Assembly (NCBI GenBank): GCA_021498095.1 | Contig: JAIZWK010000001.1 | Span: 3,390,001-3,422,000 of the forward strand | From: Candidatus Harpocratesius repetitus | GTDB lineage: Archaea > Asgardarchaeota > Lokiarchaeia > Sigyniarchaeales > Promethearchaeaceae | Direction of reading: 5' to 3' | DNA length: 32,000 nucleotides | In this document: positions 1 to 32,000 of the stretch, piece by piece | Numbering within the stretch: the stretch's first letter is position 1 | How the letters are laid out: every line of letters starts with the position of its first letter | Made by a program: the position numbers and the translations under genes | The notes under the pieces: generated by a model | Seen by the model: the letters and a program-made list of their open reading frames with translations, nothing else | What the model was told of the DNA's origin: nothing | The model's database searches: none

Positions 1-460
1 TGAAAATACAAAATCCTCGCGCATTAGCATAGTCAGAGTGATGACCAGGAGGCCGACATAGATTAAAAGCGCGTTCAACTTTTTTTCCCATGATTGCATC
101 AATTGCTGTAAACATTCCTCCAGCAGCATAAAGTGCAGCTACATAACTTTGGGGAGATGCAACTGTTTCACCATATCGTTTACTAAAAGAGTCAAGATAG
201 ATTTGATATGGGACAGTTTTTGCTTCTTCACAGCGAATTTTAGCTGTTTGAATTAAATCTGGAGAATGGCACCATTTTATTTCTTCAACTGTAGCTTTTC
301 TTGGGTTCAAGGGAATAATCCATGGATATCTACCATCTCCATAAAAATTAAGTGAAGTTAATGTATCGATCGTTCCTCTTAATCGTTCGGAATTTTCTGG
401 ATGAGCCCCTGTTTCATGTTGAAGAAAAATCTCATTATAAACAATCCCAACTTTTTTCAC
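1..460 (-). CDS. Histone deacetylase family (Zn-dependent HDAC/AcuC/APAH-like) protein, N-terminal part; runs off the left edge
   Basis: Manual translation from GTG at 460, preceded by SD-like GGTGAG: MKKVGIVYNEIFLQHETGAHPENSERL...RAFNLCRPPGHHSDYANARGFCIF. HPE-x2-RL, RPPGHH and GFCIF are hallmark HDAC-family motifs. Not in the supplied ORF track. Confidence 0.93.
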   Translation of the reverse strand, partial: MKKVGIVYNEIFLQHETGAHPENSERLRGTIDTLTSLNFYGDGRYPWIIPLNPRKATVEEIKWCHSPDLIQTAKIRCEEAKTVPYQIYLDSFSKRYGETVASPQSYVAALYAAGGMFTAIDAIMGKKVERAFNLCRPPGHHSDYANARGFCIF

Positions 461-618
461 TTACTCACCAATTATATTTGAACGAATAATTATAATTAAA
501 TTGATCTTGATTTCGCTTGGATTATTAATGAATAAAATTTTTTATAACTCATATTTTAAAGGATCAAAACCCAAATAAGGATCAAATACAAACTAAAAAT
601 AGAAAAAAAAATTATCGA

Positions 619-1197
619 GTGGAAAGTTCGACTATGACTACCCAAATATATAAACTCAAAATCATCATAATCGGCGAATATGCAGCAGGAAAAACCTCCT
701 TAATAAAAAATTTTGTTGAGGGGGCATATACGAAAGATTATCGTCCCACAATCGGTTCGAACTTATTTATTAAAAAACTCGCATTTAAAGATAAAATAGA
801 TAATGAATATTTTTTCACTATTACAGTGTGGGATATTGCAGGACAAGAAAAGTGGACAAGTTTGCGGCAAACTTATTATCGTGGAGCACAAGGTGTTTTT
901 GTAGTAGGAGATTTAACCCGGAAAAACTCATTTGAGCAAATTGAAAATTTTTGGATCAAAGATTTTAAAGAATTTGGTGGTACTTGTGCAAAAAGTGCTC
1001 CAATTATATTATTAGCAAATAAAAATGACCTTACTCCTGAAATAAAAGAAGAACAGATTCGGGGCATCGCTGAACGCAACGGTGTATTTAAAGTAATATA
1101 TACATCAGCAAAAACTGGTTACCATGTAAATGAAGCCTTTATTGCAATGATTAGAAGTTGTTCTGGTCTTGAGGATATCACACCTATCTCCATTTAA
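619..1197 (+). CDS. Rab-like small GTPase (Ras superfamily); real start may be ATG at 634
   Basis: G1 GEYAAGKTS, G2 RPTIG, G3 WDIAGQE, RabF-like YYRGA, G4 NKND, G5 TSAK. No C-terminal CaaX/CC prenylation motif. Confidence 0.93.
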   Translation: MESSTMTTQIYKLKIIIIGEYAAGKTSLIKNFVEGAYTKDYRPTIGSNLFIKKLAFKDKIDNEYFFTITVWDIAGQEKWTSLRQTYYRGAQGVFVVGDLTRKNSFEQIENFWIKDFKEFGGTCAKSAPIILLANKNDLTPEIKEEQIRGIAERNGVFKVIYTSAKTGYHVNEAFIAMIRSCSGLEDITPISI

Positions 1198-1290
1198 TTG
1201 AATTTCAATTTAATAAAGTTGATTTTGGGTTATTTTCTCCATTACAGAATCGATACTTTTTTAAATTGTCATACTGATATCAATAATACA

Positions 1291-2544
1291 ATGTCACTCT
1301 CACTTTTGGATACAAGTAATTATTATATAGAGAAAGCTCGAATTCCGCTTTCATTGGTTGGAGGAATTGCAGCTTTTATTAAAATTTTGTTCAACTTTTA
1401 TTATCTGGCATATTTTATTGTTACCTATGAGTTAAGCCTTAATTTCTATGATTATATGCCAATTATTAATTTGCGTCCATTTACCAAAATCTTGATTTTC
1501 TTAATATATTTACCTTTAATTTTGAATACATCAGCGGTTCGAAGTAAATCTAAGCGTATAGCAGCATTAATCTTATGGTTTTTGATTTTTGTATTAGCAT
1601 TTATCATTTATTCTATCTCTTTAGATTTTATACCAGTTATTATTATTCAATCATTTAGATATATTTTTGAAATTGCATTTTTTATTATTACTTTTAAAGC
1701 CCGTCCTGTTTTGAACTTTATCTTACTTTTAATTAGAGGACTCAACATAATCTTATTAGTTTTTCGTATTTTAGTGATGTATTCAGATATTAGCACATTG
1801 ATTCCTTTTTCGATAACATATATATATTCAGCAGAATCTTTTATTGTATTTTTTTGGTGGTCTCTATATTTATTTAGTAATACTGGACGCTCAAATGTAG
1901 TTAAATCAAATATGCAGGAATGGACTCAAAATCAAAACTTATCAACAGCAACAACTACAATGTCAACTACAACAGGTTCGGTTCATTCAGATTCAATAGC
2001 ACAAAACACTAATTCAACTGTAATGACAAAAAATCTTGGAAATAATGCTGGTCTTGATAGTGGTGGAACATTTGGTATTCCTCGAGCATTGTTTTATTGT
2101 ACTACATGCAAAAGTCAAAAAAAAATACGATTACAAAAAAATGACATATATCAAGAGAATAAATGTCCAAGTTGTGGAAATATTTTATTAGCTTGGTGGG
2201 CACAATCACCGAAATCTAAATATCTAAAATTTATAATTGGAGTGATGTTCATGGGTGGAGGTTTGTTTTCAATTATGATTGAAGGTATTCTGAATGAAGG
2301 ATTAATACCAGTAATTATAATGAACACTCTAGGAATAATTTATTTGATTATTAGTCTAATTTTGATGTATACAGCAAGTAAATTAGATATTCAAGGACCC
2401 CATCCCACTGCGGCAAAAGTCCTTCCACATGGTGTTTTCGAGCGTTTTGGTTCTGAATTAATTAAAATTACAGTAATTGCAACTATAGGAGGATTATTTC
2501 TATTTGGATTTAACCGCATAATTGTATTTATTGCAGTGTTATAA
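1291..2544 (+). CDS. Multi-pass membrane protein with S/T/N-rich linker and internal Zn-ribbon; ORF open from 1198, ATG at 1291 preferred
   Basis: About 6 hydrophobic segments, then QNQNLSTATTTMSTTTG linker, CTTC...CPSCG Zn-ribbon, then about 3 further TM segments. Confidence 0.7.
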   Translation: MSLSLLDTSNYYIEKARIPLSLVGGIAAFIKILFNFYYLAYFIVTYELSLNFYDYMPIINLRPFTKILIFLIYLPLILNTSAVRSKSKRIAALILWFLIFVLAFIIYSISLDFIPVIIIQSFRYIFEIAFFIITFKARPVLNFILLLIRGLNIILLVFRILVMYSDISTLIPFSITYIYSAESFIVFFWWSLYLFSNTGRSNVVKSNMQEWTQNQNLSTATTTMSTTTGSVHSDSIAQNTNSTVMTKNLGNNAGLDSGGTFGIPRALFYCTTCKSQKKIRLQKNDIYQENKCPSCGNILLAWWAQSPKSKYLKFIIGVMFMGGGLFSIMIEGILNEGLIPVIIMNTLGIIYLIISLILMYTASKLDIQGPHPTAAKVLPHGVFERFGSELIKITVIATIGGLFLFGFNRIIVFIAVL

Positions 2545-2586
2545 ATTTAAAATCTTAAATCTTACTAAATAAAAATAGGAAAAATA

Positions 2587-5385
2587 CTATTTAAAAAATG
2601 AATCTAAATTTGATGGTCTTTCTTTTTTTCTTATTCTAAATTTTGGTAAAGGTTTTGATTCTTTTTCTTTATGTAATTGAGTATATATGCTTATCGCCAA
2701 TGAATGCCCAATTAAAGGAATTTTTTCTAAATCTTCAATTGTAGCGTCTTTCAATTCATTAATATTGTGATATCCTGCATGAAAAATTTTTCGCGCACGA
2801 ACTCGTCCAACACCTTGAATACTTACAAATGGTAAAACACTAGAACGAATACCATATTTAACTCGTTGACTTAAATTCTGCAATTCAGATTCTAAATTAA
2901 GAATTAGAGGCTCTTCTTCACGATCTAAATGCACAATTCTTAAAAATCCCCTTAATAACCATAATGTTAATTCTACAAGCCGGTGAACATCTCCGATACC
3001 TAAATTATAACGCTCGCTGATTTCTTTTATCGAAATTTCGTTAATCCAATCTAAGAGTACCATTGTCATTTTGATTTGTTTTGCAAAATCTTGGAATAAA
3101 AGATCTCCAGGTTCCCAAACTTGCTCCATAATAAAATTATCTTCATGATTTTGAATAAAAAACAGAATCAAATTATATTCATTTTTACGTAAATAATATT
3201 TTGGAAAAGCATCTAATTTTGTTAATAAATGAATCCAACTCACAGGTTGTAGAATGATTTCTTGATTCTGATAAAGTACCTTGGCATAATACAGATCTTC
3301 ACGTAAAGTTATCGCATCTTTGGGTGATAAATAACTTTGACTCACAATTTTTCCAAAATTTGTTGGTATTAAACGCTTATTAGATTGAGATTCATCGATT
3401 TCAACAGATAATAAACTTAAGAGATCTTTTTCGAGAAAATATTCGAGTATATTTGATATGTCTGCCCTTAAGCGAGAATCTGAAAGATAATTTGATTGCT
3501 TAAGCATCTCTGACTTAAATGGAATTAGGTGCGAATCAATATCAACATCAACATCAAGATCCATATTACTAAATTGAGAATTTTGAGAATCGATATTATT
3601 GTTTAAATTTGAAGATAATACAGATAATGAATTTGGTAGATTTGCTGAAATTTCTTTTTTTTCTAAGTTAAAATTTGTAGGTTGAGTTGATCGAGTAGAT
3701 TTGGCAAGTTGGGTAGAGCGTGAGGTATTATTAAACATTTCATCAGCTGTAATAAAATCATTTGAATAAAATTCTGATGAATTAAAAATGTGTAGTGGAT
3801 CTTCCCCTCTACCACCAGAACGATGCTTTTTAGGACGACTCATTACTTTTCTTGAAGTTGCAGGAAAATTACTTTTAGATTTTAACTTTAATTCAGAATT
3901 TGATTGAATTATTGAAGTTTTAGATATGAATTGTTGATAATAATAAAAAGTCTGCTCTATAAATTGGAATAATTGCGTTTGATTCGATACTATTCCGGAA
4001 GTAAAAAGGCTCAATATATGAGATGCTAACTGTGTCTCATCTGATAATTTGCTTATAATTTGCTCTGGTGTTCCATTAATATAGGACTCCGCATCTTTCA
4101 ATAACTTTTCTGGAGAACTTCCTAAAATAACAACTTCTCCGTAAGGATCATATCGAGGGCGCCCAGCTCGTCCTGCCATTTGTTTGTATTCAAGAATGGG
4201 AATTAATACACTACCTTTATCGCCCTCATATCGATATAAACTTTTAATGATTACTCGACGTGCTGGAGTATTAACACCTGCAGCTAAGGTTGGGGTGCAA
4301 CAAATGACTTTGATAATATGAGAATTGAAATTTTTAACAATAAAATCTAATTGATCAGAAGCCATACCAGCATGATGAAAAGCAACCCCTCCTTTTAGAC
4401 ATTGATATAATTTTTTACTGAATTGGCTTTCATCCATGTATTTCTCCTTAAATTCACTCTGAATTTTTAAAAACTGATTCCTTTCTTTATTTGAATATAA
4501 AATACGTATCTTTGGAGAAAGTTCTTCAGCTTCTTGTATTGCACGTTTGCGTGAATTAGTAAAAATTAACACTTGACCACCTTCTTTTAACATATCAATG
4601 GTCAATGAAGCAGAAGATGAATGCCCTGGAATAGAAATTACTCGACGGGATGTACCATCTTTAAATTTAATTTCATCTCCATAATAATATCCTTCCTTCA
4701 AGCGAACAGGACGCCACGTACTTTCAATAAGATCTGCATGTAACCATTCCGCTAATTGCCTTGCATTTTGAATTGTTGCAGAAAGACCAATGATTTGTAT
4801 CGATGATGGATGAGAAAGTAATCGTGTAATTAAAAATTCTAAAGTAACCCCCCGATGAGAGTCATGCAATAGGTGAATTTCATCAATGATAACCATATTA
4901 ATATCATTTAACAGCTTCGGATTCATCCGGAATATGGAATCCGCTTTTTCATTTGTAAGAAATATTATATGATTTTGAAAGATTCGAAAATCTGGTTGAT
5001 CCACATCACTACGAGATATACCTACATGAAAACCAATCCTTTTCCAGTTTTCAGAAAACTCATGGTATTTCTCTGCAGCAAGGGCTTTTAATGGGCACAA
5101 ATATAGAATTTTTCCCCATTTCCCCATTTGCTTTGGAAATTTTTCTCGATTAATTATTAAGTGATTTAGTGCAATAATTTCAGCAATTAACGTTTTTCCT
5201 GAAGCAGTGGGAATACTTATGAGTAAATTGTGTCCATTTAATCCTGGTTTCAAAGCGGTTAATTGAGGAGGATATAAATTTGGAATACCACGCTTATGTA
5301 ATTCTTCTTCCAAAATTCTTGGTAATGATAAGGACTTCCAGTTTGGAATAGAAGGATTATTTGAGTAATTACCAAAATCGGTCAA
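2587..5385 (-). CDS. hel308: Hel308/Hjm Ski2-like SF2 DNA helicase with about 150-aa low-complexity insertion
   Basis: Motif I IPTASGKT, II IIDEIH, III GLSAT, GVAFHHAG, TPTLAAGVNTPA, VI QMAGRAGRP; C-terminal HhH (IQGVGRVRARKIFHAG). TTG start with GGAG SD, 15 bp after the MCM stop. Confidence 0.93.
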   Translation of the reverse strand: MTDFGNYSNNPSIPNWKSLSLPRILEEELHKRGIPNLYPPQLTALKPGLNGHNLLISIPTASGKTLIAEIIALNHLIINREKFPKQMGKWGKILYLCPLKALAAEKYHEFSENWKRIGFHVGISRSDVDQPDFRIFQNHIIFLTNEKADSIFRMNPKLLNDINMVIIDEIHLLHDSHRGVTLEFLITRLLSHPSSIQIIGLSATIQNARQLAEWLHADLIESTWRPVRLKEGYYYGDEIKFKDGTSRRVISIPGHSSSASLTIDMLKEGGQVLIFTNSRKRAIQEAEELSPKIRILYSNKERNQFLKIQSEFKEKYMDESQFSKKLYQCLKGGVAFHHAGMASDQLDFIVKNFNSHIIKVICCTPTLAAGVNTPARRVIIKSLYRYEGDKGSVLIPILEYKQMAGRAGRPRYDPYGEVVILGSSPEKLLKDAESYINGTPEQIISKLSDETQLASHILSLFTSGIVSNQTQLFQFIEQTFYYYQQFISKTSIIQSNSELKLKSKSNFPATSRKVMSRPKKHRSGGRGEDPLHIFNSSEFYSNDFITADEMFNNTSRSTQLAKSTRSTQPTNFNLEKKEISANLPNSLSVLSSNLNNNIDSQNSQFSNMDLDVDVDIDSHLIPFKSEMLKQSNYLSDSRLRADISNILEYFLEKDLLSLLSVEIDESQSNKRLIPTNFGKIVSQSYLSPKDAITLREDLYYAKVLYQNQEIILQPVSWIHLLTKLDAFPKYYLRKNEYNLILFFIQNHEDNFIMEQVWEPGDLLFQDFAKQIKMTMVLLDWINEISIKEISERYNLGIGDVHRLVELTLWLLRGFLRIVHLDREEEPLILNLESELQNLSQRVKYGIRSSVLPFVSIQGVGRVRARKIFHAGYHNINELKDATIEDLEKIPLIGHSLAISIYTQLHKEKESKPLPKFRIRKKERPSNLDSFFK

Positions 5386-5400
5386 ATTTATCTATACTCC

Positions 5401-8400
5401 CTACTTTTCAGGTTTGGGTTTCTTGGGTGGTGTTGTCATTCGCCAAGTATCTGGATGAGGATGATATAATTCTGAATCCTTTACCCATTGCTCTAGTGCT
5501 GCGCGCACAAATTCTTCTGTAATTCCTTTTTCATTTGCAATTGGTTCAAAAATATCTTCAAAAGTTAATTCAGCTTTGGGATTGGCGAGCTGTAATTCTT
5601 TAATTTTGTTTAAAATTAAATTTAATCGCTGGCGTTTACTGCTTGAAGTTCCTGTATACATCACATCCACATCATATTGATCAGTTTCTTCATCATAACC
5701 AATATCACGAAGAGATCTTTTGAGTAGCTCTATTGCAGCCTCTGCATCTTCTTTTTTTACAAAATCTCGTAACGCCATTTTAGCGTAAGCTTCGCTCATT
5801 CGAACCATTCCATCTAACGTTCGCGCAACTATAGGTACAGCTGTTGAGCCTTCCGGAGTAGAACTTCGCATTTTAATATAAAATTCACGGATTAATTCCG
5901 CTGCTTCACGCGTAAGTTTTGGATGAGAATTCACTTTAGCATACTGAACATATTTTTTTAGTAATTCCATTGGAATGAAATCTTCATTTCGGGGTAATTT
6001 TTTATCATCGACATCTTGTTCTGCATAAAAAGTCTCATCAAAACCCATCATATGATTTTTAAGAATGTAATCTGCAATTCGATCATCCATTCCTTTTTCT
6101 GGAATATCTCGAACAATAAAGATCAAATCAAAACGAGAGAGAATTGGAGGACTAAGATTAATATTGTTTGCAGCTGTTTCATATTCATTCCATCTACCAT
6201 GCTTAGGATTAGCGGCAGCTATAATAGCTGTTTTAGATTGGAGGGTTGCAACAATACCTGCTTTGGCGATTGAAATAGTATTATGAAGAACAAGTCCATG
6301 GCTAATGAAATTCTCTGTAGGTTCAATAGTTACATCATAAACCCAATCAGAATATATAGAATCACTATTTGTAATTTTTTTTATTGATTTGATTTTTATC
6401 CAGTGAAATAGTTGTAGGTTTTGTGGTATTTTATCATCTGCTTGAAAATTCTCTTTAGATCTTTCGATAATATCTAATAATTCATCAGAAACTAGTTCTG
6501 ATCCAATGACAATTGATGAAAAGCGCTCTAAAGAATCTCTCATAATAAGAATTTCATAATACTTCTTTGATTTTTTTGAAATTTCAAGATCTTTATCATT
6601 ATTTTCATTATTTTCTTTTTTTTCTTGTATACATGAATGTATGCCTAGTGTAAGAAGTAGATCTTGATAGTCTTCAGCCAATTTTTGCGAAGAAGTATAT
6701 ATTATAACAGTTTCACTTTTAATTTTTCCAATTCCTTTAAAAACTGCATTTAAAAAGGAAATTCTAATATGATCAGGAGAATTAAAAACGGATGGAGAAA
6801 TTCGTTTATGAACTCCACTCTTCAAGATTTCTAAAAAATTGAATTGTAGAAATTGAATTATAGATTTTGAGACAATCCTATATGTTTTTTCTTTTCTAAT
6901 AATAATTTCATTTTTATTTTTAAAGATTTTTTTAATCAATTCTTGCATTTCAGAGATTTTTGTTTGATTTCTATTGAAAAGAATGATTTCGTTCGATCCT
7001 TCTTGAAGTGTAGCATTTTCGGAAAGAAGGTTTCCCAAGAAAAAGGCAAGATCTTGCGATAAATGTGAAGGAATATCAATAGAATTATCTTCTATATCAA
7101 TTTGCGTTAATAACGGAAGCAATTTATTATTATTTATTCGATTAATGTTAATACTTGGAACATCCATTCCTGGTAGAATATTTTCAGCAGAACGGGTGCA
7201 AATTTTATTGTTTTCTAAAATAAAAACAGGATGTTCTGGAGTAACTAAGATTTTTCGGCCATTAGAATAAGTTATTTCAATAAAAGAATCTGGTGCTTTA
7301 TGTCGACTAACCCGATCGATAGGAATCGTTAATATCTCATTAAAATTGGTGGATATTACTTCATAGTTTAGATCTCTAATAGGAAGAATTTCACAATCAA
7401 CACCATCTATTATTTTTTGGGGAGATTTAGCAAATAGATTATCCACAAATTTCCCAATCGGAATGCGGGAATTATCGCTTAAGGTAAACTCAAAACTAGG
7501 ATGATATGATTGCTGTTCCATCGCTTCATGTATAGCCGATCTATCTTGCTTTCTCATTTTATCGAATTCATCAATACATGCGACTCCACCAGAGGCTAAT
7601 ACCAAAGCTCCAGCTTCTAACTGCAATCCGGCATTATCGCTCTCCTTGATTACTGCAGCAGTTAATCCAGCTGCGGAGGCACCTTTACCTGAAGTATAAA
7701 CTGACCGAGGGGAAATTTGAGCACAATTCTGCAAAATTTGAGATTTTCCTGTTCCAGGATCACCCATAAAAAGGACATGAATATCTCCCCGTAATTTACT
7801 CCCATCTTTTTTGACCTTCCTATTTCCTCCAAAAAGACTAAGAGCAGCAGCCATTTTCAGATGTTCATGTCCTAAAATTGCCCGAGCGATCGAATTTGCG
7901 ATTTTTTTCTGAATTTCAGGCTCTTGGGATAAAGCATGAATTTCATCAATATCTTCTTGACTCAGATCCAATTCTTCATCTTCTTGGCGTATTCCTTCTA
8001 CATTATTCACAAATAATTGTGATTGAAACAAAGTTGAAAGTCGACCTCGTCGATCTTCGCGTGGTACGGATTTTAAAATCCCCATCATCTTAACGCGTTC
8101 GCCAGGACGAACTGAATCTACTAAATCATTAAGAAGTATGGTTTGTAGAGTTTGAGGAATATCTCCAGAACGTAAATCTTCAGGGGCTTCTTGAATGGTG
8201 ACGTACTGGTGATCAATAAACTCCGATTGAGCTGTAATTACTTTAAAATCCTTCTTATTATTACAAGTTGGATTCATACATTCTCTGGGTGGAGTCAATT
8301 TAGTCGTTAATTGATCGATTAACATTTGATTTCCACAAATGGGACATTCGAACATCGCCTGAATCACTTGAGGTCGAACAATTGACGTGCGAATTACAAT

Positions 8401-8787
8401 TCCTTTTACATAAATTAAAGTATCAACATGTTCTGAACGAATACTTCGAAGAGAAACTTCATTAGAATTATTTTGAGTAGAAATTCGAATAAAATAAGGT
8501 TCATCTGGATTGAAAAAGCCACCAGCATCAATACGAATTATATTTTTAAGGGCTTCTGAAGCTTCTTCTAATGCCTCTTCAGGATGATTTTTAAGATAAT
8601 GGGCCAATTGAGGGTTAAAAGTAAGAATATCTTCGAAAAGAACAGTAATATAATTTTCTGACTTAGCATAGGCATCACTTATGATCTGGCGATATTTGAA
8701 TTCGTTAGGAATCTCTTCAAAATTACGAAAGAAATCTTCAAATTCACCAGAAGGATTTGTTGGTGGTGAGTCAGTTTCTATGACCAT
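5401..8787 (-). CDS. mcm: Replicative MCM helicase, interrupted by one intein
   Basis: Zn finger CPICG...CMNPTC, Walker A GDPGTGKS, GLTAAV, Walker B CIDEFDKM, arginine finger PPILSRFDL, C-terminal winged helix. Confidence 0.96.
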   Translation of the reverse strand: MVIETDSPPTNPSGEFEDFFRNFEEIPNEFKYRQIISDAYAKSENYITVLFEDILTFNPQLAHYLKNHPEEALEEASEALKNIIRIDAGGFFNPDEPYFIRISTQNNSNEVSLRSIRSEHVDTLIYVKGIVIRTSIVRPQVIQAMFECPICGNQMLIDQLTTKLTPPRECMNPTCNNKKDFKVITAQSEFIDHQYVTIQEAPEDLRSGDIPQTLQTILLNDLVDSVRPGERVKMMGILKSVPREDRRGRLSTLFQSQLFVNNVEGIRQEDEELDLSQEDIDEIHALSQEPEIQKKIANSIARAILGHEHLKMAAALSLFGGNRKVKKDGSKLRGDIHVLFMGDPGTGKSQILQNCAQISPRSVYTSGKGASAAGLTAAVIKESDNAGLQLEAGALVLASGGVACIDEFDKMRKQDRSAIHEAMEQQSYHPSFEFTLSDNSRIPIGKFVDNLFAKSPQKIIDGVDCEILPIRDLNYEVISTNFNEILTIPIDRVSRHKAPDSFIEITYSNGRKILVTPEHPVFILENNKICTRSAENILPGMDVPSININRINNNKLLPLLTQIDIEDNSIDIPSHLSQDLAFFLGNLLSENATLQEGSNEIILFNRNQTKISEMQELIKKIFKNKNEIIIRKEKTYRIVSKSIIQFLQFNFLEILKSGVHKRISPSVFNSPDHIRISFLNAVFKGIGKIKSETVIIYTSSQKLAEDYQDLLLTLGIHSCIQEKKENNENNDKDLEISKKSKKYYEILIMRDSLERFSSIVIGSELVSDELLDIIERSKENFQADDKIPQNLQLFHWIKIKSIKKITNSDSIYSDWVYDVTIEPTENFISHGLVLHNTISIAKAGIVATLQSKTAIIAAANPKHGRWNEYETAANNINLSPPILSRFDLIFIVRDIPEKGMDDRIADYILKNHMMGFDETFYAEQDVDDKKLPRNEDFIPMELLKKYVQYAKVNSHPKLTREAAELIREFYIKMRSSTPEGSTAVPIVARTLDGMVRMSEAYAKMALRDFVKKEDAEAAIELLKRSLRDIGYDEETDQYDVDVMYTGTSSSKRQRLNLILNKIKELQLANPKAELTFEDIFEPIANEKGITEEFVRAALEQWVKDSELYHPHPDTWRMTTPPKKPKPEK
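6280..7509 (-). mobile_element. 410-aa intein in MCM with degenerate LAGLIDADG homing endonuclease domain
   Basis: Insertion between HEAMEQQ and TISIAKAG. Begins SYHPSFEF (Ser1), block B ILVTPEHP, ends VYDVTIEPTENFISHGLVLHN followed by +1 Thr. Endonuclease motifs FLGNLLSEN and FLNAVFKGIG. Confidence 0.95.
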
Positions 8788-9136
8788 TTATTAGCCCCTT
8801 GATAATATTTCTTTATGTATGTGAATGATCTACAATTTTTGTCGATTAAAAATAAAATTTCTTATTAATACATAGTGTTACAGTTGATAGTTGAGTACAT
8901 TGGAGAAAATTCCTTTTTAAAATCCCTATCGGTGCAGAATTAATACAATATTTTGAATTTTTTGAACCAAAGTATTTTTCAACCACATCGTATGAATTTA
9001 CTTACGCATCGTTAACAAAAAAAACGTTTTGATGCGACTCGGTCATGTCTTGATATAACATCAAATCCTTATATATCAATTTAATAGAGTTTCAATAGTA
9101 AAAAAAATGACCGCACCATGAAAATCGAGGCCTTAA

Positions 9137-10264
9137 ATGATGGCAGAAAAAGAAGAACAAACTAACTCTGAATTTCCTTCGGAAGCTGAAGAATCAATCC
9201 AACCTAATCCAGTATCCGAATCAAATGAAATTAAACCATCTAATACGGTTGATAATTCATCTACCGCAAATGATGCACCCACTAGTAAAATAGAATCAAC
9301 CACTAAACCAGAAATTACTCCATTGGAAAAAGCTCTGAAAAGACTAACTGGGAAAAGTTTTAGAGAAAGAAATGAAGCAATTAAGCAACTTGGAAGAATA
9401 AAAGACCCAAAAGCAAAAGATAAACTTATCGAAATTGTTAAAAATGAACGGTGGAACGATCGATTACGAGTGGCAGCATTAGATGCATTAAGTAGAGGAA
9501 AACGTGATATTAATTTCCGCCGATTTTTACAAGATTTAGCCTCGAATATGAAAAATCCTCAAGAAATTCGAAGAAGTGCTTTTACACATTTATCTCGATT
9601 TAGAGATTCAAAACTAATTCCAACATTCTCTGCAGCATTGAAAGAGAAATATCGATTTATTCGATTCTGGGCAGTTCGTGGACTTATTAAAATTGATGAT
9701 CCAAAAGCAACTAGTGCATTAATTCAAGCTTTAGGAGATGAAGATGAAGAAATCCGCAAAGAAGTAATGGCACATTTAGAATCAGGCAATCAAGTTTCAT
9801 TTCCTGCTTTAGTAAAAGCGTTTGAAAACCCTGAATCAAGTAAATTTCTACGATATGGCGCTTTGGGAATTATTGGACGGACTAACCATAATGAACGAAT
9901 TCAAATCTTAATTAAAGCTTTAAAGGATGAAGATCCTCGCATAGTAACAATCGCTCTTCGTGGATTAGGTAAAGCAAAGAATATAAAAGCGATATCTCCA
10001 TTAATTGAGTTATATACGGTTAATAATCGTAAGAGACGCTTGATTGAAGATGCATTATATAGAATTGGTCAAGAACATCAGCAAGAGACCATTAAACTTT
10101 TAGTTCCGCTTCTTGCTCAAGATAATGAAGATTTAGTCAAATTAGCAAAGAATCTTTTAGTTAAATATAATAACTCATATATGATACTTGGAGATTTGAA
10201 AGAATCTGATAAGATTGAACCATCTTTAAAAGAGAAAATTGCAGAATTAATGGAAAATATGTAA
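9137..10264 (+). CDS. HEAT-repeat (PBS lyase HEAT-like) protein with disordered acidic N-terminus
   Basis: Repeated units such as ALKEKYRFIRFWAVRGL, ALGDEDEEIRKEV and ALKDEDPRIVTIALRGLG. Confidence 0.85.
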   Translation: MMAEKEEQTNSEFPSEAEESIQPNPVSESNEIKPSNTVDNSSTANDAPTSKIESTTKPEITPLEKALKRLTGKSFRERNEAIKQLGRIKDPKAKDKLIEIVKNERWNDRLRVAALDALSRGKRDINFRRFLQDLASNMKNPQEIRRSAFTHLSRFRDSKLIPTFSAALKEKYRFIRFWAVRGLIKIDDPKATSALIQALGDEDEEIRKEVMAHLESGNQVSFPALVKAFENPESSKFLRYGALGIIGRTNHNERIQILIKALKDEDPRIVTIALRGLGKAKNIKAISPLIELYTVNNRKRRLIEDALYRIGQEHQQETIKLLVPLLAQDNEDLVKLAKNLLVKYNNSYMILGDLKESDKIEPSLKEKIAELMENM

Positions 10265-10426
10265 TTTCATTATATTTTTATCAAATTTATTTTTATATCA
10301 TTTTGATTTTTAAAAGATTCTTCTTTTTTTTTCAAAATATATATCAAAATAGTCAACCATTTCTGATTTTCTTTTTAAATCAAAAAATTAAATAATTTTG
10401 AATTACTTCTAGATCATGATTTATTC

Positions 10427-11626
10427 GTGCCGAAAAAAAAACTGGGCCATCGAATCTCACATCTTAGTACTGATGAAGAAAAAGATTCTAATGTTCTATT
10501 AGAATCAGATTTAAATGAAGTAATAGAACGTGATGAGGGTAAAAGTGAAGCTCCTCAACCAGATGAAGAAAAAATCATTCAAAATCTTATTATCGAACCA
10601 TCTGGTTATCCTATAAAACCCTTTGATGCACCTGATAATATAAATATCACCGTTAACCGTGATCCAAAATTATTTCAAGCTTATGCTACAGAACAATGGT
10701 TAGGTCTTTCAGTTCAGGTAAATGATTATATTTTTGATCAACTCCTTATTCCTGATTTTGCCTTTAAAATTATTAATGTTGAACCAGAGGGAGCAACACG
10801 CATTGGAACGGAGACAACTATTGTTTTACGTCAAGAAATCCAACCGCGACCAAATTTTCAAAGAATTTCCTTTGAAGAAATCATTGGAAATAACAGAGCT
10901 AAAGAAAAAGCAGAGATCATAATAGCCTATTTACAAAATCCAGATAAATTCGGAGAATGGGCACCACGCAACATTCTCTTTCACGGACCGCCAGGAACGG
11001 GAAAAACTTTAATGGCACGTGCTATTGCTTCACAATCTGATTGTTCATTTTTTGCAAAGAAGGGAACTACTTTAATTGGATTACATGTTGGAGATGGCGC
11101 TGCAAAAATCCATAGTCTCTTCCGAAAAGCGCGTGAAAATGCACCATCAATTGTATTTATTGATGAATTAGACTCAATTGGTTTAAACCGCTCATATCAA
11201 AGTGTTAGAGGCGATGTAGTAGAAGTTGCAACTGCTTTACTTGCTGAATTAGATGGTCTGGAAACCAATCAAGGAGTCATAACCATAGCAGCAACGAACA
11301 ACTTAGATTTACTGGATTTAGGATTGAGGAATCGATTTGAAGAAGAGATAGAATTTCCCCTTCCCAATGAAACAGAACGAAAAGATATGCTTGAATTATT
11401 TGCAGAAAAATCACCAATTTCTATTAATGTTGATTTTGAGAAAATAGCCAAAATAACCACAGGGTGGAGTGGACGTGAACTGCATGAGAAATTGATAAAA
11501 ATCGCAATTCATACTGCAATTAGGAATAAATTATCTGAAATTAATTTAAAACTCCTTATAGACTTAATTAAGAAAGCTAAACCCGATGAATCTAGAAAGA
11601 ATATTCCGAAAGAATTGTTTTCTTAA
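10427..11626 (+). CDS. Archaeal single-ring AAA+ ATPase (COG1223-like)
   Basis: Walker A GPPGTGKT, Walker B VFIDELD, SRH ATNNLDLLDLGLRNRFEEEIEF; N-domain FQAYATEQW...FDQLLIPDFAF typical of this archaeal family. Confidence 0.88.
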   Translation: MPKKKLGHRISHLSTDEEKDSNVLLESDLNEVIERDEGKSEAPQPDEEKIIQNLIIEPSGYPIKPFDAPDNINITVNRDPKLFQAYATEQWLGLSVQVNDYIFDQLLIPDFAFKIINVEPEGATRIGTETTIVLRQEIQPRPNFQRISFEEIIGNNRAKEKAEIIIAYLQNPDKFGEWAPRNILFHGPPGTGKTLMARAIASQSDCSFFAKKGTTLIGLHVGDGAAKIHSLFRKARENAPSIVFIDELDSIGLNRSYQSVRGDVVEVATALLAELDGLETNQGVITIAATNNLDLLDLGLRNRFEEEIEFPLPNETERKDMLELFAEKSPISINVDFEKIAKITTGWSGRELHEKLIKIAIHTAIRNKLSEINLKLLIDLIKKAKPDESRKNIPKELFS

Positions 11627-11640
11627 CTTTCTTTTTTTTG
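11627..11640 (+). terminator. Oligo-T tract directly after the AAA ATPase stop codon (archaeal-type terminator candidate)
   Basis: TAA followed by CTTTCTTTTTTTTG. Confidence 0.35.
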
Positions 11641-11730
11641 TGATTTTTATTCTCCTTTGCAGGTTTAGGCAACCAGTTGTTAAATTTTAAGATTTTTAAA
11701 AATAATCAAGTAAAACTTCTTGCAGTTGAT

Positions 11731-11969
11731 TATAAGAGCTTTTATCAACATTTGATAGATTAATAAAAAAATAAAAATCCTGCATAATTTACGCATTTAC
11801 CAACATTCCATCAAAATTTAAAATTTGTCGATCAGAAATTTAGAACTTTTTTTATCAAATTCAACTATAATTTGATTGAAAATAGTCAAAAATCGAGCCA
11901 TCATTAAATTTTCTAAAGTTCATTTTTGCCGACTGAAATAATTCTTGGATAAGTTTGATTATTGTCGGA
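11731..11969 (+). repeat. 239-bp non-coding repeat, copy 1 (inverted relative to copy 2)
   Basis: Manual alignment to the reverse complement of 17368-17606: 229/239 identical, no indels. Lies between two convergent genes. Confidence 0.95.
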
Positions 11970-12067
11970 GAAGGAAAGATGAAAGTTGTAATTTAGTCAA
12001 AAATAAAGAAGCTGCTAGAACCTCATAAATCTAAAAATTAAATAAAAAAGAAAAATAAATTATTTAA

Positions 12068-13489
12068 TTAATCCAAAGAACTTACTTCAATATAATCAAT
12101 CTCTTTTTCAGATTTAAAACTTGAAATATTATTAGATTTAGATTCAAAATCAGAATCAGATCCTAAATCAAACTTGTCTCTTAAAGAATAAGAAGAAGAT
12201 TTCATGATTCCATGAAGCATCCTATATCCCAATGCAGCAATTATTGATAAAATGAATGCTAAACCCCATATTATCAAAGGATTGTGTTGATCCATAATAA
12301 TTCCAGCGCCTAAAACACCAAATAATGTCGGAATCAATCCAGTCCATTGTAATATTGCCATATATCGACCTCTTTTATCTTTAGGTGCAAAATTGGATGC
12401 TATTGTTTGAGAAAAGGGTGCAACAATCATTTCTCCAATAGTAATAATTACCATTGCAATAAAAAACATAGGAACACTTGAAAATAATCCATACATCCCA
12501 AATCCAACTGCATATAGAAGATTTCCTACTGCCATCATTATAAATGGTGAAAATTTCTTTATCCGTTGGGTTAGTCTGTATTGAAATAATACAACCATGA
12601 TTGCATTCATGCTCAACAACCATCCAAACATGTAATTTGGTAAATTATATGAATCCCGTAAAAATACAGGTAATGTTGTGTTCATTTGTTCATATACAAG
12701 TACCATGATTGCTGAAACGATTACAAATAAAAGAAATTTCCAATCTCGTAAAACCTCCTTATAGCCACCACTAGATGATTTTGAATCTTCTTTTTTAAGT
12801 TTTGAGCCTAATGAAGGTTGATAAGTTTTATTTTCTTGGTTGGACCTTAAATCTAAATTACGTTTTTCAATGGATGATTCATTAATATTGATTTGCGGCT
12901 TTGTCTCAGGAACGGCAAAGAAAAATAAAATACCTGTTATGATACTTGCAATTGCATCTAAAATGAAGAGATATGAAAAAGAATATGAAGATAAGAATCC
13001 ACCTAAAGCAGGACCAAATGTAGCAGCTAGGTTCATAGAAATACGCATTATTCCGAAACCTTCTGTTCTTTTTTTGATAGGAAGAATATCAATAACCATA
13101 GCGGAATGAGCCGGACCTGCAACTGAACCCATTAAACCCATCACTAACACTATAAAATAGAAAGTGTTTATATCTTTTATAAAAAGAATAACAATCGAAA
13201 AAGATGCACTAACAATTAATCCGAATAATATTATAAATTTACGGCCAATTTTATCAGTTAATGCTCCTCCGATCATTCCACCAAATAGATTTCCGATTCC
13301 AGCAATGGTCCAAATAATTCCAACTTTTGTTAATCCCACATTAAAAGCTGAAGTAACATATAAGGCAATAAAAGGCATTAATATATATGTACCGAGCATA
13401 TCGATAAAAGAGATGAACGTTACCATCCAAAATATTTTCGGAAATTCATTATACGTTTTTTTTAAATTCTGTATCATAGAAATGACCAA
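12068..13489 (-). CDS. MFS transporter (12-TM, MdtH/DHA-like)
   Basis: Motif A GGALTDKIGRK, two 6-TM halves with a long central loop, APKDKRGRYM. Confidence 0.92.
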   Translation of the reverse strand: MVISMIQNLKKTYNEFPKIFWMVTFISFIDMLGTYILMPFIALYVTSAFNVGLTKVGIIWTIAGIGNLFGGMIGGALTDKIGRKFIILFGLIVSASFSIVILFIKDINTFYFIVLVMGLMGSVAGPAHSAMVIDILPIKKRTEGFGIMRISMNLAATFGPALGGFLSSYSFSYLFILDAIASIITGILFFFAVPETKPQININESSIEKRNLDLRSNQENKTYQPSLGSKLKKEDSKSSSGGYKEVLRDWKFLLFVIVSAIMVLVYEQMNTTLPVFLRDSYNLPNYMFGWLLSMNAIMVVLFQYRLTQRIKKFSPFIMMAVGNLLYAVGFGMYGLFSSVPMFFIAMVIITIGEMIVAPFSQTIASNFAPKDKRGRYMAILQWTGLIPTLFGVLGAGIIMDQHNPLIIWGLAFILSIIAALGYRMLHGIMKSSSYSLRDKFDLGSDSDFESKSNNISSFKSEKEIDYIEVSSLD

Positions 13490-13977
13490 TTTTGTATTAT
13501 TATTGTTTCATCAATATTACACATCCGATATGTAATAAATGTGTAATATTATGATTTCAAAATTATTGTTATTATTTAAAGGATGTCAAGTCCAATTTTT
13601 GAGCGCTAGTTTCTTGATTTTACAGGTTTATTTTTAAGAATAATAAATGTTAATTATAGAAGCGATGTGTAATTTGTTTGAATAAATGAGTTTATAATTA
13701 TTATTTTTTTTTTAATCAGATATTTATCAATAATTTTGATTTATTTAACATATTCTACATATTCGATTTACTAAACGTGCTTAACTTATTGAATGCATTT
13801 CTTTAAGAAATGAGCAAAACAAAAAGGATTACATGCCAATTTGCTTATTGGAATACCTTATTTTATATAATTAAGAAATAGATTCAGAAAGATAAATTAA
13901 CTATTAAAAATTAGCAAAAAAAAGAATTGAAATGAATTTAAAAATTTAAATAATAAATATTATAAAAAATACTGCGA

Positions 13978-15327
13978 TTACAATTCAATTTTTTCTCCGC
14001 ATACTTCACAGAATGAATATCCCTCTTTCTGTAAAAGTTGAGCCATCACAGAACTAATAGAAGAACCACAATTAGGACAGAATTGAGGTGTGTTGTATGT
14101 TTTATCTAGAGATTTAGGTGATTTCTCTTGAATTTCAGTTACTTTCTTCACATCGCTTTGTCTATATCCATAATATGATGAATTTTGTGAATAAGGAGAT
14201 AAATTTCTATATAGCTGATTTGGATTAGTATTTCTAATTGCTCTAATAATAACAAATAGAATTATTAGTCCTATTAACACTCCAAAAGCAAGTAGCATAG
14301 TTGGAAATAAGAAAAAATCATTAGTTTCATCATGATAATCTTCATCTTTCCATTCATGCCAATTCTCCCAATCATCTGGACAATCAATAGGTTCTGTGGT
14401 TGTCCATTCATTGGTATTAATTGGATCATTTTCCTCAGGAACAGAAAGATGCAAATCTCCTCTATAAATCAAATTCAAACCACCATAGAATTCTATTTCA
14501 TGAGAACTTTCAATAGATGACGTTTCTAAAGGTTCACTTATATCAACTTTTTCAAAAAAGGAAAATGTTTGATTTCCTAAAAGATGATCATCTGTTAAGC
14601 AAATGCTTCGATTCATTTCAATTTGGATACTTATAAGTTGATTAGTTGAAGAATATCCCTTAACGTTCCAAGTGCCTGAGTAGACCGCATTGTTCCAACC
14701 ATTGTATATTACTGTAAAATTTAAAGAATTTTGGACGAATGACATGATCTGATCATAATAGAAAGAAAAATTAAGATTCATTTCCCAAAATTTTACTTCA
14801 ACTAAAAAAGGAATTGTGTTATTTGGTAATAAAATAGATGCATTTACGTCAACAGGAAAAACCATTCCGATAGCAACATCCTTATAAATTGGAGATACAT
14901 CTCGTATATTGCTTGAAAGATACGTCCAAGGCTCTGAGTCAGTAAAATTTGAAAATAAAATATAATCTAAGTAAAATAAATCATATTTTAAATAAGTCAA
15001 AGTAGAGTTATACTCTACTATATAATATTGATAAAAAGTAGTATAATTAGAATTTAAAAATGATACATCTGTATTTGGATTGTTATTTGGATTAAATTCT
15101 CGAATTGTATAATTAGAATAACAACTATAACCAAGTGAATCTCCAGTTTTTAGTGAATAATTCAAAGTAGAGTTTATAGGAGCATAATATTGAGAAAAAT
15201 CATAACCCCCATAAATGTTTTCTTCTTGTAGTATCTCAGCTTTTACAAAACTTAGTGAACTTATTGATATTTGGTTAATTATGCTAAATAGAAATAAAGT
15301 GACAAATATAATATTTTTTTTTTTCAT
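13978..15327 (-). CDS. Secreted/single-pass membrane protein with C-terminal cytoplasmic Zn-ribbon; ORF open to 15357
   Basis: MKKKNIIFVTLFLF signal peptide, N/S/Y-rich ectodomain, TM FLFPTMLLAFGVLIGLIILFVII, then CPNCG...CEVCG. Confidence 0.72.
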   Translation of the reverse strand: MKKKNIIFVTLFLFSIINQISISSLSFVKAEILQEENIYGGYDFSQYYAPINSTLNYSLKTGDSLGYSCYSNYTIREFNPNNNPNTDVSFLNSNYTTFYQYYIVEYNSTLTYLKYDLFYLDYILFSNFTDSEPWTYLSSNIRDVSPIYKDVAIGMVFPVDVNASILLPNNTIPFLVEVKFWEMNLNFSFYYDQIMSFVQNSLNFTVIYNGWNNAVYSGTWNVKGYSSTNQLISIQIEMNRSICLTDDHLLGNQTFSFFEKVDISEPLETSSIESSHEIEFYGGLNLIYRGDLHLSVPEENDPINTNEWTTTEPIDCPDDWENWHEWKDEDYHDETNDFFLFPTMLLAFGVLIGLIILFVIIRAIRNTNPNQLYRNLSPYSQNSSYYGYRQSDVKKVTEIQEKSPKSLDKTYNTPQFCPNCGSSISSVMAQLLQKEGYSFCEVCGEKIEL

Positions 15328-15823
15328 ATATGACACAACCCCTTTTATTATCATCATTAATTTAGATTATAAAAAAAAAAGGAAGTCCATTTTTTAGCAT
15401 ATTTTTTTTATTAAAACATTAACTAAGATGTTTTCTTAATAAAAATACTAGTACTTTTTTGAAAAAAATCCTAAAATTATTCTTTTTATCTCAGATCTCA
15501 AAGAAGACTAACTTGATTTCACGATTTCGACAAATATTATGGATCTCAAACAAATTCTATATAAAAAATGTTCAAGATGAATTTTTAAAGAAAAAATATA
15601 AAAGTTCGAAATCAGTAAGAGTTTCATTACTTTTACTTTTTCAACTGAAATACGCGATTAATTCTTTTTTTTTATTGGAATATCCAAAAACTACCCTAAT
15701 TTTTTGAGTCAGCTAATTTTGACTTAAGAAAAAAAATCAATTCAATTTTTTATAATTTATCGTAAAAAATCATAGAATTTTGTGAATAAAATCTAAAATT
15801 TATCATATTAGTTAATTTTATAT

Positions 15824-17306
15824 CTTGAGTTTGTCATTAATACTTAAATTTGTTTCTTTTCTTCTTTATGCGGTATTTTGTCCTCAACTCCCTACAAATA
15901 CATGCTGATATAACCAATTTGCCATTTTGCAGTCTTGACACTGAAGATGGATCTTCTCCAGCCATTCCGTAAATTCTCTTTGTAAATAATGTCGAAAAGC
16001 CATTCGTAGTTGCTCTATCGTTCGTAAATCTAAACCATAATGAGAAAACGCACCGCGATGTCGAGCCCACATCAAAAAGATATAGCACAGAAATGACAGA
16101 CTAATAAAGCAGTATTGTCCGCTCAAATTTTGCCATATGCATCCATGAAGGCCTAAATTTTGGCTCATATCTTGGTAACTGGTCTCAATTGTCCATCGAA
16201 GGCTGTATAAAAAGAGTGCTCGTTCTACGGACATCTCTAAATTATTGGTAATAAACACCCGAAAAGCGTAACCACGAGAATCTACAGTTTCTTCGACATT
16301 TTGAAAAAGATCAGGCGATCGTACTGTATCTGACAAGATTTTAACGAAAATTACTTGATGGTTTCCGATTTTGGGAAAAAAGATGTTCCGACTCGCTGTT
16401 AAATAATATTTCTTCGACCCTATTTTTAAATTTCGATTGCATGTTTGTTGAAATTCTCTGTCAGGAATCCCTTCAAATATTTTAGTCAAGCTTTGGCGTT
16501 TGTGACCCAATGTCCCTTTCCAATTGCGTTTTGGGCGAGAAATATATGTTTTTTTATAATTTTGGAGCAATCGACAATTTTCTTTTGTCATAAAATAGGA
16601 ATCCATAAGGACATATTTGGGCGAATTGGCCATTTTACAAATTTTTTCAATTTCCTTTTGGGCAATGTCATTTTTTTTGCGATAACTTTCTGTTTCGCCC
16701 CATTTTTTTAGCTCGCGCTCACGCCGATAAAACTGGAACGAGACAGGATACTCAATCTCCCGTCGAAAATAATGAGTTGAGATGATCGAATGTGCCAAAA
16801 TTTTCCCATTTGAAGAAGAATAGTGGAAATAATCCACCCCTTCCATCTTTGGGCTCGTATGGGGAATTAAGTGTTCATCGATGCTCAACACTCCATCCAC
16901 TTTCATAAGAATATCAGACCCATTTTGGAGTGATTGGATTATATTGGAGAAAAGAAAGAGCATTTGAGCAGCTAAGTGATGAATCTGGCGATAAAACGTT
17001 TTCAAACTTTCGCCAACCACAAGTTCTTGATGGATCTTGCGAGCTGAAGGCTTTTCTTGACTCAAAATACCTGTAATTAGACGTTCTATCAAGTAATTCA
17101 TATTAGGACTTTGATAGGCGGTATTTTGGGGTATATTTTTTAGAAATTGGTGTGGTAAGTCGTAGAAGCCCAAGGTTTTCATGCTTATTCAAACAAAGAG
17201 TTCCTTAGATTTAAAGGTTACTTTTTTAAGCGAGCAATTTTTGTCGTGATAAAACGATGCAAAAAATCAAATATGAAGAAATTTATTTTATTTTGACAAA
17301 CTCAAG
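15824..17306 (-). mobile_element. IS701/IS4-superfamily insertion sequence, 1483 bp, apparently intact
   Basis: Perfect 13-bp terminal inverted repeats CTTGAGTTTGTCA (15824-15836) and TGACAAACTCAAG (17294-17306) enclose the transposase. No clear target-site duplication. Confidence 0.88.
15884..17182 (-). CDS. DDE transposase (IS701/IS4-like)
   Basis: Catalytic triad candidates LSIDEH, VLMDSYF and YSLRWTIETSYQDMSQNLGL. Confidence 0.9.
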   Translation of the reverse strand: MKTLGFYDLPHQFLKNIPQNTAYQSPNMNYLIERLITGILSQEKPSARKIHQELVVGESLKTFYRQIHHLAAQMLFLFSNIIQSLQNGSDILMKVDGVLSIDEHLIPHTSPKMEGVDYFHYSSSNGKILAHSIISTHYFRREIEYPVSFQFYRRERELKKWGETESYRKKNDIAQKEIEKICKMANSPKYVLMDSYFMTKENCRLLQNYKKTYISRPKRNWKGTLGHKRQSLTKIFEGIPDREFQQTCNRNLKIGSKKYYLTASRNIFFPKIGNHQVIFVKILSDTVRSPDLFQNVEETVDSRGYAFRVFITNNLEMSVERALFLYSLRWTIETSYQDMSQNLGLHGCIWQNLSGQYCFISLSFLCYIFLMWARHRGAFSHYGLDLRTIEQLRMAFRHYLQREFTEWLEKIHLQCQDCKMANWLYQHVFVGS

Positions 17307-17367
17307 TTTTATGAGGTTCTAGCAACTTCGTTATTTTTGACAGAATTCCCATTTTAATCCTTCATTT

Positions 17368-17606
17368 TCCGACAATAATCAAATTTATCCAAGAATTATT
17401 TCAGTCGGCAAAGATGAACTTTAGAAAATATAATTATGGGTCGATTTTTGACTATTTTTAATCAAATTATAGTTGAACTTGATAAAAAAAGTTCTAAATT
17501 TCTGATCGACAAATTTTAAATTTGGATGGAATATTGGTAAATGCGTAAATTATGCAGGATTTTTATTTTTTTATTAATCTATCAAATGTTGATAAAGGCT
17601 CTTATA
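17368..17606 (-). repeat. 239-bp non-coding repeat, copy 2 (inverted relative to copy 1)
   Basis: Reverse complement of 11731-11969 with 10 substitutions. Confidence 0.95.
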
Positions 17607-17691
17607 TGATTTGTTTATAAAAAAAAAATTATAAAAATTAAGTTATTTTAGAGATCAAAAATTTTATAAGTATATTTAAAATAGAGTTTAA

Positions 17692-20670
17692 ATGACTTTT
17701 ATGTTAAAAAAAAAAAAATCAAAATTTATCATATCAAAATTAAATTTGATATTGGTTTCAGTTTTCTTAATTGGATTTATGATAATATCTCCTTTACTAT
17801 TAAACCAATTTCTTGTAATTTCGCAAAATAATTCTTTAAATATTCAAACACAAATGGTAAATACAAATCCAAAAAGCAGTAGCAATCATACTCCGATTTT
17901 CATTAATGGGAATGATTGGTCATCCTGTGATGTTGTCACAGGTAACGGTACATTTAATGATCCATATGTAATCGCAAATCTTACAATCGATGCAGGTGGA
18001 TTAGATGGAATTCAAATTATTAACTCACAAGCCTATGCAATAATTAAGAATTGCACCATTCTAAATGGAAAAAATGGTTTTTTCTTAAATTATTCTTCAA
18101 ACTATACATTGATGTCGAATACAATTATTAATTCTTCAGACACTGGAATATTCTTGTTAAATTCACAAAATAGTACATTGATAGCAAATTCAGTCTTTTC
18201 TAATAAAAACGAAATAGATTTCGGAATTCGGCTTTTAAAATCAACCAATTGTACGCTAAGTGAAAATAATGTCTACGCAAAAAATATGTATGGAATTTAT
18301 CTTTCTTTTTCGTTTAATTGCACACTGAGAGAAAATACTGTTAATAGCGGTGAGAATGGAATACATAATGGAATTTATCTTTATTATTCCACCAATTGCA
18401 CTCTTATTGGAAATAATGCTCATGAAAATTCTGCAAATGGAGGCATTTATCTTTATTCTTCATCCAACTGCATATTAATTAAAAACAACGCTAGTAATAA
18501 TGATGGAATGGGTATATATCTTTATTCTTCATCCAATTGTATACTAAGTGAAAATACTGCAAACGAGAATTCAGGAATAGGAGTGGTGTTGGTGTTTAGT
18601 AATAATTGCAGTTTAATAGAAAATACAGCTAGTAATAATTTGCAATACGGAATAGAAACTTCTTATTCATCCAATTGCACACTGAATGGAAACAATGCTA
18701 ATAATAATTCATATGGTATAGTAATTTCTGATTCATCTAATTGTACTCTGAATGGAAACAATGCTAATAATAATTCATATGGTATAGTAATTTATGATTC
18801 ATCTAATTGTACTCTGATGGAAAATCACGCTGTTAAAAATTTAGACACAGGAATTAAGCTTTCTTCTTCATCATCTTGGAATTGGATTCATGACAATTAC
18901 TTGATTAAAAATGTAAATAATGTAATTCTTGATGAGGGAATTAATAACGTCCTCTATAATAATTCTTTTATTTATTTACTTCAATCTTCTTTTTCAGCTT
19001 CAAGTACATCTGTTGTAATTGGAGAAATCATTAGTTTTACAGATACATCTACAGGAGGTAATCCTCCACTTACTTATAGTTGGAATTTTGGGGATGGCAC
19101 AACTTCATCTACTCAGAATCCATCGCATACATACAATAACTCAGGTATTTTCACCGTAAGCTTAACAACCACAGATGACGATGGAGATTCATCTTCATAT
19201 AGCATGGACATTACAGTATCTGAACAAGATAGCCAACCTATCGCATCTTTTTCAGCTTCAAGTACATCTGTTGTAATTGGAGAAATCATTAGTTTTACAG
19301 ATACATCTACAGGAGGTAATCCTCCACTTACTTATAGTTGGAATTTTGGGGATGGCACAACTTCATCTACTCAGAATCCATCGCATACATACAATAACTC
19401 AGGTATTTTCACCGTAAGCTTAACAACCACAGATGACGATGGAGATTCATCTTCATATAACATGGACATTACAGTATCTGAACAAGATAGCCAACCTATC
19501 GCATCTTTTTCAGCTTCAAGTACATCTGTTGCAATTGGAGAAATCATTAGTTTTACAGATACATCTACAGGAGGTAATCCTCCACTTACTTATAGTTGGA
19601 ATTTTGGGGATGGCACAACTTCATCTACTCAGAATCCATCGCATACATACAATAACTCAGGTATTTTCACCGTAAGCTTAACAACCACAGATGACGATGG
19701 AGATTCATCTTCATATAGCATGGACATTACAGTATCTGAACAAGATAGCCAACCTATCGCATCTTTTTCAGCTTCAAGTACATCTGTTGTAATTGGAGAA
19801 ATCATTAGTTTTACAGATACATCTACAGGAGGTAATCCTCCACTTACTTATAGTTGGAATTTTGGGGATGGCACAACTTCATCTACTCAGAATCCATCGC
19901 ATACATACAATAACTCAGGTATTTTCACCGTAAGCTTAACAACCACAGATGACGATGGAGATTCATCTTCATATAGTATGGACATTACAGTATCTGAACA
20001 AGATAGCCAACCTATCGCATCTTTTTCAGCTTCAAGTACATCTGTTGCAATTGGAGAAATCATTAGTTTTACAGATACATCTACAGGAGGTAATCCTCCA
20101 CTTACTTATAGTTGGAATTTTGGGGATGGCACAACTTCATCTACTCAAAATCCATCTCATATGTATTCCAGCTCAGGTATTTTCACCGTAAGCTTGACAA
20201 CCACAGATGACGATGGAGATTCATCTTCATATAGCATGGACATTACAGTATCTGAACAAGATAGCCAACCTATCGCATCTTTTTCAGCTTCAAGTACATC
20301 TGTTGCAATTGGAGAAATCATTAGTTTTACAGATACATCTACAGGAGGTAATCCTCCACTTACTTATAGTTGGAATTTTGGGGATGGCACAACTTCATCT
20401 ACTCAAAATCCATCTCATATGTATTCCAGCTCAGGTGTTTTCACCGTAATCTTAATAATCACAGATAACGATGGAGATTCTTCTTCATATAGCATGGATA
20501 TTAAAGTACTCACATCTACAAATCTTAATACATTTTCCAACTCAACTGATGATGATTCAAATCCATTTAATCTTAGTATTCCTACCTATTCTATTGGATT
20601 TGTTATTATCACGATGGAATTAACTATTGTTATTATATATAAATTTACAAAAAAATCAATAAAATCATAA
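17692..20670 (+). CDS. Surface protein: NosD/CASH right-handed beta-helix, six PKD domains and C-terminal membrane anchor
   Basis: N-terminal TM/signal, SNCTLxxNxANNNxYGI beta-helix rungs, six FTDTSTGGNPPLTYSWNFGDG PKD units, C-terminal IPTY + hydrophobic helix + KK tail. Confidence 0.92.
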   Translation: MTFMLKKKKSKFIISKLNLILVSVFLIGFMIISPLLLNQFLVISQNNSLNIQTQMVNTNPKSSSNHTPIFINGNDWSSCDVVTGNGTFNDPYVIANLTIDAGGLDGIQIINSQAYAIIKNCTILNGKNGFFLNYSSNYTLMSNTIINSSDTGIFLLNSQNSTLIANSVFSNKNEIDFGIRLLKSTNCTLSENNVYAKNMYGIYLSFSFNCTLRENTVNSGENGIHNGIYLYYSTNCTLIGNNAHENSANGGIYLYSSSNCILIKNNASNNDGMGIYLYSSSNCILSENTANENSGIGVVLVFSNNCSLIENTASNNLQYGIETSYSSNCTLNGNNANNNSYGIVISDSSNCTLNGNNANNNSYGIVIYDSSNCTLMENHAVKNLDTGIKLSSSSSWNWIHDNYLIKNVNNVILDEGINNVLYNNSFIYLLQSSFSASSTSVVIGEIISFTDTSTGGNPPLTYSWNFGDGTTSSTQNPSHTYNNSGIFTVSLTTTDDDGDSSSYSMDITVSEQDSQPIASFSASSTSVVIGEIISFTDTSTGGNPPLTYSWNFGDGTTSSTQNPSHTYNNSGIFTVSLTTTDDDGDSSSYNMDITVSEQDSQPIASFSASSTSVAIGEIISFTDTSTGGNPPLTYSWNFGDGTTSSTQNPSHTYNNSGIFTVSLTTTDDDGDSSSYSMDITVSEQDSQPIASFSASSTSVVIGEIISFTDTSTGGNPPLTYSWNFGDGTTSSTQNPSHTYNNSGIFTVSLTTTDDDGDSSSYSMDITVSEQDSQPIASFSASSTSVAIGEIISFTDTSTGGNPPLTYSWNFGDGTTSSTQNPSHMYSSSGIFTVSLTTTDDDGDSSSYSMDITVSEQDSQPIASFSASSTSVAIGEIISFTDTSTGGNPPLTYSWNFGDGTTSSTQNPSHMYSSSGVFTVILIITDNDGDSSSYSMDIKVLTSTNLNTFSNSTDDDSNPFNLSIPTYSIGFVIITMELTIVIIYKFTKKSIKS
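18682..18817 (+). repeat. 66-bp tandem duplication (one 22-aa beta-helix rung)
   Basis: CTGAATGGAAACAATGCTAAT... at 18682 and 18748, one mismatch. Confidence 0.9.
18988..20500 (+). repeat. Six tandem 258-bp near-identical PKD-coding repeats
   Basis: TCTTTTTCAGCTTCAAGTACATC starts at 18988, 19246, 19504, 19762, 20020 and 20278 (period exactly 258). The last copy diverges at its 3' end. Confidence 0.96.
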
Positions 20671-20722
20671 TATAGAATATTACACAAATACATTTTTTTT
20701 CATGTAATTTCAAACTAATCTA

Positions 20723-22002
20723 GTGTCTGAGAGAAAACATTATTGTTATTTTGATTTCAATACATTCAAAACTTGCCATGAATTCATTCATTTATGGCTT
20801 ATCGGAGAATTTATCCCAAAATTCCAGAAAAAAATAACTCAAACAAACTCAGATTGTCCACTTCATAATCAAGCATTTAATCCAAGTCTTCGTTTAGATT
20901 ATTCGCAAAGATCGTATGGGAAAGATGTACTAGAATGTATCGGAGAGTATTCTATTCAAGAAGGCATGAAACCAAAAGATATTCTTACAATTCTTCGTCG
21001 AGAGTATGATCTTCCGATTTCGCTTAGTACCGTCGCTCGTATGTGTAATGATATTCTTGTTTTGACCACACACCATATCGATCAAAACACATACAAAATA
21101 ATTAAACAACAAGATTATATTTTAGTTGCATTTGACGGACAAGAACCTGATGGTGATCATCTGCCGTTGTGGAATTTTACCGATCTTATTTCTGGGCGAG
21201 TTTTAATGACCAAATACTTTGAACGTGTGGATTATCACGTACTTCATGAATCTATTGAAGAAATTATTGCAAATTACAAGAAACCGATCATCGGCTTTGT
21301 AAATGATAAACAAGGGCCTATTCGGAAATGTTTAGAGACATTTTACCCCGAGATTTCACATCAATATTGTACATTTCATTTTTCAAATAATCTTTGGAAT
21401 CATTTGGAAAAATATGCAAATACAATTCAAAATCACTTATTAAAAACGGTAAAAGGACTCTATATTCATAAGGTCTCGACAGATATTAAAATTAAAGTTC
21501 CTCATGAGCCAGAACCAGTATCTTTAAAACAGTTATGTGCTTCTTTAGATAAAGAGATTCAAAAATTAGTAAAAAATCAAAACCTTAAATTTGAAAAGCT
21601 TCGTGGAATAACGAGTTTTGATAAAATTAAGCTTTATATTGAAGAATTTCGCTATTATATCGCTCAAATTCCTGTAGATGATCGTTTTTCAAAAATAATG
21701 AGTAAAACGCTTACAGATTTAGAAAGCGGATGTTCTCAAGTGGAACAACGATATAAACATGCGAAAGAAGGATTAACCTGGTTTAAATCTATTCATACGG
21801 TACTTTGGAAGGATAATCTGAAAAAAGATATACGAATTAGAGAATTAGACAACATTTTCACTGCAATTAACCAAAGAACCTTAAAGATCAATTCCAATTT
21901 TAAACAACAAGAAGCAAAAAGTTTTCTTCCTTCATCTAAAACCCCGTTCTGGAAGATTTTATGTGAATGGAACCGGCTATGGAGAAGTTATAAGCCAAAA
22001 TT
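20723..22002 (+). pseudogene. Mutator-like (IS256/ISH6/ISL3-type) transposase, truncated at its C-terminus by the adjacent IS
   Basis: LVAFDGQEP (D1), GFVNDKQ (D2), QYCTFHF (CxxH). Family-like sequence stops at RSYKPKL, exactly at the IS end at 22003, so the catalytic Glu region is missing. The ORF tail to 22153 is read-through into the IS. Confidence 0.78.
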
Positions 22003-23763
22003 GGGGGTTTGGCGACGTAATCTTCCACAATATAATCAACAAAAAAGAATGGTTCGTATGGAAGATTCTCCAATTATGGACAAATCGCATAGAATAGATT
22101 GTTTGCCCAGTTATCATTTTATATACCAATGCACTTGTCTTGATCATCAGTAAATCTGATTTTACTCTATTTCTAAGATGTTTAGTGCTAATTTTCCAGG
22201 AAGTACTTTGCCCATCTCCGATTAAATCGCCTCGCTTTTTAATTATTCCGTTAATCCCTTCATTTTGTCCCCGTATGTGGTAAACCAAATACCATTCTAT
22301 GGTACCTTGCATTATTTTAGTATTCCCAATTGTTTTCTCAGCATTTGTTCCTGATTTTCGAATCTCTCTACGAATTATTTGAATTTTTTTTCTCTATCGC
22401 CACTCTTTCTTTTGTTCTACAAGAGTCAAACCATGATACCGTGCATATTGGGCCCAATTTGTGAGTGCACGCTTAGTTTCTTTGATCTTAATCTTAAATG
22501 ATATAGGTTTGGGATATTGGGCAAGGTAATACTTCACATCTCTAATCCAAGCCTTCTTTTGAGCTTTTGGAATTCCATTTTTTATTGCTTTTTTAGAGAT
22601 GCTTCTAAGGTTATTTTCTGCCGTTTTTAATTTTTTGAGTAATTTTGAGTTTCTTTTGTTAAAATCAACAAAGGGAATTACATCTGCGGCTTCTATCGCA
22701 TGAATTACCGATGTTGAAGAATATCCCGCATCAGCAGTAATTGCAATGATTTCCGAGCCTGTATCTTTTGCTAACGTTAAAATTGGGTTCAAAGATTGTT
22801 TAAAAAGGGCAACATCTGCAGTTTTCCCCGTTTCAGTTCGTGAGACTATCGGTAAGCAATTTGTTCCGCATCCTATTGATGTTTTATGTCCAAAAAAAAA
22901 CCCCTTGAACCTGTTCCGTTTGAAGCTTCCAAATTCCGACAGTCAACGGATAAGTTACATCCGTCAATCGAGTTTACGCTCAGATCTTGGATATTCTCTT
23001 TAATTAATAATTTATCGATAGCCTTTTCATATATTTGAAGATTTGATTCGAGATAATCGGAGTACCAATATAATTTCTTGATTCCTGGTGGTCGATTTAC
23101 AAATCCGAGTCTGCCTGCTATGTCAAAACAGAGTCTATTATCAATAAAACTAACTGTTTTTAACTTTCCATCAAGTTCTGTGATGCTTGAGATGTGATTA
23201 ATATGTTGATAAATACGAGCATTGAGATGGGCCATCAATTCTCCTCTAGAATATGTGTCATGTTTAGGAAATATTACGGAAGGTGGTATAATTCCTATAA
23301 AACATTCAATAGGAACTGTAATTTTCTGATTAGAAGTAGTAAATATGTTACTGCATACAATCCTTGCAGTATCGCCGATTTTAGTGTAATAGTAGTCTTG
23401 AAATTTGCTAAATAAATTTTCTAATGACGTTGAGTGTAGGTTTAACATGTCTGGAGCGTTTTTATAGACCCAACTATAACTTATGACACGTTTAAATAAT
23501 GATTCCAATCGTTCTTTGATTAAAGGTGCTCGGTCTGATGAAATAATCGAATGAATGACTCCAAGTTCCTTTCCAAATAATGCTGAAAGTATAAGGAAAT
23601 ATACTGTTTGTTTAGCGATATTTTTTCCTCGATTGACAGATTTGATCGATTCATCATAATCTAAGATCTGCTCAATGTCCTGATCAAAAGAAGAAAACCC
23701 CTCAATGATAATGTTTTGGTTGCTTACCGGGAATTTTGAAAAGATTTGATGATTCGGCGCCAT
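21977..23763 (-). pseudogene. DDE transposase in three pieces: frameshift at a T9 run near 22892-22900 and in-frame TAG at 22394-22396
   Basis: Pieces join into SIDGCNL...GFFFGHKT...ITADAGYSS...RGQNEGINGIIKKRG. 22394-22792 and 21977-22312 are in the same frame, separated only by the TAG and 27 sense codons. Confidence 0.8.
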
Positions 23764-23829
23764 CTTTACTAATATTAGGTAATTCTCTTATTTATCGTTT
23801 TTGCAAAAGATTTTTGTCGCTGATCCCCC
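22003..23829 (-). mobile_element. IS5/IS4-superfamily element (1827 bp) with disrupted transposase
   Basis: Imperfect TIRs GGGGGTTTGGCGAC (22003) and GGGGGATCAGCGAC (from 23829, minus strand), 11/14 identical. No TSD. Confidence 0.8.
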
Positions 23830-24044
23830 CTAACTGCCCATAGTCTTGCAGAAAGTGATCGAGTCAAAAGCTTCTGGGTTTGTTTTACCTGTCTGAAATT
23901 TCCGACTTGAGTATCTCGGAAAATCCTCTGTTGGAGATTCTCTACACGATGTTTGATTATGTCCCAATTAATTTGGTCCCAATCTATATCCATCGGTTGG
24001 TTGATGCATACAAATGCTTGATTTGTCTCACGCCTTTCTTCCAT
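23830..24044 (-). pseudogene. N-terminal fragment of group II intron reverse transcriptase/maturase (RVT_N-like)
   Basis: WDQINWDIIKHRVENLQQRIFR...QKLLTRSLSARLWAVR matches the WxxIxW...V..LQ.RI...LQ.LL..S..A.L.AVR pattern. Similarity ends at the IS boundary. Confidence 0.9.
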
Positions 24045-24574
24045 TCAATCATCTCTATTACAGATTTATTTCCAATGGAGTCACGGGTAGTCAGCTTCCT
24101 TTCGGAATGGTTATTAACCTATCCCTTCAATTACAGAAGGGCATTCACTTTCATCCGATCTCTATCTCCCTGCTTATTTACATGGAGATTTTTACGAAGT
24201 TCATATATACAGACAAGATACAACCTTTAGAGACTTGCTATACCCCGAGCATTTTTGATCAGATAGATATGTAAAAAAAGAATACATATCCTAATGCCAG
24301 TGCCTTCTTTGGTCGTCACAGTGTATCAACTCCCTTTCACTGCGTAAGTTTAACGAGGCTTCAGTTACAAGTTCACCGAAGTTTCTCATGGGTTGTTTTG
24401 GCTAGCCCTATCTGCATGGGGAGTTAGCAGAATCGGTACATTACCACACATGCTTTGAAACCCCACTCTTTTGGATAGGAGTTCGAGTGATTGCCACGAA
24501 TAGTCTGATTCTATTGCCAGTTTTTATATGTCATCTCTTTCTGGATTCTATATATACGCTTATCTTCGTCGCAC
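23830..24574 (-). mobile_element. Group II intron B (IIB/CL-like), 5' portion: DI-DIV and start of RT ORF, cut by the IS at 23829
   Basis: 5' end GTGCGACGAAG at 24574. EBS1 hairpin GGATATGTA-TTCTTTTTT-TACATATCT. Downstream ORF is an intron RT N-terminus. Confidence 0.9.
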
Positions 24575-24600
24575 CTTTTTGGAACCACGCGTGCGAGTTT
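24575..24600 (-). other. 26-nt exon remnant = 3' half of domain V and DV/DVI linker of a host group II intron
   Basis: AAACTCGCACGCGTGGTTCCAAAAAG vs AAACCTGCACGTGTGGTTCCTAAAAG in intron C (27055-27080): 22/26 identical. Confidence 0.88.
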
Positions 24601-24877
24601 GTCGGGTAAGTCAAGATCCTTGCAGATCCTTTTCCCCCTAAGAACGGAATGTGCCCCTTTCAAGGCATTCTGCTCGAGCCTGCAGCACTGAAACTGTCAC
24701 CAGTCCATTCCTCCCTTGTGTTCATAGGAATGATAGAAGATTATTTTATCCCACCACTTGAGGGTTATTAATGCATTGAGGTTTGTTACGCCATGTTTTC
24801 CAGTATCTTGGATTCATCGGGCTTTTATTGCCAACTTTCCATCTGTATTTCATTCGTGGAGTATCTTGAAAATAAAT
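24601..24877 (-). mobile_element. Group II intron A, 3' remnant: end of RT ORF, DV and DVI, cut by the IS at 24878
   Basis: Canonical 34-nt DV GAGCAGAAT-GCCTT-GAAA-GGGGC-AC-ATTCCGTTC (24675-24642). DVI ends CTTACCCGAC at 24601. ORF remnant 24877-24746 reads ...WKVGNKSPMNPRYWKTWRNK..., a maturase C-terminal-like segment. Confidence 0.9.
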
Positions 24878-26345
24878 CAGTCTTTAAGGTTATATTTTTA
24901 ATTCATAAAAAATAACCCCCTTTCTTCTTTTTGTAAAAATCATAAATTATCCATGATATTACTTTTAATATTTTTTATGATTTTACTTGATATGCGTAAA
25001 TGATAAACAGACAGAGTCATTTTCCACTTTTTCTGCTTCAATCGCAGTTGCTGCTTTCAGTAATATTCTCAGCAATTAAAGATATATGCATGAAGATAAA
25101 GTTCAGCAATTTGCGTGGTAGACTTTTGATTTCGGTAAGATATATGAATCTCATTAAGCATTCTAAAGCTGATTTCTTCAAACCATCGTTTTTTATATGT
25201 TTTTAAAAGCCATCGGCTCCATCGGGCTTGATTTTTATGAGGTCGTAGTGTTGTGAAGAATCCCTCAAGTTCCTCTATTGCTTGGTCAAAACTTATTTTA
25301 TTTTGAAGGAATTTTTGACGGATTTCCAAAGCTGATTGGCTTTTATGTGCAGTTAAAACTAAATGCAAATGTACCGAACTCGGCCAAGGTTTTGTCCCAG
25401 GGTTCTGAGAGAAGAAATATTTGTCAGAAATAGGTCGTTTTCCTAATAATAAATCGCTGAACGCCCTCTTGACATGTTTGAAACGCTTAGCAGACATTAA
25501 CACAGACAATTTTTGTAATTATAATTCTTTAACCAGAGCTGCACGCTAAAATTCACGATCCATTAACACATAGTTTAGGTTAGATCCTTGAAATTTCAAC
25601 GATTTTGCACTAATACCAATGTGTCTTAAGCGATATTGTCCATATCTGAGCAATCAAATCTCAGAAAAAAGAATATGTCCGCAACCTTGAAGAGCAAAAC
25701 CTTGGAACAAACGGGTCTTATGAGTTCCTTGTTGTTTATGCGTACCAACCTCCAAAGGTGGTTGAATCTTTCTATAGTAAGGATATTCGGTGTTATCAAC
25801 CAAGAGACGCATTTTTGAACCTTTGATCTCTTCTTTTCGGATTTCCATATTAACTCGATTTAAAAGGTTTTCAAAAATAAAATGAATATCTTTATTGGAA
25901 AGCAACCTAAAAAATTTGTCCACATCCGTTTGATAGGATATTAAGCGACGTTTTCAGACTCCATCTTTAAATTCCTTTATTCTTAATAATTTTCTTTTGC
26001 AATAATATTGTCCAAAATAATTATTAAGAAATTCTGAAGCATATGTCGTTGATTATTTAGTTACCATTGCATAAAGCTTTACAAGTATAAAATCCGAATA
26101 TGTATAAAGCCTCGGCTTGAATATTTTCGCGATTCCTGTTTGACTCCCTAAACCTTCGATATAAGATTTAAATTCTCCGCTGAAAAATAAATCTTGAGGA
26201 AAAATTGGGATGATCGACGAGGGAATCGCCGCTTCCGTAATAGATGACATAATCCATCAATTGAATATTCCTCTTTTCCTTCAAAAGCGTTTCGGTTCTC
26301 TATTATTGCTGGTTTAAATCGGCGCATTTATAACTTTGAAGACTG
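24878..26345 (-). mobile_element. ISH3-family insertion sequence (1468 bp) with decayed transposase
   Basis: TIRs CAGTCTTTAAGGTTATA and CAGTCTTCAAAGTTATA (15/17). CAGT termini are typical of the ISH3 group. No TSD. Confidence 0.85.
25069..26250 (-). pseudogene. ISH3-type DDE transposase pseudogene (several in-frame stops and frameshifts)
   Basis: Fragments contain LLVDNTEYPYY (D1), VLMDREF* (D2) and TYKKRWFEEISFR (E). In-frame TAA and TGA lie between the 26053-26250 and 25654-25923 pieces. Confidence 0.85.
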
Positions 26346-26347
26346 TT

Positions 26348-27114
26348 GTGCGACAAGAAGCACTATAACTGAATACATGACATGATTCTAACAGAAATAG
26401 AAACTGCCGACAAATTGACTGTCGATGGCTATGTGGACATGCATTATTAATAATGATTTTGTGTGAAGCTCCACGGACAATGTACCATCAGCATCCAACG
26501 AGATGATGGTTGTGGGCCAGCCAATGTGCCCATGGGAAACGAAAGTGAAGACATGATAAACTCCGTGATCGAGAATTGGTGAAATAATTTGACACACCAT
26601 AACCAAAAGGTAAATTGCCAGGTAGAGCAAGTAACAGTTTTGCTCTTTGTCATCCGTTGCGCAATCGGAGGAAAGTGTCTCCCTAAAGACACAATTGAAA
26701 GTCAGTTATAGCGAACTTGGTAAACCTCATATTCGCCAGCAATGCTGGTATCTTGGAGACAAGAAAAAGGGATGGACTAGGAGGTAGAGGATGCAGGAAA
26801 AAGCGAAAACAGATCTGTAATCGATCTGATAGGATCTTATGAAATCATTCATTGAACTGACTTGAGGACATGAAATTCATGGAAAACGTAATTCTGAAAA
26901 GATCTTTCGAGAAACCCGAAGTTTAAACTGGAGTTTAAAATCTTAATCAATAAACCAGTGGTAACAGAGGGAAATTGGGAATTCATAAGAAATTATGAAT
27001 CCCTAAAGACATGGTGACATGATCGGGTGCTCAAGGTGCGAGCTACATGCGAGGAAACCTGCACGTGTGGTTCCTAAAAGAGGGAAGTACCGTAAGATAC
27101 CTTCCTTATTTAAC
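26348..27114 (+). ncRNA. Group II intron C, complete and ORF-less (767 nt, IIB-like ribozyme)
   Basis: 5' GTGCGACAAG at 26348. EBS1 hairpin AGAGCAA-GTAACAGTT-TTGCTCT. DV GAGCTACAT-GCGAG-GAAA-CCTGC-AC-GTGTGGTTC (27040-27073). DVI ends TTATTTAAC at 27114. No long ORF inside. Confidence 0.92.
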
Positions 27115-27858
27115 TTAGTTTTTCATATTTCTATTCTTAAAAATTTTACAAATATGGTTTAAAGATTTTATCCCCATTCCACATTCTTGAATTAAAAATT
27201 CTCCAGTAGACAGATTTTTGTTTAATTTATTAATTATTGATTTTTCTACGTTTTTGTGCTAAAACTTGGACTCTCGAATTCTTTTTAGAAATATATTTTA
27301 AAAGGTTATGAGGCTTTAGTAATTTTTTTTAATTTAATCAAAATCTATCTTTTGAGCCAATTTTCATGACAATACTTCCATGCATCCAATTATTATTTGA
27401 GTCGGTATTTTTACAATCTTAAATTCGATTAATAATTTCATATTTTTATCATTTTTCTTTGAATTATTGACTTAATCTTATTTTTTTTCTTTAACTATCT
27501 TTCGACAAATTTAAAATTAAGATAGATTTGGGGATTGTGGAAAATTTAGAGAAGATTTTCGGATTTCCTTCAATTTTTCGAAATCTACTAAAACATCTTA
27601 TATGTTTTTTTATTATATTTAAATATTCAAAGTTTTTTCAATTATCGTTTTAATTTTTAAAGAATTCAGCAAATATTAAAGATGCAATCTTTTTGAATAC
27701 ACATTAGTTGAATTTAAGCTATGTTATGGCTGAATTAATATAATTTGTTCACAATTGATTATTTATAAGAAATATTGTTCATGATAAAATAAAAGGATTA
27801 AAATATAACGAAAAAAAGCATAAAGGTTGTTTTAAAAAAGAAAAATAGAATTTAGTGA

Positions 27859-28611
27859 TCATCTATTTGCTGCTTTTTCCCATGCTTCGCGCATAACTGG
27901 ATTTCTTCTCAAATATTCATCTTTCCAATCTTGGGGAACTCTGTTCAGGATACATGAAAAATTCGGACACTTCTTACACGAATTGTTTGATGTATTTAAA
28001 AAGAATATTATGTAAAATAGCGCAACTAGACCTGCAAAGAGAAATTCTTGAACAATTAATAGAAAAATAAGGGGAATTACAAAAAGTAGAGAAGCCCCAA
28101 TAATAAATTGATATTGTTCTGATTTTGAGATTGGTGCTGGATTGTATTTTGCAGATTTGAGAAATCCATAATTCGCATAGCATTTCAAAGTTTTAGAATC
28201 ATCAATTACATAGAATGGGCAATGACTGCAGAGAATTTTACTTTCCCAAATATTAAAAAAGAAAAATCCATAACTCAAATAAAATACAATAAATATAGCC
28301 AACCCTAACCATCCAAGATTTCCTTGATTCATTGAGCGGATTATTCCCCACACAAGTATCCCTATAAAAGATAGAAAAGGCCAAGCAAAAATCAGTGAAT
28401 CCTTATAATCAAGTTGACACATCAACTTGTTATGATTTGGACAATCTTTACATGAAACACCATTGTCGTAGCAAATTGTTAAAACATTCACTTGAGATGT
28501 TGACATTGGTGAAATTTCTTGACTATTTTCAACATTAGAACTCAAATTTGATGCAGATTCAGTTTTTAAAGGATCATTTAAATCAGTTGATTTGTTTGAC
28601 ATTTCAGTCAC
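27859..28611 (-). CDS. Hypothetical 4-TM membrane protein with three Cys clusters
   Basis: CYDNGVSCKDCP, LCSHCPFY...C and CKKCPNFSC flank pairs of TM helices. Confidence 0.75.
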   Translation of the reverse strand: MTEMSNKSTDLNDPLKTESASNLSSNVENSQEISPMSTSQVNVLTICYDNGVSCKDCPNHNKLMCQLDYKDSLIFAWPFLSFIGILVWGIIRSMNQGNLGWLGLAIFIVFYLSYGFFFFNIWESKILCSHCPFYVIDDSKTLKCYANYGFLKSAKYNPAPISKSEQYQFIIGASLLFVIPLIFLLIVQEFLFAGLVALFYIIFFLNTSNNSCKKCPNFSCILNRVPQDWKDEYLRRNPVMREAWEKAANR

Positions 28612-28948
28612 ATTCTTTTTTTTTTCTTAACAAGCTCTTTTTTAAATTGATTATTTTGCTAAGAAAAATTAACTTCATTTATTTATTTCACAATAATTCA
28701 ATGAATCATTATTCAATGAAGAGGATGTTACTTATCAGAAAGAGATTATTCTTTTTAATACCTTGTTAATTAAACAATACGACACTTCACACTTTTTCAT
28801 CTCAGGTAAATCAAAAAAAGATTACTTTTGCAGAAAACCATTCACTTCTCTACTTCAATTTGAAGAAACAACCTTATTAAATTGGTGATATTAAGTGTTT
28901 TGTAATTTTCTTTTCATATTCATTATCTAGCATTTGATATTCAATTCA

Positions 28949-31027
28949 TTAGATTCCGAAAATCTGCTCAGTTAGTTGATTAATGGGATCTACCTTTTCA
29001 AATTTTAAGATCTCACCAGTTAAACGCGCTTTTTGTAATAATTCAAGCTTTTCACTAGAAGATTTTAATTCTTGACAAAAACGATTCAATTTCTGTTGCG
29101 CTAAATAAGATTGTCCAGAAATAACATAAAAAACGGAAAAATCATTCACATTATTAATCAAAATGGTATAATTCTGAATTTTAATTCGATCCAAAGATTT
29201 AGCAAAAAATTCTTCACTAAAAGCATTAAAAGCGGCCATAAACGAACTGAATAGGCTTTTATCTTTTAATTTTTCCGAAAAATAATAATTATAAATTGAA
29301 ATTCCAGATTCCGTATTAATCATTAATAAAAGAGGTATTTCCGGTTGGATTTTCTCATATTCAACTTGCTTATTTGTGATTATCTGTTCCAAATTCTCTT
29401 TCAAAGATAAAAATTCAAGACATTCTAGTTTTGAAGCATTTCTTGCTTGTAACTCTTGCCAAAAATCATAATTTTCCAAAAAATGATCATATTCTTGTGA
29501 AATTCGAATGGATAAACGAGTAATCCCATATTCTTGGGTAACATGTTGAGCACGGGTCAAATTTTCCTGCGCTCTTGCCAAATTCAAATTGATCAGCTCC
29601 AATTTCGCTTGAAAAAAATATATTTCAGCCATAAGTGAAAAAGAATTTTCCTCATCTGCAATTTTTAGCAATTTAGAAAGTATGGGAGGGATATCATCCA
29701 AAAATGCAGGATCATTACTAATATACAATTGTTTTAATATAAAATCACAGTAATTTAGTAAAATTATTACCAGCAGTTCATTCACAATATTTTTTTTTTG
29801 CATTAACTCATGCAGAATTATGCCGGATTGAAATATTTTATGAGGTAGACCCATTTTTTTTAATACAATTGCTTTTGCTGTCAAGAATCGATTGTAAATT
29901 CGTTCATTACTATTTTCTTCTGCAATTTTTTCAATTTCAAGCACACAAAGATTTGCAGCTGGGAATTTATTAGTTTCAAGTAAAATCAAAATTCTATCAA
30001 AAAGAGTTACAGTAATTTCTAAAGGAAGATTCCTTTTTCTTTGAAGAGCAAGGGTTAAATCAGAATACTGTAATGCTTTTTTAAATTTTCCCTTTTTATA
30101 ATAAATTGAACTGATATTTCCTAATAACAGAGCAATTCCTCTTTGGTTTTCGATTTGGCGATTTATTTCTAATCCTTTTTCATAACTTTGCAGCGCTTTA
30201 TCTAAAAAACCTTGCATTTCATAAAGATAGCCCAAATTGATGAAGTTAGTAGCTTGACCTAATTTATCGCCAATTTCTGCAAAAATAAGATTTGATTTCA
30301 ATGTAAAATCAATTGCTTTTGGGTAGTATTTTTCAATTAATGAAAGATTTCCATATGCTTTCGCTAAATCTTTTTTTGTTCCAAACTTTTTACTCAACTC
30401 CAAATTGAGTTTATAAAACCTTATAGCATTTTGGATTTCGCCTGAATACCAAGCAAAATTTCCCTTAATAGAAGTCAATTTTAGATTTCGTTTCCAATAA
30501 TCTGTATTCTTATCATCGTTTTCTTCATTTTCATGATATTTGACATTCTTATTCTCTTCAACATTCGCTTTTTCTTCAATACTCTCATTATAGTCTTCCT
30601 TTTTTATATTTTGAAGATATTTTTCGCATTTCTTGATTAAATCAGGAATTTCATCAAATTTCCCCAAATTAATTAATATTTCTAATTTAATAAGAGTAAG
30701 ATCAAAAATTATTTGATTATTTGTTGTTTCTTCATATTTTTTCAAATTTTCATTAATTAAATCAAGATCTGAACCCAATTTTTTTGGAGATTCAAGATTC
30801 TGTATTTTAATTCTAAAAAATATGATTTGTTCTTCTATTGATAGACTTTTTGAATCGATATTTTCTAATAATTTTAAAACTTCCATAAATTTGCATTCTT
30901 TTCTTAGAATTTCTACCTTTTTAATTATATTCGCAATAGAAAACTGATCAGAAAGAAGTAACTCAGATTCTTGTGAAGATTCTTTTTGATTTATATGTTT
31001 TGAATGAATATAAGTGTTATTAGCCAT
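28949..31027 (-). CDS. TPR-repeat protein with C-terminal longin/roadblock-like domain
   Basis: TPRs such as LAKAYGNLS, QATNFINLGYLYEMQGFLDKALQSYEKGL and IALLLGNISSIYYKKGKFKKAL. C-terminal alpha/beta domain PLLLMINTESGISIY...LFSSFMAAFNAFSEEFF. Confidence 0.85.
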   Translation of the reverse strand: MANNTYIHSKHINQKESSQESELLLSDQFSIANIIKKVEILRKECKFMEVLKLLENIDSKSLSIEEQIIFFRIKIQNLESPKKLGSDLDLINENLKKYEETTNNQIIFDLTLIKLEILINLGKFDEIPDLIKKCEKYLQNIKKEDYNESIEEKANVEENKNVKYHENEENDDKNTDYWKRNLKLTSIKGNFAWYSGEIQNAIRFYKLNLELSKKFGTKKDLAKAYGNLSLIEKYYPKAIDFTLKSNLIFAEIGDKLGQATNFINLGYLYEMQGFLDKALQSYEKGLEINRQIENQRGIALLLGNISSIYYKKGKFKKALQYSDLTLALQRKRNLPLEITVTLFDRILILLETNKFPAANLCVLEIEKIAEENSNERIYNRFLTAKAIVLKKMGLPHKIFQSGIILHELMQKKNIVNELLVIILLNYCDFILKQLYISNDPAFLDDIPPILSKLLKIADEENSFSLMAEIYFFQAKLELINLNLARAQENLTRAQHVTQEYGITRLSIRISQEYDHFLENYDFWQELQARNASKLECLEFLSLKENLEQIITNKQVEYEKIQPEIPLLLMINTESGISIYNYYFSEKLKDKSLFSSFMAAFNAFSEEFFAKSLDRIKIQNYTILINNVNDFSVFYVISGQSYLAQQKLNRFCQELKSSSEKLELLQKARLTGEILKFEKVDPINQLTEQIFGI

Positions 31028-31531
31028 TATATAAATTCCCGCTTTTTCTTTACGATAAAGTTAACAGTTAATTGATTGACATTATTGGTTTATTTCAAGA
31101 CTTTACGAAATATTTTCTTCTATTTTTGATTTAATCATGAGTAAAAAAGTACTACTCTATTTGCAGATTATTGATAAGTAATAAAATTCTTCCATAAAAC
31201 CATTTTATATCTATACTTTTTTATTAAAAAGCTTTAACTTTCGAACTGCAATTTAATTATTTTATTTTGTTATCTGATAATATCTCCAAGAATATTCATT
31301 ATTAGATTTAAAACTAATAAAATATCTAAGAAATTTGATATTACTTAAAAATTTTAAATCATTTGGAGAAATATAAATAGAAAAGAATTAGTAATAAAAA
31401 ATTAAGAATTATCAAGAAAAATAAGGAAGAAAAGAATAAAAATTGAAAAAAGTATGAAAAAATATTTTAAATTATCTGGCTCGCTGAACAAAGCCTAAAA
31501 AATAAGAGTTAAACTACTTTAGAGGTAGATG

Positions 31532-32000
31532 TCAATATTTCGAACCTTTTCCTAGAATTACCATTAAAATCGAAAAAAAGCATAAAAAGATGAAGATAGG
31601 ATATCCAGAAATATGTCTTTGTATCACTCCGGGTTCATTTTCTGAAAGACCACCGTCCATGATTTTCCATCCAAATGTATTGATAATGTACTGTCTGGAG
31701 TCGTTCGCAGATTTGCTATATTGTGAATTTCCAGCGTCAAATGAAATATTAGCTTGTAAAGATAATTTCGACCTAATTTCTCACAACCCCAGAAAGTTCC
31801 GCTTAAATCAGTTGTTCTGCTTAAGTCGGGAGAATCAGTAGCGGTTAAATTCAAATTTTCGCATCCTGCAAAATACCAGCCTGAATTTCCCAATTCCAAA
31901 GATCCCCACTGCAAAATTTCCGTTATTTTCAGTCTATCTCCGTCAAAATCAAAACACCATCCATTAATGATTCCATTGATGATTAGGGTGTAAATACCCG
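31532..32000 (-). pseudogene. BspA/DUF285-type surface protein gene with internal deletion and frameshift; starts beyond the right edge
   Basis: Frame 1: GIYTLIINGIINGWCFDFDGDRLKITEILQWGSLELGNSGWYFAGCENL...FWGCEKLG. From about 31771 a second frame reads SKLSLQANISFDAGNSQYS...FGWKIMDGG...ISGYPIFIFLCFFSILMVILGK*. Confidence 0.78.

Follow-up and report, generated by a model that had tools for sequence, protein, structure and literature searches.

Introduction

The homing of introns into other introns is an established habit, known from Methanosarcina and Thermosynechococcus (PMC2882425). Several intron lineages of Methanosarcina acetivorans insert site-specifically into other group II introns, according to the account that PMC4424553 gives of Dai & Zimmerly 2003. 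Twintrons of Thermosynechococcus elongatus carry the intron TeI3 inside TeI4 (Mohr, Ghanem & Lambowitz 2010, PMC2882425). In the twintrons of Euglena plastids, an inner intron can break up a catalytic domain of the outer one, forcing sequential splicing (PMC4424553, PMC3534033). Nested introns that decay have been described from plant mitochondria as 'zombie' twintrons (Zumkeller, Gerke & Knoop 2020, PMC7049729), and a twintron of Trichodesmium has its inner intron in domain I (PMC4649490). Nesting is unmentioned in a preprint on archaeal and Asgard group II introns (10.1101/2024.12.10.627823).

The DNA analysed here, referred to as the window, is a stretch of 32,000 nucleotides from the closed genome (4.36 Mb, 31 % G+C; G000) of the Asgard archaeon Candidatus Harpocratesius repetitus. 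On its minus strand, a 3' fragment of one group II intron (A) and a 5' fragment of another (B) flank a remnant of a third, the host, which is of a type termed C-type. To the extent that PMC4424553 describes them, the insertions of M. acetivorans resemble this locus in being archaeal, in having no host gene in their flanks and in being offset by deletions that leave fragments behind. The D1 model RF02012, which fits C- and A-type introns, also matches in M. acetivorans. The window differs in that the targets are ribozyme segments, namely the DV loop and the DVI 5' strand, and not an ORF, and in being a three-piece relic in an Asgard host. With T. elongatus it shares the proliferation of CL/IIB-type introns via a conserved site in another intron or IS, and inner introns that are near-identical between copies whose hosts have diverged (PMC2882425). 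However, the T. elongatus site lies in DIV between two start codons, where insertion is harmless to the ribozyme, whereas the site here lies in DVI; that species also has many occupied copies per genome and mobility shown experimentally, whereas here there is one copy per genome, known from sequence (PMC2882425). The outer introns of the zombie and Trichodesmium twintrons still splice, whereas the outer intron of the window is reduced to 26 nt (PMC7049729, PMC4649490). The Euglena introns are organellar, degenerate and ORF-less and splice within essential genes, in contrast to the apparently dead prokaryotic retroelements of the window, which lie in a junk region. In 1991, Copertino & Hallick reportedly described an inner intron in domain V for psbF of the Euglena plastid.

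Results

On the minus strand, intron A has its 3' end exactly at 24601 and intron B its 5' end exactly at 24574, which leaves 26 nt between them. The text of this strand runs ...CTTACCCGAC to 24601, AAACTCGCACGCGTGGTTCCAAAAAG from 24600 to 24575 and GTGCGAC... from 24574; read over a longer distance, it is ...GATCTTGACTTACCCGAC to 24601, then AAACTCGCACGCGTGGTTCCAAAAAG, then GTGCGACGAAG... from 24574. All three pieces are fragments, comprising 276 nt of A (24601..24876), 26 nt of the host (24575..24600) and 745 nt of B (23830..24574). The rest of B is replaced by a unique, degenerate IS-like stretch, element Y (22394..23829, minus strand), and A is cut at 24877 by the terminus of a decayed ISH3-like insertion sequence, IS X (24877..26347, minus strand). 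Beyond IS X lies intron C (26348..27114), a complete ORF-less C-type group II intron of 767 nt. It is on the plus strand, opposite to A, the host piece and B, and had served the preliminary description of this DNA as the reference for the host type.

That description had read the 26-nt spacer as the 3' half of a DV with 22 of 26 positions identical to intron C. The same figure was obtained here against the DV 3' half of intron C (27055-27080, plus strand; four differences), and the reading of the spacer was borne out by alignment to C-type copies and to a second genome of the genus (G002). Within G000 the spacer matches C-type copies at 787353-787378 (25/26) and 1643787-1643812 (24/26), with BLAST E-values against the 4.36 Mb genome of 4.7e-6 and 5.7e-5, and it matches the host intron in G002 at 25/26. 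It begins with the final 3 nt of the GAAA loop of DV and continues through the DV 3' strand and a 2-nt linker into the first 5 nt of DVI. At the level of sequence, these matches confirm the spacer as a piece of the DV/DVI of a C-type intron. Alignment to uninterrupted C-type copies placed the A junction at G|AAA of the GAAA loop, where it had been put before, and the B junction after AAAAAG. The earlier placement of B at the DV/DVI junction is only approximately right, because 7 nt separate B from the last DV pair and the insertion point is inside the DVI 5' strand. There are six DV/DVI matches in the whole G000 genome, and neither an orphan 5' half of a C-type DV nor an orphan DVI remainder was found anywhere in it.

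Repeats and mobile elements crowd the region, and such a setting could produce an assembly chimera or a chance resemblance. However, a Logan contig from the probable source sample covers 23600-24910 and crosses all four window junctions with 0 differences, and the B/host junction is present in three other metagenomes (vent and sediment; Logan contigs of the G002 type) as well as in G002. The non-source contigs were counted as evidence only for the parts of the stretch that they cover. A chimera had been named beforehand as an outcome that would overturn the nesting, and the junctions are present in this independent assembly of the source reads. A chance resemblance is opposed by the E-value of the 26-nt match in the genome (4.7e-6) and by its position exactly between two intron termini. 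Either explanation is therefore extremely improbable.

The B fragment begins with GUGCG at 24574 and includes DI-DIII and the first 72 RT codons (ATG at 24044), for which the RVT_N match has an E-value of 8e-15. Its DI aligns with the DI of I700-type introns and of B-like introns, and B can be classed as a group II intron by its GUGYG 5' end together with a DI homologous to that of a complete intron. The Rfam D1-D4 models gave no match on B, including in a sensitive small-region scan. DV/DVI and most of the RT are missing from B in the window, where homology to full-length B ends at 23830, and no further piece of its RT was found in the G000 genome.

A DNA search of 60 relatives located an intact copy of B in G002. 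The spacer and B (window 24600..23830) are 99 % identical there, and the match begins exactly at the first base of the spacer. Upstream of this base, A is absent; G002 instead has the end of a C-type RT gene and then, adjoining the spacer, an intact 5' half of a C-type DV. The full-length B, whose first 745 nt correspond to the window fragment, is 2247 nt long with its own DV/DVI, and encodes an intact protein of 510 aa (RVT_N+RVT_1+GIIM) without an endonuclease domain. B is followed directly by 34 nt, of which 28 are identical to the C-type DVI remainder; in uninterrupted C-type copies, this remainder follows AAAAAG without a gap. Because the host DVI resumes directly after B, the insertion in G002 was precise, with no bases gained or lost and neither duplication nor deletion, which is the signature of reverse splicing. 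In G002, B is thus a twintron component in the full sense of an inner intron flanked on both sides by contiguous outer intron; in the window, each inner intron keeps one boundary only, against 26 nt of host. The G002 host is itself 5'-truncated and starts about 190 nt upstream of B.

A single one of the 26 host positions is different between G000 and G002, as are six of the 745 positions of B. This similarity would fit two independent insertions or one event that later spread, and does not separate them. The G002 locus (L013, G002:C18; B at 2487-4733, minus strand) is not syntenic with window 23830-24600, and its neighbouring genes are 70-84 % identical, against 99 % for B and the 26 nt; because of this difference at non-syntenic loci, the comparison points to a recent, horizontal spread of B. 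When genome contigs were searched with the B RT protein, the matches beyond G002 and one Promethearchaeum MAG were mostly cyanobacterial RTs (29-47 % identity) and contributed nothing on flanks; the nearest outside relatives are cyanobacterial, at 35-47 % identity.

Several features of the wider B family were also recorded. Introns of the B family and the I700 type seem to end in ...GAUUCUUG or ...GAUUCAUG and not in the usual AY (L013 rc 9500-9514; L017 5310-5322; G000:C1:~702310-702326), and the 3' boundary of the B family is fixed by the exact resumption of the host in two nests. G000:C1 contains three CL-like introns of the I700 type, located after T-runs at 700165-702330, 1130070-1132210 and 1006866-1007680; one is full length with an in-frame stop in its RT, one is broken and one is an 834-nt 5' fragment. 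In a further genome (G019:C58; L017 2959-7420), DI of a C-type intron that encodes an RT is interrupted at 3095-5322 by a full-length B-like intron with 66 % identity to B; the inner intron in Trichodesmium has a similar position (PMC4649490). The site of the B-like intron is ...AUGGGAAA|CGA, with an EBS1 loop that matches the flank, and the site is conserved in intron C at 26539|26540. The first base of this intron is A and not G, and it may be dead.

Recognition of the target by B was examined from the loops able to pair with its flanks. The EBS1 proposed previously, CUUUUU (24280..24275), belongs to a hairpin with a loop of 9 nt (24282..24274) and a stem of 8 bp, and all six bases of CUUUUU pair with the flank AAAAAG. 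The EBS1 loop of B is UUCUUUUUU with flank AAAAAG, and that of the B-like intron in G019:C58 is GUUUUCCCU with flank GGGAAA; the loop UUUUCCC of the latter is complementary to its GGGAAA flank, as in the pair of B. In an alignment of four introns (B, two B-like introns of G019 and one of the I700 type in G000), the EBS1 stem co-varies and the loop differs. The EBS1-IBS1 pairing, which co-varies in this diverged relative, has good covariation support and is real. The EBS2 proposed alongside it, GACCA, fared differently. It falls in ACCAAA, a motif that all four introns share despite their unrelated flanks and that hence stays constant when the target changes. About 16 5-mers of the intron, GACCA among them, would pair equally well with the sequence upstream of the insertion. 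In the homologous single-stranded segment, I700 shows 8/8 pairing with its flank, whereas B shows a weak pairing of about 4 bp. An EBS2 is not established for B, because GACCA lies in an invariant motif and the homologous segment offers only about 4 bp.

The distribution of the nest was surveyed in 161 genomes of the class. The pattern 'DV 3' strand + 5 nt + GTGYG' had exact matches in G000 and G002 only, and across this set neither a nest of B at this site beyond these two genomes of one genus nor a complete C-type host carrying B was found. Elsewhere, the only B-like DNA consists of the copies in G019, which have diverged, and a handful of short matches to the RT. G002 has no other C-type DV, so that its sole target is occupied; empty target sites with a perfect IBS1 are present in G000 and G001.

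The 3' fragment of intron A is fitted at 24677..24601 by the DV+DVI covariance model RF00029 with 40.6 bits, barely above the gathering score of 40, and by this model A is a group II intron. It keeps the last ~41 codons of an RT/maturase (about 24871..24746, stop included), followed by DV and DVI. The C-terminal peptide ...FQDTPRMKYRWKVGNKSPMNPRYW... aligns with the proteins of A-like introns of G012 and G001. DV/DVI of A-like introns in five genomes are 71-82 % identical to that of A, and the ...CCCGAC terminus of A is shared by all A-like introns in five related genomes. The 5' end, DI-DIV and a complete RT/maturase are all missing from A in the window, where IS X starts at 24877. With its 5' end and upstream flank lost, the insertion of A is visible from the 3' side only, and its EBS is unreadable. 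BLAST searches of G000 with the A and B fragments found each as a single copy, which yields no further flanks in this genome.

Among A-like introns, none of eight 3' ends (G001, G006, G007, G012, G013, G019) has a DV flank, and four of these eight flanks encode the residues following RYADD in an RT gene. For example, the 5' flank of the A-like intron of G001:C3 encodes ...IRYADD, and the intron interrupts the RT gene of a C-type intron (L014; D1 280-401, DV 4750-4826). A second twintron of the same build, 70 % identical, is present at G001:C105. A scan of metagenomes for the junction of the A end with the DV half gave 33 matches, all due to chance, in unrelated high-GC contigs.

RT-encoding A-like introns located after the RYADD codons of C-type RT genes (5' flank ...IRYADD|F-V-V...) were recorded at L014 (G001:C3) 206-4826, L058 (G001:C105) and L007 (G006). 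The two 70 %-identity copies in G001 are full A-like/C-type twintrons, and G001:C269 has an empty RYADD site (L015, ~1290-1330).

The homing of both introns into DV had been put forward in the preliminary description, together with the prediction that most copies in related genomes would have DV/DVI flanks and that intact nests would exist elsewhere. For B this stands narrowly, for one site in one genus, with the DV/DVI flank and the intact nest of G002; no wider pattern was detected at the site among the 161 class genomes. For A the proposal fails, as the window is a single case, all eight A-like flanks are non-DV and the metagenome matches are due to chance. A in the DV loop is a single and probably ectopic insertion. 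Insertion is the simplest reading of the A junction as its sequence stands, because the junction falls at the exact 3' terminus of A.

IS X, into whose inverted-repeat terminus A runs at 24877, has terminal inverted repeats of about 16 bp. The genome has at least five other full-length copies (~68 % identity) that share these ends and are flanked by short target duplications. No matching duplication accompanies the copy in the window, which indicates that the flanks of this copy were rearranged. The transposase of an intact copy matched the ISH3 family model NF033541 with an E-value of 1.7e-10, below the curated cut-off. Element Y has two ORFs (23763..22873 and 22792..22394), the second with weak matches to DDE_Tnp_1 and the IS1182 family. 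No other copy of Y was found in the G000 genome, and an inverted-repeat search for its ends gave nothing convincing.

Intron C, which begins with GTGCG at 26348, was matched by RF02012 (D1) at 26407-26539 with 58.8 bits and by RF00029 at 27038-27114 with 46.3 bits. It starts two bases outside the IS X terminus (26345-26347), and its loop AACAGU (26633-26638) complements the flank ACUGUU. A junction between the reverse complement of a C-type 5' end and an X terminus recurs near 1642660 (G000:C1:1642632-1642694), at an X copy that is ~68 % diverged. C-type introns seem to target the end of the ISH3-like IS X. It was also considered whether the X/C-type arrangement at 1642660-1643846 is linked to the window locus, and such a link was rejected, the junction of C 5' end and IS terminus being all that they have in common and the nest being absent there. 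A MITE-like repeat of ~95-118 nt at window 27283-27400, which probably extends past 27400, has more than 25 copies in the genome with 81-100 % identity, and beside the nest a 476-aa ORF at window 20723-22153 (plus strand) has weak matches to MULE/IS256-family transposases.

Discussion

The locus is likely to be the fossil of successive retroelement insertions in an Asgard genome of the Promethearchaeum family. The first occupant of the locus would have been a group II intron of the C-type, either whole or as a 3' fragment. B, a CL-like intron lacking an endonuclease, would then have reverse-spliced in after AAAAAG in the 5' strand of the host DVI, guided mainly by its EBS1 loop CUUUUU. A would have inserted after the first base of the GAAA loop of the host DV, the order of A and B being left free. 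Subsequently, the ISH3-like IS X and an associated rearrangement would have taken the 5' part of A and the upstream host, and the second IS-like element, Y, or a deletion would have taken the 3' part of B and the host DVI.

The nesting could also be reversed. A would then have been present first, and a composite of C-type host and B would have retrotransposed to a position just after it, with truncation to 26 nt of host by incomplete reverse transcription; A would never have entered any DV loop. Fragments of the C-type 3' end that are 5'-truncated at varied break points are indeed common (1643708, the G002 host, 786237-787412), and the 99 % identity of the 26 nt plus B to G002, against 70-84 % for the flanking genes, fits a recent movement of the two as a unit. 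However, the break would have had to fall precisely at the final nucleotide of A, the end shared by all A-like introns, a coincidence that the simple model of successive insertions does not need. There is also no complete C-type host carrying B in the 161 class genomes, and the host fragments lack DI-DIV and would be unable to mobilise themselves. Reversed nesting is on balance unlikely, and successive insertion into a C-type host is preferred.

The preliminary description had gone further and proposed an ordered three-step cascade, in which A and B splice in turn and the host then rebuilds its DV/DVI and splices. Were all the parts present, the geometry would force ordered splicing; the intact B of G002 could splice, and sequential splicing of twintrons is established elsewhere (PMC4424553, PMC4649490). 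The parts themselves argue against it. A lacks DI-DIV, B lacks the RT core and DV/DVI, and the host lacks DI-DIV, the 5' half of DV and DVI. There is no intact group II RT in G000, where the best copy has an in-frame stop. A complete outer intron was found neither in G000, where the DV 5' half, the DVI remainder and DI-DIV are absent, nor in G002, where about 190 nt of host precede B. A working three-intron nest in the window is very unlikely, and the cascade cannot operate at this locus, because all three elements are fragments cut by the ISH3-like IS and the second IS-like element. Judged by what remains of it, the locus is a dead relic in a graveyard of mobile elements, and nothing in this nest would still be able to splice. 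The relevance to spliceosome ancestry that had been suggested does not follow from such a relic, which has no bearing on spliceosome origins.

The locus documents the nesting of group II introns in an Asgard archaeon. With the intact copy in a sister species, it also provides a clean natural example of an intron whose EBS1 has apparently redirected it to the DV-DVI region of a second intron. A-like introns are found after RYADD codons, a B-like intron in the DI of a C-type intron and intron C at an IS terminus, so that the introns of this archaeal family live largely in other mobile elements, the habit already described for Methanosarcina. It is conceivable, though doubtful, that intron lineages specialised on different segments of C-type introns (the RYADD codons, the DI site, the DV loop and the DVI 5' strand) form a self-sustaining intron-on-intron community. 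If this is true, the intact B in organisms of the G002 type would still splice out of the catalytic core of its host, and a complete twintron of host and B, with obligatory ordered splicing, would exist somewhere in the genus.

Follow-up and report, generated by a model that had tools for sequence, protein, structure and literature searches.

An ORF-less group II intron at the junction of an ISH3-like IS end and its flank in Candidatus Harpocratesius repetitus

The window that we analyzed, a 32,000-nt stretch of the Candidatus Harpocratesius repetitus genome, contains a degenerate ISH3-like IS and, immediately beyond it, a group II intron that we call intron C. The archaeal SSU rRNA model is matched over its full length in this genome. 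The features of the locus are given below; positions are those of the window unless a genome position is stated.

24878-26345, minus strand: ISH3-like IS, subfamily A, 1468 bp, with 16-bp terminal inverted repeats
26330-26345, plus strand: terminal inverted repeat at the transposase-proximal end of the IS, ATAACTTTGAAGACTG
26348-27114, plus strand: intron C, ORF-less group II intron, 767 nt, matched by Rfam RF02012 and RF00029
26354-26719, plus strand: Domain I of intron C, whose subdomains and closing helix the consensus fold shows
26725-26784, plus strand: Domain II, from the consensus fold
26785-27039, plus strand: Domains III-IV, limits approximate, spanning the ORF remnant at 26869-26943
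26869-26943, plus strand: remnant of an IEP ORF start within Domains III-IV, with the conserved block GATCTTTCGAG in the alignment
27040-27073, plus strand: Domain V, from Rfam and the consensus fold
27075-27112, plus strand: Domain VI, from Rfam and the consensus fold
27115-27305, plus strand: 3' exon, T-rich and non-coding, starting TTAGTT and reaching a MITE-like repeat

The inverted repeat pair CAGTCTTTAAGGTTAT / ATAACTTTGAAGACTG delimits the IS at 24878-26345. Its transposase is encoded on the minus strand, with a start near 26250 and a broken frame. The genome has five further full-length copies, ∼67% identical to the window IS, that align with it over positions 1-1468, and each carries its own 6-8 bp T-rich direct repeat (TTTCTT, TCTCTT, TCTATT). 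Because these copies align end to end and have direct repeats of their own, the IS ends exactly at ...GAAGACTG (...ACTG), which is position 26345, and the TT that follows is flanking DNA. Intron C therefore starts 2 nt past the last base of the IS, as a reading made from the sequence alone (hereafter, the sequence-only reading) had placed it. The window copy has no flanking direct repeat, which implies a rearrangement on one side of the locus. A sister copy encodes an intact 449-aa DDE transposase, which matches NF033541 ISH3 with an E-value of 1.7e-12 at 47 bits, where the cut-off is 225, and Pfam DDE_Tnp_1 at 20.4 bits, where the cut-off is 23. The transposase appears to be a distant relative of ISH3, so that the label "ISH3-like" is fair and nothing stronger would be. 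It reads inward from the intron-side end of the IS, which makes the transposase and intron C divergent; transcription of intron C would have to proceed outward and would be antisense to the start of the transposase, and no promoter was identified. The IS inserts in a single orientation into T-rich sites, and its transposase-proximal end is consequently followed by TT in most cases: at 5 of 7 right ends in this genome (G000) and at 5 of 5 in G012, a genome of another genus, where every copy of a related IS ends ...CCTTGAAGACTG and the tip of the inverted repeat is conserved.

Two Rfam models identify the intron on the plus strand. RF02012 (group II D1) scores 58.8 bits at 26407-26539, with a gathering score of 34, and RF00029 (D5/D6) scores 46.3 bits at 27038-27114, with a gathering score of 40; as a control, RF02012 also matches Methanosarcina acetivorans. 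The intron begins with GTGCGAC at 26348, which fits the conserved GUGYG, and ends with ...TATTTAAC (...TTTAAC) at 27114, which fits the conserved AY. The single-sequence minimum-free-energy fold recovers no more than D5, the hairpin of EBS1, and part of the D1 stems (z = -2.6), and for this reason a comparative fold was adopted in its place. The consensus fold of intron C and three relatives that are all ORF-less (G268:C12, G170:C137, and G011:C355) contains 165 pairs, and 72 of these show compensatory changes. Domain V has the AGC triad, a 2-nt bulge, and a GAAA loop of the GNRA type; one A-C mismatch lies beside the loop, and the helix is kept with compensatory changes. The branch-point A, bulged or unpaired in Domain VI of the consensus fold, is at 27108, which places it 7 nt from the 3' end. 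There is no plus-strand ORF of at least 80 aa within the 767 nt. Intron C is thus predicted to be a group II ribozyme with all six domains and without an RT gene, in agreement with the sequence-only reading, which had called it complete and ORF-less. Its splicing is predicted to give the ligated-exon junction ...GAAGACTGTT joined to TTAGTTTTTC.

Contigs from the source sample span the junction between the IS and intron C with zero differences. An intron-free allele, for which the sequence-only reading had advised a search, is absent from two source-sample DNA runs that are not independent of the assembly, and the runs contain no joints. The orthologous locus of the sister species, G006, was considered as an empty-site allele and rejected as too diverged; it keeps just the neighboring 250-aa gene, at 70% identity.

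The guide sequences of the intron and the exon positions that they are predicted to recognize are as follows.

26335-26339, plus strand: IBS2, UUUGA, exon positions -13 to -9, within the terminal inverted repeat, assigned by covariation
26341-26347, plus strand: IBS1, G-ACUGUU, exon positions -7 to -1, five bases from the inverted-repeat tip and the flanking TT
26569-26573, plus strand: EBS2, UCGAG, covarying with exon positions -13 to -9
26633-26639, plus strand: EBS1, AACAGU (26633-26638) plus U, in the loop of the hairpin at 26624-26648

EBS1 (AACAGT in the DNA, 26633-26638) complements ACTGTT at 26342-26347 at every base, and its extra U at 26639 can wobble with the G at -7. EBS2 pairs with UUUGA at 26335-26339 through 5 bp, 2 of them G-U. 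Both assignments were accepted on the basis of covariation across a set of 15 related introns, drawn from ten genomes, for which 20 nt of 5' exon and ∼350 nt of intron were aligned; exon positions -6 to -1 were scored against the EBS1 loop, and -13 to -9 against a variable stretch ∼65 nt upstream of EBS1. In total, 96% of the 165 EBS/IBS cells are paired. Swapping exons among the introns gives a mean of 58% and a maximum of 80%, with 0 of 2000 permutations matching the observed value, and slid registers give 45-58%. The EBS1 of the sequence-only reading is thereby confirmed, both as an exact complement and by covariation. Its EBS2 was a different element, CAAA pairing with TTTG, and had to be replaced by UCGAG because CAAA falls in a stretch that is invariant among the relatives. 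Eleven of the 13 5'-exon positions recognized belong to the inverted-repeat tip of the IS, and the last two (TT) are flank. EBS2 fits the consensus IS end, CUUGA (one G-U), better than it fits the UUUGA of the window (two G-U). Were the IS not already in place, this match to its tip would be a matter of chance, and the pairing therefore supports the view that intron C entered an existing junction between an IS end and its flank. For EBS3, the sole column covarying with the first 3'-exon base is intron nt 63; it is not claimed here because the early D1 stem in which it lies aligns poorly.

A second occupied IS end is present at genome position 1642632-1642662 on the minus strand, where the IS end ...GAATACTG is followed by TT and then by 29 nt of an intron 5' end. 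This stretch of TT and 29 intron bases is identical to the window junction at 28 of 31 positions and, in the segment that is variable among the relatives, at 16 of 16. The insertion is at the same +3 position beside both IS copies (n = 2, one of them a 29-nt remnant), and the copies are of different subfamilies, the identity of the second IS being 83% to the five B-subfamily copies but no more than 66% to the window IS. If the junction had diverged like the IS, the probability of 28 identities in 31 would be about 0.002-0.005. Since transposition carries no flanking DNA, the simplest reading is that the same intron type inserted separately at two IS ends. A D5/D6 fragment across the second IS matches the type of intron found at 786 kb in the genome, not intron C, and the locus as a whole appears to be a composite wreck of mobile elements. 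The sequence-only reading had asked whether copies of intron C follow IS termini, and this remnant is the one further trace that does; in the genome there is one complete copy of intron C, that of the window, and no other full copy.

How far these two traces speak for IS-end targeting depends on the other sites that were available. Fourteen sites in the genome fit EBS2 (G-U allowed) together with an exact IBS1; five of them are IS right ends, the only repeated class in the set, and nine are unrelated. An alternative that we consider unlikely, though it deserves attention, is that the intron or its ORF-bearing parent hit EBS-matching sites once or twice by ectopic retrotransposition, the IS end not being its preferred home. 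The nine unrelated sites match IBS2 and IBS1 just as well as the IS ends do, and a random choice among the 14 would put both traces on IS ends with a probability of about 0.13, so that their placement is suggestive without being strong evidence by itself. The remaining IS ends are all empty, and the relatives have quite different targets. On the other hand, the perfect 6-7 bp EBS1 pairing and an EBS2 that pairs best with the consensus IS end have the look of a home site, and ectopic events would have had to reach the identical position beside IS copies of different subfamilies. In addition, all nine non-IS sites in the genome stand empty (0/9 occupied); copies at ACTGTT sites away from IS ends, which the sequence-only reading had named as a sign of chance proximity, did not appear there.

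We regard as improbable a second alternative, in which a single ancient IS-end/intron junction was duplicated segmentally and both copies then decayed, so that the second junction is not an independent event. At both loci, which are graveyards of mobile elements, the far side of the IS carries intron 3' fragments, as such a duplication might leave behind, and a functionally conserved group II 5' end could diverge more slowly than the IS beside it. However, the IS parts of the two loci come from different subfamilies at 66% identity, next to junctions that agree at 28 of 31 positions and throughout the part that varies among relatives, and the D5/D6 fragment of the second locus is not of the intron C type. 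The last alternative, insertion of the IS just upstream of an older intron, is in keeping with the preference of the IS for T-rich targets and with the missing direct repeat of the window copy, but appears close to refuted by the base-pairing, because 6 exact and 5 further pairs to the IS tip, at positions fixed by covariation, would have arisen by chance, and the second junction would require the same coincidence again.

Occupancy of the IS ends is low. Across those examined, 2 of 12 right ends are occupied, 2 of 7 in G000 and 0 of 5 in G012. Perfect IS-end sites at 2161630, 2373687, and 3564460 in G000 are empty, and they adjoin 99%-identical, recently transposed B copies. As intron C is single-copy and these three perfect sites are unoccupied, there is no present spread. 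The IS-end targeting put forward in the sequence-only reading is thus borne out in part: the guides read the tip of the inverted repeat and the second trace sits at the same position, but the intron is single-copy and perfect sites stand empty. The exact pattern of ACTGTT followed by the intron 5' end occurs at nine loci in the public contig sets genome_contigs and metagenome_contigs, none of them after an IS end and all in unrelated sequences or bacterial genes. A degenerate pattern of IS end and intron start, run over 400 genomes of the phylum, gave nine matches outside G000, all attributable to chance; the reversed control gave six.

The relatives of intron C use other targets. Two ORF-bearing relatives, G005:C3 and C138, are inserted in the YADD codons of another intron's RT, other relatives occupy intergenic sites, and in a sister family the AT-rich target T(A/T)TTAAAG-A(5-6) recurs. 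The 5' exon of the intron in G005:C269 has a superficial likeness to an IS end and was rejected as one, since BLAST finds no resemblance to the IS in it and it lacks an inverted repeat. The differing targets suggest that target switching through EBS change is common in the clade, and the IS-end specificity of intron C would then be one such switch.

The ORF-bearing relatives encode a 497-aa IEP with RVT_N, RVT_1, and GIIM domains and without an endonuclease domain. When the IEP of a relative is compared with intron C by tblastn, a weak 22-residue match is obtained between IEP residues 23-44 and 26869-26934, with an E-value of 0.008 that is specific to this one-sequence search. The 25-aa ORF-start remnant has no Pfam match. 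The first part of the ORF region is common to three ORF-less relatives from different genomes, which have different deletion end-points, and it may have been kept as a protein-binding site, which would be suggestive of mobilization in trans. A profile search found no matches to PF00078 or PF08388 anywhere in the window. Introns A and B of the window are dead, and an RVT_N fragment is the only RT sequence that the window holds. Mobilization by the RTs of these two introns, which the sequence-only reading had proposed, thus finds no support; the hierarchy of IS, ORF-less intron, and RT-encoding intron drawn in the same reading describes a mobile-element graveyard, and as a working system it is conjectural. 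The single intact RT of the genome, at 700805-702214, is 43% identical to the IEP of the relatives of intron C, and its own intron is without an RF02012-type D1. The RT at 786 kb is the closest of those in the genome, with 54-59% identity, but it is 5'-truncated and frameshifted, and a third, at 1130 kb, has stop codons inside. No cognate intact RT for intron C is present in the genome. Single-copy and with no such partner, intron C today looks stranded and is apparently inactive.

Taking the evidence together, we lean toward the view that intron C descends, by loss of the ORF, from an RT-encoding group II intron without an endonuclease, and that the preferred target of its lineage is the insertion junction of this ISH3-like IS family. 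Excised intron RNA, in complex with a reverse transcriptase, would have reverse-spliced into the top strand at the position that follows ...ACTGTT, with copying into DNA as the next step; the reverse transcriptase may have come from the intron's own ORF before its loss or have been supplied in trans by a related intron. Because insertion is outside the IS, the intron would neither disrupt the transposase nor travel with the IS, and every new transposition would yield a fresh empty site. With a conserved inverted-repeat tip and a flank that is usually TT, the target would be renewed at each transposition.

Insertion into IS elements has precedents among bacterial group II introns. RmInt1 sits in ISRm2011-2 of Sinorhizobium meliloti (PMC1802570), E.c.I4 sits in transposase genes of the IS629/IS911 type, and IS targeting at fixed positions inside transposase genes is a widely used group II intron strategy (PMC3522654). 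These introns resemble intron C in taking a multi-copy, non-essential IS as home site, and the IEP of RmInt1, like that of the relatives of intron C, is without an endonuclease domain. Whereas RmInt1 and E.c.I4 lie inside the transposase gene and are carried along with the IS, intron C lies 2 nt outside and is left behind; RmInt1 is also present in many copies, in contrast to the low occupancy seen for the intron C type (2 of the 12 IS ends examined). ORF-less group II introns of Thermosynechococcus elongatus are moved by the IEPs of related introns (PMC2882425). They share with intron C the loss of the IEP ORF and the retention of the ribozyme. Use of a related intron's protein in trans was shown in T. 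elongatus and is only proposed for intron C, and the many near-identical copies and intact helper IEPs found there contrast with the single copy and missing cognate intact IEP here.

Among archaea, M. acetivorans is reported, by Dai and Zimmerly in 2003, to have group II introns of which some are ORF-less and nested in other introns. The archaeal host and the ORF-less forms are points of likeness, as is the entry of sister-genome relatives of intron C into another intron's RT; unlike the introns nested in other introns, however, intron C itself has an IS terminus as its target. Class C (IIC) introns and those associated with attC rely on DNA structure, inserting downstream of terminator or attC stem-loops. 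They too use a recurring non-coding target that is made by other elements and lies outside genes, but they have a short IBS1 and no EBS2, whereas intron C reads its target as sequence through a normal EBS1 and EBS2. Since IS-targeting introns and ORF-less introns are both already known, the novelty is modest and consists of a target that spans the IS tip together with adjoining flank. Practical value is likewise modest, with one copy and one remnant of an element that is apparently inactive.

Prokaryotic group II introns persist by means of harmless, repeated targets, such as sites internal to IS elements, terminators, and attC sites. That an archaeal group II lineage homes to the junction of an IS tip and a T-rich flank, following the IS without riding on it or harming it, is a proposal that we put at slightly short of even. 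If it is true, the IS tip with its preferred flank would add another answer to the safe-site problem, one in which the intron depends on the IS for fresh sites and does not hitch-hike. Group II introns have been reported in Asgard archaea (bioRxiv 10.1101/2024.12.10.627823), and to the sparse group II record of this archaeal lineage, which bears on ideas of the origin of spliceosomal introns, intron C adds a well-defined ORF-less intron with mapped EBS1 and EBS2.

Copies of the ISH3-like IS family, a member of which ends 2 nt before intron C, are found in the source genome (G000) and in a second genus (G012).

G000 2160165-2161630, 2373687-2375153, 2577990-2579455, 2676634-2678097 and 3564460-3565926: ISH3-like IS copies
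G012 loci L070-L078: copies of the same family in the second genus
Window 20723-23763: transposase debris upstream of the window IS, comprising a DDE_Tnp_1 fragment and an ORF of 476 aa that matches MULE weakly
Window 27306-27600: MITE-like repeat, ~295 bp, 3' of intron C
G000 1642632-1643846: composite wreck (loci L003, L004, L059)

The family shows a single insertion orientation, T-rich sites, and direct repeats of 6-8 bp, and the TIR tips are identical in the two genera. The 99% identity of four G000 copies points to recent transposition in this genome. The window copy (24878-26345, minus strand) has no target-site duplication: ...AATAAAT stands on its left and TT/TTAGTT on its right, so one or both sides were rearranged after insertion. 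The composite wreck opens with a 29-nt 5' end of the intron C type; next come TT, a B-lineage IS cut short at position 298 of the IS, a 54-nt stretch and, in the opposite orientation, a D5/D6 of the 786-kb intron type (the G000 intron with a 5'-truncated, frameshifted RT). This arrangement may have originated by inversion accompanied by deletions.

Related introns occupy other sites.

L028-L033, L035, L039 and L026 (genomes G166, G167, G170, G246, G250, G251, G268 and G229): introns in genomes of a sister family
L018 (G005:C3), 206-4826 and 1656-4013: nested pair of RT-encoding introns

A T(A/T)TTAAAG-A(5-6)-like motif lies directly 5' of all nine introns from the sister family, and their EBS2 (UUAAA/UUAUA) and U-rich EBS1 covary with it; this motif, which resembles a TATA box, is their recurrent AT-rich target. 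In the nested pair, the inner intron interrupts the YADD-motif codons of the outer intron's RT, a junction found again on a second contig (L005, G005:C138). Beyond its own genome, intron C has its nearest relatives by 5' end in L008 (G008:C1108) and L011 (G008:C12). These two lie at different sites, each after ...TTATC, and both reach contig ends, which suggests that this intron is multi-copy in G008.

On the 3' side of intron C, the MITE-like repeat has about 35 genome copies (73-97% identity), and its edge coincides with a depth jump and contig breaks in source-sample contigs. The whole stretch from 20.7 to 27.6 kb of the window is a mobile-element graveyard.
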